This document shows, in pieces, positions 1-64,000 of a DNA stretch of 64,000 bases. The position numbers were made by a program, and so were the translations under genes. How positions within the stretch are numbered: the first letter of the stretch is position 1; every line of letters begins with the position of its first letter. Below the pieces are notes generated by a model. The model searched no databases. It worked only from the letters and a program-made list of their open reading frames with translations, and was not told where the DNA came from. Location of the stretch: assembly GCA_963708025.1 (NCBI GenBank), contig CAVPSB010000044.1:1-64000 (forward strand), given 5' to 3'. The stretch is from an uncultured Candidatus Rokubacteria bacterium. Its GTDB lineage: Bacteria > Methylomirabilota > Methylomirabilia > Rokubacteriales > DASRDR01.

Positions 1-590
1 CCGCCGGCGGAGACGATGATGGTCTTGAAGCCGTTCGCGCGCAGGTAGGCGAGCAGCTCGACCATGGGTTGATACACCAGATCGGTGTAGGGCCGTTTGA
101 ACTTGGGATGCCTCGCCGTGGCGAGCCAGTCCTTCACGATCTTCTCGAACTCCTCGGTGGTCATGTCCGCGTGCGTGGCCATGACGATGTCGACCATCGC
201 CTTCTCCCCGCCGGCGAGTGCGCCCTTCACGTCACCCTTGAGCAGCGAGGCGAACGGCTCCTTGTCCTTCCACTCCGGATGCTGCGGCGCGAGTGCCTTC
301 ACCCGGTCGAGAGCGAAGATCAGTTGGAAATACATCGGCTGCTCGGCGTAGAGCGTGCCGTCGTTGTCGAACGTGGCGATGCGCTCGGCAGCCGGAACAA
401 AGGCCGGCGAGCCCTTTTTCGTGACCTTCGCGACGAAGGCGACGATGGCTTGCTTCGCCGCGCCGTCGTTCCACGCTGGCAACGGGTCACGTGCCGGCTG
501 GGCGGCAGCGTACCCTGCGCCAAGTGTCAGGAGTGTCGCCACGGACACAATGCGGCTGACGATTCGTGCAATCTGTGGTTTCGTTCCCAT
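1..590 (-). CDS. Exported HAD-family hydrolase (runs off the window's left edge)
   Basis: Manual translation from ATG at 590 (RBS AAGGA): signal peptide, then DPLPAWNDG...IATFDNDGTL (HAD motif I)...YQPMVELLAYLRANGFKTIIVSAGG. Confidence 0.85.
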   Translation of the reverse strand, partial: MGTKPQIARIVSRIVSVATLLTLGAGYAAAQPARDPLPAWNDGAAKQAIVAFVAKVTKKGSPAFVPAAERIATFDNDGTLYAEQPMYFQLIFALDRVKALAPQHPEWKDKEPFASLLKGDVKGALAGGEKAMVDIVMATHADMTTEEFEKIVKDWLATARHPKFKRPYTDLVYQPMVELLAYLRANGFKTIIVSAG

Positions 591-754
591 GTCGTTGTCC
601 TTCTTGGCTTTGGTTGCCCAGCGGACTCTCTTGGTTCGCTCGTGAGGTCGCGGGCCGCGTGCGTGACGCGCGTCTCCGCGCCAGCACAGCCGCCGGGCGG
701 CCCAGTGAGGGCCGCCCGGCACGTAGGTCATCGGTTCACGCCTCCCGGTGCGCT

Positions 755-969
755 CTACTGGCTCGCCCGAGATGCCGCTTTCTTCGCAAGCTCCTCCTTC
801 AGAGCCTCGCCGGGTCCGCCGACCGGAGCTGGGTGAGGTCGAGGCGGAGCGGCCCGGCGCACTCGCTCACCACCTGTTCGAACTCGGCGACCACGTCGCC
901 CTCCAGCCAACCCTCGAGGCGAATGACCGAGATGCCCGATGCCTGGTCGCACGCGATCCGCAGCGTCAC
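755..969 (-). pseudogene. Small STAS-like protein, apparently frameshifted or truncated
   Basis: GTG at 969 gives MTLRIACDQASGISVIRLEGWLEGDVVAEFEQVVSECAGPLRLDLTQLRSAD, then a stop at 799; a plausible tail EALKEELAKK continues in another frame to 755. Confidence 0.45.
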
Positions 970-1041
970 GGTCGTCCGGCCCGGGGTTCAAGCACCGCGC
1001 TCGCGACCGGGCCGACCATCGGCAGCATCGCGATCAGAGAC

Positions 1042-1057
1042 AGCAAGATCACTGCCG
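1042..1057 (-). promoter_or_regulatory. Sigma-54 (-24/-12) promoter for the STAS-like/HAD genes
   Basis: Minus strand reads CGGCAGTGATCTTGCT, i.e. GG-N10-GC with TTGCT; divergent from a sigma-54 activator gene. Confidence 0.7.
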
Positions 1058-1157
1058 CGGAGCCGGCGGATGGGACCATGCGCGAGTCTGGCCTACCGTG
1101 GCGCGGCCTTGGAACCCAAACCCGCAGCGGCGGGTGTCGATCGCCGCGCTCGAAAAC

Positions 1158-1193
1158 CCGAGACATATCGTGGGAGGTCGTGAAATGTCACGG
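1158..1193. promoter_or_regulatory. Candidate enhancer (UAS) inverted repeat for the sigma-54 activator
   Basis: ccgagacatatcg...tgaaatgtcacgg (10/13 inverted match), about 100-135 bp upstream of the -24/-12 site. Confidence 0.45.
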
Positions 1194-1217
1194 ATTCTCT
1201 TGGTACACTAGGGCGCC

Positions 1218-2841
1218 ATGGAGCCGGGCGACGAGAGCGGCGGAGCCGAGCGCCTCATCAGCAACCTCACGGCCCGCTTCACGAGGCTGCCCGTGGAGCG
1301 CATCCACGAGGAGATCGAGCACGGCCTGCGTCGGCTTGTCGAGTTCCTCGACACCGACCGGAGCACCCTGTTCGAGTTCTCGCCGGATGGGACGCGCCTC
1401 ACGGCCGCCGCCTCGTGGGCGCGCCCCGGGGTGGAGCCCTACACCACACAAATCGTGCAAGCCGAGCTGCCCTGGTACCACGCGCAGCTCGTCCGGGGTG
1501 AGACCATCCGGCTCCGCCTTCCCGACGACCTCCCCGAGGAAGCGGAGGCGGAGAAGGCGTACATGCGCCGCCTCGGCATGCAGTCGAACCTGACGATCCC
1601 GATCCGGGTCGGGGAGCATCCCGTCTGCGCGCTCGCGACCGGCGCATTCCGCACGCCGCGCGACTGGCCGGACGTCGTCGTCGAGCGCCTGCGGCTGGTC
1701 GGGCACATCTTCGCCAACGCCCTCTACCGCGAGCGCGTCGAAACGGAGCTGCGGGCCGCCGTCACGGCGCTCGATCGGCAGAAGGGGCGAGCTCGAGGCG
1801 CATCTGGACGAGATCCGCCACCTCAAAGCTCAGCTGGAAGCGGAAACGGTCTACCTCCGTACCGAGATCCGGCGCGAGAAGGGGTTCGACGCGATCGTCG
1901 GCCAGAGCCCGGCCATTCTCGAGGTCCTCGCGAAGGTCGCCCAGGTGGCCCCTACGACCAGCGCGGTGCTGCTCCTTGGCGAGACGGGCACCGGCAAGGA
2001 GCTCCTGGCCCATGCCATCCACGACCGGAGCCCTCGCCGGCACGGGCCCCTCGTCAAGGTCAGCTGCGCAGCCCTGCCGCCGACCCTCATCGAGAGCGAG
2101 CTGTTCGGCCACGAGAAGGGGGCCTTCACCGGGGCGACCGGGGTGAAGGTGGGCCGCTTCGAGCTGGCCGACGGGGGCACGCTCTTCCTGGACGAGATCG
2201 GCGAGCTCACCCCCGACATCCAGGTGAAGCTCCTCCGGGTCCTGCAGCACGGCGAGTTCGAGCGCGTCGGCTCCGGCCGGCCCCGCCAGGTGGACGTGCG
2301 GATCGTGGCCGCCACCCACCGCGACCTCGAGCGGGCGATGGCCGACGGCCGCTTCCGCGAGGACCTCTACTTCCGGCTGAGCGTCTTCCCCATCCGGCTG
2401 CCGCCGCTGCGGGCGCGGCGCGAGGACATCCCGCTCCTCGTCTGGAGCTACATCAGCCGCCGGCAGGCCAAGCTCGGGCGGGCCATCGAGCGCGTGCCGA
2501 AGCGCGCAATGGCGGCGCTGACGGCCTACGCGTGGCCCGGCAACGTCCGCGAGCTCGAGAACGTGATCGAGCGCGCGCTCATCCTCTCGCCCGGCTCGAC
2601 GCTGCATCTCGAGGAGCCGTGGGGCGCCAAGGCCCGCAGCGCGGGCGGCCCACCGTCCTTCGAGCGCCTGGACGAGGTCGAGCGCGCACACATCCGGCGC
2701 GTGCTCGAGGCGTGCGCCTGGAAGATCGAAGGGCCGGGCCACGCCGCCGCGAGGCTCGGGGTCAATCCCGGCACCCTGCGCTCGCGAATGGCCAAGCTCG
2801 GGATCAGACGACCGGCACGCCCTGCCGAGCCGGGCCGATAA
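1218..2841 (+). pseudogene. GAF + sigma-54 AAA+ + HTH activator (FhlA-like), +1 frameshift near 1785
   Basis: GAF domain in the 1218 frame; after AAGGGGCGAG another frame gives ELEAHLDEIRHLKAQLEAETVYLR...GETGTGKE, ESELFGHEKGAFTGA, FLDEIGE, WPGNVRELEN and a C-terminal HTH. Confidence 0.85.
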
Positions 2842-3691
2842 CCCGAGCGCACGCCACGGCGGCCGTCGCGACGAGCGCATGGGCCGCGAGGAACCCGGCC
2901 GTGAAGACGAGCACCTCCGCCCGGCCGAGGATCGTCGCGCCCACGAGCGTCGCGATGCCGAGGTTCCGCGCCGACCAGGCCATCGCGAGGGCGAACCGGT
3001 CCCCCGGATCGCCCCCGACGACGGCGGCCGTCAGCCAGCCCGCGATCATGGCGACCCCGGCGAAGGCCGCCGCACCGACCACGACGGGGCCCGCGACCGC
3101 CACGAACCGGTCCACCTGTCCCGCGACGATGGCCGCCACCACCGCGAGCACGGCGGCGAGACTCGTCGCGCGAAGGGGCGCGGCCCAGCGCCGGGCTCGC
3201 TCGGGCCACGCCGCTCGCCCGAGCATCCCCAGGATGATCGGGACGAGGAGAAGGCCGACGAGCTGGCCCATCATGGGCCCGACGGGCACGGACACGCGGG
3301 CCTCGCCGCCAGCGGCGCGCCCGAGACTGAAGAGGAGGATCGCGGGGAGCGTCACGACGCTCCCGACGCTCGAGACGGCCGTCACGGTGACAGACAGCGC
3401 GACATTGCCGCGCGCCAGCGCCGTGTAGAGGTTCGAGAGGACCGCCGTCGGGCACGCGGCGACGAGCAGCATCCCCTCCGCGACGGCCGGCGGCAGCGCG
3501 AGCAGGTGCCCGAGCGCCACCGCGAGCGGCGGCAGAATGAGGACCGGCCCGAGGACACCGACCCCCACGAGGCGGGGGTGCCGAGTGACCCGTCGGAAAT
3601 CCTCGAGGGTGAGATCGAGGCCGACCACGGTCATGCAGAAGACGACGACCCCGGGGATCACGACGCGGACCAGGACATCGCCACCCATCAC
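2804..3691 (-). CDS. Bile acid:sodium symporter family transporter
   Basis: Multi-TM; MTVVGLDLTLEDFRRV, LVAACPTAVLSN, ARGNVALSV and ARNLGIA motifs. Confidence 0.85.
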   Translation of the reverse strand: MMGGDVLVRVVIPGVVVFCMTVVGLDLTLEDFRRVTRHPRLVGVGVLGPVLILPPLAVALGHLLALPPAVAEGMLLVAACPTAVLSNLYTALARGNVALSVTVTAVSSVGSVVTLPAILLFSLGRAAGGEARVSVPVGPMMGQLVGLLLVPIILGMLGRAAWPERARRWAAPLRATSLAAVLAVVAAIVAGQVDRFVAVAGPVVVGAAAFAGVAMIAGWLTAAVVGGDPGDRFALAMAWSARNLGIATLVGATILGRAEVLVFTAGFLAAHALVATAAVACARVIGPARQGVPVV

Positions 3692-4155
3692 GGCCTCGCC
3701 TCACCCAAGGGCTCCCGCGGGATCCCGTGCATCGCCTCGCTCATCGACCGGCGCCTTCCCTGAGACCGGACGAAGAGGGCCTCCCGAACGATCCCATTCT
3801 GGCAGACCCCGCCGCGCCGCGGCCCGAGGGTGTTGCCCCGGGTATGCCCTGGATCAGGACCTTCGTCCGGGATGAACGAGATGGTGGGCACATCGCGCGC
3901 GACGCCGCGTCGCCCGAGGAGAAGTGGAAGAAGCCCTCGCCGGCGACCCGCTGGTCCCGACAGACCGAGGCGGGAGCGTTCCGGTCACCAAATGGTAACC
4001 ATGCGGTGGAGACTATTTCGGTGACCGCCCTGATCGCCGGCTCGGAACTCCTTGAAGAACCTGCCCGGCACATCGGGGCTCGGAGGTGAGTGTCAGTCTG
4101 GAACGCTGGCAGTCGCACCGGGGGCTCGGCGTGCGCCGCAACCCCCGATGCACAT

Positions 4156-4205
4156 TGGAGCGGGCGACCGGAATCGAACCGGCGACGTCCAGCCTGGGAA
4201 GCTGG
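4156..4205 (-). pseudogene. 3' half of tRNA-Gly(CCC), att-site-like fragment
   Basis: Minus strand CCAGC-TTCCCAG-GCTGG-ACGTCGCCGGTTCGATTCCGGTCGCCCGCTCCA; D-arm and 5' acceptor strand absent. Confidence 0.85.
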
Positions 4206-4526
4206 GTCGGTGATTGCACCCTGTGATGGGCCGTGAGGAAAATCGAAAGGTTCCCTCTGACGCGGCAACACGGTGTGACGCGTCATGAGAGGGAATGATC
4301 ACGATCCGTGGTTACGATTTTGGTGACACGAGGCTACGCGTCGCGTCACGGCTCGGCGTAGGCGACGACTGGGCGAAAGCCGTTCCGGTGGACGTGCGAC
4401 CAGAGACGCCCGTCTGTCGGCTGGCGCCCGAACAGCTCATGGCAGGCTGGGCTCAGCAAGATCGCTGAAGAGGGCACGACCTTCGTGATAAACTGCCGCA
4501 GCAAGCATTACCACGTGAGCTCGACC

Positions 4527-4751
4527 ATGTCCAAGACCACCTTCACCGCCATCCTCGAACGCGAAGGCGACGTCTATGTCGCGCTGTGCCCCGAGCTCGA
4601 CATCGCCAGCCAAGGGGGCACGATCGAAGAGGCCACCGCGAACCTCCGGGAGGCGGTTGCCCTGTTCCTCGAGACGGCCGACTCTCGAGAGATCACCCGG
4701 CGCCTCCGCTCCGGCGTATTCGTGACGACGTTCGACGTCGTCGATGGGTAG
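4527..4751 (+). CDS. hicB: HicB-family antitoxin
   Basis: FTAILEREGDVYVALCPELDIASQGGTIEEATANLREA; overlaps hicA. Confidence 0.9.
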   Translation: MSKTTFTAILEREGDVYVALCPELDIASQGGTIEEATANLREAVALFLETADSREITRRLRSGVFVTTFDVVDG

Positions 4752-4962
4752 GCTGCGCGTCCTCTCCGGAAGCGAGGTCTGCCGCATCCTGGAACAGCAC
4801 GGATTCGCCGAGGTTCGGCGCCGAGGAAGTCACATCGTCATGCAGCGCCGGACCTCCGACGGCACGACCACGGTCCCGGTCCCGGACCACGCCGAGCTGG
4901 CCATCGGGACCCTCCTGTCGATTATCCGTCAGAGCCGCGTGCCGCGCCCGGCGTTCGAGTAG
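4744..4962 (+). CDS. hicA: HicA-family toxin
   Basis: LEQHGFAEVRRRGSHIVMQ...VPVPDHAELAIGTLLSIIRQ. Confidence 0.9.
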   Translation: MGRLRVLSGSEVCRILEQHGFAEVRRRGSHIVMQRRTSDGTTTVPVPDHAELAIGTLLSIIRQSRVPRPAFE

Positions 4963-5004
4963 CCGGAGTAGCTCCTACCCGGTTTCGGCAACGAACACGG
5001 TTCC

Positions 5005-5150
5005 ATCGCGTCCGCGCGATCACCGTCAGGGCGGCCGACCGGGATGAACTGGAACGCCTCCAGCGGTCGCACTGGATCCCGGCCCAGCTCAGTCGCCGCG
5101 CCTGCGCCGTGCTCCTGATGACCGACGACCTGGCGGGCATCGAGATCGCC
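5005..5150 (+). pseudogene. IS630-like transposase N-terminal remnant
   Basis: Translates HRVRAITVRAADRDELERLQRS...LSRRACAVLLMTDDLAGIEIA, resembling an IS630 HTH start, then breaks off. Confidence 0.5.
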
Positions 5151-5374
5151 GTGCCGCCACCTCTACCAGCGGGCGGCCTGATCGCGGTCGGTCGCCCGGC
5201 CCACGCTCGGCCGTTGGTGTCACTCACCACCCGCCCGGAGTGGCATGTCTTGGCTTCGCGGGAGGTCGGGCGTGGCAATCTCTGATCGCCGTCGCCCCAG
5301 ATGCCGACAGCTCATGCCCCCATCCCGCGTCAGAGGATCGGAAGGTCGGGCCGATCAGGTTTTTGACCAGGACA
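5150..5374 (+). mobile_element. Solo right end of an rve/IS481-like element
   Basis: Last transposase codons (HLYQRAA*), about 190 bp non-coding, terminal GCCGATCAGGTTTTTGACCAGGACA; both ends similar to 19671-19898. Confidence 0.6.
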
Positions 5375-5375
5375 G

Positions 5376-5443
5376 CGGTGCGCCCGAGCGCCAACCGCCG
5401 TGGTCCCTCCAGAAGCACCCGGGATGGTTAAACGGAAGGGAGA
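5376..5443 (+). mobile_element. Solo right-end fragment of the IS family at 22200-23508
   Basis: Aligns with 23439-23508 with 2 indels and about 5 substitutions. Confidence 0.85.
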
Positions 5444-5480
5444 GGTAGCCTCGTGATGCTACACTGGGGCTGAGGTCGCC

Positions 5481-5717
5481 ATGAAACTCGATCGCATCAG
5501 TGTGAACCCGGCCGTCTGCCAGGGTCAACCGACCATCCGCGGCCTGCGGATCACGGTCGCCTTCGTGATGAAGCAGCTCGCCGCCGGGATGACCGCTGCC
5601 GACGTCCTTAAGGCCTACCCCGAATTGGAAGCCGAGGACCTCAGTCAGGCCGCGGAATACGCCGCCTGGCTGGCCGGCGAACAGGCCCGCCCGCTGCCGA
5701 CACCCGACACCGGATAG
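5481..5717 (+). CDS. DUF433 antitoxin
   Basis: RISVNPAVCQGQPTIRGLRITV...LKAYPELEAEDL; extended -10 TGcTACACT upstream. Confidence 0.9.
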   Translation: MKLDRISVNPAVCQGQPTIRGLRITVAFVMKQLAAGMTAADVLKAYPELEAEDLSQAAEYAAWLAGEQARPLPTPDTG

Positions 5718-5720
5718 CCG

Positions 5721-6086
5721 GTGCGCTATCTGGCGGACGTGCACATCTCGCCGCTCAGCGTCCGCGCCCTCCGAGCCAAAGGTCATGAGATTTCCCGGAT
5801 CACGGAGTTCCTCCCGCCAACGGCGACAGACCTCGAGATTCTTGACATCGCACGGCGGGAGGGCGCCGTCCTCATCACGGCGGACCTGGACTTCTCCGCG
5901 CTCATCGCGACTCGAGGTGAGCCAGGCCCGAGCGTGATCTCGTTACGCCTGGCTCTCCCCTCCCCTCGGCGGATCACGGCAGTGCTGGAGCAAGCGCTGC
6001 CACGGTTCCAAGCGGAGCTCACGGCTGGCGCCATTGTCTCGGTCGACGAGTCTTCGATTCGCATTCGCCGTCTTCCGATCCGCTAA
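5721..6086 (+). CDS. DUF5615 PIN-like toxin
   Basis: MRYLADVHIS...DLEILDIARREGAVLITADLDF; follows DUF433. Confidence 0.85.
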   Translation: MRYLADVHISPLSVRALRAKGHEISRITEFLPPTATDLEILDIARREGAVLITADLDFSALIATRGEPGPSVISLRLALPSPRRITAVLEQALPRFQAELTAGAIVSVDESSIRIRRLPIR

Positions 6087-6697
6087 GCAGGATCACGCCG
6101 GAGAGCGGGCCGTAGGGCGCAAGGAATCGACTCACATGACCCTGGACGAGGGCGACGGGGACCGGCGGCCCCGCGAACGGCTCGGTCGTATCGGGCGCCA
6201 CCGCCTCCGATCCGGCAGCCGCCGTGACCCTCGGCGGAGTGCCACTTCCAGTGCGGGGACTTCGAGCCCCGTACCCTTAGTTCGGAACGAGGTACCCGCG
6301 CGCGTTCACGAAGGCCCCGCCTGATCCACGAGCTGACAGCCAGTGTCCGGAACCGACGACGATCCCGCTCCCCAAATCGACGCTGCCCCCCCCATCCGTG
6401 CCGAAGATCGGCCCCGACGGCAGGGCCGCGTCAACGCCGGGAGAAAGGAAGAACCCGATGCCAAGGGCGATGAAGGTAAAGGCGGGCGGATTTGCCTTGT
6501 CCTCAAGCTCTGGCCCTGACGTGCTCTCGTTGGCGGGGCGTCGGTCGGTGGCGGGGCTCGGCCACTCGACGGGAGGTCCGAGCCGTGGGACCGCGCCGAA
6601 TGGCTTTGAGAGGGCCGCTTCCTCGGGGACAGCCACAGTTTCAGCCACAGTAGCCTCGTCAGAGGGGACATGGTGTCCCACAAGCGATTGAAAAGAT

Positions 6698-6774
6698 TGG
6701 TGCCCCCGGGGTGAATCGAACACCCGGCCCAGGGTTTAGGAAACCCTTGCTCTATCCGACTGAGCTACGGGGGC
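6698..6774 (-). tRNA. tRNA-Arg(CCT)
   Basis: GCCCCCGTAGCTCAGTCGGATAGAGCAAGGGTTTCCTAAACCCTGGGCCGGGTGTTCGATTCACCCCGGGGGCACCA; full cloverleaf with encoded CCA. Confidence 0.97.
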
Positions 6775-6790
6775 AAGCCAATCGTTACAG

Positions 6791-8170
6791 CTACTTACGG
6801 AGCGACATTTCCTCCGAAACGGCTCCACCTTGACGATCACCTTGACGGTTCTCGCCGGACCGCGCCGCGATCCTCGCGGCGGCCGCCCTCAGATCCGCCG
6901 GGGCCACGATGTGATAGCGATCGAACACCGACCGCGTCTTGTGGCCCGTGATCGTCATGGCGACCTTCTCGGGCGTGCCGTCGTTCACGAGGTTCCGGAC
7001 CGCCGTCCGCCGGAAATCATGCTTCAGCATCCCGGGACACCCCGCCCGCCGGCACTCCGTCGCCCAGGCCTTGCGGAAGTTCTTGATCCGGGTCCCCGCG
7101 AGCGGCCCGGTCAGGTGCGGGAACACGAACGGGACGATGCGCCCCAGGCGACGCTCCAACCCCCGGACACGCTCCAGTTGCGCGGTGAGGGCGGTCGTCC
7201 CCTCGGGGGTGAGGTAGACGACGCGCGCGTCGTCGTTCTTCGTGCCCCCGGGCTCGAGGCGCACGGTCCCCGCCGACAGGTCGATCTGGGGTTTCTCCAG
7301 CGTGAGGACCTCGTCGAGCATCCGCCAGCCATAGGTGTAGGCCAGGTCGCACGCGACCTGGAGGTCCGGCCGGAGCCACCGCCGTACCGCCGTGTAGCGG
7401 ACCTCTTCGAAGAACCCCGCGCGCGGCGCCGCCTCTTTGAGGAGGCGCATCCGCGGGACCCGCAGCACCTTCTCGTGCTCGTCGCCGAGGCGGAACAGGG
7501 TCCCGAGAATCGACAGTTCCCGGTTGATCGTCCCATTCGCAAGCCGTGCCGCCTGCCGCGTCTCGACGTACCGCGTGATCTCCGCCGGGGTGATCGCGGT
7601 CGCGAGCCAGCCCCCGAAATGGGCGTCGAGAGGGCGGAGCCGCTTCTCCGCCTCCATCAGGTCGCGGCACCCGGTGGTCCGGTAGTGCCGCCGGAGGTCG
7701 GCGGCCAGCTCGTCGTAGGTCACCTTGTCGACCCGCGGCGGGACGGGCCGACCCTCGGCCACGCGTCCGACCTTGGTGGCGAGGAGCCGCGCCGCGGCCG
7801 TCCGGTTCCGGGTCCCGGTGCTTTCGCGCACGGACCGCCCCTGGACGAAGTACTGCATCCACCATACGGCCTGCTGCCGGATCGTGCCGTCCGACGCCTG
7901 GTACGTGGGGCGATAGAGCGTACCGGTGCCCCGGTTCAGGCGGCTCATGCGGTCGCCCTCCCCCTCGCCCGCGAGGGCTTGGAGCTGTCGCCAGAGTCGC
8001 AGACTCGGGCTCGTCCGCGCCCCGGCCTCCAGCCGTGCCACGTAGCTCTGCGAGACGCCGAGCGCCCGCGCCAGGTCGGCCTGCCGCCAGGCCCGCGCCG
8101 CGCGGACACGCCGGACCAGGCCGGTAACCAGCTCGCGCTCGCTCGGCCGCCGTGCATGCCCCACAGTCAT
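6791..8170 (-). CDS. Tyrosine integrase with in-frame N-terminal XRE-type HTH
   Basis: Catalytic R (YGWR), HDFRR, TGH, DRY; first about 74 aa contain QADLARALGVSQSYVARLEAG; internal RBS and ATG at 7948. Confidence 0.9.
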   Translation of the reverse strand: MTVGHARRPSERELVTGLVRRVRAARAWRQADLARALGVSQSYVARLEAGARTSPSLRLWRQLQALAGEGEGDRMSRLNRGTGTLYRPTYQASDGTIRQQAVWWMQYFVQGRSVRESTGTRNRTAAARLLATKVGRVAEGRPVPPRVDKVTYDELAADLRRHYRTTGCRDLMEAEKRLRPLDAHFGGWLATAITPAEITRYVETRQAARLANGTINRELSILGTLFRLGDEHEKVLRVPRMRLLKEAAPRAGFFEEVRYTAVRRWLRPDLQVACDLAYTYGWRMLDEVLTLEKPQIDLSAGTVRLEPGGTKNDDARVVYLTPEGTTALTAQLERVRGLERRLGRIVPFVFPHLTGPLAGTRIKNFRKAWATECRRAGCPGMLKHDFRRTAVRNLVNDGTPEKVAMTITGHKTRSVFDRYHIVAPADLRAAAARIAARSGENRQGDRQGGAVSEEMSLRK

Positions 8171-8502
8171 ACGCCTCGGAGTGTAGCACGCGCCCGGCCT
8201 GCATGCGGGGCCGTGTGGGCCGTGGTCACGAAAGCGCGCGGCGGCGCGGTTGTCTCAGTCGGCGATCGTGCCCTGCATGCATGGCAAGGCCGGTGCTCGC
8301 TGATGATCAAACTTCCAGAAGCATCTGACCCCCACGCGCGTGCCTGGAAATCCGGCACGTTACAAGACAGCGGCCCGCGAAAAGGACCCAGGCAAAATAC
8401 TCCACGACCCTTCACGGCTGCGCCGATTGCGAGTTCCCCGTGTGCCTCACCGAAGGACGGTGCTCTCGCACGTCCGACAGCGAGCGCCGCCGCTTGTTTG
8501 GG

Positions 8503-8817
8503 CTACGTCTCCACGCGATTCAGCCAGTACCCGGGCCTTCGCTTCGCATGGGCCACGGCGAGAACCCTGATCTCCGTGCCGAGGTCCATGAAGACGATGG
8601 CGTACGGAAAGCGCGGGAGCAGTGCGCGCCGGACGACGAGGTCCGCGGGCAGATCCAGAAGACGGGGAAACGACGCCGGCGAGGTTCCGATCAGTGGGAG
8701 GACGCGCTCGACCTCCGTGAGGAACTCCACCTCGAGCCCTGGCCTCCTGGCCGCGTACCACTGGGCCGCTTCAGCCAGTTCGGTCACCGCCTCTGGGGAG
8801 AGGCGGACCGCGCTCAC
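8503..8817 (-). CDS. RelE/ParE-family toxin
   Basis: ELAEAAQWY...PGLEVEFL...RRALLPRFPYAIVF...VLAVAHAKRRPGYW. Confidence 0.9.
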   Translation of the reverse strand: MSAVRLSPEAVTELAEAAQWYAARRPGLEVEFLTEVERVLPLIGTSPASFPRLLDLPADLVVRRALLPRFPYAIVFMDLGTEIRVLAVAHAKRRPGYWLNRVET

Positions 8818-9053
8818 CGACTCGACAGCCGGTTTTGAATCTGGGCTCGTGCCTCCGTCCAGGAAACCCCGGGACTACCTGCTATGGCAGCGCGCGCGCG
8901 CCGCTCGATCTCGCCGACCCACTCGGCCTCGGTACGGCGTTCGCTTGGCGTATCAGGCTCGAGCGTGGCCAGCAACTCGCTGACCAACTCGGCGCGCTGA
9001 TCGGGCGACAGTCGGAGCGCCTCCTGAAGCAGCCGATTCGTAGGGCTCGCCAT
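8814..9053 (-). CDS. Addiction-module antitoxin
   Basis: LLQEALRLSPDQRAELVSELL...EAEWVGEIERR; 4-bp overlap with the toxin. Confidence 0.85.
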   Translation of the reverse strand: MASPTNRLLQEALRLSPDQRAELVSELLATLEPDTPSERRTEAEWVGEIERRARAAIAGSPGVSWTEARAQIQNRLSSR

Positions 9054-9144
9054 GGAGCGATTCTACTCCCCTATGCTGCGGGCGAGAAGCGGTGCCAACT
9101 CTGGCAGGCCAGCGCGATCGACAAGTCTGACGGTTTCCGAGTCC

Positions 9145-10516
9145 GAAGCTGAGCTCCACCGCGAGGTCGCCGCGCGCGATCATCAGCCCTACCGAGTCGT
9201 ACTTGAGCGCCTCGAAGAGGATGACGGCGAGGTTGCGTGTCGCCGCCCGCGTCTCGAGCTTCAGGACCATCCCGAAGTCCGGCCGCCCCGCCTTCTTCAA
9301 GCGCTCGCCAATCCGTGCCACGTCCTGCGGCGTGGGGACTTGAGGACCTGAGTAACGCGGCACACGAGCCCATCGGGGCGCGCCGCTTCCACGACGGCCA
9401 CGAGCTTGCCATCGTCCAGCACCACCCGCTCCCCCGCCCGCACCTGCTCGAGGAGGCCGGGCTCGGGAAAGGCCAGCACGCGCTGCGCGGGGTCGTCGCT
9501 GTCCCCGCTCGCAGTGAGCAGCAGACTGTCCCCCACGCCCAGCGTCAGGGCCCTCGGCTGCTTGGGGAGTGCCCCGACGCACCCCTCGGCCAGCACGGCC
9601 TGGTTGCGTCGCCAGACGAGTCGCAACCCGGACATCACGTAAAGCGAGCGGTCGCACTCGGCGAGGACTCCGCCCTCGACGGCTCCACGCACCACGAGCG
9701 TGCGCTCCCGCTCGCCCGCGTCTGTCAGACGGATCTCGTCACCGCTCTGAAGCTTGGCCAGCCAGTCCGGCGGCACCGGTATCTGGGCGCCTCCCGCGTA
9801 CGCGGCCACGAGCAACACCGGGGTCGGCGCCACGGTCTTCCCACGGCGGTCCTTGCGGCGGGGCAGGTGCAGCACCGCGTCCTCGAACTGGCGGATCTCC
9901 GCCCGCAGCTTGGGTCCGGGAAGATCGACGATCACGCGGCCAGCCCTGCCGCGCACCGCCGCGCGCGCCTTGAAGGTTGACGCGATCGCCTCCCATTCGC
10001 GCGGAGACTCGTGCGCGCCGTTGATGCGGAGGAGATCGGCTCCGGCCTGGACCACCTCGTCCGCCCACTCCGGCGTCACGTCGGCGGCGTCAGGAGCAGT
10101 GACCATGATGTAGACGTGACGACCGGCCGGCGGCGGGCCGAAGAGCGCCGAGTATTCTCGTGCAGGAGCGCCGCAGCCTTTGCCCCGTCGAGGGGGTCGG
10201 CCGCGCCCGTGACCCCGCTTCCTTGGCCCGAGAGCCAGGCGCACAGCCGGAGCAGCGTGTCCCGCACATGTCCCTCGCTCCTGCCTAGGGAGGACAACCC
10301 CAGCGCCGCCAGCTCGGTCTGAAGGGGGCGGATCTCCTGCTTGCGCAAACCCAGGTAGTGGGCGAGATTCGCCGCGCTCAGCCGATGCGTCGCCAGGGCG
10401 GCGTCGATTCGCGCGCGCTGCCGCACCTCTTCGTCCTCGATCGCCTTCCTCAAGGCGAGGACTTTGGCGCGCGGGGATTCCAGGAGCCGCTGAGCCGACC
10501 CGGGCAAGAACTCCAC
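9145..10516 (-). pseudogene. pyk: Pyruvate kinase pseudogene
   Basis: ANLAHYLGLR, LGLSSLGRSE, RINGAH, DLPGPKLR, VLDDGK, LKLET, MIARGDLAVE spread over three frames; frameshift near 10149, deletion near 9340, 3' end lost at 9145. Confidence 0.85.
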
Positions 10517-10566
10517 CGTTCGGGCCTCGTCCTTGCAGAGTTTCCCGATCGCTCTCAGCGGGTGCG

Positions 10567-11187
10567 CTAGCGCTCCTTGGTCAAGAACTCGTCGCGCCGA
10601 TTCGTGGCCCAGCAGGCTTCGGTGCGCTCGCGACAGCGCGGCCGCTCCTTGCCGTAGGAGATCATCGTGATGCGATTCAACGGGATGCCCTGCGTCACGA
10701 GAAAGTTCACGGCTGCCCGGGCCCGTCGGTCACCGAGCGCCAGGTTGTACTCGTCGGTTCCGCGCTCGTCGCAGTGCCCCTCGATCAGCACCAGCTGGTT
10801 CGGATTGGCTTTGAGCCACGCCGCGCTGGCCTCCAAGGTCTTGGCGTCACCCGGACTGATGACGGCCTGGTCGAAGGCGAAGTTGATCGGCTTGAGCGCG
10901 TCGTTGGGTCTGTACTCCTTGGGCAGCGGCGCCGGGGGTGGAGTCGGAGCCGGGGTCGGAGGTGCCACGGGAGCCGGCGCCGGAGCCGGGGTCGGTGGAG
11001 CCGCCGGAGCGGCGACGACCGGGGGCGAGGCCGGGGCAGGAGGCGAGGACGGCGGCGCGGCCTGCGGGGCCGGAGCGGCCGGCGGCGGCGCCGACACCTC
11101 GGGAACCATCGGGCGCTTCGGACAGCCGGTCAGCATCAAGGCCAGCCCGACGGTCGGCACAACGAGGGCGAGGACTTTCGGTCGCAT
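10567..11187 (-). CDS. pal: Peptidoglycan-associated lipoprotein (OmpA-C domain) with Pro/Ala linker
   Basis: Lipobox LTGC; INFAFD, IEGHCDERGTDEYNLALGDRRA, SYGKERP, NRR. Confidence 0.9.
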   Translation of the reverse strand: MRPKVLALVVPTVGLALMLTGCPKRPMVPEVSAPPPAAPAPQAAPPSSPPAPASPPVVAAPAAPPTPAPAPAPVAPPTPAPTPPPAPLPKEYRPNDALKPINFAFDQAVISPGDAKTLEASAAWLKANPNQLVLIEGHCDERGTDEYNLALGDRRARAAVNFLVTQGIPLNRITMISYGKERPRCRERTEACWATNRRDEFLTKER

Positions 11188-11454
11188 AGGGGCCTCCTCT
11201 GCTGGCCGAGCCTACGTGGTCCGACCCGCTATGCGTGTCGGGAAGGTCCCACCGTTGAGGGTAGGAACCAAGAAGTCCGACCGAATCGCGAGCCAGGCGG
11301 GTGACATCAGCGACCACGGGCATCGGCTCCCAGCAACCGGCATGCGTATGGGGGCTCAGCCCGAATCGTCCGGCTCCCAGCGGAATGGCCTGGGCCACGG
11401 GAGCGCGCCGTCATCCACGCAGACGGCCGAGCGTGGGTCGGGCTGCCAACCTCG

Positions 11455-11484
11455 ACGTTACTGCCGGCGTTCAACCCCTGTCAA
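11455..11484 (-). promoter_or_regulatory. Candidate sigma-70 promoter upstream of pal
   Basis: TTGACA-N18-TAACGT on the minus strand. Confidence 0.45.
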
Positions 11485-11769
11485 GCGGGAGGTTAGCGCT
11501 GTCCCCTCACTCTCGTGCCGCTGCACGGCCCGGCGGGATCTTGCCTTGGAGTCTTCGCGATCTCGGCTACGTCGGATGGGCGGAACCGGACGTTCGAGGA
11601 TCGCTATGCACACCTTCCCGCCTGCTCATGTGCCGGGTGGCGCGGCCGATGCCCGAGCGGCTCCTCGCTCGCCCGCCGCATGGCCGGTCGGCGAGCGATG
11701 ACCACTCCCCGACATCGCCAGCGTGACGGCGATCAGCGTCAGGCCGGTCCAGATGAGCGACCCGCTCCA

Positions 11770-12130
11770 GAGCTCCAAACAGCCCGAGATGCGTCGGGCT
11801 CAACAGCGCGGCCAGCTCCCGCTCGACACCGAACACCACGTGCCAGATCATGTCGCCGAGGCCGGCGACCGCGAACAGGATCACCCCGTAGCCGCCCAGG
11901 GCATAACCAGACGGCAGGGCTGTCCAGGACCCCGCCCTCCGCCGGGCGCGCCCCACGGTCCATGCGATCCATCCGCCGGTGGCCAGAAACCCGGAATAGA
12001 GCACAGCGTGCCAGGGCGTGAAAAAGGTCTCGAGGTCGGGCCGGGTATTGTGCGCCCAGGCATCGAGGAACACGCCGGCGATCAGCCAGGCCGATAGGAC
12101 CGCGGTCAGGAAATCCCGACCCCAGCTCCT
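11770..12130 (-). pseudogene. Fragment of a conserved membrane protein
   Basis: WLIAGVFLDAWAH...FFTPWHAVLYSGF...GDMIWHVVFGVE...LLSPTHL, then hydrophobic coding character is lost. Confidence 0.55.
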
Positions 12131-12497
12131 CGGTTGTGGCCGGACCACCCGACCGGCCGCCGAAGCTCGGCTCTCCGCCAGGACACCGGCAGTCTTGCGG
12201 CCATTGGCACGCGGCACGCTTGCCGCCACACGGCCCGCGGGCCACCGGGCGCGGATGCGGCCGACCATCCGATTGAGCATCCCGGTGCCGAGTCTCGCGG
12301 CTCAGGACCGCGGGACCCACCGTTCTGGCGTTGTCGCCTCGACCGACCAGCTCATCTGCGTCAGCCCGTACGCAGTCAGCTACCATGATAACCAGAATCA
12401 TCGCCCTTGCGCCGTCACCGACGCCCGGGCACCTCAGGAGGTAGCTCAGATTCGGTGGGGTCTAGCCCCGCGCCGGGGACGTTGACGGGTCGCACCC

Positions 12498-12598
12498 CGT
12501 AGTGTCCGAAGACTCATCCCATCTCAGGCTCAGGCCGCGCGGTGATAGTACCGTAACAGCCCGCCCAGGCGGTCCCGACAGCGGACCTGGGTCCCGCC
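12498..12598 (-). mobile_element. Solo right end of another rve-type IS
   Basis: QVRCRDRLGGLLRYYHRAA* (cf. RDLLGGLLREYYSAAA* at 18518), followed by GATGAGTCTTCGGACACTACG; truncates the adjacent A-domain fragment. Confidence 0.65.
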
Positions 12599-12855
12599 AG
12601 CGGCGGTCGTCCAGCAGCAAGATCTCGACATCCGGGACGGGATGGCCGAGGAGCGCCACCGGCTCGGGGGCATCGCCGCGCTCGGCGAGGATGGCGTGCG
12701 CCACGCGGTTGGCCATGAACGTCGAGCTCCGCGTACGTCACTCCGCGGGCGGGGGTGCCGACGGCGAGCCGATCGCCGTGCGCCGCCACCACCTGCTCGA
12801 ACCGGTGTGGGAGCGAGCGCTCGACGTCCGCGTGCGTGAGGGGAGCGAGGGGCAT
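12599..12855 (-). pseudogene. Truncated second adenylation-domain gene
   Basis: VERSLPHRFEQVV...VTYAELD, frameshift, ANRVAHAIL...PVALL fused directly to GHPVPDVEILLLDD (large internal deletion). Confidence 0.7.
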
Positions 12856-12862
12856 GGAGGAC

Positions 12863-15800
12863 CTACGCCCCGCGCGGCGGGCCGCCGGGCGGAGCGTCGA
12901 GTCCCTTCAAGAACTGCTCCTGGTCGGCCGGGGCCAGGCCCTCCAGCTTCCGCTGCACGATGAGGGTGGCCTGCGTCGCGACGGTGGACGCCTCGAAGAA
13001 CCGGCGGAGCGGGATGTTGACCTCGAAGGTGGTCTCGACCCTCGCCAGGATCTGCATGGCGAGGACGGAGTGTCCGCCGAGCTGGAAGAAGTCGTCGTCG
13101 ACGCCGATCCGATCTACGGCGAGGACCTCCTTCCAGATCTGCAATAGCTGCTCCTGGAACGGCGTCGACGGCGCGGTGAGCGCGGTGTCCCCCGCTCGCT
13201 CCACGGCAGGCGGCGCGGGCAGGGCACGCCGGTCGACCTTGCCGGTCGGCGCCAGCGGCAGCGCCTCGAGCCACACGAACGCGGACGGGATCATGTAGCC
13301 GGGGAGCGTCGCCGCGAGACGCTCGCGCAGGATGGCCGCCGGCGGGGGCGTCTCGCCGTCGGCGACGAGGTACGCCACGAGGCGCGCGTCGTGGCTGCCG
13401 TCCTCGCGAACGACCACGACGGCTGCCCTGGCGGAGGACACGGAGAGCAGCGCGCGCTCGATCTCGCCGACCTCGATGCGCTGGCCGCGGATCTTCGCCT
13501 GGGAGTCCTTGCGGCCGTGGTGCTCGAGGCAGCCGTCGGCGCGCAGCACCCCGACGTCTCCGGTCCGGTAGATCCGCGCGTCGCCGCCGGCGGGGTCCTT
13601 CGCGAAGGCGGCCGCCGTCAGCTCGGGCTGGCGCCAGTAGCCGACGGCGAGGAACGGGCTGCGGATCGCGATCTCGCCCTCCCAGTTCGCCGGCAGGGGC
13701 TGTCCGCCCTCGTCGACGATGAGGACCTCCGTGTCGTCCACGGGGTACCCGACGGGCACGACCGCGCCGTCGATCGGCGTCCGCGCGTCGATGAAGTTCT
13801 GGCGGATCACGTGCATCTCGGTGGCGCCGAGACGGTTGTGGAGCAGGCATGGCGCGTCGAAATGCCGCCGGAAGAGGTCGACGTCGCCCGGGGTCACGGG
13901 CTCACCCACCAGCTCGACCAGGCGCAGCGACGGGAACCGCTCGTCCGCGGCGAGGGTCCGGCAGAACAGGCGGAACGTCGTCGGCACCGTCTTGAAGACG
14001 GTGATCGAGACGTCGCGCAGCAGTGCCGCCAGTCCGGTGATCCCGCGCTCGCGAAGCGGGAACGGATGGAGCGCGGCGCCGTTGAGGAGGGCGCCGAAGG
14101 TGTTGGTCATCGCCGCGCTGAAGCTGAAGGACAGCAGCATGGTCATCCGGTCGGCGGCGGCGAGGTGAGTGCCGTTCGTGTACTTCATGATGTTGTGCAG
14201 GACGTTCCGGTGGCTCTGCACCACGCCGCGAGGCTGGCCCGTCGAGCCCGAGGTGTAGAGCACGTACGCGAACGCGTCCGGCGGGATGGCGATCCGGAGG
14301 TCGTCGTCGGCGAGCGCGAGGTCGACGGCCGCGGTGTCGAGGAGGCGCGCCGGCTCGACGGCCAGCCCCGCGGCGAGCTCGCGATGCGGCGGGTCGGTCA
14401 GCAGCAGCGTGGGCCTCGCATCGTCCAGCATGGTGCGCAGGCGATCGACCGGGAACGTGGGGTCCAGCGGCACGAACATCTTGCCGGCCTTCAGGACTGC
14501 GAGCATCGCCGTGATCGTCGGCGCCCCATGGCTCGTCAGCAGCGCGATCGGCCCGACACCCTCGGGGTCGCGGGCGACGAGCGCCCGGCCGAGTCGGTTG
14601 GCGGCGCGGTTGAGCGCGTCGTACGTCAGGGCGTCACCGTCGGTCACGACCGCGGGCCGGGCGCCGTGGAGCGCCGCCTGCGCCTCGAAGCGCGCCGCTA
14701 CGGATTGCTCGATCGCCGTGCGGGGGAACGGCGTGAACGGGTTGGTCGGGGCCACGCGGGGGGCCGGCGAGACGGCAGGCGTCGGCGGTGCCATCCCGGC
14801 CGGCACATCCGCCTCCCACGCCGTCCGGACCAGCTCCAGCTTCCCCGTGCGGGGATCGGCCGGGATGTCGGCCACGCGCCGGACCGAGAACGCCGTGCGA
14901 CGCGCGCCGAGGGTCGCGAGCACGCGCGCGAAGTCGCGCGCCACCACCGCGTCCTGATCGTCCGTGCCCACGTAGTCGATGCGGACCCGATCGGGCCCGA
15001 CCGACACGAACTGGATCCGGCGCAGACCGGCGGCATAGATCTGCAGCAGCGGGATCGACGAGATGCGGCCGGCCGTCCCATCGTCCATGAGCGCCGGCAG
15101 CGTGGCGGTCTTGCGCCCCTGGATGTCGCGGATCGTCGAGGACGCGCGGCCGTCGGCCACGGCCCCGCGCACGACCTCGTCTCCCAGCTCGTAGCGAATG
15201 ACGGGGAGCGCGTAGTTGTAGAGGTTCGTCAGGACGACACGGCCGGACTCTCCGGCACCGACCTCGCGATGCTCGGCGTCCAGGATCTCGACGATGTTCA
15301 GGTCGTCGAGCACCGTGATCTCCGGCTCGCCGGGGCCGCGGATCCCGATGTACAGCGATTCGGTGGCCACGTAGAGCAGGTACGGCTTCGTGCCCCACGC
15401 GGCGGCGATGGTCCTTTCCATGGACTCGGAGAGGCGGTCGCTCCCCACGACGACCCACCGGGGCGCGATGCGCAGTCGGCCCGCCAGCGCCCACTCGGCG
15501 AGCGTCGCCACGGCGGTCGAGTATCCGACCAGGCGGTCCGGCTGGAATGCCTCCAGGCGCTCCACGACCTGGGCGGGCGGGTCGAGCATCGAGAGCAGCA
15601 GCACGTCGTGCAGCGCCGGCGTCAGGTAGCGGCTGGTCGTGATCGAGGTGCCGTGTCCAAAGGTGGACACGTAGAACGCCACGCGGGTCTTTCCCGACGG
15701 CCCGGGCTCGGGCGCGGGTAGCCGGGTCGAGGCGCTGGCATTCACGGTCCTCCAGGCGGGCCGGTCGTAGACGAAGAACCCCCAGGTCCCGGACGTCCCG

Positions 15801-16090
15801 GAGCTCGTCACCGCGATCAGGTCCTCGTGGAACAGGTCCCGCGGGTCGCGGTGCTCGGCGAACCACCGCTCGAGCTCACGTTTCCGGAGCCGCCGGTCGG
15901 TCACGGCAGCGTCGAAGTGGTCCATGAGGATCGGCTTGGTCAGGAACGGGAGATCGCGGACGGTGACGTGGGCCAGGTCCTCCTGCCTGATCCCGTGGTC
16001 GCCGTAGTACTCCCTGTAGAAGCTCGACTGCGCCCAGACGTGGTGCAGCAGGGCGGAGAGCTCGCGCTGTTGCGCGCGTGACGTGTCCAT
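12863..16090 (-). CDS. PaaK-like ligase domain + NRPS-type adenylation domain + carrier protein (1075 aa)
   Basis: N-terminal TSSGTSG, YVATE, VVLTNLYNYALPVIRYELGD, GR; then YTSGSTG, LGATE, YRTGD, GRKDSQAKIRGQRIE, PTGKVDR; carrier motif FFQLGGHS. Confidence 0.9.
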   Translation of the reverse strand: MDTSRAQQRELSALLHHVWAQSSFYREYYGDHGIRQEDLAHVTVRDLPFLTKPILMDHFDAAVTDRRLRKRELERWFAEHRDPRDLFHEDLIAVTSSGTSGTWGFFVYDRPAWRTVNASASTRLPAPEPGPSGKTRVAFYVSTFGHGTSITTSRYLTPALHDVLLLSMLDPPAQVVERLEAFQPDRLVGYSTAVATLAEWALAGRLRIAPRWVVVGSDRLSESMERTIAAAWGTKPYLLYVATESLYIGIRGPGEPEITVLDDLNIVEILDAEHREVGAGESGRVVLTNLYNYALPVIRYELGDEVVRGAVADGRASSTIRDIQGRKTATLPALMDDGTAGRISSIPLLQIYAAGLRRIQFVSVGPDRVRIDYVGTDDQDAVVARDFARVLATLGARRTAFSVRRVADIPADPRTGKLELVRTAWEADVPAGMAPPTPAVSPAPRVAPTNPFTPFPRTAIEQSVAARFEAQAALHGARPAVVTDGDALTYDALNRAANRLGRALVARDPEGVGPIALLTSHGAPTITAMLAVLKAGKMFVPLDPTFPVDRLRTMLDDARPTLLLTDPPHRELAAGLAVEPARLLDTAAVDLALADDDLRIAIPPDAFAYVLYTSGSTGQPRGVVQSHRNVLHNIMKYTNGTHLAAADRMTMLLSFSFSAAMTNTFGALLNGAALHPFPLRERGITGLAALLRDVSITVFKTVPTTFRLFCRTLAADERFPSLRLVELVGEPVTPGDVDLFRRHFDAPCLLHNRLGATEMHVIRQNFIDARTPIDGAVVPVGYPVDDTEVLIVDEGGQPLPANWEGEIAIRSPFLAVGYWRQPELTAAAFAKDPAGGDARIYRTGDVGVLRADGCLEHHGRKDSQAKIRGQRIEVGEIERALLSVSSARAAVVVVREDGSHDARLVAYLVADGETPPPAAILRERLAATLPGYMIPSAFVWLEALPLAPTGKVDRRALPAPPAVERAGDTALTAPSTPFQEQLLQIWKEVLAVDRIGVDDDFFQLGGHSVLAMQILARVETTFEVNIPLRRFFEASTVATQATLIVQRKLEGLAPADQEQFLKGLDAPPGGPPRGA

Positions 16091-16324
16091 GTCGCGTGGG
16101 CTCCTCTCGAGTCGCGCCGCGTCACCCGGCGCGCGAGCCGTCGATCGGCGGGGATGACTGAGAAATGTGCGCGATTTCTATAGCATGCGCGTCGCCGGCA
16201 GGTCACTGCGATCGGCCGAACGCTGCGGCGGCGGCCGAAGCAGGTGCTGGCCGATGCGGGCCATTGCACGGCCGCGGAGCCGAGAATGCCCAGCTGGAGG
16301 CGCGTGCCAAGCCGTGTGGCGCCG

Positions 16325-17131
16325 CTAGGAGAGCCGCAGGTCGTCGGCGTACACTTCCTCGCCCCGCAGGTACGCCGTGCGGAAGGGATTCAGCCCGTGC
16401 GAGCCACCGTTCACAGCCTTGCGAGCCTCGGCCAGATCGTTCCGGGCGATGGCGGCCCTGATCCGGGTCTCCTCGCGTTTGAGGAACTCGGCGAGGATCT
16501 TGCCCGCGATGTCCGGATCGTTCGCCTTCTCGGGGTCGTCGACGAGCTGGTTGCCGAGGTTGATGCGCCGCCCGATGTCCGCGTAGTTCGCCCGTCCCGT
16601 GAGCTGGATGTACCCGCGGCCCTTGTAGCGCTCCCCGTCCGGCGGCCCCTGGTTCCCGAGGTCTCTGCGGTTGTCATAGAGGTCGAACGGACGCCCGCCG
16701 GGCGAGGTGTTGAATCGCGACACGCCCTCGCTGATCGGTAGGAACATCGCGGTCTCGGCGCGGATGGTGGCCACGGCCATCAGGAACATGGTCTTGTCCG
16801 CCAGAGCGCTCTGGGTGAGACCCCTGACCACGAAGGGCAGATTGCTCTCAACATTCGCGAACCGCGTGCCCGGGAAGAGGAGGGACGTGCTCTCGGGAGA
16901 GCACGTCCCGACCGGACCGATCAGATGGTCGAGCCCGAGGGCCCGCGCCGTCGCCTCGTCGATCTGACCGGTCACGGGGAGGTGGAGCGAGAGCTGGAAG
17001 GCGCGCACGGCGTTCTCGGTGCCGCTGCCGAAGTCGCCGTCGATCGCCTTCTGGTAGAACCCTCGCTCCTTGAGCGCGCGCTGGGCGTCGCTCACCCACG
17101 GGGAGTCATCGCCGTTGCGCAGGATCGGCAT
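16325..17131 (-). CDS. Peptidoglycan-binding domain + GH19 (chitinase/lysozyme-like) hydrolase
   Basis: DGDFGSGTENAVRAFQ...TGQID; AET; YKGRGYIQLTGRANY; ARKAVNGG. Confidence 0.85.
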   Translation of the reverse strand: MPILRNGDDSPWVSDAQRALKERGFYQKAIDGDFGSGTENAVRAFQLSLHLPVTGQIDEATARALGLDHLIGPVGTCSPESTSLLFPGTRFANVESNLPFVVRGLTQSALADKTMFLMAVATIRAETAMFLPISEGVSRFNTSPGGRPFDLYDNRRDLGNQGPPDGERYKGRGYIQLTGRANYADIGRRINLGNQLVDDPEKANDPDIAGKILAEFLKREETRIRAAIARNDLAEARKAVNGGSHGLNPFRTAYLRGEEVYADDLRLS

Positions 17132-17361
17132 CGCAGAGGCAGTATAGCGTTGTTGCGGAACTCTGAGAAGTGCGGAATTATGGAAAACACACCATAATCC
17201 GCATAGGACTAAACCGCTGACGCGGTAGTCGGTCGCCCACCGGTCAGCCGGGCACCCTCGCCTTCCGGCTGACTCCCTCTTCTCGCCGTCGTCCTCAGCA
17301 TGTCCCGTTGTGAAAGCATGGCGTGGCTGCGTGCAGCCGATTCCACCTCGCCACGGAGGAC

Positions 17362-18540
17362 TGAAGGGCACACTTATTCGTGATCGGCGTGGCGGGCAGT
17401 AGGCGGGTAGGGTTGGACAGCATCTCAGGAGCTGGAGGGGCTGCATGGGGCGGTCTGTTTTGGTCCTGGTCCTGCTGCGCGTCCTCGCGCTATTCGTGCG
17501 GAGGAGCGAGGACGCGAAGGATCTGGAGATCGTAGTCCTTCGTCACCAACTTCAAGTACTGCGGCGGCAAGTCGGCCGTCCTCGGTTTCGGTGGAGCGAT
17601 CGCCTCTTCCTCGCCGCGGCGAGCCGCCACTTGGCGCGGGAGACTTGGCGCGCCTTCCTCGTGACGCCCCAGACCGTGCTCCGCTGGCACCGCGAACTCG
17701 TCCGCCGGACGTGGTCCCGCGGGGCCGGCCGCCGGCCGGGTCGACCGGCCCTCGCCGAGGCGACGCGGGCGTTGATTCTCCGGGTGGCTCGCGAGAACCC
17801 GCGATGGGGCTATCAGCGGATTCAGGGGGAACTGGCGAAGCTCGGCCTTCGAGTATCGGCCACTGCGATCCGAAGACTCCTGAGCCGCCACGGGCTCGGG
17901 CCGGTTCCCCGCCAAGGCGGGCCGAGTTGGCGGGCGTTCCTGCGCCAGCAGGCGGCGAGCGTGCTGGCCTGTGACTTCTTGACGGTCGAGACGATGTGGC
18001 TCAAAACGCTCTACGTGCTGTTCTTCATCGAGCTGGGGAGCCGGCGGGTGCTCCTCGGGGGCTGCACGGCGAACCCCGACGCCGCCTGGGTCACCCAGCA
18101 GGCGCGGAATCTCGCTCGGGAGCGGCCCGACGCTGAGGGCCCGGTGCGGTTCCTGGTACGCGACCGGGATAGCAAGTTCACCCGGGCGTTTGATGAGGTC
18201 TTCCGGAGCGAGGCCGTCCGGGTTCTCCGCACACCCGTGCGAGCACCCCGGGCCAATGCGTACGCCGAACGCTGGGTCCGGACGGTGCGGACGGAGTGTC
18301 TCGACTGGCTCCTCATCCGGAATCGGACGCATCTGGAACGGGTGCTCCGAATCTACGTCCGCCGTTACAACCACCAACGACCTCACCGAGGGCTCGGGAT
18401 GGTCACCTCCGAGGGACGGCGCCAGCCGGCGCCGATCGCCTCCGCGGCGCGCGTGAAGGTGTGGCGGCGCGATCTCCTCGGTGGTCTACTGCGCGAATAT
18501 TACTCGGCCGCCGCATGAACCGGGGTTTGTGCACCCTTCA
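17362..18540 (+). mobile_element. rve-type IS (IS481/IS3-like) with imperfect terminal IRs
   Basis: Left TGAAGGGCACA, right TGTGCACCCTTCA, enclosing the transposase; no target duplication seen. Confidence 0.7.
17445..18518 (+). CDS. Integrase-core (rve) DDE transposase
   Basis: LRHQLQVLRRQ, ENPRWGYQRIQGEL, ACDFLTV, RDRDSKF, NAYAERWVRTVRTEC, YNHQRPH. Confidence 0.93.
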   Translation: MGRSVLVLVLLRVLALFVRRSEDAKDLEIVVLRHQLQVLRRQVGRPRFRWSDRLFLAAASRHLARETWRAFLVTPQTVLRWHRELVRRTWSRGAGRRPGRPALAEATRALILRVARENPRWGYQRIQGELAKLGLRVSATAIRRLLSRHGLGPVPRQGGPSWRAFLRQQAASVLACDFLTVETMWLKTLYVLFFIELGSRRVLLGGCTANPDAAWVTQQARNLARERPDAEGPVRFLVRDRDSKFTRAFDEVFRSEAVRVLRTPVRAPRANAYAERWVRTVRTECLDWLLIRNRTHLERVLRIYVRRYNHQRPHRGLGMVTSEGRRQPAPIASAARVKVWRRDLLGGLLREYYSAAA

Positions 18541-18590
18541 GGCTGGTTGGCAGAGGTTCACGGACACTTCACGGACACGAAAGGTCTTCC

Positions 18591-18964
18591 TCACGCCTCG
18601 CCACGGATCCGGACCGCGTGCTCCTCCACGACCCACAGTCGCCGAGTCACCGCTTCCGTGACCATGAGCGGCAGCATCCGTCTGATCGCCGCCAGGATGC
18701 GCGCCTTGTCCTGCCGCGTCGCTCTGAGAACAATGATCCCCGGGTACTCATCCGGCGGATAGGCCCTGATGTCCCCGAAGTCCACGTCGAGCGTGACGAA
18801 GACACGCCCTTCCCGCTGTACCACCTCCATGAGGCGCGCGTCCTCGACGCCCGCGAGCCCTTGGCTCGTGACCGTGGATGCCTCGTACCCAGCATCACGC
18901 AATGCTGCGGCGACGTCTTCGGGAAGGTTCTCGTCGACCTTGAACGCGAGGGGGCGCTCCGGCA

Positions 18965-18965
<1 letters not shown>
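18591..18965 (-). CDS. DUF5615 PIN-like toxin
   Basis: FKVDENLP...REGRVFVTLDVDFGDI...PGIIVLR. Confidence 0.88.
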
Positions 18966-19522
<557 letters not shown>

Positions 19523-19670
19523 TCAGAAAGCCTCCTCGTCAGACTTGGCGCGCCCGCTCAAGCGACGGCTTCGAGGGCGACCCGGTAGCCCTGACGCTCA
19601 AGCGTCGCGAGAGCCGGTCGCTTTGTCCGTTCGGCTTGGCGGCGGTCGTAGTAGTCGTCCCCGAGTTCGT

Positions 19671-19898
19671 ACCGCTACCAGCGCGTCGCCTGATCGCGGC
19701 CAGGCGCAGCCGTGGCCATCGCTCGCGGAGCCCGTCAGATGGCGGACTTGTCCACGAGGTTCAGCGCCGCGCCCTCGCGGATTGTCGGTCGGTCTCCGAT
19801 CCCAGCCCGCCAGTGGGCAGCGACGGCAGGTCCAGACGTCTGCACCGAGCGTCGCCGCGGAGGCGAGGTGAGTGCCGATCAGGTTTCTAACCGGGACA
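19671..19898 (+). mobile_element. Solo right end of an rve/IS481-like element
   Basis: RYQRVA*, about 205 bp non-coding, GCCGATCAGGTTTCTAACCGGGACA; both ends match 5150-5374. Confidence 0.6.
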
Positions 19899-20010
19899 GG
19901 CGTGCGCGGTCTGCAGGAACGACGCCGTCAGACCCGCGGCGATCCGGACGAGCCGGCGCACCATCCCGGCATCATCGGCTCGACGCCGCGCGGGGTCAAA
20001 GTCGGCGCGG

Positions 20011-21926
20011 CTACGCCGGCACGAGGATCTGGATCTCGCCGGGCGCCAGCACGACGAAGAGCGCCGCCGTGCGCGCCGGCGCGCCGGGCTGGTTGGCCTC
20101 GTTCCAAAAGACGGCGTTCGTCAGCAGCTGGACCGTGCCCCTGCCGGCCGTCGCCTTGTTGCTGAACGCGACCTCGTACGTCTGCGGCGTCTCGTTGAGA
20201 TCCAGGTCGACGATCACCATCCCCCGCCAGGGCGGCCGGGCGGGGTTGCCCTCCGTGTTGGCGACGATCAGCACCTCGCGACCGGCCAGCGTCCGCGAGA
20301 ACGCGAGGATGCCGCCGTCGCCGGCGGGCATCCCGAAGTCGACGCCGTTGCCCGCGACCTGCCGGAAGTAGAGGCGCCCGTAACGCAGCGCCGGCTCGGC
20401 GTCGCGAAGGCGGGCCAGGGCCTTCACCGCCAGGTACGTGGCCCCGGTCTGCGAGAAGGCGTTCGGCTTGCCCCACAACGCCTCGCGGACGCCCTCGTAC
20501 TGCGGCCTCGCTGGCCTGGTGCCGTCGAGGTCCTGCTCGGTGCCGTAGTAGAGGGAGGGGATCCCCTGCAGCGCGAACATCGCCGCCAGGGCCAGGGAGA
20601 CCTGATCCGGCGGCGTCTGCGGGTGGCGGATGCGCTCGGACTGGTCGTGGTTGTCGAGGAAGCTCACGAAGTAGCGGCCCGCCTCGCCGTGCGAGCTGAG
20701 CAGCTCCGCCTCGTGCCGCTTGCGGGCCTCGAAGACCTCGCGGATCGATTCGACCCGGGCCTGCCCCTTGGCCACCCCCGGCAGCCTGAAGAAGAGCGGA
20801 AAGTCGAGCGCCGCATCGATGCCGAAGCCGGCGTCGGGCCCGCCGCCGTTGCGGCCCACGAAGGCGGCGACCGCGGGCTCCTCGTCGTAGATCTCGCCGA
20901 ACGTGAAGAAGTTCTTCTTGCCGATGCTGAGCGCGAACTCGCGCACGGCGTTGCCGAAGGTCTCGATCATGTCGGGATGGACGTACTTGACCGTGTCGAT
21001 GCGAAAGCCGTCGAAGTCGTAGCGCGCGATGAGATAGAGGTGCGCCTTGATGAGGACGTCGAGCACGGGGAAGCGGCCGCGCCGGCGCCGCAGCGCCGGG
21101 TCGCCGGCCGCGTCGGCGTCGTACTCGACGACGAGCTGCCTCATCGAGCCGAAGTCGCCGCGCACGAACCCGCCCGGGCCCGGCGGGACCTTGTCGTCGA
21201 GCTTGCCGCCGCGCCGGCGGAACAGATCGGCGCGCTGCAGCTCGCTCGGCCAGACCGCGTCGTCGGCCGAGAGCTGCGCGGGGGCGGAAGCGTGTTCCTC
21301 CAGTCGGGACGCAGGAACCCGAAGCCGTTCAGCCACTGGATGGCGGGCTCGCTGCCCAGCGAGCCGCCCATCACGCTGCCGTCCTGGAAGTCGGCCACCG
21401 TGCCGCCCGCGCGCTCGTAGTCGAAGACGCGCGCCGCGTGGTTGAGGACGATGTCGAGGATGACGTACATGCCGCGCGCGTGCGCGTCGTCAACGAGGGC
21501 GCGCAGCTCCAGCTCCGCCGTGGCGCGCGTGCCGTCGGAGGCCAGCCGCTCGTCCAGGTTCAGGAAGTCCTGCGCGGCGTAGCCGTGATAGTTGAACGCC
21601 CACTGCGGCGGCTTCGCGTTCTTGAGCACCGGTGACAGCCAGATGGCCCTGACGCCCAGGTCCTGGAGGTAGGGCAACCGCTCGCGCGCCCCCGCGAGAT
21701 CGCCGCCCTGCCGGAACCCGTAGACGCCGTCCCACGGCACGGGCGCGGCCGCCTGCGTGCTGGCCGGCGGCAGGCCGCCGTGCCGGTTGAAGCGGTCGAT
21801 CAGCAGAAAGTAGATCCAGACGTCCCGCCAGTCGGTGGGCGATGGGAAGGGAGGCGTGGGGAGCTGTCCTCGCTGGGCGCGGGCGAGTAGCGCGCGGACC
21901 TCGGCGTCGTCGATGGAGGTGGGCAT
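20011..21926 (-). pseudogene. GH13 alpha-amylase-family glycosidase, frameshift near 21282
   Basis: IYFLLIDRF, YHGY, VILDIVLNH in one frame; FDGFRIDTVKY, GE, FLDNHD, YYGTEQ in the next; break at a G run. Confidence 0.85.
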
Positions 21927-22199
21927 GGGTCCCTCGGAAGAACGTTACGCGAGACCTTTACGCAAGACCGGGCGGATCTTCCCGCGCCCGGGGCAAGATC
22001 GCCCACGGGAACCGAGAACGTAGGCGGTCCTGGCCACGTTTCTGTGTCCCGTTCTCCGCGCCCCGGCCCCCCCCTCGCGGCGTCGGCCACGCCTCCAGCG
22101 GCGCGCCCGAACGATAGCGCGTCGCCGGTGGGTCCGGCAAGGGCATCGGAAACGCGGAGTGGTGGGGTCAGAACCAGCCCCCCGAGCCGGCTAAGTGCC

Positions 22200-23508
22200 T
22201 GTCCCTTCTGCTTACTCCGTCCGCCTCGTCAACATTGAACTTCCGTCCGGCCCGATGGATGATGGCCGCCATGCTCACCCTCATCCTCACCGGCCTCCTC
22301 CGCGGGATCCGGGCCCAGCACGCCCTGGTGCTCGAGAACCTCGCGCTGCGCCATCAGCTGGCCGTCCTCCGACGGACCGCGCCGCGTCCACGCCTGCGAC
22401 CCTCCGGGTCCTGCTCGCCCGCCTGTGGCACGGCTGGGCGGAGGCCGTCCTGCTCGTCAAACCCGAGACCGTCATCCGGTGGCAGCGGACAGGCTTCAGG
22501 CTGTTTTGGACCTGGAAGAGCCGCCGGCCCGGGCCCGGCCGCCCCGCCGTCGCCCCCGAGGTCCGCGCGCTGATCCGCACCATGGCTCGCGCCAACCCCC
22601 TGTGGGGCGCACCCCGCATCCACGGCGAACTCCAGAAACTCGGCCTCGAGATCTCCCAGGCCACGGTCTCCAAGTACCTGGTCCGCCGTCGAACGCCTCC
22701 GTCGCAGACTTGGCGCACGTTCCTCGACAACCACATCGGGAGCCTCGTCTCCGTGGATTTCTTCACCGTGCCCACGGTGCTATTCAAGGTCTTGTTCGTC
22801 TTCGTCGCCCTCTCGCACGACCGGCGACGCGTCGTCCACGTCAACGTCACCGACGCCCCCACCGCTCAGTGGACGGCCCAGCAGATCGTGGAGGCGTTCC
22901 CCTGGGACACGGCGCCGCGCTACCTCTTGCGCGACCGCGATGCGGTCTACGGGGTCGTGTTCTCGCGCCGGGTCCACGCCCTGGGGATCCACGAGGTGAA
23001 GATTGCACCGCGCGCCCCATGGCAGAATCCCTATGTCGAGCGCCTCATCGGGACCCTGCGCCGCGAGTGCCTCGACCACGTGGTCGTGCTCAGCGAGACC
23101 CACCTGCGTCGCCTGCTGCACGCGTATCTTGGCTACTACCACGGCGCCCGGACTCACCTGTCCCTCGACAAGGATGCCCCGGAACCGAGACCGGTGGAGC
23201 GCCCCGCCAGCGGCCGGATCGTCCAGACGCCCCTGGTCGGCGGCCTCCATCACCGGTACAGCCGCCGGGCAGCATAGGCCCAGACCGGCGGGGTAGCTCG
23301 GCCAGGCTGACGTCGATGGCGAGGCGAGGGGGTGTCCCTTCCGGCCAAGGCTTCTCTTCCCTCCCGCCGGCCGGATGTTCGGACCCACGGTCATTGGCAA
23401 CGTTCTGCTCGGGATCGGTGTCCTTCCTCAGTGAGGGGCGGTGCCGCCCGACCGCCAACCGCCCGTGGTCCCTCCATGAGCACCCGGGATGGTTAAGCGG
23501 AAGGGACA
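22200..23508 (+). mobile_element. IS481-like element with TGT...ACA ends
   Basis: IRL TGTCCCTTCTGCTTA, IRR TAAGCGGAAGGGACA (14/15); about 230 bp non-coding 3' region. Confidence 0.88.
22262..23277 (+). pseudogene. rve transposase with frameshifting deletion near 22405
   Basis: LENLALRHQLAVLRR...RLRPS, frame change (expected DRLFW-like segment missing), VLLARLW...NPLWGAPRIHGEL, VDFF, RDRD, ERLIGTLRREC. Confidence 0.85.
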
Positions 23509-23527
23509 GGCAACGCGCCGAGTCGAT

Positions 23528-24538
23528 TCAGAGATCCGTGAGGCCGAGGCCACGCGCTTCGAGGCGTGCCCGGAGCTTCCGGAGCCCGGCGCCCTCGATC
23601 TGGCGGATGCGCTCCCGGGTGAGGCCCAGGCGCTGGCCGATGGCCTCGAGGGTCATGGGGGGCTCGTCGCCGTCCAGGCCGAAGCGGAGAGCGAGGACCT
23701 GGCGCTCGTTGGCCGGAAGTGCGTCGAGCATCTCCCGGACGTCCGCCCGCTGGCGGAGGAGCGTGGCGACGCGATCCGTGCCCAGCTGGTCCGGGTCGGA
23801 CATGACGTCCCGGAGAACGCCGCCCCCCTCCCCCACCGGAGTCTCCAGCGAGAGCGGCGTCGCCGCGACTTCCTCGAGCCCTTCCAGCTGCTCGATCGGG
23901 ACCTTGAGGTCCCGGGCGATCTCGGCGAGCGACGGCGGGCGGTCCAGCTCTCGGGTGAGTCGCTCCTTGGCGCGGCGGTACTTCGCGTAGAGCAGCTCGA
24001 TGTGGACCGGAAGGCGGATCAGGCGCGCCTGGTTGGCGAGGGCCCGGACGATCGTCTGCCGGATCCACCACACCGCGTAGGTCGAGAACCGCGTGCCCCG
24101 GTCCCAGCGGAACTTGCGGACCGCGCGCAGGAGGCCGAGGTTGCCCTCCTCGATCAGGTCGAGCAGCGACAGGCCCCGATTCACGTAGCGCCGGGCGACC
24201 ATGACGACGAGGCGGAGGTTGGCCTCCACCATGCGCCGCTCGGCGTCGGTGTCACCGGCCGCCACCCGCTTGGCGAGCTCGACCTCCTGCTCGCGGGTGA
24301 GCAGCGGGATGCGGCGGATCTCGGCGAGGTAGGCGGCCAGGGCGTTGCGCGCGACCGGTCCGGCGTCCTCCTCCCCGGCGCCCGCCGTCTCGACGTCCTC
24401 CAGCTCCTCGGCCGCCTCGGGCTCGGGCTCGGGGTCGCCCGCGACCTCTGCGTCCGGAGGGGTGCCCGCCTCGTCGACGAGCGGCTCTTCGACCGGCTCG
24501 TCGGGGGCGGGCCCGCCGCCACGACTCCGGGGACTCAT
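23528..24538 (-). CDS. Sigma-70 family factor, RpoS-like (no region 1.1)
   Basis: YLAEIRRIPLLTREQE, ANLRLVV, DLIEEGNLGL, RFSTYAVWWIRQ, LTRERIRQIE. Confidence 0.92.
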   Translation of the reverse strand: MSPRSRGGGPAPDEPVEEPLVDEAGTPPDAEVAGDPEPEPEAAEELEDVETAGAGEEDAGPVARNALAAYLAEIRRIPLLTREQEVELAKRVAAGDTDAERRMVEANLRLVVMVARRYVNRGLSLLDLIEEGNLGLLRAVRKFRWDRGTRFSTYAVWWIRQTIVRALANQARLIRLPVHIELLYAKYRRAKERLTRELDRPPSLAEIARDLKVPIEQLEGLEEVAATPLSLETPVGEGGGVLRDVMSDPDQLGTDRVATLLRQRADVREMLDALPANERQVLALRFGLDGDEPPMTLEAIGQRLGLTRERIRQIEGAGLRKLRARLEARGLGLTDL

Positions 24539-24834
24539 CAGGCCTCGGAGAAGCGGACGCCGAAGTCCCGGTAGTGTCCGGTGTAGGTCCCCGGCGTCAC
24601 CGTGACCCGCTCCACACACGCCAGGGGTGGGCCGATCTCCAGATCGTGCAGGTACTCGTCAATCGTCTGCCGGTTGCCTTCGACGCGGACCTTCACCCGA
24701 CCGTCGGGCAGGTTGAGGGCGTAGCCCGTGAGACCTCGCTCGCGGGCGCGGCGCAGGGCGAAGGCCCGGTACCCAACGCCCTGCACCAGGCCTTCCACCA
24801 GGACCTCCACCCCGGCCAGCGCGGCGGGCGTCAT
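24538..24834 (-). CDS. acyP: Acylphosphatase
   Basis: GLVQGVGYR, GYALNLPDGRV. Confidence 0.92.
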   Translation of the reverse strand: MTPAALAGVEVLVEGLVQGVGYRAFALRRARERGLTGYALNLPDGRVKVRVEGNRQTIDEYLHDLEIGPPLACVERVTVTPGTYTGHYRDFGVRFSEA

Positions 24835-24908
24835 GGCGCCGCTCCGCTCAGGGTGTCAACGGCGGGACCATCAACCCCGGCCGGGATGACGGGGAGCGGC
24901 GGGGGGAA

Positions 24909-24985
24909 TGGTCGGGGCGACTGGATTTGAACCAGCGACCTCCTGCTCCCGAAGCAGGCGCGCTACCAAGCTGCGCTACGCCCCG
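24909..24985 (-). tRNA. tRNA-Pro(CGG)
   Basis: CGGGGCGTAGCGCAGCTTGGTAGCGCGCCTGCTTCGGGAGCAGGAGGTCGCTGGTTCAAATCCAGTCGCCCCGACCA. Confidence 0.97.
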
Positions 24986-25045
24986 ATCCTTCGCATGCGG
25001 CGACCCGGCGACCCCGGGGCCCCGTCGGCCGCATCAAGCGGCCGA

Positions 25046-25729
25046 TCACTCTTCCCATCCATAGCGGCCCACCAGCTTGACGAAGACGCAGCCGCAGTCG
25101 GTGGTGGTCCGCATCTGGCCGTCCACCTTCTCGACCAGGTGCAGCGTCTGCGACTGGGCCTCTCCGATGGGTACCACCATTCGGCCCTTCTCCGCAAGCT
25201 GCTGGAACAGCGGGCTCGGCACCGCCGGGGCGCCAGCCGTGATCAGGATCCGGTCGAACGGGGCCTCGTCCGGCCAGCCGTACGTCCCGTCGCCGGTCCG
25301 GATCACGGCGTTCGTGTAACCCAGCTCCTCCAGGACCCGGCGGGCCCGCGCCGCCAGCGTCGGCAGCCGCTCGATCGAGCACACCCGCCGCGCCAGCTCG
25401 GCCAGGACCGCCGTCTGGTACCCGGAGCCGCTCCCGATCTCCAGCACCTTCTCGGTCCCCTGGAGCCCGAGGAGCTGGCTCATCGCCGCCACCATGTATG
25501 GCTGCGAGATCGTCTGCCCCTCGCCGATCGGCAGCGGGTGATCACCGTACGCCCGATCCCGCAGCGCCTCTTCCACGAACAGATGGCGCGGTACCTTCCG
25601 CATCGCGTCCAGCACCCGCGCGTCCGTTATGCCGCGACGCGCGAGCTGCTCGTCCGCCATGCGCTCGCGCTCGCGACCCGCCCGGGCCTCCTGCCAGCCG
25701 TTGCCGGACCCAGGCGCCTTGCCGAACAC
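25046..25729 (-). CDS. pcm: Protein-L-isoaspartate O-methyltransferase (start uncertain)
   Basis: VPRHLFV, QTISQPY, VLEIGSGSGYQ, APFDRI. Confidence 0.93.
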   Translation of the reverse strand: MFGKAPGSGNGWQEARAGRERERMADEQLARRGITDARVLDAMRKVPRHLFVEEALRDRAYGDHPLPIGEGQTISQPYMVAAMSQLLGLQGTEKVLEIGSGSGYQTAVLAELARRVCSIERLPTLAARARRVLEELGYTNAVIRTGDGTYGWPDEAPFDRILITAGAPAVPSPLFQQLAEKGRMVVPIGEAQSQTLHLVEKVDGQMRTTTDCGCVFVKLVGRYGWEE

Positions 25730-25734
25730 CGGGC

Positions 25735-26547
25735 TCAGCCGCGACGCGCCCGGCGCCGAGGCCGTGGTCCCTTGTCGCCGGAGTCCGCTTCCCACGCTTT
25801 CAGGGCCTGGAGCCCGTCGTAGCTCGTCAGGTCCAGGTGCAACGGCGTCACCGACACGTACCCGGCGTGCACCGCCGCGAAGTCCGTGTCCTCCCCGGCC
25901 TCCCAGGCCGGTGGGCCCGCGCCGATCCAGTAGTACACCTTGCCGCGCGGATCGCGCTGCTCCGTCACCTTCTCGCTGTAGACCCGGCGCCCGAGTCGCG
26001 TCATCCGTCGACCCCGCGGCTCTCCCCGGGGCACGTTCACGTTCAGGAGCGTGACGCCGCTCTCGCGGTCCCCCAGCAGGAGCCGGGTCAGCTCCACGGC
26101 CGCCCGGGCCGCCGGCCCGTAGTCGGCGCTTTCACCCGCCTCGACCAGCGAGACCGCCAGCGACGGCACCCCGAGGAGGCTGCCCTCCATCGCCGCCGAC
26201 ACCGTCCCCGAGTAGGTCACGTCGTCGCCCAGGTTCGAGCCGCTGTTGATCCCGGAGACGACCACGTCGGGCCGAACCGGCAAGATCCCGAGGATCGCCA
26301 GGTTGACGCAGTCGGTCGGGGTCCCGTTGACCGAGAACCGCCGCGCGGCCAGCGGCTCCACCCGGAGCGGCCGGTGAAGCGTCAGCGCATGTCCCACGGC
26401 GCTCTGCTCGCGATCCGGCGCCACCACGTACACTTCACCGAGCGCTTCGAGGGCCGTGGCCAGCGCGGCCAGCCCGGGCGCGTGGATCCCGTCGTCGTTC
26501 GAGACCAGGATGTTCGGGCTGCTCCTCGACCGGCCGGAGGACATCAT
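25735..26547 (-). CDS. surE: 5'/3'-nucleotidase SurE
   Basis: ILVSNDDGIHAPG, GTPTDCV, SGINSGSNLG, YSGTVSAA. Confidence 0.96.
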   Translation of the reverse strand: MMSSGRSRSSPNILVSNDDGIHAPGLAALATALEALGEVYVVAPDREQSAVGHALTLHRPLRVEPLAARRFSVNGTPTDCVNLAILGILPVRPDVVVSGINSGSNLGDDVTYSGTVSAAMEGSLLGVPSLAVSLVEAGESADYGPAARAAVELTRLLLGDRESGVTLLNVNVPRGEPRGRRMTRLGRRVYSEKVTEQRDPRGKVYYWIGAGPPAWEAGEDTDFAAVHAGYVSVTPLHLDLTSYDGLQALKAWEADSGDKGPRPRRRARRG

Positions 26548-26583
26548 GCGATCGCCTGGTCCCGAAGTCCGCGTGACGAGCGC

Positions 26584-26611
26584 ATTATACCCACCTCGCT
26601 CCGCATTGCAA
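26584..26611 (-). promoter_or_regulatory. Sigma-70 promoter of surE-pcm
   Basis: TTGCAA-N16-TATAAT. Confidence 0.65.
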
Positions 26612-26812
26612 CCTCGCCCGGCACGCTAACGGCGCGCGCGAGGTTTCCACCGGGGGGATCTCGACGGGGCCACCGGACGCCGAGCGGCCGATGCCGCGCG
26701 CCGGGTTGCTGACCGGATCGGACCGGCCGGCCGGACCCCTTGACTGGAATGCCCAGCGCCGGGTCCGGCCGGTCGTCAACGCGTCGGGGGTCGCGGAGGG
26801 ATCGGTCGGAAG

Positions 26813-26889
<77 letters not shown>

Positions 26890-26904
26890 GATCAGTTTCG
26901 CATT

Positions 26905-27315
26905 CTACGTGGTCCCGCGCCGGCGTTCAAGCGTTCCATCGCCGGGGCCGCGCAGGATCTTCCGCATGCCCTCCAGATGCGCGCGGAGGCCCCGCAACAC
27001 ATCGAGGGTCTGCGGGTCGGGGCCAGGAAGCTCGAGCTGCTCGACGCGGCTCCGCGCCTCGTTCAGGAGCCGCTTCTTGGCCCCCTCCAGCGTCAGCCGG
27101 TCCTCGTAAAGCAACCGCTTGATGCGCAGGACCAGTTCGATGTCACCCTTCCGGTACACCCGCTGTCCGGCGTGGTTCTTCCGGGGCCGGAGGAGCTTGA
27201 ACTCCGACTCCCAGTAGCGCAGGACGTACGGCGGCACTCCAGTGAGGTCGGCCACCTCGCCGATCCGGAAGAACAGCTTGTCGGGAATCGGGACGTCCAC
27301 GCTCGCCGGGCTCAT
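26905..27315 (-). CDS. MerR-family regulator (ihfA-linked)
   Basis: [13 protein letters not shown]...[10 protein letters not shown]...GQRVY. Confidence 0.92.
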
Positions 27316-27323
27316 GCCCCGAC

Positions 27324-27608
27324 CTACTGCTGGTTCACATGCGCCTTCAGCCCCTTGGACGGCTTGAAGGTCAGGACACGCCGCGCGGTGATCTCGATCT
27401 CGTCGCCTGTCTGCGGGTTGCGCCCCTTGCGAGAGGACTTCTTGCGCACGCGGAAGTGCCCGAAGCCGACGATCTTCACGTCGTTCCCCTGCTCGAAGGC
27501 GTGGAGCATCTGGTCGAACACGGACTCGACCACCGCCGCCGACTGCCGCTTCGAGAGCCCGTGCGCCGCTACGGCGTTGATGAGGTCATTCTTGGTCAGA
27601 GGTGCCAC
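27324..27608 (-). CDS. ihfA: Integration host factor alpha
   Basis: LTKNDL, VKIVGFGHF, GRNPQTG, ITARRVLTFKPS. Confidence 0.9.
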   Translation of the reverse strand: MAPLTKNDLINAVAAHGLSKRQSAAVVESVFDQMLHAFEQGNDVKIVGFGHFRVRKKSSRKGRNPQTGDEIEITARRVLTFKPSKGLKAHVNQQ

Positions 27609-27847
27609 CCCCCTTCGTCATCACGGATTCGGAGATCCAGGCCACGTACGGCTCGACCCGACCCCTCCAGGAGGAGATCGAGCGGAAACCCGGCAGGATG
27701 TTCACACAGGGCAGCCAGGTGTCCGGGAACGACCGCGGCCGCCATCCGCTCCGACCTCGAACGGGGCACGACAAGCAGCATGAGAACATCTCCCGACCGC
27801 GACACCTGCTCCGCCCCGACGCTTCGTTCAGCGCCCGCGAACCGAAC

Positions 27848-28717
27848 TCAGCGTTCGCGAACGATGACGCCCTCGTATCCCTTCGCAGTCAGCTCGCCCC
27901 GCGCCCGCTCGGCCTCCTCGGCCGTGGGGTAGGCGCCGACCCGGACGACCCGGAACGCCGCCGAGCTCGCCTCTCGCTCCAGCCGGACCCGGATGCCGTG
28001 CGCCTTGAGCTGCCGGGAGGTCTCCACGGCGGCCCGCAGCGGCACCGGCTGGGTGACCGCGGCGCCGTCACCGGCCAGCTCGGGGGAGAAGCCCAGCTCG
28101 CGAAGGCGCTGGACGAGGGCCTCGCGCCCGTCGCCCTCGGACGGCACGGCCAGGACCCGGTAGGTGGTCCGGCTCTCCTCCATCAGGTTGGTGACCACCT
28201 CGAGACCCTCACCGCGCAGCCGCTCGATCAGGCGATCGGCGTTCCGGTGATCGAGGAACGCGCCCACCTGGATGCGGTACACGCCGGCGCCCGCCGGGAT
28301 CGGCGGCGCCACCGGCCGGGCTGCGGAAGTCGTGCCCGACTTCGGCACGTCGGCGGTCTCGACCGGCGGCGTTGTCTTCGCGGCGCCGTTCGCCGGCGCC
28401 TTGTCCGGTGCGCGTGACGCAGGCCGCGCGGGCTCGGGCGGCTCGGGCACGGCGACGGCGACGGGCGGTGGCGCAGGCGCGACCTCGACCGCCTTGGCCG
28501 GCGTGACGGGCACGACCGGCGCGACCGGCGCCATCCGGACACGGGGCGCCGCCGGTGCCCCCTGCCCGCTTCGCAGCCAGCCGCTCACGGGCGGCCCGAT
28601 CAGCAGAGCCAGGATCACCACGATCCCGCCGCCAAAGATAAAGCGGAACCACGGGGCGGTGAAGAGGCTCGGCCGTCGCCGCATCCGATGGGAGACATCC
28701 GACCTGTAGTGTCTCAT
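27848..28717 (-). CDS. SPOR-domain membrane protein
   Basis: Single TM, Pro/Ala linker, YRIQVGAF...NA, VVRVGAYPTAEEA. Confidence 0.8.
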   Translation of the reverse strand: MRHYRSDVSHRMRRRPSLFTAPWFRFIFGGGIVVILALLIGPPVSGWLRSGQGAPAAPRVRMAPVAPVVPVTPAKAVEVAPAPPPVAVAVPEPPEPARPASRAPDKAPANGAAKTTPPVETADVPKSGTTSAARPVAPPIPAGAGVYRIQVGAFLDHRNADRLIERLRGEGLEVVTNLMEESRTTYRVLAVPSEGDGREALVQRLRELGFSPELAGDGAAVTQPVPLRAAVETSRQLKAHGIRVRLEREASSAAFRVVRVGAYPTAEEAERARGELTAKGYEGVIVRER

Positions 28718-28762
28718 GTAAGAAATCCCCAATGGCCACGTGATTTTAGGCCGGCAGCCATG

Positions 28763-29503
28763 TTAGCACACGGGGTCGCTCCCACCAACCTTCCCGATGT
28801 CCGGCGGGGGCTCAGGTCGGACGTCTGCCGGGACGACCGCCGCACCGACCGCCCGATGCGGCACGGACGGGCGGCTATCCCAACCCTCCAGGCTCTCGGC
28901 GAGACGATAGCAGCGCTCGGCGGCGGCCGCCTGGCCGAGCCGCGCCAGCGCGTCGCCCGCGTGCTTGATGACGAGGGCACGCGTGGCCGGGTCGCGGAGC
29001 CCGGAGTCGGCCAGCGCCGCGCGAAACGCGTCGAGCGCTTCGCGCGGCTCGCCCTTCCGAAGGAGCGCGGAGCCGAGCGTGTCGAGGTAGTAGCCGCGCG
29101 GAGCGGGGTCGCGCGCCAGCGCGGCCCGGACGAGCGGCTCGGCCTCGGGCCAGCGCTCGGCGTGCTGGAGTAGGGCCCAGGCGAGGTTGTTGGCGATCCC
29201 GACGTCGTCGGGACGTTGGACCCGGGCCGCCTCGTAGGCCACGATGGCGGCGTCGATCGCGCCCCGGGCCTGCTCGGCGTCTCCCAGATTGACGAGGGCG
29301 CGAGTGAAGCCGGGGCGCTGGTCGAGCGCCCGCCGAAAGGATCGCGCCGCCGCCGCGTATTCGCCCTGGCGGTAGTAGGCGACGCCGAGGTCGTTGTGCT
29401 CCTCGGCCGAGAGGGCCACCATCGGCCGGGGTGGAGCCGCCGCGCAGCCGGCCGACAGGACGAGCGCGGCGACCAGGAACAGTCGGAGCGGGGATCCCGG
29501 CAT
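28763..29503 (-). CDS. TPR-repeat lipoprotein
   Basis: Lipobox SAGC; HNDLGVAYY, LVNLGD, NNLAWAL, YLDTLG. Confidence 0.85.
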   Translation of the reverse strand: MPGSPLRLFLVAALVLSAGCAAAPPRPMVALSAEEHNDLGVAYYRQGEYAAAARSFRRALDQRPGFTRALVNLGDAEQARGAIDAAIVAYEAARVQRPDDVGIANNLAWALLQHAERWPEAEPLVRAALARDPAPRGYYLDTLGSALLRKGEPREALDAFRAALADSGLRDPATRALVIKHAGDALARLGQAAAAERCYRLAESLEGWDSRPSVPHRAVGAAVVPADVRPEPPPDIGKVGGSDPVC

Positions 29504-29507
29504 GAGG

Positions 29508-29885
29508 TCAGGGCCGGGAGATGACCCGGCGCCCCATCAGCTCGAGGGTCAGCACGACCAGGAGCGCGACGACGATGATGACCGCGAGGATCGCCGCGGC
29601 GCTTCCGCCGGCGCCGATCTCGTCGAGGCGGTCGGCGAGCGCGTGCCGCTCGGCGTCGGACAGGGCCGCCACCCGGGCGCGCGCTTCCTCGGGACTCACA
29701 CCGAGCGCCACCAGATGGGCGAGCACCAGACGGGTCTCGAGGCCTGCCGGGTCGGCCTCGGGTGACGCCGTCGTGGCCGGGGGCAGCGGCGCCGTTTCGG
29801 CCGCGCTCGGGAGGAAGCCGAGCACGACCGCCCACAGGAGAATGGGCAGGACGATGCGGGGCCGGACGAGCAGGCGACGCATCAT
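29508..29885 (-). CDS. PA2779-like protein
   Basis: LVALGVSPEEARARVAALSDAE...AGG followed by a C-terminal TM. Confidence 0.7.
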   Translation of the reverse strand: MMRRLLVRPRIVLPILLWAVVLGFLPSAAETAPLPPATTASPEADPAGLETRLVLAHLVALGVSPEEARARVAALSDAERHALADRLDEIGAGGSAAAILAVIIVVALLVVLTLELMGRRVISRP

Positions 29886-29899
29886 GCGGTGTCCTCCGG

Positions 29900-31243
29900 T
29901 CAGCGCACGACTCGGACGTGAGACGACCGGCGCCGGCGCAGGCGGAGCCGGACGGCGCACCCGGCGAAGCCGAAAGCCTCCCGGAGTTGGCTGATCAGAT
30001 AGCGCTCGTAGGAGAAGTGGAGCGCGCCGGGGTCGTTGACGAACAGGAGAAAGGTCGGCGGTCGGGTGCCGATCTGGGTCGCGTAGTAGATCTTCAGGGT
30101 CTTGCCCCGGACGCCCGCCGGCGGACGCCGGGTTGTGGCCGCGATGAGGGCGCGGTTCAGCTCCCCCGTCGACACCTGCCGGGCGTACTCGGTGGCGACC
30201 TGCTCGACCGTCTCGAAGAGCGAGTCCAGCCCGGTCTTCTCCTGGGCGGAGGTGAAGACCACCGGCGCATACGTCAGGAAGGGCAGGCGCTCGCGGAGGG
30301 CTCGGATGAGCACCGGGGCGCGGTCGGCACCCTCGACCAGGTCCCACTTGTTGAGGACCAGGATCACGGCGCGCCCGGCCGCCTCGGCGTAGCCGGCGAT
30401 GTGGGCATCCTGAGCCGTCACCCCGGCCACGGCGTCCATCACCACGAGGGCGAGATCGGCCCGCTCCAGGCTCCGGCGGGCCATCACCGCCGCCAGCTTG
30501 TCCAGCGCCTCCTCGGTCCGTCCCTTGCGCTTGAGACCGGCCGTGTCGACCAGCAGGTACGGGCGCCCGCGCACCGTGACGGGGGTGTCGATGGCGTCCC
30601 GGGTGGTCCCGGGCTCGGCGTGCACGACGACCCGCTCCTCCCCGGCGATCGCGTTGACGAGCGACGACTTGCCGACGTTCGGGCGGCCGACGACGGCGAT
30701 CCGCACGGAGTCGCCCTCGGCCTCCTCCTCGTGGGACCCCGGCAAGAGCGCGGCCGCCGCTTCCAGGAGGGCGTCCACGCCGCGAGCGCCTTCGGCGGAG
30801 ACCGGGAAGACCGTCCCCATGCCGAGCCGGTAGAGGTCGGCGAGCTGAGGCTCCTGGGCCTCGGTGTCAACCTTGTTGGCCACCAGGAGCACCGGTTTGG
30901 CCACCCGGCGCAGCAGGCGCGCCACCTCCGCGTCGAGCGGGGTCAGCCCCTCGCGCCCATCGACCAGGAAGATCAGGGCGTCGGCCTCGGCGATCGCTGC
31001 CAGGACCTGGGCCCGGACCTGCGCGGTGAGGCTCTCCCCGGCGCTCGGGTCGAGCCCGCCGGTGTCGATCACGGAGGCGCTCCAGCGGCCGAACCGGCAG
31101 AGGCCCCGGATCCGGTCACGGGTCACGCCGGGTGTGTCGCGGACGAGGGCCTTGCGGTTGCCGACCAGACGGTTGAAGAGGGTCGACTTGCCGACGTTGG
31201 GCCGGCCGACGATCGCGATCGTGGGGAGGCGGGTCGCACCCAC
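29900..31243 (-). CDS. der: Ribosome biogenesis GTPase Der
   Basis: Two GRPNVGKS P-loops, DTGG/DTAG, NKVD/NKWD, KH-like tail. Confidence 0.96.
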   Translation of the reverse strand: MGATRLPTIAIVGRPNVGKSTLFNRLVGNRKALVRDTPGVTRDRIRGLCRFGRWSASVIDTGGLDPSAGESLTAQVRAQVLAAIAEADALIFLVDGREGLTPLDAEVARLLRRVAKPVLLVANKVDTEAQEPQLADLYRLGMGTVFPVSAEGARGVDALLEAAAALLPGSHEEEAEGDSVRIAVVGRPNVGKSSLVNAIAGEERVVVHAEPGTTRDAIDTPVTVRGRPYLLVDTAGLKRKGRTEEALDKLAAVMARRSLERADLALVVMDAVAGVTAQDAHIAGYAEAAGRAVILVLNKWDLVEGADRAPVLIRALRERLPFLTYAPVVFTSAQEKTGLDSLFETVEQVATEYARQVSTGELNRALIAATTRRPPAGVRGKTLKIYYATQIGTRPPTFLLFVNDPGALHFSYERYLISQLREAFGFAGCAVRLRLRRRRSSHVRVVR

Positions 31244-31259
31244 GCGGTGGCCCTGGCGG

Positions 31260-32603
31260 TCAGCCCCGGCGGGCCGGACGGCGGCGGAACAGGGCGCCGA
31301 GCAGGCCCTCGGCCGTCGCGTCCGGGGTCTCCACGGGGACGCCGAGGTGGCGGGCCAGGTCGTCCGGCGCGGTGTCGTCGAGCAGCACGCCGCGGCCTTC
31401 GTGGAGGGCAACGCCCGGGATCAGCACCCGCTCGCCCACGCCCCGATCGAGCAGGGCCCGGGCGATGTCCTCCCCGGTCAAGAGCCCGGCGACCGAGATG
31501 GCCGGCCCGAAGAAGTCGTTGCGCACGGCGACGACGTCGATCGCCGGGGGCGGCAGCCCGGCGCCGTGGAGGAGCCGGCGCAGGACGGGCGCGAACAGCT
31601 CCCCGGTGACGATCGTCGCCGGCCCGGCCGGGCCGCTCCGGTCGCGCCGGCGCCCCATGGCCCGGGTGAAGGTCTCCTCGAACCGGCGCACGAGACCGAT
31701 GCCGTCCTCCACCACCGGAAAGCCCTCGTAGGCGGCGGCCGGGGGGATGGGCTCGCCCGCCTGGAGGTACAGCTCGTCGGCCGCGAAGACGATCCGGCTC
31801 CCGTGGCGCTCGAGATGCCGGGTCTGCCAGTCACGGATGGCCGCCAGCACCGCCCGCGCCTCGTCGGGGGTAAGGGCCCGCAGCGGATAGAGCCCGTCCC
31901 GATGGCGGGTGAGGCCGACCGGGACGACGGCGATCGTCGCCACCGCAGGGTAGAGCTCCGCCAGCTCCCGCACGGTGCGCTCGAGGTAAGGACCGTCGTT
32001 GAGGCCGGGGCACAGCACGATCTGGGCGTGCATGCGGATCCCGGCCTCGGCCAGGGACCGCATCCGCGCCATCAGCTCCCCCCGCATGGTCTTCGGCCGC
32101 CCGAGGAGGAAGTGCCGGAGCTCGGGATCCGTCGCGTGGACCGAGATGTACAGCGGCGAGAGATGCTGGTCGATGATGCGCTGGACCTCCTCGTCGGGGA
32201 GGTCGGTCAGCGTGATGTAGTTGCCGTGGAGGAACGAGAGCCGGTAGTCGTCGTCCTTGACGTAGAGGCTCTTGCGCAGCCCCTTGGGAAGCTGGTGGAT
32301 GAAGCAGAAGACGCACTTGTTGGCGCAGGTCGAGATCTCGGCCGGGGTGGGCGGCTCGCACTCGAGCCCCAGGTCCCGCCCCCACTCGCGGCGGAGCAAC
32401 ACCGCGTGCGTCTGACACCCGCGCTGGAGGTCGATGGCGAGGCGCTCTTCACCGGCCAGCACGTGGAAGTCGATGAGATCGCGCAGTGGGCGGCCATTGA
32501 CCCGCACCAGCCGGTCGCCGGGGAGCAGGCCGGCTTGGGCGGCCAGCCCGTCGGGCTCGACGCGAAGGACGCGCACGCCGATCTCCGGAACCCGCTTCGG
32601 CAT
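31260..32603 (-). CDS. PDZ + radical-SAM-like DUF512 protein
   Basis: CANKCVFCFIHQLP, KDDDYRLSF, SPLYISVHAT, VAGLLTG. Confidence 0.9.
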   Translation of the reverse strand: MPKRVPEIGVRVLRVEPDGLAAQAGLLPGDRLVRVNGRPLRDLIDFHVLAGEERLAIDLQRGCQTHAVLLRREWGRDLGLECEPPTPAEISTCANKCVFCFIHQLPKGLRKSLYVKDDDYRLSFLHGNYITLTDLPDEEVQRIIDQHLSPLYISVHATDPELRHFLLGRPKTMRGELMARMRSLAEAGIRMHAQIVLCPGLNDGPYLERTVRELAELYPAVATIAVVPVGLTRHRDGLYPLRALTPDEARAVLAAIRDWQTRHLERHGSRIVFAADELYLQAGEPIPPAAAYEGFPVVEDGIGLVRRFEETFTRAMGRRRDRSGPAGPATIVTGELFAPVLRRLLHGAGLPPPAIDVVAVRNDFFGPAISVAGLLTGEDIARALLDRGVGERVLIPGVALHEGRGVLLDDTAPDDLARHLGVPVETPDATAEGLLGALFRRRPARRG

Positions 32604-32643
32604 CCCGCTAGAATCCTCGAGGGGTCAAACGGGTCGAGTTCTT

Positions 32644-32844
32644 GGGGCGAGGCCGACGAGCGAGCAGCGCCCACAGGCCGGAGGCCGTCCAACCGACGCA
32701 GGGAGTCGCCCACCGCAGGCGTATGCCCCATACGCCGAGGATGGGCGACGACTGAGGACGACCATAGGTCGGGACGGACGCGAGGCCGTAGGCCGAGCGC
32801 GTCCCGGCTGAGATGGACGATGCGAAGCTCATCGGCCTCGCCCC
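32644..32844. repeat. Dispersed structured repeat family A, copy 1
   Basis: 18-bp terminal IR (17/18); core GGAGTCGCCCACCGCAGGCGTATG...CATACGCCGAGGATGGGCGAC shared with 43793 and 57012. Confidence 0.9.
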
Positions 32845-32845
32845 T

Positions 32846-33391
32846 CTACTGGGGGCCCCAGTCGATGTAGCGCGGCGCTAGCACCAGGTACTGGAGACCG
32901 GAGGCGATCGTCAGCGCCGCCGTGACGAGCAGGAGCGACGGGCGGATCGGCTCGAACAGCCGCACGTGCGCCGCCAGCAGGAGCGCCACCGCCACCGCCA
33001 CCATCTGGAAGACCGTGCTCGTCTTGCCGAGCATCGTGGGCGCCGGATGGATCTGACCGCCCGTCAGCATGATGAGCACGGCGACCAGGATCAGCACGAG
33101 ATCCCGGCTGAGCACGACGGCGGCGAGCCAGAACGGGAGGATGCGCGGCACCTTGTAGGTCAGGGTCACGAACGCGGCGGTGAGGAGCAGCTTGTCGGCC
33201 AGGGGGTCGAGGAAGGCCCCCAGCCGGGTCTTCGTTCCTCGCGTGCGCGCGATGTAGCCGTCCAGCATGTCGGTGATGCCGGCCGCGACGAAGGTCGCCA
33301 ACGCGAGAACCACCCGGTTGTAGACGAGCAGGGTCACGAAGACCGGGATCAGCAGGATGCGGACGATCGTCAGCCAGTTGGCCAGGCCCAT
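32846..33391 (-). CDS. CDP-alcohol phosphatidyltransferase (PgsA-like)
   Basis: ANWLTIVRI, TDMLDGYIAR, GAFLDPLADK. Confidence 0.92.
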   Translation of the reverse strand: MGLANWLTIVRILLIPVFVTLLVYNRVVLALATFVAAGITDMLDGYIARTRGTKTRLGAFLDPLADKLLLTAAFVTLTYKVPRILPFWLAAVVLSRDLVLILVAVLIMLTGGQIHPAPTMLGKTSTVFQMVAVAVALLLAAHVRLFEPIRPSLLLVTAALTIASGLQYLVLAPRYIDWGPQ

Positions 33392-33553
33392 ACCGGATCG
33401 ACTCTGACGCCTCCCACGGGGTCCCGAGAACCGCCGAAGGCCCCGGGAAGTGTCCCGGAGCCTTCGGTGCCGGCGCCGCCGGAGCGCGGGTGCGGAGGGC
33501 GGCGAGGCCGAGCCGCTCGCCGCCCTCCGCACCCGGCCGAAAGGCCCGCCGCC

Positions 33554-34792
33554 CTATTGCAGATCCACGTCGTCGAACGTCCCGACGCCCGCCAAGGTGA
33601 TGGCCACCTTCTTGGCCCCCTTGGGCACCTTGAACGTGGCGCGAATGGTCTTCGGGTCCCCGGGCGGAACCGTGCCGTTGTTGAACCCGTCCACCTTGAT
33701 CATGGCGGCGGTCTCGCCGGTGTCGTAGCTGAGGACCCCGCTCTTGTTCTCGTTGACCAGGACCCACTTCGACTGCTTGCTCCCCACCGCCCGCAGCGTG
33801 ACGACGACCGACAGTACGGCGCCCCGGACCTTGACCTCGTTGAGGTCGACGAGCAGCTCCTTGTCGTGGTCGGTCTTGATCGTCTGGATCACCTTGAGAG
33901 CCGAGGGCGTGCCGGTGGCGTCCGGCGGCGCCGTCGCCGCCAGAGTGGTGGGCGCCGCACCGGCCGCCGCGACCGACGCCTTCGCCGCGGCCGCCGCAGC
34001 CTGGGCCCCGCTGGCCCCGTAGTGGTAGTAGGTCGCCGGCGTCTTCGACACGATGAACTTCACCGCTTCCTGGATGCAGAGCCGGAGGGCCTTCTCGGTG
34101 GGCGTCTTGGACCAGCCGCCCAGCGCGCCCCCGAGCGCGCCGCCGGCGCCGGCGCCGGCGAGGGCCCCGCCCAGGGCGAAGTCCGTCGCCTTGCCTTCCA
34201 CGCTGGTGGCGGCCACGATCCGCGACGTCTTGGTGTCGACGACCCGGACGTCGATCGCCATGTGGGCGTTCTTGATGCCGCCCGCGATGCCGCCCAGGAT
34301 CCGGCCGGCGGTGCCGCCGATCCCGCCGATCCCGCCGCCGCCGCCCGACTGGGCCCCCTCGAACTCCGTCACCGCGCCGGTGATCAGGAGCTCGGCGCCC
34401 TCGATCTCGCCGGTGGGCGCCTCGGTGCCCTTCTTGATCCGGCCCGCCGTCGCGAGGTCCTGCTCCTTCAGCACGTCACCGAGCGTCTGGCGCTCCAGCA
34501 CGATGTAGCGGTTCGAGTGGAAGAGCGCGGTGGCCAGCATGTCGGACATGCCGTCCCCGATCGCCCCGGTCCACCACCCCTTCCCGGTCTTGTCGGTGAA
34601 GCGGTTCACCGCGACCCGGGCCTTCGGGCCGTCGTACGACTCCTGCTGGGCTTCCTCGATGCTCTTGCCCTCGGGATTCGTCACCGTGGCTTTCGGCTTG
34701 ATGAGCTGCGCCTGGGCGCTGCCCGCGAGCCCGAAGAGCAGGGCGACCACCACTAAGACGCTCCACGCCCGGACATCCCGCGACCCACTCAT
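33554..34792 (-). CDS. CsgG/HfaB-family exported protein with an extra C-terminal domain
   Basis: RVAVNRF, LATALFHSNRYIVLER, GAELLITGAVTEF, IDVRVVDTKT; RBS AAGGAGG. Confidence 0.8.
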   Translation of the reverse strand: MSGSRDVRAWSVLVVVALLFGLAGSAQAQLIKPKATVTNPEGKSIEEAQQESYDGPKARVAVNRFTDKTGKGWWTGAIGDGMSDMLATALFHSNRYIVLERQTLGDVLKEQDLATAGRIKKGTEAPTGEIEGAELLITGAVTEFEGAQSGGGGGIGGIGGTAGRILGGIAGGIKNAHMAIDVRVVDTKTSRIVAATSVEGKATDFALGGALAGAGAGGALGGALGGWSKTPTEKALRLCIQEAVKFIVSKTPATYYHYGASGAQAAAAAAKASVAAAGAAPTTLAATAPPDATGTPSALKVIQTIKTDHDKELLVDLNEVKVRGAVLSVVVTLRAVGSKQSKWVLVNENKSGVLSYDTGETAAMIKVDGFNNGTVPPGDPKTIRATFKVPKGAKKVAITLAGVGTFDDVDLQ

Positions 34793-34814
34793 GAGTCCCC
34801 TCCTTGAGGCGGCG

Positions 34815-36125
34815 TCACCCGCCCGCCGCGAGGCGGGCGCGACCAACCGTGACAGATGTCCCGACCGACTCTTCCCGATATGGCTCGACGACCCCGGCCA
34901 GGGCGCGCGGGATTTGCGCGTCGAGCCGGATTCCATCAGCGACGTCCTCCCGCCAGAGCACCTGACCCCGCGCGTAGATGAGGCTCACGACCCCGGCCCG
35001 GTCGTACGGCACCTTGAGCCGGCAGTGGAGCCGCGTCGCCCGGAGCCCGTCGTCGATCCCGGCCAGGAGCCGCTCGATGCCCGTCCCCTGCCGCGCCGAG
35101 ACCGCGATCCCTCCCTCGGCGGCGAGCTGCCGCAGGAGTCCGTCCCCGTCGACCAGGCGGTCCACCTTGTTGAGCGCGGTCAGGATCGGCTTGGCCTCGA
35201 GGGCCAGCTCGCCGAGCACCTGGTGCACCGCCGCCATCTGATCCTGCGCCCGCGGGTGGCTCGTGTCCACGACGTGGAGCAGGAGGTCCGCCTCCCCCAG
35301 CTCTTCCAGGGTCGCCTTGAACGCGGCCACGACCTGCGTCGGCAGCTTCCGGATGAAGCCGACCGTATCGGTCAGCAGGAACGGCGCGCGACCGCCGCCG
35401 TTGACCAAGCGCGCCGCCGGGTCCAGCGTCACGAAGAGCTGGTCGGCGGTGCGGCCGTCGGCGCCCGCGAGCCGGTTCAGCAGCGTGGTCTTCCCCGCGT
35501 TCGTGTAGCCGACCAGGGCCACCACCGGCAGCCCGACGTCCCGCCGGTGCACGCGCAAGAGCCGGCGGTGCCGCTGGACGTCCCGCAGGTCCGCGTTGAT
35601 CTGCCCGATCCGCCGCCGGATGACCCGCCGGTCCGATTCGAGCTGCGTCTCGCCGGGCCCCCGCGTCCCGATCCCGCCGCCCAGCCGCTCGAGGTGGGAC
35701 CACTGTCCCACCAGGCGCGGCAGCAGGTAGGTGAGCTGGGCCAGCTCAACCTGCAGCTTGCCCTCGCTGGTCCGGGCCCGCTGGGCGAAGATGTCCAGGA
35801 TCAGCGCCGTCCGGTCGATGACCCGGACGCCCACCGCCCGGGAGACGTTCCGCTCCTGGATGGGGGTCAGCGAGTCGTCCGAGATCAGCAGGGTCGCCCC
35901 CAGGCTCTTCGCCAGGCCGCGGACCTCGTCCACCTTGCCGCGACCGAAGTGGAGCGGTGGGGTCGGCGCCTCGCGCTCCTGGAGGACGCTCGCCAGCACC
36001 TGCGCCCCGGCCGACTCCGCGAGCCGGGCCAGCTCCTCAATAGACTCTTCGACCTCCCAGCGTCTCTGCCTCGGGAGCCGGAGGCCGACCAGAATGGCGC
36101 GGTCGGCGGCACGGTGCGTGACCAT
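34815..36125 (-). CDS. hflX: GTPase HflX
   Basis: DIFAQRA, GTRGPGETQLE, GYTNAGKTT, DTVGFI, NKVD. Confidence 0.96.
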   Translation of the reverse strand: MVTHRAADRAILVGLRLPRQRRWEVEESIEELARLAESAGAQVLASVLQEREAPTPPLHFGRGKVDEVRGLAKSLGATLLISDDSLTPIQERNVSRAVGVRVIDRTALILDIFAQRARTSEGKLQVELAQLTYLLPRLVGQWSHLERLGGGIGTRGPGETQLESDRRVIRRRIGQINADLRDVQRHRRLLRVHRRDVGLPVVALVGYTNAGKTTLLNRLAGADGRTADQLFVTLDPAARLVNGGGRAPFLLTDTVGFIRKLPTQVVAAFKATLEELGEADLLLHVVDTSHPRAQDQMAAVHQVLGELALEAKPILTALNKVDRLVDGDGLLRQLAAEGGIAVSARQGTGIERLLAGIDDGLRATRLHCRLKVPYDRAGVVSLIYARGQVLWREDVADGIRLDAQIPRALAGVVEPYREESVGTSVTVGRARLAAGG

Positions 36126-36144
36126 CCCCACGTCGAAGGTCAGG

Positions 36145-37125
36145 TTAGCCGAAAATACCCGCGCTCTCAATCAATTTTTTCGCTTCGGCGACCGCGGCGG
36201 CGCCGTCTTCGGGGCCGATCGTGACCCAGTGCGTGACCTCGGCCCGCGCGAACCAGGTCCACTGCCGCTTGGCGTAGCGGCGCGTGTCGCGCTTCATGGC
36301 GGAGACCGCGTCCGGGAGGGAGGCCCCTCGCGACACGACGGGCGCGAGATGCCGATACCCGATGCCCTGCATGGCCGGCAGGTCGGGCCCGTAGCCCGCT
36401 CCGAGGAGGCTTTCGACCTCGGCCAGGAGGCCGGCGGCGAGCATGCGATCGACGCGGGCGTCGAGGCGCGCGTAGAGCGCCTCCCGGGCCGAGGTCAGCC
36501 CGATGGCCACGACCCGGTAGGGGGAGCGGCCCGGGGGCTGGCGACGGCCCCGGACGGCGCTCGCTGGCTGACCGGTCAGCCGGGCGATCTCGAGGGCCCG
36601 GATCACGCGGACCAGGTCCCGGGGGTGGAGTCGGGCGGCGGTCGCGGGGTCGATGGCGGCCAGCCGCTGGTGGAGGGCGGCAGGCCCCTCGGCGGCGGCC
36701 TCGGCGCGAAACCGGCGCCGGAGGGCGAGATCCGCGGGCGGCACGGGCGACAGGCCGTGCAGCAACGCCGCCAGGTAGAGGCCGGTCCCGCCGACGAGGA
36801 CCGGCCAGCGGCCGCGGGCCCGGATGTCCGCGATCGCCGCCGCGGCGTCCCGGGCGAAGCGTGCCGCGTCGTAGGGCTCGTCCGGCTCGGCGACGTCGAG
36901 GAGGTGGTGGCGAAGGAGGCGCCGCTCGATGGCCGTCGGCTTGCCGGTCCCGATGTCCATCCGGCGGTAGACCTGCCGCGAGTCCACGCTGACCGCCTCG
37001 ATCGGCCACTCGCGCGCCAGCGCCACCGCCAGGGCGGTCTTCCCCACCCCGGTCGGTCCCACGATGGCCACCAGCGGAATCTCGGGGAGCGAGGGCGCGG
37101 CGCGCGACAAGACAGGGTCGACCAC
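36145..37125 (-). CDS. miaA: tRNA dimethylallyltransferase
   Basis: GPTGVGKT, DSRQVYR, GGTGLY, YAKRQWTWF. Confidence 0.96.
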   Translation of the reverse strand: MVDPVLSRAAPSLPEIPLVAIVGPTGVGKTALAVALAREWPIEAVSVDSRQVYRRMDIGTGKPTAIERRLLRHHLLDVAEPDEPYDAARFARDAAAAIADIRARGRWPVLVGGTGLYLAALLHGLSPVPPADLALRRRFRAEAAAEGPAALHQRLAAIDPATAARLHPRDLVRVIRALEIARLTGQPASAVRGRRQPPGRSPYRVVAIGLTSAREALYARLDARVDRMLAAGLLAEVESLLGAGYGPDLPAMQGIGYRHLAPVVSRGASLPDAVSAMKRDTRRYAKRQWTWFARAEVTHWVTIGPEDGAAAVAEAKKLIESAGIFG

Positions 37126-37129
37126 CAGC

Positions 37130-38835
37130 CTACCAGGTGCGGCGGAGATCCTTCTTGATCTCGCGCAGCGGGATCCGCGAGACGACAGGCCGGCCGTGCG
37201 GGCAGTAGAACGGGGTGGCCGTCCCCGCCAGGTCGCCGAGGAGCCGGGTCATCTCCTCCCGCGGCAGCGGCTGGTGGGCCTTGATCGCCGCCCGACAGGC
37301 GACGAAGGCCAGGACCCGGTCCAGCACCGGGGAGGTCACACGGCCCCCCTCGTCGTCGATCTCCCGGGCCAGCTCGTCGACCAGGCGCTGGGGCTCTTCC
37401 CCGCGAAGCAGAGACGGCACGCTGCGGAGGAGCAGCGTCGCCTCACCGAACTCCTCGAACGCGAAGCCCAAACGGTCCAGCTCCGGCCGCGCCCGCTCCA
37501 CCGCGCGGCGGCGCGCGGGCGCCAGCTCGAGCGGCTGCGGGAAGAGCAGGTCCTGGCCGGGCAGCGGCCCGGCGTCGAGCTCGCTCCGCAGGCGCTCGAA
37601 GACGACCCGCTCGTGGGCCACGTGCTGGTCGATGAAGAAGACCTCGTCGGGGGTATAGGCGACGATGAAGGTGTCCTCGATCTGGCCGATCGGCTGGCCG
37701 AAGAGCGCGGAGGCCTGGTAGTCGGCCTCGCGGTCGCGGAAGAGCGACACCTGCGCGTCGCCGCCGTCGTCCGGGCGGGGCAGCCCCGCCGGCTCGGGCG
37801 CGCCCGGGCCGCCGGGCGCAAGCGGCCGCACCGGCAGCACGTCGAGCTGGCGGAGCGCGCGGGAGATCGCCTGGTACACGAGGTCGTGAAGCGCCCGGGG
37901 CTGGCGGAAGCGCACCCAGGTCTTGGTGGGATGGACGTTGGCGTCCACCTCGGCCGGGCTCACCTCGAGGATCAGCACCGCGAGGGGGAACTGATCGCGC
38001 GGGAGCAGCGGACGGTACGCCTCGGTCAGCGCCTGGGTGAGGAGCGTGTCGCGGACGGCCCGGCCGTTGACGATCAGGTGGATGTCCTCCCGGTGCGAGC
38101 GCGAGAGCGAGGGCGGGGCGACCAGGCCAGCCAGGCGCGCACTTCCGCTCTCCCCGCTCACCTCGAGCAGCCGCTCGGCCAGCCCGAAGCCGTAGAGGCT
38201 CCCCACGCGGTCGCGTAGCGTGGCGGCCCGCGGGGCGTTCAGCGCGAGGCGCCCATTCGTGGTGAGCCGCACGTGCACCCCGGGATGGGCCAGCGCGAGC
38301 TGGGTCACCACCCGGAGAATGGCCGCCTGCTCGGTCGGCGGGCTCTTGAGGAACTTCGCCCGGGCCGGGGTGTTGAAGAAGAGATCCCGCGCCTCGACGG
38401 TCGTGCCCTCGGGGAGCTCGACATCGCCGGCCTCCTGCACCACGCCGCCCTCGCCCTCCATCAGGTAGCCGACGGGCGCCCCGCGGGTCCGGGAGGCCAG
38501 GCGCAGGCGCGAGACGGCGAAGATCGCCGGCAGCGCCTCCCCGCGGAAGCCGAGGGTGGCGATGGTGGCGAGGTCGGCCTCGTCGGCGAGCTTGGAGGTC
38601 GCGTGGCGCTCGAGCGCGAGCCGGCAGTCCTCGGGAGTCATGCCGTGGCCGTCGTCGGCGACGGAGATCAGCTGGCGGCCGGCGCCCCGGATGGCGACCG
38701 TGATCAGACTGCTGCCGGCATCCAGGCTGTTCTCGACCAGCTCCTTCACGACCGAGGCCGGGCGCTCCACCACCTCGCCGGCGGCGATCTTGTTGACGAG
38801 GGCGTCCGGCAGCCGCCGGACCGGACGCGGCTCGC

Positions 38836-38839
<4 letters not shown>
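37130..38839 (-). CDS. mutL: DNA mismatch repair MutL
   Basis: IAAGEVVERPASVVKELVEN, LGFRGEAL, DQHVAHER, ACRAAIK, CPHGRP. Confidence 0.96.
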
Positions 38840-41763
<2,924 letters not shown>

Positions 41764-41769
41764 GCCGGG

Positions 41770-42249
41770 TCAGGCCGGGAACCGCGGACGGAGTCGGCGG
41801 AAGGTCTCCTCGAGGCTCTCCGGCATTACCTTCACGGCGCCGACGACCGGCATGAAGTTCGTGTCGCCGGCCCAGCGGGGCACGATGTGGAGGTGGAGGT
41901 GACCCTCCACGCCGGCGCCGGCCGCTCGACCCACGTTGGCGCCGACGTTGAAGCCGTCGGGACGGTATTCGGCGCGCAGGGCAACCAGGGCCTGCTGGGT
42001 CAGGCGCCACAGATCGTGGCTCTCGGCCGCATCGAGGTCCTCGGGTGAGGCCACGTGGCGGACCGTCGCCGTCATCAGGTGACCCGGAGCGTAAGGGAAG
42101 GCGTTCAACATGAGGAGGGCGCTCGGAGCGCGGGTCAGGATGCCCTGCCTGGCATCATCGGCGGCCAGCACGGAGCAGAAGAGACAGCCGGCGGGCTGCC
42201 CGGCCCCGCTCACGTAGGCCATCCGCCACGGCGCCCACAGGAGGTCCAT
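41770..42249 (-). CDS. HIT-family hydrolase
   Basis: LWAPWR, CLFC, FPYAPGH, HLHLHIVPRW. Confidence 0.92.
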   Translation of the reverse strand: MDLLWAPWRMAYVSGAGQPAGCLFCSVLAADDARQGILTRAPSALLMLNAFPYAPGHLMTATVRHVASPEDLDAAESHDLWRLTQQALVALRAEYRPDGFNVGANVGRAAGAGVEGHLHLHIVPRWAGDTNFMPVVGAVKVMPESLEETFRRLRPRFPA

Positions 42250-42317
42250 CGACGGCAGCCGGCCTCAGGTCGATCTCGGCGCCCGGCGCTCACGGCCCGG
42301 TGCGCCGAGTGATTCCG

Positions 42318-42593
42318 TCATCCGTTGACGAGCTCCTTGAGACGCTTGCCCACCTTGAAGAACGGAACCCGCTTCTCCGGCACGCTCACGCTGGAGCCCG
42401 TCTTGGGGTTGCGGCCGCGCCGCGCGTTCCGGCGTCGAACCCGGAAGCTCCCGAATCCCCGCAGCTCGACCTTTTCGGCTTTCGCCAGGGCGCCCGTGAT
42501 GCTGTCGAAGATCGTGTTGACGATGAGCTCCGTTTCCTTCTTGGTGAGGTTCGAGACCTTGGCGACCTCGTCCACCAGGTCGGCCTTCGTCAT
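42318..42593 (-). CDS. ihfB: Integration host factor beta / HU-like
   Basis: MTKADLV, VELRGFGSF, GRNPKTG, PFFKVGK; follows rpsA-sppA. Confidence 0.88.
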   Translation of the reverse strand: MTKADLVDEVAKVSNLTKKETELIVNTIFDSITGALAKAEKVELRGFGSFRVRRRNARRGRNPKTGSSVSVPEKRVPFFKVGKRLKELVNG

Positions 42594-42711
42594 GGTGGGC
42601 ACGCTTGCTCCCCCTTCTCCGGCCAGCTCTGGCTCTCCTCCTCGCGTCAACGGCGCCACGGCAGCTGGCGCCTCCGCGCACGATCCCCAAGCGGGCCTCT
42701 GAGCGGCCCTC

Positions 42712-42741
42712 ACGCTATCACGGAGCGAAAACGCCTGTCAA
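42712..42741 (-). promoter_or_regulatory. Sigma-70 promoter of ihfB
   Basis: TTGACA-N18-TAGCGT with extended TG. Confidence 0.55.
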
Positions 42742-42823
42742 GCCGCATAGTTGTCATGCGCACTCCCGGTAAGGGTGCCGGACAGAGCCGTGTGGTGCCT
42801 ACGCCGGGGCCTCGGCCCCGGCA

Positions 42824-43738
42824 TTATTCCATCAGGTAGAGAGGAAGCTTGGTCGCTCCTAGCAGCGGCCACGGGGCGAGGGCGGCGCGCCCGGCGAGCA
42901 GCGTGCCGAGCGCGGTGTGGCTGCCGGCCCAATCGGCGAGGTCGGCCCAGCGGAACTGGCGGCGGGGACGCACGAGTTGCGGCTTGCCGGCGATGCCGGC
43001 GAGGGTGCCGGCCACCCGCACCGCGTCCTCGAGACCGCCCAGGCTGTCCACCAGTCCCAGCTCCTTCGCGCGGCGACCCGAGTAGACACGGCCGTCGGCC
43101 AGCTCCAGCACGGCCGCCCGGTCCAGGCGGCGTCCCTTGGCGACCGCCGTCACGAACTGATCGTACATGTCGTCGAGGAGTGTTTGTAGAATCGCCCGCT
43201 CCTCGGGGGTCATCGCCCGCGCGACGTTGCCCACGTCCTTGTGGCGGCCGGCCTTGACCACCTCGAAGTGGATGCCGACCTTCTTGAGAAGGCCCTCGAA
43301 CTCGGCGAGTTGGATCAGCACGCCGATGGAGCCGGTCAGGGTGCCGGGGTTGGCGACGATGTGGTCGGCGGCGACCGCCAGGTAGTAACCGCCGGAGGCG
43401 GCGAGCGCGCCCATCGACACCACCACGACCTTGCCCTTCTCGCGCACGCGCGCGATGGCGTCGTGGATCTCCTGGCTCGGGCCCACGACACCACCCGGGC
43501 TCTCGACGCGGACGACGATGGCCCGGATGGAGGCGTCTTCGAGGTGCTCATCCAGCTGGCGGACAACCGGCTGGGCGTCGACGATGAGCCCCTCGACCTC
43601 GACGAGCGCCACCCGGTTCCCGCCCAGCGTCCACTCGCCGCGCTCGGCGAGGACCAGGAGGCCGAGGATGGCGATGAAGCAGGCGGCGAAGACCAGGCCG
43701 GTGACCGCCAGCGCCGTCAGAACCCGCCGCCGCACCAT
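42824..43738 (-). CDS. sppA: Signal peptide peptidase SppA (S49)
   Basis: VESPGG, AASGGYY, TGSIGV, GLVDSLG. Confidence 0.93.
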   Translation of the reverse strand: MVRRRVLTALAVTGLVFAACFIAILGLLVLAERGEWTLGGNRVALVEVEGLIVDAQPVVRQLDEHLEDASIRAIVVRVESPGGVVGPSQEIHDAIARVREKGKVVVVSMGALAASGGYYLAVAADHIVANPGTLTGSIGVLIQLAEFEGLLKKVGIHFEVVKAGRHKDVGNVARAMTPEERAILQTLLDDMYDQFVTAVAKGRRLDRAAVLELADGRVYSGRRAKELGLVDSLGGLEDAVRVAGTLAGIAGKPQLVRPRRQFRWADLADWAGSHTALGTLLAGRAALAPWPLLGATKLPLYLME

Positions 43739-43792
43739 CAGCAGTCTACGATCCTTCTCGCGCGAAGCTCATGGCCGACGGGTCATACCGAA

Positions 43793-43933
43793 GCGGGGCC
43801 GAGGAGCGAGCAGCGCTAGGACGCAGGGAGTCGCCCACCGCAGGCGTATGCCGCATACGCCGAGGATGGGCGACGACCCCGAAGGCCGAAGGCCGTCCGA
43901 AGGACGACGCGATGCGACGCTCATCGGCCCCGC
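43793..43933. repeat. Dispersed structured repeat family A, copy 2
   Basis: TIR GCGGGGCCGA...TCGGCCCCGC; same core; 3 nt after the rpsA TAG. Confidence 0.9.
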
Positions 43934-43936
43934 GGG

Positions 43937-45730
43937 CTAATCGTCGTCGTCGTCCTCGTACCTGTCCCGGTCCCTCCGCCCCTTCCCGCGGCCTCGATGG
44001 AGCTCCGGGTCCTCCACCGCCACGGCGAGGTCGGCCGCCAGCTCCTTGAGCGACAGCCCGATGCGCCGCTCGTTCGGGTCCACGCGGATCACCTTGAGCG
44101 TCAGCTCGTCGTTGACCTGCACGACGTCCTCGGGCCGGTTGATCGGGCGGTGCGACATCTGGGAGATGTGCAACAACCCGTCGACCCCAGGCTCCAGCTC
44201 CACGAAGGCGCCGAACTCGGCGAGGCGGACCACCTTGCCCTTGACGTTGGCGCCCAGGGGGTACTTGGCGACCGCGGTCTCCCAGGGATCGGGCTGGATC
44301 TGCTTGAGGCCGAGCGAGATCCGCTTGGCGTCCTTGTCGACGTGGAGGATCACGGTCTCGAGCGCCTGGCCCTTCTTGACGACTTCCGAGGGATGGGTCA
44401 CGTTCCGGGCCCACGTCATGTCGGAGATGTGGAGCAACCCGTCGATGCCCGGCTCCAGCTCCACGAACGCGCCGAAGTCGGTGAGGTTGCGGACCTTGCC
44501 CTGGACGCGGACGCCCGGCTGGTAGCGGGTGTCGATCGTGTCCCACGGGTCCGGCTCGACCTGCTTCATGCCCAGCGAGATGCGCTTCTGGCCCTTGTTG
44601 ACGTCGAGAACCTGCACCTCCACGTCGTCGCCCACGTTCACCAGCTTGGAGGGGTGGCGCACGCGGCGGGTCCACGACATCTCGGAGACGTGGACCAGTC
44701 CCTCGACCCCCTTCTCCAGCTCGACGAAGGCGCCGTAGTTGGTGAGGCTGACGATCTTGCCCTGGTGGCGGCTGCCGGGCGCGAAGCGCTCCTCGACCGT
44801 CTCCCACGGGTCCGCGCCCTTCTGCTTGAAGCCGAGCGAGACCCGGCCCGTCTCCCGGTCGAAGTGGAGGACCATCACCTCGATCTTGTCGCCGACCTGG
44901 ACCAGCTCCGAGGGGTGGCTGATCCGGCCCCACGACATGTCGGTGATGTGGAGCAGGCCGTCGATCCCGCCGAGGTCGATGAAGGCGCCGTACTCGGTGA
45001 TGTTCTTGACCACGCCGGTCAGGACCATGCCCTCGTGGAGGACGGAGAGCGTGTGCTTCCGCTTCTCCTCCCGCTCCTCCTCGAGGACCACCCGGCGGGA
45101 GAGCACCACGTTACCGCGACGCCGGTTCAGCTTGATGACCCGCGCCCGGATCTGCTGGCCCATCATGGTCGCCAGATTCTTGACGGGCCGGAGGTCGACC
45201 TGGGAGCCGGGCAGGAAGGCCTTCACGCCCACGTCCACGGCCAGGCCGCCCTTCACCACCTCGATGACCTTGCCCTCGACCGGGCTGCCCTTCTCGTAGG
45301 CCCGGGTGATGACGTCCCACACCTTGATCTTGTCGGCCTTCTCCTTGGACAGGACGATGAGGCCCTCGGAGTCCTCCTTCATCTCCAGGTAGACCTCGAT
45401 CTCCTCGCCAACCTTGGGGACGATGCCCGTCCGCTGGAACTCTTCCAGCGGGATCGTGCCCTCGCTCTTGTAGCCGACGTCGACGAGGACGTCGGCGTCG
45501 TTCACGGCCACGATCCGGCCGCGGACGACCTCGCCCTCCTCGAGATCCTGCAGGCTCTGGCGATAGAGGTCCTCGAGCTCGTCCTGACCGGCTCCCGCCG
45601 GAGGGATTCCGCTCGCCTGCTCGCCCGGAGCCTCCCGTCCCGCGCCCACCTCCTTCCGGGAAATTCCGGACCCGGCGCCCCCGCGGGGATAGCTCTCGTG
45701 GCGCTCGGGGTAGTGTTCGTGCTGTTCCAT
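43937..45730 (-). CDS. rpsA: 30S ribosomal protein S1
   Basis: Six S1 repeats (VDVGYKSEG, FLPGSQVD, GLLHITDMSW, GLVHVSEMSW). Confidence 0.97.
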   Translation of the reverse strand: MEQHEHYPERHESYPRGGAGSGISRKEVGAGREAPGEQASGIPPAGAGQDELEDLYRQSLQDLEEGEVVRGRIVAVNDADVLVDVGYKSEGTIPLEEFQRTGIVPKVGEEIEVYLEMKEDSEGLIVLSKEKADKIKVWDVITRAYEKGSPVEGKVIEVVKGGLAVDVGVKAFLPGSQVDLRPVKNLATMMGQQIRARVIKLNRRRGNVVLSRRVVLEEEREEKRKHTLSVLHEGMVLTGVVKNITEYGAFIDLGGIDGLLHITDMSWGRISHPSELVQVGDKIEVMVLHFDRETGRVSLGFKQKGADPWETVEERFAPGSRHQGKIVSLTNYGAFVELEKGVEGLVHVSEMSWTRRVRHPSKLVNVGDDVEVQVLDVNKGQKRISLGMKQVEPDPWDTIDTRYQPGVRVQGKVRNLTDFGAFVELEPGIDGLLHISDMTWARNVTHPSEVVKKGQALETVILHVDKDAKRISLGLKQIQPDPWETAVAKYPLGANVKGKVVRLAEFGAFVELEPGVDGLLHISQMSHRPINRPEDVVQVNDELTLKVIRVDPNERRIGLSLKELAADLAVAVEDPELHRGRGKGRRDRDRYEDDDDD

Positions 45731-45747
45731 ATCCTGCTTTCCTCCCG

Positions 45748-46440
45748 TTAGTGAATTTGGCCCACGGGCAACGGCCCCCGGGCCGTCCTCTCCGCGTGCT
45801 GTGTTGTCGTCGGTCCCGTGGGACTCGACGAGGAGGCCTGCTCGGCCTCGGCCTTCAGGCGGCCAATCGCCGCCATGATCTGGTCGCTGATCTCCTGGTA
45901 CCGGTGCCGGCCGCGCCCGCGCTCGAAGCGGAGCGGCGGACCGTACCGGACCGTCACGCAGGCCCGCTGGGGTCGGCTCGCGCCGCGCGGCAAGGCGTGC
46001 CCCGTCCCCTGGACGTAGACCGGGACCACCGGCGCTTCGGACAGCGCGGCCAGCATCCCGGCTCCCGGCCGCCCCGGCTGGAGCTGGCCCTCCGTTCCCC
46101 GCGTCCCCTCCGGGAACACGAGGAGCGCCTTCTCCTCCCGCAACAAGAGTAACGCATGACGGAGCGCGGCGGCGTCCGCACCGTCCCGCTCCACCGGGTG
46201 GGCATTCAGATGGCTGATCAGCCAGCCCAGGAACGGGACCCGGAACAGCTCGGCCTTCGCCATGAAGTGGATCGGCCGAGGGGCGGCGGAGCCCACGACC
46301 GGGGGGTCGAGCGCGCTCACGTGGTTGGCGGCCAGCAGGAGCCGGCCCTCCAGCGGGACGTTCTCGCGGCCGACCGCGCGGAAGCCGAAGAGGAGCCTGA
46401 GCACGGCGTAGGTCAAGGGCCTCAGGATCCGGTAGAGCAT
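45748..46440 (-). CDS. plsC: 1-acyl-sn-glycerol-3-phosphate acyltransferase
   Basis: NHVSALD, FMAKAELF, FPEGTR. Confidence 0.92.
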   Translation of the reverse strand: MLYRILRPLTYAVLRLLFGFRAVGRENVPLEGRLLLAANHVSALDPPVVGSAAPRPIHFMAKAELFRVPFLGWLISHLNAHPVERDGADAAALRHALLLLREEKALLVFPEGTRGTEGQLQPGRPGAGMLAALSEAPVVPVYVQGTGHALPRGASRPQRACVTVRYGPPLRFERGRGRHRYQEISDQIMAAIGRLKAEAEQASSSSPTGPTTTQHAERTARGPLPVGQIH

Positions 46441-47084
46441 ATCCGCTCGACTTCCTTGACCATCAGCTCGATCACCTCGTCAACGCTCATGCCGCTCGAG
46501 TCGATGTAGATGGCGTCCTCGATGCGCCGGAGTGGCGCCACCGCCCGGGTCCGGTCTGCGAGGTCGCGCGCGGCGAGCGCCTCCCGGACCGCCTCCAGCC
46601 CGGTCGTCTCGCCCCGGGCCTGGCGGTCCGCCAGCCGGCGGCTGGCCCGGACGTCGAGCGAGGCGTCCAGGTAAAACTTGCAGTCGGCCGCGGGAAAGAC
46701 CACGGTGCCGGCGTCCCGACCCTCCACGACGACCGGGCCGGCGGCGGCCAGGCGGCGCTGGAGGGCGTCGGCGAAGGCCCGGACGTCCGGGCGCTGGGAG
46801 AGGGCCGAGGTGAGCCCGCTCATCTGGGGAGCGCGGAGCGCCTCGGTCACATCCTCGCCGTTGACGAGGACCCGCTGCTGCTCGGGCCGGCCCTGGAGTT
46901 CGATCTCGGTGGCCGCCAGGGCGGTCTCCACCGGGACGCCGGCGGAGACCCGCCAGGCGATCGCCCGGTAAATCGCGCCGCTGGGGACGAACCGATAGCC
47001 CAGCCGCTCCGCGAGCCGCCGGGCCACGGTGCTCTTCCCCGCCCCGGCCGGGCCGTCGATGGTCACCACCGGGTGGCCGGTCAT
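46422..47084 (-). CDS. cmk: Cytidylate kinase
   Basis: IDGPAGAGKST, EGRDAGTVVFP. Confidence 0.95.
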   Translation of the reverse strand: MTGHPVVTIDGPAGAGKSTVARRLAERLGYRFVPSGAIYRAIAWRVSAGVPVETALAATEIELQGRPEQQRVLVNGEDVTEALRAPQMSGLTSALSQRPDVRAFADALQRRLAAAGPVVVEGRDAGTVVFPAADCKFYLDASLDVRASRRLADRQARGETTGLEAVREALAARDLADRTRAVAPLRRIEDAIYIDSSGMSVDEVIELMVKEVERICSTGS

Positions 47085-47196
47085 TCGGGTCCACCCCCAC
47101 CCCCGACCCCTCCCCACCCTCCGGGGGGAGGGGGGGCGGCCAGCAGCCCCGACGCGGCGCGAGGCCGGCAGAGCGTTGGGGTTGACATGCTGTGTC
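47085..47196. repeat. REP-like palindromic insert (family B) between aroA and cmk
   Basis: CCCCTCCCC-ACCCTCC-GGGGGGAGGGG hairpin; ends CGAA|TGA on the minus strand. Confidence 0.75.
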
Positions 47197-48513
47197 TCAC
47201 TCGGTCACCTCGATGCAGTCCGGGCCCGCTAGCGACCGGCAGGTCGAGATGAAGTCGGGGTAGGAGGTCTGGATGCACTCGATCCCCTCGACCAGCGTCG
47301 TCCCCTCCGCACCGAGCCCGGCGACGATGAGCGCCATCGCCAGCCGGTGATCCCCCCAGCTCGAGACGTGGGCGCCCCGGAGCGGGCCGCCTCCCGTCCC
47401 CTCGATCCGGAACCCGTCCGGCCGCTCCTCGATCCGCACGCCGAGCTTCGCGAGCTCGGTGACCAGGGCGCGAATCCGGTCCGACTCCTTCACGCGGAGC
47501 TCGGCGGCATCGCGCAGCTCGGTCACGCCCGCCGCGCGTGCCGCCGCCACGGCGAGGATCGGCAGCTCGTCGATCGCGCGGGGCACGACGCTCCCGCCGA
47601 TGGCCGTCCCCCGGAGCGGGCCGGGCCGGACCGTCAGGTCCCCTCGCGGCTCGCCGTCGTCGCCGGTCGGCGCGATCCGGAGGTCCGCTCCCATCGCCTC
47701 GAGGAGGTCGAGGGCGCCGGTGCGCGTCGGGTTGAGCCCGGCGCCCTCCACGGTCACCTGGCCCTCTCCGGCGAGGGCGGCGGCGACGAGGAAGAACGCG
47801 GCCGACGAGATGTCGCCCGGAACCCGGACCAGCCGGCCGGTCAGCGGACGGCCCGGCGTCAGCGTGACGGTCCGGTCCTCCACCGCGAGATCCGCGCCGA
47901 ACGCCGCCAGCATGCGCTCGGTGTGATCGCGGCTCCGCGCGGACTCGACCACCGAGACCGGCCCCGACGCCCAGAGCCCGGCGAGGAGGATCGCCGACTT
48001 GACCTGGGCGCTGGCGACCGGCGCCTGGTGGCGGATCGGCGCGAGCGGCCGCGCCCCGGCGATCACCAGCGGCAGGCGGCGACCGCCGCTCCGGCCCAGC
48101 ACGCGGGCGCCCATCCGGCCGAGCGGCTCCACCACGCGGTCCATCGGTCGCCGCCGCAGGGAGTCGTCGCCGGTGAGCGTCGCCGCGAAGGGCTGGCCGG
48201 CCAGGAGTCCGAGGAGCAGGCGCGCACTCGTCCCGGAGTTCCCGCAGTCGATCACGCTCTCGGGCTCGGTCAGCCCCTCGAGCCCCGCGCCCTGGATCAC
48301 GTAGTGCCCCGGCGCCTTGCGCGTGACCTCGACGCCGAGGGCCGCCACGGCGGCCAGCGTGCGCAAGCAGTCCTCGCCCTCCAGCAGCCCGTGGATCTCG
48401 GTGACGCCGGTCGCCACCGCCCCGAAGAGCGCGGCGCGGTGCGAGATGGACTTGTCGCCCGGCACGACGACGATCCCCCCCAGACGGCGAACGGCTCGGA
48501 CCCGCGCGTTCAC
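47197..48513 (-). CDS. aroA: EPSP synthase
   Basis: PGDKSISHR, CGNSGT, SAQVKSA, RDHTE, LRVKESDR, DHRLAM. Confidence 0.96.
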   Translation of the reverse strand: MNARVRAVRRLGGIVVVPGDKSISHRAALFGAVATGVTEIHGLLEGEDCLRTLAAVAALGVEVTRKAPGHYVIQGAGLEGLTEPESVIDCGNSGTSARLLLGLLAGQPFAATLTGDDSLRRRPMDRVVEPLGRMGARVLGRSGGRRLPLVIAGARPLAPIRHQAPVASAQVKSAILLAGLWASGPVSVVESARSRDHTERMLAAFGADLAVEDRTVTLTPGRPLTGRLVRVPGDISSAAFFLVAAALAGEGQVTVEGAGLNPTRTGALDLLEAMGADLRIAPTGDDGEPRGDLTVRPGPLRGTAIGGSVVPRAIDELPILAVAAARAAGVTELRDAAELRVKESDRIRALVTELAKLGVRIEERPDGFRIEGTGGGPLRGAHVSSWGDHRLAMALIVAGLGAEGTTLVEGIECIQTSYPDFISTCRSLAGPDCIEVTE

Positions 48514-49358
48514 TGGAGCTTCTCCCGCCGCTCGCGCGCTCGCCCCAGCGCCGATTCGAGCGCCTCCCACTCCCCGTCCCTGATGAGCGCGGCCCAGCGG
48601 TCCAGCACCGCCCGGTAGTCGCCGAAGGCGGCGAGCAGGGCCGCCCGGTTCTCGCGGAAGATGTCCGTCCAGAGCGTCTCCGCGGACCCCGCGATGCGCG
48701 TCGTGTCCTGGAATCCAGCCGCGGCCAGCGGCAGGGCGTCCTCGTCGGCCGCCGCCACCAACCCGTAGGCCGCGAGGTGTGGCAGGTGGCTGATGGCCGC
48801 CACGCCGCGGTCGTGGGCCTCGGGCGAGAGCTGGCGGACCTGGCTCCCGAGCGCCTCCCAGAACGCGGTGACGCGCGCAAGGGCGGGCCCGGGGGTGCGC
48901 GGCGTCGGCGTCACCAGCGCCAGCCGATCCTCGAACAGGTCGGCCTGTGAGGCCTCGAAACCCGAGCGCTCGGAGCCCGCCATGGGATGGCTCCCGACGA
49001 AGGCGCCGGATCCCGGCGGACAGGCCTCGGCCGCCGCCACGATCGGGCCCTTCACGCTCCCGACGTCGGTCAGCACGGCGCCGGCGGCCAGGTGAGGCCA
49101 GGCGCCTCGCACGAGCCCGGGCAGCGTCCCGACCGGAGTGCACAGCACCACGAGATCCGCGCCTCGCACCCCGGCCGCCAGGTCGTGGGTGGTCGTATCG
49201 ACGACGCCGGCGGCCCGGGCGCGCCCGAGGACCGACGCCGTCCGCCCGACCCCGACGATCTCCCGGGCCACCCGCCGGGCACGGGCGGCCCGGGCCACCG
49301 AGCCTCCGAGGAGGCCGAGGCCGACGACGGTCAAGCGCGAGAGTGACGGCTCGGTCAA
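48510..49358 (-). CDS. tyrA: Prephenate dehydrogenase
   Basis: GLGLLGGS, TDVGSVK, SHPMAGSE, HD...SHLPH, DTTRIA. Confidence 0.93.
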   Translation of the reverse strand: MTEPSLSRLTVVGLGLLGGSVARAARARRVAREIVGVGRTASVLGRARAAGVVDTTTHDLAAGVRGADLVVLCTPVGTLPGLVRGAWPHLAAGAVLTDVGSVKGPIVAAAEACPPGSGAFVGSHPMAGSERSGFEASQADLFEDRLALVTPTPRTPGPALARVTAFWEALGSQVRQLSPEAHDRGVAAISHLPHLAAYGLVAAADEDALPLAAAGFQDTTRIAGSAETLWTDIFRENRAALLAAFGDYRAVLDRWAALIRDGEWEALESALGRARERREKLQ

Positions 49359-50464
49359 CCGGCCTTCTTTCCCAGCACGGTCTGGAGTGCCTGGATGAGC
49401 CGCGCGTTCTCCTCCGGCGTGCCGATGGTGATGCGCAGCGCGCGCTCCAGCCCGAAGCTGGCCATGGGCCGCACGATCACCCCCTGCCGCAGGAGCCGCT
49501 TGTAGACGCCCGGGGCGTCGGCCATCTCGACCAGGATGAAGTTCGCCCGCGTCGGCACGTACTTGATCCCCATCGCGTCGAACGCCCGGTAGAGGGTCGC
49601 GATCCCTTCCTGGATCATCGCCACCGTCTGCCGGGCGTGGGTGTCGTCCTCCAGGGCGGCCAGGGCGGCGACCTGCGCGATCGTGTTGACGTTGAACGGC
49701 TGGCGGATGCGGTTCAGCAACCCGATGCAGTCGGGATCGGCGACGGCGTAGCCGACCCGCAGCCCGGCCAGGCTGGCCACCTTGGAGAACGTCCGGAGGA
49801 TGATGACCCGGCGCCCCTGGCGAAGGGCGGCCAAGCTGTCCGGGAAGTCGGGCCCCTGCGCGAACTCGACGTAGGCCTCGTCGAAGACGACGATGACGCG
49901 CTCCGGCACCTCGGCCAGGAAGCGGTCCACCTCCTCGGCCGTCACGATGGTGCCGGTCGGGTTGTTGGGGTTGGCGACGAAGACGAGCTTGGTCAGCGGC
50001 GTGATCGCCCGCGCCATCGTGGGGAGATCGAGCCGGTGGTCCTTGAGCGTGACCACCACCCGGATGCCGCCCACGCTCTGGACGATGGACGGGTAGACGA
50101 CGAAGGAGGGGTGGGGAAACACCACCTCCTCCCGCTGCCGCACGAAGGTCCGGGCGATCAGCTCCAATAGCTCGTTGGAGCCGTTGCCCAGCACGATGGC
50201 GTCCGGGGAGACCCCGTGGCGCTTCGCCAGCGCGTGGCGGAGGTAATGGCCGGAGCCATCCGGATAGCGGTTCAGCCCGCCCAGCACCTGGCGGATGGCC
50301 CGGAGCACGCCGTCCGAGGGGGGCAGCGGGTTCTCGTTCGAGGCCAGCTTGATGACGCCGGCGATCTCCAGCTCGCGCTGCACTTCCTCGATGGGCTTGC
50401 CGGGCTCGTAGGGCGCGATGTCGAGGATCGGCTCGTTGGCAAGACGCTCCCAGGACGTGCTCAT
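49355..50464 (-). CDS. hisC: Histidinol-phosphate aminotransferase
   Basis: KLASNEN, GNGSNE, NPNNPTG, DEAY, RTFSK. Confidence 0.95.
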   Translation of the reverse strand: MSTSWERLANEPILDIAPYEPGKPIEEVQRELEIAGVIKLASNENPLPPSDGVLRAIRQVLGGLNRYPDGSGHYLRHALAKRHGVSPDAIVLGNGSNELLELIARTFVRQREEVVFPHPSFVVYPSIVQSVGGIRVVVTLKDHRLDLPTMARAITPLTKLVFVANPNNPTGTIVTAEEVDRFLAEVPERVIVVFDEAYVEFAQGPDFPDSLAALRQGRRVIILRTFSKVASLAGLRVGYAVADPDCIGLLNRIRQPFNVNTIAQVAALAALEDDTHARQTVAMIQEGIATLYRAFDAMGIKYVPTRANFILVEMADAPGVYKRLLRQGVIVRPMASFGLERALRITIGTPEENARLIQALQTVLGKKAG

Positions 50465-50475
50465 CTTGGCCTCTT

Positions 50476-51540
50476 TCAGCCCGCGACGGGGTAGGAGCCG
50501 AGGACCTTGAGGAACAGACAGCGCTCCCGCAGCGCGGCCAGCACGTCTTGCGCGGCGGCGTCAGCCTGGTGCCCCTGAAAGTCGACGAAGAACACGTACT
50601 CCCACGGTCGCCGCCGGGTCGGGCGGGACTCGATCTTGGTCAGGCTGACGCTGGCCGCGGCGAGCGGCTCCAGGATCCGATAGAGGGCGCCGACCTCGTC
50701 CTTGATGCTGAGCAGGATGGAGGTCTTGTCGCGTCCGGTCCGGCCGACCGGGCGGCGCCCGATCACCAGGAACCGGGTGACGTTCTGGGCGAGGTCCTCG
50801 ATGCGGTCGCGCAGGACCGGGAGCTGGTAGATCTCCCCGGCCAGCTCGCTCGAGATGGCCGCCACCGTCGGGTCCTCGACCGCCCGCTCGGCGGCCAGCG
50901 CGGTGGACGGCACCTCCACCGCCGGGGCGTGCGGGAGGTGCCGGTCGAGCCACTCGCGACACTGCGCCAGCGCCTGGGGATGGGAGAGGACCTGCTTGAC
51001 CTCGGCCAGATCCTGGGCCCGGGAGAGGAGATAGTGGTGGATCTCGAGCTGGATCTCCCCGCAGATCAGGAGCTCGGAGTCGATCAGTCGATCCAGGGTG
51101 TGGTTGACGGCGCCCTCGGTGGAGTTCTCCACCGGCACCACGCCGACGTCGGCCCGCTCGTGCTCGACCTCGGTGAAGACGTCGTGGATCGTGCGGAGCG
51201 GTGTGTACTCGGCCCGTCCCCCGAACTGCCGGAGCGCCGCCAGGTGCGTGAAGGTGGCCGGCGGACCGAGGTGGGCGACGCGGAACGGGCCCTCGAGCCC
51301 GCGCGCCGCCGAGAAGATCTCCCGCCAGATGGCGCGGACGGCCTCGGCGGGCAGCGGGCCCTCGTTCAGGCGGAGGAGGCGATCGAGAATCGCATGCTCG
51401 CGCTCGGGGACGAAGACGGGCGCCCCCGTCTCCCGCTTGGCCTGACCGACCTCGAGGGCGAGCGCGGCTCGCTTGTTGAGGAGCCCGAGGAGTTGCCGGT
51501 CGATGTCATCGATCCTGCCCCGCCATTCCGCCAGACCCAT
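50476..51540 (-). CDS. pheA: Chorismate mutase / prephenate dehydratase
   Basis: RIDDIDRQLL, PVENSTEG, SHPQALAQC, NVTRF, IESRP. Confidence 0.95.
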   Translation of the reverse strand: MGLAEWRGRIDDIDRQLLGLLNKRAALALEVGQAKRETGAPVFVPEREHAILDRLLRLNEGPLPAEAVRAIWREIFSAARGLEGPFRVAHLGPPATFTHLAALRQFGGRAEYTPLRTIHDVFTEVEHERADVGVVPVENSTEGAVNHTLDRLIDSELLICGEIQLEIHHYLLSRAQDLAEVKQVLSHPQALAQCREWLDRHLPHAPAVEVPSTALAAERAVEDPTVAAISSELAGEIYQLPVLRDRIEDLAQNVTRFLVIGRRPVGRTGRDKTSILLSIKDEVGALYRILEPLAAASVSLTKIESRPTRRRPWEYVFFVDFQGHQADAAAQDVLAALRERCLFLKVLGSYPVAG

Positions 51541-51576
51541 ACACGCTCCAGAGAACGGTCGCACAAAAGCCCACCT

Positions 51577-51605
51577 AGTATAGTGAAGGGGGTCGGGAGG
51601 CGCAA
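51577..51605 (-). promoter_or_regulatory. Sigma-70 promoter of the pheA operon
   Basis: TTGCGC-N17-TATACT. Confidence 0.55.
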
Positions 51606-51643
51606 GCGCGCTTCCGCCGGGCCCTGGCGGGGCCGGCGGCGCC

Positions 51644-52393
51644 TCAGGGGCGGGCGTGCCGGGCGTCCGCCGGCGCCGATTCCCCGCGGAGCGCGGCGAC
51701 CTCGCGGGGCGTCAGCTCGCGCCACCCGCCCGGGGTGAGGCGGCCCAGGCGGAGCGGTCCGTAGGCCACCCGCACGAGCCGGCGCACCCGAAGACCCACC
51801 GCGCGGCAGAGCCGCTTGACCTCGCGGTAGCGGCCTTCGGTGAGGGTCAGGGCCAGCCGGGTCTTCCCGGCCTCGGGCTCCAGCCGGCGCACCTCCTGCG
51901 CCCGCGCCGGCCCATCCTCCAGCAGCACGCCGCGCTCGAGCTGGCCGATGACCGCCGCGTCGACGTGCCCGTTGACGGAGACATGATAGACCCGCGGGAC
52001 GGCGTGGCGCGGATGCGTCAGGCGATAGGTCAGGGCGCCGTCGTTCGTGAGGAGCAGGAGGCCTTCCGCGTCGTAATCCAGCCGGCCCACCGAGTGGAGC
52101 CGTGCGCCGACGTCGGGCAGGAGGTCGAAGACGCGGGCCCGGCCCCGCGGGTCCTCGCGCGTCGTCAGGTACCCGGCCGGCTTGTGCAACAGCACGTAGC
52201 GCTTGGGCTCCGGCCGACGGATCTCCTCGCCGTCGACGCTGATCCGGTCGCGATCGGGATCGGCCCGGGCGCCCAGCTCGATGACCGGGTGCCCGTTCAC
52301 CGAGACGCGGCCGGTCTCGATCAGGCGCTCGGCCCCCCGGCGGGAGGCGATGCCGGCCTCCGCCAGGAGCTTCTGGAGGCGCACCGCCGCCAC
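51644..52393 (-). CDS. rluB: rRNA pseudouridine synthase
   Basis: RLQKLLAEAGIASRR (S4), VGRLD, GLLLLTNDG; follows scpAB. Confidence 0.88.
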   Translation of the reverse strand: MAAVRLQKLLAEAGIASRRGAERLIETGRVSVNGHPVIELGARADPDRDRISVDGEEIRRPEPKRYVLLHKPAGYLTTREDPRGRARVFDLLPDVGARLHSVGRLDYDAEGLLLLTNDGALTYRLTHPRHAVPRVYHVSVNGHVDAAVIGQLERGVLLEDGPARAQEVRRLEPEAGKTRLALTLTEGRYREVKRLCRAVGLRVRRLVRVAYGPLRLGRLTPGGWRELTPREVAALRGESAPADARHARP

Positions 52394-52396
52394 CGG

Positions 52397-53038
52397 TCAG
52401 AGCCGGGGGAGGACCGCCCCCTCGTCGGCGGGCCGAGCCTGCTCCTCGTCGGCGGGCGTCTCGACCGGGACCTCGGCGGCTTCCCCCGCTGCCGCCTCCG
52501 GCGCCGGGGCCTCGACCGCGGCCGGCGGGGCCGGGATGTCGAACGGCGGCAACTCGGCGAGGTCCCGCAGGCCGAAATGCTCGAGGAAGTCCCGGGTCGT
52601 GCCGTAGAGGATCGGGCGCCCCGGGGTCTCCCTTCGCCCGACCACGCGGACGAGCCGGCGCTCGAGGAGATGCGTCACCACCGCATCGGCGCTCACCCCG
52701 CGGAGCTGCTCGATCTCCGGCCGCGAGATCGGCTGGCGATAGGCCACGATCGCGAGGGTCTCCAGCGCGGCGCGGGAGAGGCGGCTCTTGAGGCGGAGAC
52801 GTTGGAGGCGGAGCAGCACCGGGGCCAGCTCGGGTCGGGTAACGAGACGGTAGCCGCCCCCCACCTCTACCACCGTCAGGCCCCGGCCCGCCGTCTCGCA
52901 GGCCACGCGCAGCGTGTCGAGCGCGGCGCGCACCTCGTCAGGCGCCAGGTCGAGCACCTCACCGATCCGCGCCAGCTCGAGTGGGGCGTCGGAGGCGAAC
53001 AGGAGCGCCTCGAGGGCGGCCTGGATCTCAGGGGTCAT
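52397..53038 (-). CDS. scpB: SMC-Scp subunit ScpB
   Basis: LEALLFAS, LSRAALETLAIVAYRQP, GRPILYGTT, FGLRDL. Confidence 0.95.
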   Translation of the reverse strand: MTPEIQAALEALLFASDAPLELARIGEVLDLAPDEVRAALDTLRVACETAGRGLTVVEVGGGYRLVTRPELAPVLLRLQRLRLKSRLSRAALETLAIVAYRQPISRPEIEQLRGVSADAVVTHLLERRLVRVVGRRETPGRPILYGTTRDFLEHFGLRDLAELPPFDIPAPPAAVEAPAPEAAAGEAAEVPVETPADEEQARPADEGAVLPRL

Positions 53039-53352
53039 TCGAAACCTCCCGCCCACCCCCCAGCCCCCCTCCCCCACCCACCGGGGGGAGGGGGGGGCCG
53101 GAGGACTCGCTTGTTTCACGCGCTCTCGAATCGCGACCTCTCACTGATTCGAAACCTCCCGCCCACCCCCCAGCCCCCCTCCCCCACCCACCGGGGGGAG
53201 GGGGGGGCCGGAGGACTCGCTTGTTTCACGCGCTCTCGAATCGCGACCTCTCACTGATTCGAAACCTCCCGCCCACCCCCCAGCCCCCCTCCCCCACCCA
53301 CCGGGGGGAGGGGGGGGCCGGAAGCGGGGCGTCGGTTGCTTCATGCGCTCTC
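53037..53352. repeat. 110-bp tandem repeat (about 2.8 copies) of a family-B palindromic unit between scpA and scpB
   Basis: GAAACCTCCC at 53041, 53151 and 53261; first two units identical; each holds CCCCCTCCCCC-ACCCACC-GGGGGGAGGGGG. Confidence 0.95.
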
Positions 53353-54150
53353 GGGCGCTGGGGCCGGGGTGGGCGGCGCCGTGGTGGCTGGGCTCGCCGC
53401 CCCCGTGAGGGCGCGCTCGATCACGATGTCGCCGAACAGCTCCCGCTGCTGGGCGCGGGCGCGCTGGACCCGCACCAGCTCGAGCACGGCCAGGAGCGTC
53501 ACCACCACCTCCGGCCGGGGTGGCGCGGCCCCGAGGAGCGCCGAGAACATGACGTACCACGAGTGGTCGAGCACGCCCAGGATCTCCGCCATGCGGGCGA
53601 GGAGCGACGGGGGCTCGGGCTCCACGTCCCGGGTCGGCTCCCCGCGGGCCAGCCGGACGAGGAATCCCCGGTAGCTCTCGGTCAGGTCCCAGAGGCTCAC
53701 GCTCTCGATCGGCAGGTAGTCCGGCATCGGCAGCTCGCTCCACGTCCGGGTGAAGCGCTGACTCCAGGCCGCCTCCTGCGCTCGGAGCCACTCCCCGATC
53801 TCCTTCACCCGGGCGTAAGCGCGGAGGCGCGCCTCCAGCTCGAGGCGGAGGGCTTCGCCCTCCTCGTCCAGCGCCTCGTCGGGGATCTCCGGCTTCGGCA
53901 GCAGGAGCTTCGACTTCAGGTAGACGAGCGTGGCCGCCATGACGAGGAACGCACCGGAGTCCTCCAGGTCACGGAAGTCGGTGGACTCCAGGTAGGCGAG
54001 GTAGCGGTCGGTGATCTGGCGGATCGGGAGCCGCGCCAGATCGATCTCGTTGGAACGGGCCAGGTGGAGGAGGAGGTCGAGCGGCCCCTCGAACCCCTCG
54101 AGGTGGACGGTGAGCGGGGTCGCGGTGGCCTCCGGCGCCTCGGCGCTCAT
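53341..54150 (-). CDS. scpA: SMC-Scp subunit ScpA
   Basis: FEGPLDLLLHL, FLVMAATLVYLKSKLLLP, LLAVLELV. Confidence 0.95.
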   Translation of the reverse strand: MSAEAPEATATPLTVHLEGFEGPLDLLLHLARSNEIDLARLPIRQITDRYLAYLESTDFRDLEDSGAFLVMAATLVYLKSKLLLPKPEIPDEALDEEGEALRLELEARLRAYARVKEIGEWLRAQEAAWSQRFTRTWSELPMPDYLPIESVSLWDLTESYRGFLVRLARGEPTRDVEPEPPSLLARMAEILGVLDHSWYVMFSALLGAAPPRPEVVVTLLAVLELVRVQRARAQQRELFGDIVIERALTGAASPATTAPPTPAPAPESA

Positions 54151-55133
54151 GCAATCCCCACCGCAGACTTGGCTTCCGCCAGCGTCTGCCGGGCCGTCTC
54201 CCGGGCGCTGGCCGAGCCGGCGTGGAGGATCTCGCGGATCCGCTCCGGCCGGGCGGCGAACTCCGCGCGGCGCCCCCGGATCGCGTCGAGCCTCGGCATC
54301 AGGTGGTCGAGCAGGACGCCCTTGCAGTCCAGGCAGCCGATCCCGGCCGTCCGGCAGCCGGTGGCGAGGCGCTCCCGGTCGGCCGACGGCGTGAAGATCT
54401 CGTGAAGGTCGAACACCGGGCAGACCTCCGGGTTGCCGGGGTCGCTCCGGCGCTGACGGGCCGGGTCGGTCATCATCGTCCGGATCCGGGGGACGGTCAC
54501 CTCGGGCGGGTCGGCGAGGTAGATGGCGTTGTCGTAGGACTTCGACATCTTCCGCCCGTCGGTCCCGGGGACCTTCGGGATCACGGTGAGCTTGATCTCT
54601 GGCTCGGGGAAGACGGGGCCGAACAGGTGGTTGAACCGCCGCGCCACCTCGCGGGTCAGCTCGACATGCGGCGCCTGATCCACCCCGACCGGGACGTACC
54701 GGGGCTTGTAGATGAGGATGTCCGCCGACTGGAGAAGCGGATAGCCGAGGAGGCCATACGATGGGGACGTGAGCGCGAGCTGCTCCACCATCTCCTTATA
54801 GGTCGGGACGCGCTCGAGCCAGGCCACCGGGGTCAACATCGAGAAGAGGAGGTGGAGCTCGGCGTGCTCGGGGACGAGCGACTGCACGAAGAACGTGCTG
54901 CGAGCCGGGTCGAGGCCGGCCCCGAGCCAGTCGGCGACCATCTCCACGGTGTTGGCGGCAATCTCGCCCTTCTTCGGGATGTCGGTGGTCAAGGCGTGAT
55001 AGTCGGCCACGAAGTAGAAGCAGTCGTAGTCGGCCTGGAGGCGCACCCAGTTGTCGAGGGCGCCCAGCAAATTGCCCAGGTGCAGGCGGCCGGTCGGCCG
55101 CATGCCGGAGAGGATCCGCTCGCGCGCCGCCAC
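54147..55133 (-). CDS. trpS: Tryptophanyl-tRNA synthetase
   Basis: SGMRPTGRLHLGN, YPLLQSADI, VPVGVDQ, KMSKS. Confidence 0.96.
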   Translation of the reverse strand: MAARERILSGMRPTGRLHLGNLLGALDNWVRLQADYDCFYFVADYHALTTDIPKKGEIAANTVEMVADWLGAGLDPARSTFFVQSLVPEHAELHLLFSMLTPVAWLERVPTYKEMVEQLALTSPSYGLLGYPLLQSADILIYKPRYVPVGVDQAPHVELTREVARRFNHLFGPVFPEPEIKLTVIPKVPGTDGRKMSKSYDNAIYLADPPEVTVPRIRTMMTDPARQRRSDPGNPEVCPVFDLHEIFTPSADRERLATGCRTAGIGCLDCKGVLLDHLMPRLDAIRGRRAEFAARPERIREILHAGSASARETARQTLAEAKSAVGIA

Positions 55134-55897
55134 TACCCGGTCCTCCCGACCCGGCCGGTCTGCCGCTCCGCCGCCTCCGCCAGGTAGGCGACGAGCCGGG
55201 TCACGTCGGCCGGGGTGTCCACCCCGAGCGAGGCGTGAGGCGTCACCAGGACACGGATCCGGACGCCGTGCTCGAGGGCCCGGAGCTGCTCCAGCGTCTC
55301 GGTCCGCTCGAGCGGCGTGGGCGGCAGCGCGGCGAAGCGCTGGAGGAAGCCGGCGCGGAACACGTAGATCCCGATGTGCCGGAGCGTGGTCACCAGCCCG
55401 GCTTGCCGCCGGAACGGGATCGGCGCCCGCGAGAAGTAGAGCGCGAAGCCGGCCTGGTCGAGCACCACCTTGGTCGCGTTGATGTCTTCCCTCTCGTCGG
55501 TGTCGCGGATCGGATGGGCGAGCGTTCCCATCTCGATCGCCGGGTTGGCCGCCATCACCCGGACCACCTCGTCGACCGCCCTGGCGTCGAAGGTCGGCTC
55601 GTCGCCCTGCAGGTTGACCACCAGCTCGGCGTCCTCGCTGCGCATGGCCTCGGCCACCCGGTCGGTTCCGCTCGGATGGGTCGGGCTCGTCATCACGACG
55701 GCGCCGCCGAAGCCGCGCACCGCATTCGCGATGCGCTCGTCGTCGGTGGCCACCACCACCCGATCCACGGTGCCGAGCAGCCGTGCCCGCTCCCACACGT
55801 GCTGGATGAGGGGCTTGCCGCGAACCTCGGCCAGGGCCTTGCCCGGGAAGCGCACCGAGGCGAAGCGGGCCGGGATGACGGCGACCGCGCGGGTCAT
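55133..55897 (-). CDS. kdsB: CMP-KDO synthetase
   Basis: IPARFASVRFPGKAL, SGTDRV, NLQGDEP, LYFSR, HIGIY, LEQLRALE. Confidence 0.96.
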   Translation of the reverse strand: MTRAVAVIPARFASVRFPGKALAEVRGKPLIQHVWERARLLGTVDRVVVATDDERIANAVRGFGGAVVMTSPTHPSGTDRVAEAMRSEDAELVVNLQGDEPTFDARAVDEVVRVMAANPAIEMGTLAHPIRDTDEREDINATKVVLDQAGFALYFSRAPIPFRRQAGLVTTLRHIGIYVFRAGFLQRFAALPPTPLERTETLEQLRALEHGVRIRVLVTPHASLGVDTPADVTRLVAYLAEAAERQTGRVGRTG

Positions 55898-56191
55898 TCG
55901 GGATCACCCTCTCGGCCGGCGCGCCTCGGGCCTACGGCCCTCGGGACGCGGCGGCCTCTGGCCCCACCCATCGACGGCCTTCGGCCTTTGGCGACCCCTC
56001 CCCACCCATGGACGGCCTTCGGCCTTTGGCCGGGGGGAGGGGAGGCGCGCCGCGATCCCGACGCCCCGCCTGGCCGGACGGACGAGCGGGTTGACACGGG
56101 GGGTCTCATTCGGGTGTTCCCTCGCCCCCGGCCCCTCTCACCCCGAAGGGGGAGGGGCGATTCCGGCTTCCGCGGCCGCATGGGCGCCGTT
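55898..56191. repeat. Composite palindromic insert of two family-B-like modules, carrying family-A sub-hairpins
   Basis: TCATTCGGG at 55894 and 56106; two copies of GACGGCCTTCGGCCTTTGG; CCCCTCTC...GGGGGAGGGG hairpin. Confidence 0.75.
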
Positions 56192-56947
56192 TCATCGCTC
56201 GCGCGTGTGTACGATCTCGCGCACCTTGGCGGCGCGGAGGAACACGTAGTGGGCGTAGAGGAGGGCCAGCACCAGGCCCCGCCGGCCGTCCAGGAACCCC
56301 GCCCGCAGGAGATACATGGAGACGAACCGCCAGGCCGGCCGGAGGAGGAGGTCGGCCAGGCTGCCGCCGCGCCCGGTCGCCGCCAGTTCGCGGGCGGCCA
56401 GCTCCGAGTAGCGGTTGGCCCGGGCGACGAAGTCCTCGATGCCGCGGTAGCTCTGGTGGTCGAGCGCGGCCCGGAGCCGGCCCACCGACCCGTCCACGCG
56501 GACCGACTCGTGGACGGCGCTCGCGGTGAAGCGCCCGCGACCCCGGCGGAAGAGGCGCAGCTGGTAGTCGGGATACCAGCCGCCGTGGCGGACCCAGGCC
56601 CCCTGGAAGAAGTTCCGGCGGGGGATCAGGTAGCCGACGTGGCCGGGGGAGCCGGCGAGCGTGGCGACGATCTCCTCACGGAGCCGCTCCGACACGCGCT
56701 CGTCGGCGTCGAGCGCCAGGATCCAGTCGGCCTGGCACTGCGCGAGCGCGAAGTTCTTCTGCGCCCCGTACCCTTCCCAGCCGTGGAACAGGACGCGGTC
56801 GGTGAACTCCCGGGCGATGGCCACGGTCTTGTCGCTCGAGCCCGAGTCGACGACGACGATCTCGTCGGCCCAGCCGACGCTCTCCAGGCACGCCCGGATG
56901 CGCTCCTCCTCGTTCAGCGCGATGATCGCGACGGACAGGCTAGCCAT
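56192..56947 (-). CDS. GT2 glycosyltransferase (KdtX/WaaE-like, LPS core)
   Basis: IIALNEE, VVDSGSSD, LALDADE, WYPDYQLRLF. Confidence 0.92.
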   Translation of the reverse strand: MASLSVAIIALNEEERIRACLESVGWADEIVVVDSGSSDKTVAIAREFTDRVLFHGWEGYGAQKNFALAQCQADWILALDADERVSERLREEIVATLAGSPGHVGYLIPRRNFFQGAWVRHGGWYPDYQLRLFRRGRGRFTASAVHESVRVDGSVGRLRAALDHQSYRGIEDFVARANRYSELAARELAATGRGGSLADLLLRPAWRFVSMYLLRAGFLDGRRGLVLALLYAHYVFLRAAKVREIVHTRER

Positions 56948-57011
56948 CCTCGTCCGACACGCTCCTAGGCTCCATGAAGCACCGAGGTGACGGCAGGCGA
57001 GCCAATTGCCG

Positions 57012-57179
57012 GGGGCGGGGCCGAGGAGCGAGCAGCGCCCACAGGCCGAAGGCCGTCCAATGGACGCAGGGAGTCGCCGACCGCAGGCGTATGCCGCATA
57101 CACCGAGGATCGGCGACAACCCCAAAGGCCGAAGGCCGTCCGAACGACGACGCGATGCGACGCTCATCGGCCCTGCCCC
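57012..57179. repeat. Dispersed structured repeat family A, copy 3
   Basis: Same TIR and core; abuts the epimerase TAG. Confidence 0.9.
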
Positions 57180-58138
57180 TAGTCATCGAAGCCCCCGGCC
57201 GCCTCGACCCGCTCCACCCAGGCGATCTCGTCGCGGAGGCCGTCGGCCAGCGAGGCCTTGGGCGACCAGCCGAGGAGGTCCGCCGCTCGCGTGACGTCTC
57301 CATACGTGTGGGGCATCTCGCCGGGGCCGCCCGCCGCGGTCTCGAGCCGGGCCGGTCGGCCGGTCAGGCGCTCGAGCAGCCCGATGGCGTCCCGTAGCTC
57401 GATGCGGCTGCCCCCCGCCACGTTCACGACCTCGCCCGGCGGCACCGCCGCCTCGGCCGCGCGACACGTCGCGTCCACGATGTCCCCGACGAAGGTGAAG
57501 TCGCGGGTCTGGCGCCCGTCGCCGAAGACAGGGATCGGCCGGCCGGCCCGGAGTGCCCGGATGAAGCGGTGAAAGGCCATGTCCGGACGCTGGCGCGAGC
57601 CGAACACGGTGAAGTAGCGCAGGGCGATCGTCGGAACCCCGTACGCCGCCGCATACAGGCCGCACAGATGCTCGCCGGCCAGCTTGGTGACCCCGTACGG
57701 TGAGAGCGGGCGGGTCGGGCTGTCCTCCCGCATCGGCAGCTCCGATCGGCCGTACACGGCCGACGACGAAGCATAGACGAAGCGACGGAGGCCACCATCG
57801 CGGGTCGCCTCGAGCAGCCGCTGGGTGCCGAGGATGTTCCGGTCGGTGTAGATCTGGAAGGCGTGGCCCCAGCTCGGTCGCACTCCCGCCTGGGCGGCCA
57901 GGTGAAAGACGACGTGGACGCCCTCCAGCAGCGGCGCCAGGTCGAGCTCGAGCAGGTCGCCCCGCACCAGGCAGAAGGCCGGCTGCTCGCGAAGGCCCGC
58001 GAGATTCGCCTCCTTGAGGCTCGCCGCGTAGTAGTCGGTGAACCCGTCCACGCCGACGACCGTGTGGCCGTCGGCGATCAGGCGTTCCGTGAGGTGCGAG
58101 CCGATGAAGCCGGCGCAGCCGGTGACCAGGCACTTCAC
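57179..58138 (-). CDS. NAD-dependent nucleotide-sugar epimerase/dehydratase
   Basis: GCAGFIG, HLAAQAGVR, SSSAVYG, YGVTK, RPDMA. Confidence 0.93.
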   Translation of the reverse strand: MKCLVTGCAGFIGSHLTERLIADGHTVVGVDGFTDYYAASLKEANLAGLREQPAFCLVRGDLLELDLAPLLEGVHVVFHLAAQAGVRPSWGHAFQIYTDRNILGTQRLLEATRDGGLRRFVYASSSAVYGRSELPMREDSPTRPLSPYGVTKLAGEHLCGLYAAAYGVPTIALRYFTVFGSRQRPDMAFHRFIRALRAGRPIPVFGDGRQTRDFTFVGDIVDATCRAAEAAVPPGEVVNVAGGSRIELRDAIGLLERLTGRPARLETAAGGPGEMPHTYGDVTRAADLLGWSPKASLADGLRDEIAWVERVEAAGGFDD

Positions 58139-59244
58139 GGCAGGAGTCGAGCGGCCGCCGCCAGCACGCGCTCCACCTCGATCGCGGCCATCTGACCGGT
58201 TGGACTCTGCACCGTGGCGACCCGGGGCCCGTAGGGCCCGTTTCGCCGGGCGTCGGTCGGACCGTAGAGGCCGACGGTCGGGACGCCCAGCGCGGCGGCG
58301 AGGTGGATCGGCCCGGTATCGCCGCCCACGACGAGGGTGGCCCGCCGCAAGAGGGCGACCATCTCGGGGATCGACGTGGCGGGCGGGATGAGCGGCGTCT
58401 CCCGCATCCCGGCGCCGATGGACCGCGCCAGGCCGTCCTCCCCCGGTCCCCAGCAGAGGACCGGTCGCGCCCCGAGCCGGGCCGCGAGCGCCTCCCCCAG
58501 CTGCCGGTATGCCGCAACCGCCCAGCGCTTCGCCGGGCCGCCTGCCCCCGGGTTGAGGGCCAGGAGCCGGGTCTCGGGCTTGACCCCGTCCTTTTCCAGG
58601 ACGCGGGCGATCACGCCTTCCGCGGCCGGGTCGGCGGCGAGCGGGAACACGGGCTCGCTGGCCTCCGCGCGGCCGACGCCGATCGCGGCCAGCACCGCCA
58701 GGTTCTCCTCGACGACGTGGATGGGGCCGGGCGGGAGGGCCACGCGCCGGTTGGTGAACAGGGCGTTCCCCCGCTCCCGGCAGTCGCGGAGCGCGAAACC
58801 CACGCGGAGCGGTGCCCGCGTGAGGCTCGTGATGAGCCCACTCTTGAGGTTCCCCTGCACGTCGAGGGCGACGTCGAAGCGGCCGGCCGCGAGCCGGCGG
58901 ATCAGGCCCCGGACCTTGAGGAACACCGCTCGCGTCCCGCCCGGGCGGCGGAAGTCACGCCGCCACAGCCGCGTATCGACCGGGACCACGTGATCGATGT
59001 CCGGGTTCCCGAGGAGAATGGCCTCCTCACGCCGCTCGACGATCCAGGTCAGTTCGGCGCCGGGAAACCGACACCGGATCGCATGAGCGAGCGGCAGCGC
59101 GTGGACGACGTCGCCCAGCGACGAGAGCTTGACGAGCGCGATCGCCAGGCCGCGCCCGTCGCTCCATCCGCTTCTCGATCCCGCGGGGACCGGGCACCGG
59201 CGGAGCCCGAACGGTCCCGGCGCGTCGCCCACCGCGATGTTCAT
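58135..59244 (-). CDS. waaC: GT9 heptosyltransferase I-like, with an N-terminal insertion
   Basis: [33 protein letters not shown]. Confidence 0.82.
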
Positions 59245-59744
59245 CGCCGGCCCGGACCCGGCGTCGGCTGGGCGAAGCGCTCCAGGATCTCGGCGATCAG
59301 GTCGCGGCTCGAGTGCTGCTTGGGGTCGCCAGCGATCGCCACCTCGCCGCCGGCGGCGCGCACAGCGGGCGCCTCGGGCACGGACTCTCGCGTGTAGTCG
59401 GTGCCCTTGGCGTGGACCGCCGGCCGCAGCGAGGCCACCAGGCGATCGGCGGTGTCGTCGTCGAAGACGACCACGTGGTCCACGGACTCCAGCGCGGCCA
59501 GGATCTCGGCCCGTTCGGCGGCCGGCATGAGCGGCCGGCCGGGACCCTTCAGCCGGCGCACCGAGGCGTCGGAGTTGAGCCCGACGATCAGCACGTCCCC
59601 CAGGCCGCGGGCGGCGGCGAGGTAGCGAACGTGGCCCACGTGCAGGAGATCGAAGCAGCCGTTCGCCAGCACCACCCGTCAACCCTGGGAGCGCGCGCGC
59701 TGGGCGACCGCGCGCGCCCCGTCAAGGTCGAGCACCTTGTCCAT
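59241..59744 (-). pseudogene. rfaE2: ADP-heptose adenylyltransferase (RfaE domain II) with an in-frame TGA at codon 22
   Basis: ATG 59744 [53 protein letters not shown] restart possible at 59675. Confidence 0.8.
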
Positions 59745-60798
59745 CGTGCTCGGCGCGACCCTCCGCGTCGTGACGGATCGCCTCGCACAGCTCGTCCCGC
59801 GTGATGGGCGCGGTTCCCCGCTTCATCACGACGACACCGCCGGCGTAGTTCGACAGCCGCGCCGCCTCCAGGGGCTGGGCGCCCCCGGCCAGGGCCAGCG
59901 TGAAGGTGCTGATCACGGTGTCGCCCGCCCCGGTGACGTCGGCGATCTCGTCCCCACCGTAGATGGGCAGGAAGGTCGCGTCGCCGCCCCGCTCGAACAG
60001 CGCCATGCCGTTCGAGCCGCGGGTGACCAGCAGCAGGCTGCTCCCGAGCCGCTCGAGCAGCCGCCAGCCCGCCTGCTCGACCGCCTTCTCGCCGTCGAGC
60101 GACAGCCCGAGCAGCTGCTCCACCTCGGGCTCGCTCGGCGTCGCCACCATGAGCCCCTCGAAGCGGAGCAGCTCGTAGCGGGAGTCGGCGCTCACCAGCA
60201 CACCCCGCGCGCCGAGCTGCCGGACGGCGTCGAGCAGGCGGGGGGTGATGGTGCCGTACCCGTAGTCGGAGAGCACGACCGCGTGGATCTGCCCCGCCCA
60301 GCCGGCTAGCCGCTCGAGGAGGGCGGCCTCGGCGGCCGGCGGGATGGCGCCGTCCGGCTCGCGGTCCACGCGCACGATCTGTTGCCGCGTCGCCTTGTAG
60401 CCCCCGGCCATGATCCGCGTCTTGATCGGCGTCGTCCGGCCCGGTGCCGTGACGACGCCCTCGTCGCTGACCCCGAGCTGGGCCAACAGCTCGCGCAGGC
60501 CAGCGCCGGCCCAGTCGTCCCCCACCACGCCGAGCGGCAGGACCCGCGCCCCCAGGGTATGGAGATTGTGACAGGCGTTGGCGGCGCCACCCAGCCGGAC
60601 GTCGCGCGAGAGGAACTTCAGGATCAGAACCGGAGCTTCGCGGGAGACGCGGCCCGGCTTGCCGTGCACGTACTCGTCGGCGACCAGATCGCCGAGGACC
60701 ACGACGTGTTTTCCCTGGAAGGCCTCGACGAGGCGGAGCAGGCGGGCGCCGTCGGCACTCGCTCGGCCTGGACCCGCCCCACGGACGGACGTCGCCAT
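59722..60798 (-). CDS. rfaE1: Heptose-7-phosphate kinase (RfaE domain I, PfkB family)
   Basis: RVSREAPV, LGGAAN, LSDYGYG, DVTGAGDTV. Confidence 0.9.
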   Translation of the reverse strand: MATSVRGAGPGRASADGARLLRLVEAFQGKHVVVLGDLVADEYVHGKPGRVSREAPVLILKFLSRDVRLGGAANACHNLHTLGARVLPLGVVGDDWAGAGLRELLAQLGVSDEGVVTAPGRTTPIKTRIMAGGYKATRQQIVRVDREPDGAIPPAAEAALLERLAGWAGQIHAVVLSDYGYGTITPRLLDAVRQLGARGVLVSADSRYELLRFEGLMVATPSEPEVEQLLGLSLDGEKAVEQAGWRLLERLGSSLLLVTRGSNGMALFERGGDATFLPIYGGDEIADVTGAGDTVISTFTLALAGGAQPLEAARLSNYAGGVVVMKRGTAPITRDELCEAIRHDAEGRAEHDGQGARP

Positions 60799-60805
60799 CG
60801 GGGCC

Positions 60806-60811
60806 ATTATA
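60806..60811 (-). promoter_or_regulatory. -10 box 7 nt upstream of the rfaE1 ATG (leaderless candidate)
   Basis: TATAAT-ggccccg-ATG with no Shine-Dalgarno. Confidence 0.55.
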
Positions 60812-60873
60812 CGGATCGCGGTAAGGCTGAAAAGCGCCTTTTCAGGCTCCCCCGGGAACGGGGGCCACACGGG

Positions 60874-61239
60874 TCAGGGGGGGCCGATCAACTGGCGGAT
60901 CTTGTCCCTCAGCTCCTCGTACTTCACCGGCTTGCCGAACCCGGCCTGGACGTCGAGGTCGAAGGTGACGACGTCCCACAGCGCGGAGACGACGATGATC
61001 GGCAGCGTAGCGAAGCGCGCCCACTCCGGGTCGCGTCGCAGGAGCTGGACGAGACTGGCGCCGCCCAGCTCCGGCATGTTGATGTCCAGGACCAGCAAGT
61101 CCACCTCGTTGGCGCGGAGCTTCTCGAGCGCGCTCCGCCCGTCGTAGGCCACCACGACCTGGTACCCGTCGCGATCGAGAAACTTCGAGAACATCTCGCA
61201 GATCGCCACGTCGTCGTCCACGACCATGACCCGCTTCAC
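60874..61239 (-). CDS. Single-domain response regulator
   Basis: VVDDD, LVLDINMP, VVSA, GKP. Confidence 0.9.
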   Translation of the reverse strand: MKRVMVVDDDVAICEMFSKFLDRDGYQVVVAYDGRSALEKLRANEVDLLVLDINMPELGGASLVQLLRRDPEWARFATLPIIVVSALWDVVTFDLDVQAGFGKPVKYEELRDKIRQLIGPP

Positions 61240-61379
61240 GGCCTACCCCACGAAGACCCACGTGCGGCCGGCCCCCAGGGCCGGCGTGGCCCGAGGGTCG
61301 CGACTGTGCACGCTGGCGAGGCGCGGCTCAGCATCCATGGGTACGCGTGGTTCCGGTGAAGAGCCCGAACCGGGCGATA

Positions 61380-62564
61380 TTAGCACAGGCCAGGCGGGAG
61401 CCCAAGGATGGCCGCGTACACCTCCTCCACCAGCGAGGCCCGCCGCTCGGACGTGAAGAGCGTGGTCACCCGTCGCCGGCCCGCGATCCCCATCGCGCGG
61501 GCCCGCACCGGATCGGCCAGCAGCGCGGTCAGCCGGTCGGCGATCGCGTCAGGTCGCGGATCGACGAGCCAGCCCGTGTCGCCCTCGACCACCGTCTCCG
61601 GCATCGCGCCGAACCGTCCGGCCACCACGGGTCGGCCCGCGGCCATCGCCTCCAGCACCGCGCGTCCCGATTCTTCCGATCCGCCGGCCGGCAGGACGAA
61701 GCCGTCCATCACGGTCAGGACCTGCGCGAGGTCGTCGCCGCGATACCCTGCGAAGACGACGAGGTCGGCGAGCCCGAGCACCTGGACCAGCGCCTCGATG
61801 GCTGGACGGCCTTCGCCCCGCCCGACCAGGAGCAGACGGAGCGTCGGCCAGCTCCCCCGGAGGCGGCTCACCGCGTGGAGGAGTGCGTCGTGACCCCGCC
61901 CGGGAACGAGGCGCGCCACGCAGCCGATCACCGGGCCAGCCCCCAGCGCGAGCTCGGCCCGCACGGCGCTCGGGTCGGCATCGGGCCGGAAGCGCCGGGC
62001 GTCGACGGCGCCGGGGACCACCGTGAGTCGCCTCGCCGGGAGGCCGGCGGCGCGGATCACGGCCGCGATCGCTTCGCTGGCCGCGAGGACGGCGTCCGTC
62101 CGGCCGAACAGCCAGCGTGACGCGGGGCCGGGGCGGATGGCGCGCCGGTGGTGAACGGTGCGCACCAGGCGGCACGACAGCCCGCGAAGGGCCACGGCCG
62201 CCAGCCAGTGGTCGTGCGTGAGGTGGGCGTGCACCACCTGGATCCGACCATCCCGGGCGAGCCGGCGCAGCACGTGGACGTCGCGTACGAGGATCCAGGG
62301 GCGCGCGGTGCGCTCGAGCGAGAGGCCGGCCACCGGCGGCAGCATCGCGGCGGTGGCCCGGGCTTCGAGCGCGTCGCCGCGGATGCACGCGAAGTGCACG
62401 CCGTGACCGCGATCGCGGAGCGTGCACGCGAGGTCGAGCGCCGGATCCGCGCTTCCCGTCCACCAGCGGTTGGCGACGGTCTGCAGGACGCGAAGCGCCC
62501 TCACGGGTTGACCCTGGCCCCGGAGGGGTCCGGCCTCCCTGCCCGTCGGCCCGGACCCGCTCAT
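61380..62564 (-). CDS. GT4 glycosyltransferase
   Basis: VHAHLTHD, VARLVPGRGH, EESGRAVLEAMAAGRPVV. Confidence 0.88.
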   Translation of the reverse strand: MSGSGPTGREAGPLRGQGQPVRALRVLQTVANRWWTGSADPALDLACTLRDRGHGVHFACIRGDALEARATAAMLPPVAGLSLERTARPWILVRDVHVLRRLARDGRIQVVHAHLTHDHWLAAVALRGLSCRLVRTVHHRRAIRPGPASRWLFGRTDAVLAASEAIAAVIRAAGLPARRLTVVPGAVDARRFRPDADPSAVRAELALGAGPVIGCVARLVPGRGHDALLHAVSRLRGSWPTLRLLLVGRGEGRPAIEALVQVLGLADLVVFAGYRGDDLAQVLTVMDGFVLPAGGSEESGRAVLEAMAAGRPVVAGRFGAMPETVVEGDTGWLVDPRPDAIADRLTALLADPVRARAMGIAGRRRVTTLFTSERRASLVEEVYAAILGLPPGLC

Positions 62565-63595
62565 GCGGGGGGGTCGGTGACGCGGGCGCGCACGGCCGCG
62601 AGGACCTCGTCCACCGTGATGGCGCCCAGGCAGCGATGGTCGATCGCGCAGACTGGGCGGAAGCACGGCGCGCACGGCGGCCTGGACCACAGGGCAGCGT
62701 GACCCTGCCCAAGCGGCGCCGTGAGGCGGGGGTCGGTCGGCCCGAAGAGCGCGACGACCGGGACGCCCACCGCCGCCGCCACGTGGGCGGGGCCGCTGTC
62801 CGGCGCGACCAGCACGGCGAGCCCCTGGAGGAGTGCCGGCAGCAGGGCCGGATGATCCTGCCCCACCAGGCTTCGTGGGGTGCGCGACATGACGGCCGCG
62901 ACGGCCTCCAGGAGGCCACCCGCCGCCGGGCTGCCCAGGAAGACCGCCGGCGTTCCTTCGCCTTCCAGCGTCGTGGCCAGCGAGGCCAGACGCTCCGGGG
63001 GCCACAGCTTCGACGGCCCGAAGGCGGCGCCGAGCTGGATCCCGACCGCGCGGGTCCCGGCGCCGATTCCGATCCGCTCGAGCAGGGCGCGGGCTTCGGC
63101 CCGCCGGGCGGGCGTGACGAGGAGCGTCGGCGGACCGGCCGGTTGGGCGAGGCCAAGCGGACGCAGGAGGTCGAGGTAGAGCGCCACCTGGTGGCGCCGC
63201 TCGCCGGACGGCGGCAGGGTGTGCGTCAGGAGCGGGGCTCGACCGTCTCCGGCGTAGCCGATGCGGACGCGAGCCCCGGCCAGCCAGGCGTGAAGCGCCG
63301 CCTCGAACGAGTTGGGGAGCAGGACGGCCAGGTCGATCCCGGCGCGACGAAGCGCGCCGGCCAGGCGCCAGCGCGCCGGCCACCCGCGTGGATGGACGAG
63401 GCGCCGGTCGATGCCCGGCTCCGCTTCCAAAACCGTCGCAACCCAGGGGCCGAGGACCCACAGCTCGGCGCCCGGCAGCGCCCGCCGGATCGCCCGGACG
63501 GTCGGGACCGCCATCACCGTGTCGCCGAGCCAGTTCGGCGCCCGGAGGAGCACCCGCCGGATCGCGTCCGTGTGGATGTCCGGCCCGGCGGTCAT
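62561..63595 (-). CDS. waaF: GT9 heptosyltransferase II
   Basis: RAPNWLGDTVMA, LLPNSF, GAAFGPSKLW, DSGPAHVAAA, CAPCF. Confidence 0.9.
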   Translation of the reverse strand: MTAGPDIHTDAIRRVLLRAPNWLGDTVMAVPTVRAIRRALPGAELWVLGPWVATVLEAEPGIDRRLVHPRGWPARWRLAGALRRAGIDLAVLLPNSFEAALHAWLAGARVRIGYAGDGRAPLLTHTLPPSGERRHQVALYLDLLRPLGLAQPAGPPTLLVTPARRAEARALLERIGIGAGTRAVGIQLGAAFGPSKLWPPERLASLATTLEGEGTPAVFLGSPAAGGLLEAVAAVMSRTPRSLVGQDHPALLPALLQGLAVLVAPDSGPAHVAAAVGVPVVALFGPTDPRLTAPLGQGHAALWSRPPCAPCFRPVCAIDHRCLGAITVDEVLAAVRARVTDPPA

Positions 63596-64000
63596 CGCGG
63601 GGCGAGGCACGCCTCGAGGGCGCGCCACCAGGCGCCGCCCGGGTCGTCGAGCCGCAGCCGCACGCGCAGGGCGTGGACGGGCAGCGCGCCGGGGTCCGGG
63701 AGGCGCACGGCGTCCTTTTCCGTGGTCAGGAGCCGCTCGGCGCCGACGGCGCGCGCTCGCACCTCGAGCCCGGCGAGGTCCGCCGCCGTGTACGGGTGAT
63801 GGTCGGGAAACGCGACGAAGTCGCGGGGCACCACCGCGAGGCCCGCCAGCGTCGCGGCGAAGCGCTCCGGCATCGCGATGCCGGCGAACGCGAGGAGTGG
63901 ATGCGTGCGGAGCGACTCGATCGGCCCAACCGTTCCCGTCTGCGGGTCCAGGACCGACTCCGGCTCGTACGTCGCCCACGCGATCGGCGCTCTCGGCGCG
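63592..64000 (-). CDS. lpxK: Tetraacyldisaccharide 4'-kinase (3' part; starts outside the window)
   Basis: AFAGIAMPERF, FPDHHPY, LLTTEKDAVRL. Confidence 0.9.
   Translation of the reverse strand, partial: APRAPIAWATYEPESVLDPQTGTVGPIESLRTHPLLAFAGIAMPERFAATLAGLAVVPRDFVAFPDHHPYTAADLAGLEVRARAVGAERLLTTEKDAVRLPDPGALPVHALRVRLRLDDPGGAWWRALEACLAPR

Follow-up and report, generated by a model that had tools for sequence, protein, structure and literature searches.

The window, a 64,000-nucleotide stretch of a single contig, carries aroA, cmk, scpA, scpB, a GT2 glycosyltransferase gene, kdsB, trpS, and rpsA, whose identities were confirmed with Pfam. The neighbouring junctions are tight: trpS and scpA share an ATGA overlap, kdsB and trpS meet in TAGTG, and the junction after scpB measures 3 nt. 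The aroA-cmk, scpA-scpB, and GT2-kdsB junctions hold hairpin inserts made of G and C runs and ending in CGAATGA, as was originally predicted, and these inserts are real and not a product of chance. The heptamer occupies positions 47081-87, 53035-41, and 55894-900, where its ATG is the start codon of cmk (47082-84), scpB (53036-38), and kdsB (55895-97), respectively. A fourth CGAATGA (56106-12) lies inside the GT2-kdsB insert, where it separates two modules, and all short ORFs named in the original prediction are present. The three junctions carry different repeat subfamilies, and the features below are assigned to a main, 93-nt type (type I) and to a 116-nt type (type II).

47084-47196, minus strand: hairpin-bearing aroA-cmk insert (116-nt type), the body of a type II repeat, in which a left arm and a C-run/G-run hairpin are followed by a G-rich right arm whose last base is A
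47197..47199, minus strand: aroA stop codon TGA, the left copy of the flanking TGA; the preceding G (47200) gives GTG
47081..47083, minus strand: right TGA copy, which with the final A of the element (47084) forms the cmk ATG (47082-47084)
47081..47200, minus strand: candidate relay ORF of 39 codons, which opens at the GTG that overlaps the aroA stop and closes at the TGA that overlaps the cmk ATG
53039-53340, minus strand: hairpin-bearing scpA-scpB insert
53038..53352, minus strand: three tandem type I (93-nt) copies with a period of 110 (53258-53352, 53148-53238, and 53038-53128)
53341..53343, minus strand: scpA stop codon, which falls on the second TGA of the first repeat copy, within its left end
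55898-56191, minus strand: hairpin-bearing GT2-kdsB insert
56106..56195, minus strand: module 1, a diverged single hairpin unit with a 29-codon frame
55894..56109, minus strand: module 2, a type II repeat whose loop contains, and is followed by, additional short hairpin units

At the scpA-scpB junction, the tandem array ends on position 53038, which supplies the A of the scpB ATG, with GGGAGG located 6 nt upstream of this start codon. The final scpA codons are element sequence, because the scpA stop sits on the second TGA of the element. At the GT2-kdsB junction, the frame of module 1 opens with an ATG that overlaps the GT2 stop (56192-56194) and closes with the TGA in the internal CGAATGA, and no second full copy of this module was found elsewhere in the genome. 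The 71-codon frame of module 2 begins at the internal ATG (56107-56109) and ends at a TGA overlapping the kdsB ATG (55895-55897). The chains of -4 overlaps formed in this way at cmk and kdsB translate stop-free.

The proposed tie between CGAATGA and the hairpin was borne out and is strong. Of 296 occurrences on both strands, 29 lie at most 110 nt behind a C-run/G-run hairpin, and the windows behind the 326 oriented hairpins amount, by our own arithmetic, to only about 0.2% of the searched sequence. However, the heptamer itself is not over-represented, since about 317 occurrences are expected from composition.

Across the genome of this soil bacterium, the inserts belong to a superfamily of dispersed repeats whose copies are about 80-90% alike. 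An nhmmer search with the 93-position model of type I yielded 416 matches (244 full length) and type II yielded 30, with only one match common to both sets; these counts may mix strains, because the assembly is rated 8.18% contaminated. Tandem arrays of two to six units occur at 17 loci. Of 18 genomes from the same bacterial family, 9 retain the hairpin together with the right arm. When folding was compared with shuffled sequences, the type I unit alone stood out (z = -2.5), and the type II unit and module 1 did no better than the shuffles (z near 0). A search of Rfam with positions 43000-58000 of the window, at E values up to 1, returned only far sub-threshold matches of the microRNA type.

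Placement of the repeats relative to genes was assessed with gene calls from our own codon-usage caller rather than from an annotation. For the 386 copies outside called genes, both neighbouring genes run in the same direction as the repeat in 290 cases and both run opposite to it in 30 (binomial p ~1e-54). The stop codon of the upstream gene is the first TGA of the element in 119 and the second TGA in 13 of the 227 copies that have a left end and an upstream gene on the same strand. When the gene on the right is on the opposite strand, its stop begins 1-4 nt past the element in 30 of 70 copies. A left TGA co-occurs with a right TGA (76/139 versus 31/105, Fisher p = 9e-5), but a TGA lies within one base of only 132 of 364 type I right ends, which leaves two options, decay of the duplication or a target less strict than TGA. 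Downstream, ATG triplets at positions -2 to +12 from the element end fall 87 times in the frame of the following gene, versus 7 and 5 times in the other two, and in 74 of 102 cases a spacer of 5-13 nt separates GGAGG from the start codon.

The ends of the two types differ. Type I elements mostly end in C, with CTGA in 93 and A|TGA in 23 of 364 copies, whereas all 23 type II copies with both ends finish in ATGA. In these 23 copies, the first TGA is preceded by A in 19 cases, by G in three, and by C in one; the left TGA is the upstream stop codon in 16, and 15 have a right ATG that shares the frame of a called gene. The original prediction held that the element supplies both the A of the start codon and a G-rich ribosome-binding site. 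Each type turns out to deliver mainly one of the two: type II always provides the A, but its ATG is preceded by GGTGG at best and not by GGAGG, and type I provides GGGAGG but mostly ends in C.

Comparison with related DNA revealed empty sites. At GT2-kdsB and aroA-cmk, the relatives, which belong to other genera, have overlapped junctions, as had been anticipated, and not long spacers. Specifically, 10 of the 11 relatives that have GT2 and kdsB on one strand join them in a -4 RTGA overlap, and aroA and cmk share a -4 overlap in 11 of 19 relatives as scored by script, in addition to one locus (L044, ATGA) recognized by eye. At the ispD junction, all 11 same-family loci have one TGA, whereas two TGAs flank a type I copy here. 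Two metagenome contigs, both about 95% identical to the window and originating from two runs of a single study, have a gap of exactly 116 nt at aroA-cmk, where 3-4 letters are common across the joint. The first (X1, 288 nt) skips positions 47081-47196, and the second (X2, 502 nt) skips 47085-47200. Removal of the insert would restore an RTGA overlap like that of the relatives at aroA-cmk and GT2-kdsB, but the same expectation failed for scpA-scpB, where the scpA of relatives ends 11-17 nt inside scpB and no RTGA is common to the two genes. The ancestral state of this junction was an 11-nt overlap rather than RTGA, and the insertion occupies a TGA embedded in the start codon context of scpB (RTGA). 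A junction of the livG/livF type (L094) did not serve as a test site, since gene pairs of this kind have many paralogues.

It is probable that the inserts are copies of a superfamily of non-autonomous mobile repeats that work like mycobacterial MIRUs, and the original interpretation, in which a non-autonomous element lies between two TGAs, is supported by our analysis. Each copy is built around a strong C-run/G-run hairpin, with a variable arm on its left and, on its right, a G-rich arm whose last letters are ..CGAA. A filled site carries the element between two TGA triplets and an empty site carries a single TGA, and the two-TGA state fits a TGA duplication of 3 bp, usually inside CTGAG. Duplication of 4 nt (NTGA) was rejected because C precedes the right TGA regardless of the base on the left. 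Surviving copies point the same way as the genes and sit directly on the upstream stop because TGA is the main stop codon in this genome.

Two designs would leave the downstream gene translatable, and insertion into an operon would presumably lack polarity. In type I, GGGAGG is placed 5-13 nt ahead of a start codon located at or just past the element end. In type II, the terminal A joined to TG(A) rebuilds an ATG on the duplicated TGA, and the length of the element brings the new TGA into the reading frame of the old start, the RTG that overlaps the upstream stop, so that ribosomes could be relayed through the hairpin by termination-reinitiation.

The relay has an alternative reading, in which its frames stay untranslated, each downstream gene is initiated alone via a ribosome-binding site, and the ATGA-to-ATGA phase is an accident of the 116-nt consensus length. 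We regard this as a serious contender, although somewhat less probable than not. The TGA-to-TGA phase seen at aroA-cmk recurs in 19 of 25 type II copies, but these are not 25 independent trials because the copies have a common ancestry; by length class, 5 are in phase versus 4 out of phase, and a single family has a one-in-three chance of being in phase. Open frames are common, as expected by chance at the 71% G+C of this genome, and the TGA-to-TGA frame of type I has no preference (39/33/25 among 97 copies), so that the relay ORF is not general to the superfamily. On the other hand, length variants of +42, +39, +21, -6, and +96 nt all preserve the phase, type II offers only GGTGG in place of GGAGG before its ATG, and the old ribosome-binding site inside the end of aroA, GAGGT, still precedes the GTG of the relay frame.

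The mode of transposition can likewise be read in another way. In single-strand, hairpin-guided insertion of the IS200/IS605 or REP kind, the element would enter 3' of a TGA target and bring its own terminal TGA, with no duplication. The predicted targeting of TGA did hold in that TGA stands at both borders, but the 3-bp duplication predicted with it cannot be separated by sequence alone from insertion beside a TGA of an element with its own terminal TGA. The consensus has, by eye, no terminal inverted repeats, one strong hairpin dominates its structure, each subfamily is fixed in orientation to the TGA strand, a minority subfamily that is TCA-flanked on its own strand has its own internal variants, and the letter ahead of the right TGA does not follow the one ahead of the left, all of which would suit such a mechanism. 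However, the enzymes that would be expected are missing: no match to the RAYT/Y1 transposase domain (PF01797) or to the TnpB zinc-ribbon domain (PF07282) was detected in this genome, rated 99.67% complete, whereas control genomes were positive for both (6 of 14 for PF01797). We regard the IS200/IS605-type route as rather improbable. The suggestion that a RAYT or IS transposase flanked by the element ends might be present also found no match in the genome. Specifically, no parent IS with matching ends was detected, and none of the seven IS110-type and five DDE_Tnp_1 genes adjoins or is flanked by the repeat. Among partial matches, there was no long element bounded by the two ends of the repeat, and the only two left- and right-end pairs within 6 kb involve one left-end match on contig C14, 404 and 496 nt apart. 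Finally, the repeats might chiefly be host-selected RNA modules between cistrons, such as an mRNA stabiliser, an attenuator, or a hairpin/G-quadruplex coupling switch, that spread and were kept for this function, with start rebuilding as a by-product. Such a role would be in keeping with the strong sense-orientation bias, the G-runs on the mRNA strand, the hairpin immediately following stop codons, and its retention with the right arm in half of the same-family genomes. Nevertheless, precise presence or absence with TGA at both borders, hundreds of similar copies, and tandem arrays are signs of a replicating element, and we consider a mainly host-selected origin very improbable indeed.

The closest known kind for this mobile superfamily is the MIRUs, or mycobacterial interspersed repetitive units, reportedly the subject of Supply et al. 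1997. MIRUs are described as short dispersed repeats in polycistronic operons with G-C-rich internal inverted repeats and tandem arrays, present in 40-50 copies, whose ORF ends overlap the flanking stop and start codons with -4 spacing, an arrangement thought to permit insertion at start codons with little effect on expression (PMC12548453, PMC3184786). Filled and empty sites, with tetranucleotide direct repeats at filled sites, are also described there (PMC3184786). Set beside these descriptions, with no claim of descent, our superfamily is similar in that it comprises short dispersed intercistronic repeats, co-oriented with genes (290/386), with filled and empty sites, direct repeats, and tandem arrays. 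A candidate coupling ORF overlapping stop and start is present at cmk and kdsB, and its phase recurs in the 19 of 25 type II copies, with none favoured in type I. The repeats differ from MIRUs in being about ten times more numerous (416 + 30 versus 40-50), in having a 3-nt direct repeat (TGA) rather than a tetranucleotide, in their single very strong C-run/G-run hairpin, and in a main type that brings a ribosome-binding site and has retained no coupling ORF. With its 71% G+C, the host genome differs too.

Other repeat classes are less similar. Neisseria REP2 and Borrelia IR elements also carry a promoter, of which no sign was noticed in the repeats here, and are not described on the upstream stop codon, where the repeats reported here sit (PMC3184786). 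REP/BIME elements with RAYT are likewise G-C-rich palindromes outside genes, which number in the hundreds and lie mostly behind genes, but the repeats here have no accompanying RAYT (PF01797) in the genome, and their units are 93-120 nt long, asymmetric, fixed in polarity to genes, and bounded by TGA. Classical MITEs such as Correia elements are non-autonomous, create a short target duplication, and can alter the expression of neighbouring genes. The repeats described here probably agree in these respects, but by eye their terminal inverted repeats do not exceed about 4 nt, and no parent IS with matching ends was found. Perhaps the superfamily is a class of stop-codon-homing elements not described so far, mobilised by an enzyme other than a Y1 transposase or TnpB, whose two designs are adaptations for colonising coupled and essential operons in several soil lineages, and whose hairpin/G-run module is now used by the host to set the ratios of neighbouring proteins, but we consider this broader proposal unlikely.

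Filled and empty sites show how a mobile repeat can enter tightly coupled and essential operons (aroA-cmk, scpA-scpB, kdsB, and ispD) while the translation signals stay with the gene. This extends the MIRU principle far beyond mycobacteria and at ten times the copy number. There are also consequences for annotation, since the starts and ribosome-binding sites of about 100 genes lie in or directly behind repeat copies, the repeat encodes the end of a protein in at least one case (scpA), and the start at the ispD junction has likely moved two codons downstream. The two designs provide a natural test bed for comparing termination-reinitiation with initiation driven by a ribosome-binding site behind a strong hairpin.

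On the minus strand, the aroA-cmk, scpA-scpB and GT2-kdsB junctions, whose gene identities are backed by Pfam, contain hairpin inserts that end in the heptamer CGAATGA, and cmk, scpB and kdsB each begin at the ATG within their terminal copy of this heptamer, as the original prediction had described.

Features of the three junctions
47197-47199, minus strand: stop codon of aroA, followed by 113 nt with a C-run/G-run hairpin
47081-47087, minus strand: terminal CGAATGA after the aroA-cmk insert
53035-53041, minus strand: the same terminal heptamer after the scpA-scpB insert
56106-56112, minus strand: fourth CGAATGA, between the two GT2-kdsB modules
55894-55900, minus strand: terminal CGAATGA closing the GT2-kdsB insert

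The scpA-scpB insert is composed of three head-to-tail units with a period of 110 (internal-repeat family D2), and the GT2-kdsB insert of two modules. Neighbouring junctions are tight, with an ATGA overlap at trpS-scpA, TAGTG at kdsB-trpS and a 3-nt spacer behind scpB.

These inserts belong to a repeat family that is dispersed throughout the 8.17 Mb assembly (71% G+C). A profile of the main type (type I), built from 232 hairpin-anchored copies, yielded 416 non-overlapping matches genome-wide, of which 244 cover the full 93-position model, 364 reach the right end and 277 reach the left. Type I is asymmetric: its left end carries a TGA and, ten bases further, a second TGA, a 12-13-bp C-run/G-run stem lies behind this end, and the G-rich right arm contains GGGAGG and has CCCGAA as its last bases. 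Type I includes the scpA-scpB copies, and type II is represented by the cmk insert and by module 2 of the kdsB insert; type II has 30 genome-wide matches (just one in common with type I), the same hairpin, a similar right arm and a different left arm of ~75 nt. Module 1 at kdsB appeared in the genome search as a diverged singleton. The heptamer was predicted to be tied to the hairpin, and 29 of its 296 occurrences lie at most 110 nt behind a C-run/G-run hairpin, although CGAATGA itself is not over-represented genome-wide (~317 expected).

At 17 loci, 2-6 type I units are arranged in tandem. The longest arrays (C2:216075-216639 and C32:131800-132400) hold six units of type I with a period of 100 and five units of type II, and every unit in them ends in ATGA. 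Type II loops can contain a nested hairpin unit of ~21 nt with a GGCC-GAA-GGCC core, once or twice, as at window positions 55990-56045 and in many copies elsewhere; twice nested, it adds 42 nt and leaves the reading phase unchanged. Genome-wide, its core motif is present 528 times. A separate interspersed repeat of ~140-160 nt (window positions 43793-43934, 57015-57176 and 32647-32808; 218 BLAST matches in the genome) begins a few bases past TAG stops; it is located downstream of rpsA and ahead of the GT2 gene. Other internal repeats in the window are the rpsA S1 domains at 44153-44935, which recur every 261 nt, and, at 41425-41694, a tandem repeat of 63 nt.

Empty sites in near-identical DNA are seen in two contigs, of 288 nt (X1) and 502 nt (X2), from two public metagenome runs of one study. 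Both are ~95% identical to the window and each lacks exactly 116 nt at aroA-cmk. The first joins 47080 to 47197, with three letters that fit either side, and the second joins 47084 to 47201, with four such letters. The nearest comparison genomes come from the same bacterial family but from different genera, their proteins are ~65-83% identical, and the inserts of the three window junctions are absent from all of those compared. Overlapped empty sites had been anticipated, and they are present at GT2-kdsB, where 10 of 11 loci with both genes on one strand have a -4 RTGA overlap (the eleventh has a 5-nt spacer), and at aroA-cmk, where a -4 overlap was found in 11 of 19 loci by script and in one more (L044) by eye. 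At scpA-scpB, however, the scpA stop in relatives lies 11-17 nt inside scpB, which in many starts with GTGA or ATGA. Here, the repeat is located on the TGA embedded at the scpB start, and scpA extends into the element, ending in phase on the element's second TGA.

An additional site precedes ispD on contig C32, outside the window. In all 11 of 11 same-family loci the upstream gene ends in one CGR-TGA, and here the upstream TGA is followed by a type I copy, a second TGA and then ispD sequence. The copy has C as its last base, which removes the former overlapping ispD start, and ispD likely begins at the next in-frame GTG, two codons downstream.

The hairpin and right arm are found in 9 of 18 same-family genomes, and none of 12 genomes from the order's four other families has them. 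Five of the relatives' 11 matches end directly in RTGA, and three more have an ATG two bases further. One copy in a relative (L041, G002:C164) has ~30 nt from the end of the upstream gene repeated behind it, which suggests a local duplication taking in the element. In other genera, scpA-scpB, aroA-cmk and upstream-of-kdsB junctions are occupied by long spacers containing tandem or hairpin repeats of an unrelated kind (L009 in G003, L024 in G029, L046 in G001, L056 and L079 in G025, L061 in G023), and these junctions look to have been colonised repeatedly.

To assess placement relative to genes, we used a codon-usage gene caller that had been trained on long ORFs; in this region it recovered every gene confirmed by Pfam, each in the correct frame. 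Of the 416 type I copies, 30 fall inside called genes; they may reflect errors of the gene caller or in-frame insertion, as with Rickettsia palindromic elements. Among the 386 outside, both neighbours are co-oriented with the element in 290 cases and both are opposite in 30. A left end and an upstream gene on the same strand are both present for 227 copies: the stop of that gene coincides with the element's first TGA in 119, falls within a few bases of this TGA in 137, and is the second TGA in 13, scpA among them. A minority subfamily has TCA flanks on its own strand and is inverted between genes, again placing TGA on the coding strand. When an opposite-strand gene lies to the right, its stop begins 1-4 nt past the element in 30 of 70 copies. 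Left and right TGAs are associated (76/139 versus 31/105, p = 9e-5), and since the base preceding each TGA is not duplicated across the element, the repeated unit is TGA itself. The flanking TGA usually lies within CTGAG, which is also the genome's commonest stop context. Overall, these data support the proposed insertion of a non-autonomous element at TGA and fit a 3-bp duplication.

The repeat units are too short for protein coding. Domain searches revealed no Y1/RAYT or TnpB domain in the genome, none of its seven IS110-type or five DDE_Tnp_1 genes adjoins a repeat copy, and no long element bearing the repeat's ends was found there. Literature searches returned no description of this family, which is weak evidence. 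In reviews of the mycobacterial MIRUs, these elements number 40-50 copies of 40-100 bp, with G-C-rich internal inverted repeats and ends that overlap flanking genes; their sites can be filled or empty, and tetranucleotides are the direct repeats described (PMC3184786). They also appear to insert at start codons, with the MIRU ORF coupled to the gene at -4 spacing (PMC12548453). The present family operates in the same way, and we do not claim shared descent.

The insert was further proposed to supply both the start-codon A and a G-rich ribosome-binding site, and each part applies mainly to one type. ATGA closes every one of the 23 type II copies that retain both ends, but of 364 right ends of type I just 23 read A|TGA and 93 read CTGA. 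Conversely, type I carries GGGAGG but type II is without GGAGG. Where an ATG lies at -2 to +12 from the type I end, 87 are in the called downstream gene's frame and 7 and 5 in the other frames, and GGAGG is 5-13 nt from the start in 74 of 102 cases. Together, the in-frame ATGs and this spacing suggest that type I acts as a portable ribosome-binding site for ~100 genes.

In the 23 type II copies, the base ahead of the left TGA is A (19 copies), G (3) or C (1); genome-wide, CTGA is the commonest TGA-stop context (2158 of 4594, listed contexts summed). This left TGA serves as the upstream stop in 16 copies, and in 15 the right ATG shares the frame of a called gene; most exceptions are units from the interior of a single five-unit array. 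TGA-to-TGA spacing is 116 nt, or 110, 137, 155 or 158, and 212 at kdsB. In 19 of 25 type II copies this spacing places the old start codon and the new stop in one frame, a count that covers copies related by descent in a genome whose 71% G+C makes open frames cheap. Type I spacing shows no phase preference (39/33/25, n = 97). Bridging ORFs are present, as one 39-codon frame at cmk and two frames of 29 and 71 codons at kdsB, all linked by -4 overlaps; the old cmk ribosome-binding site, within the aroA end, is still present. We infer that at type II copies the downstream gene would be reached by termination-reinitiation via a throw-away frame, and that at type I copies it would be initiated from the element's own ribosome-binding site.
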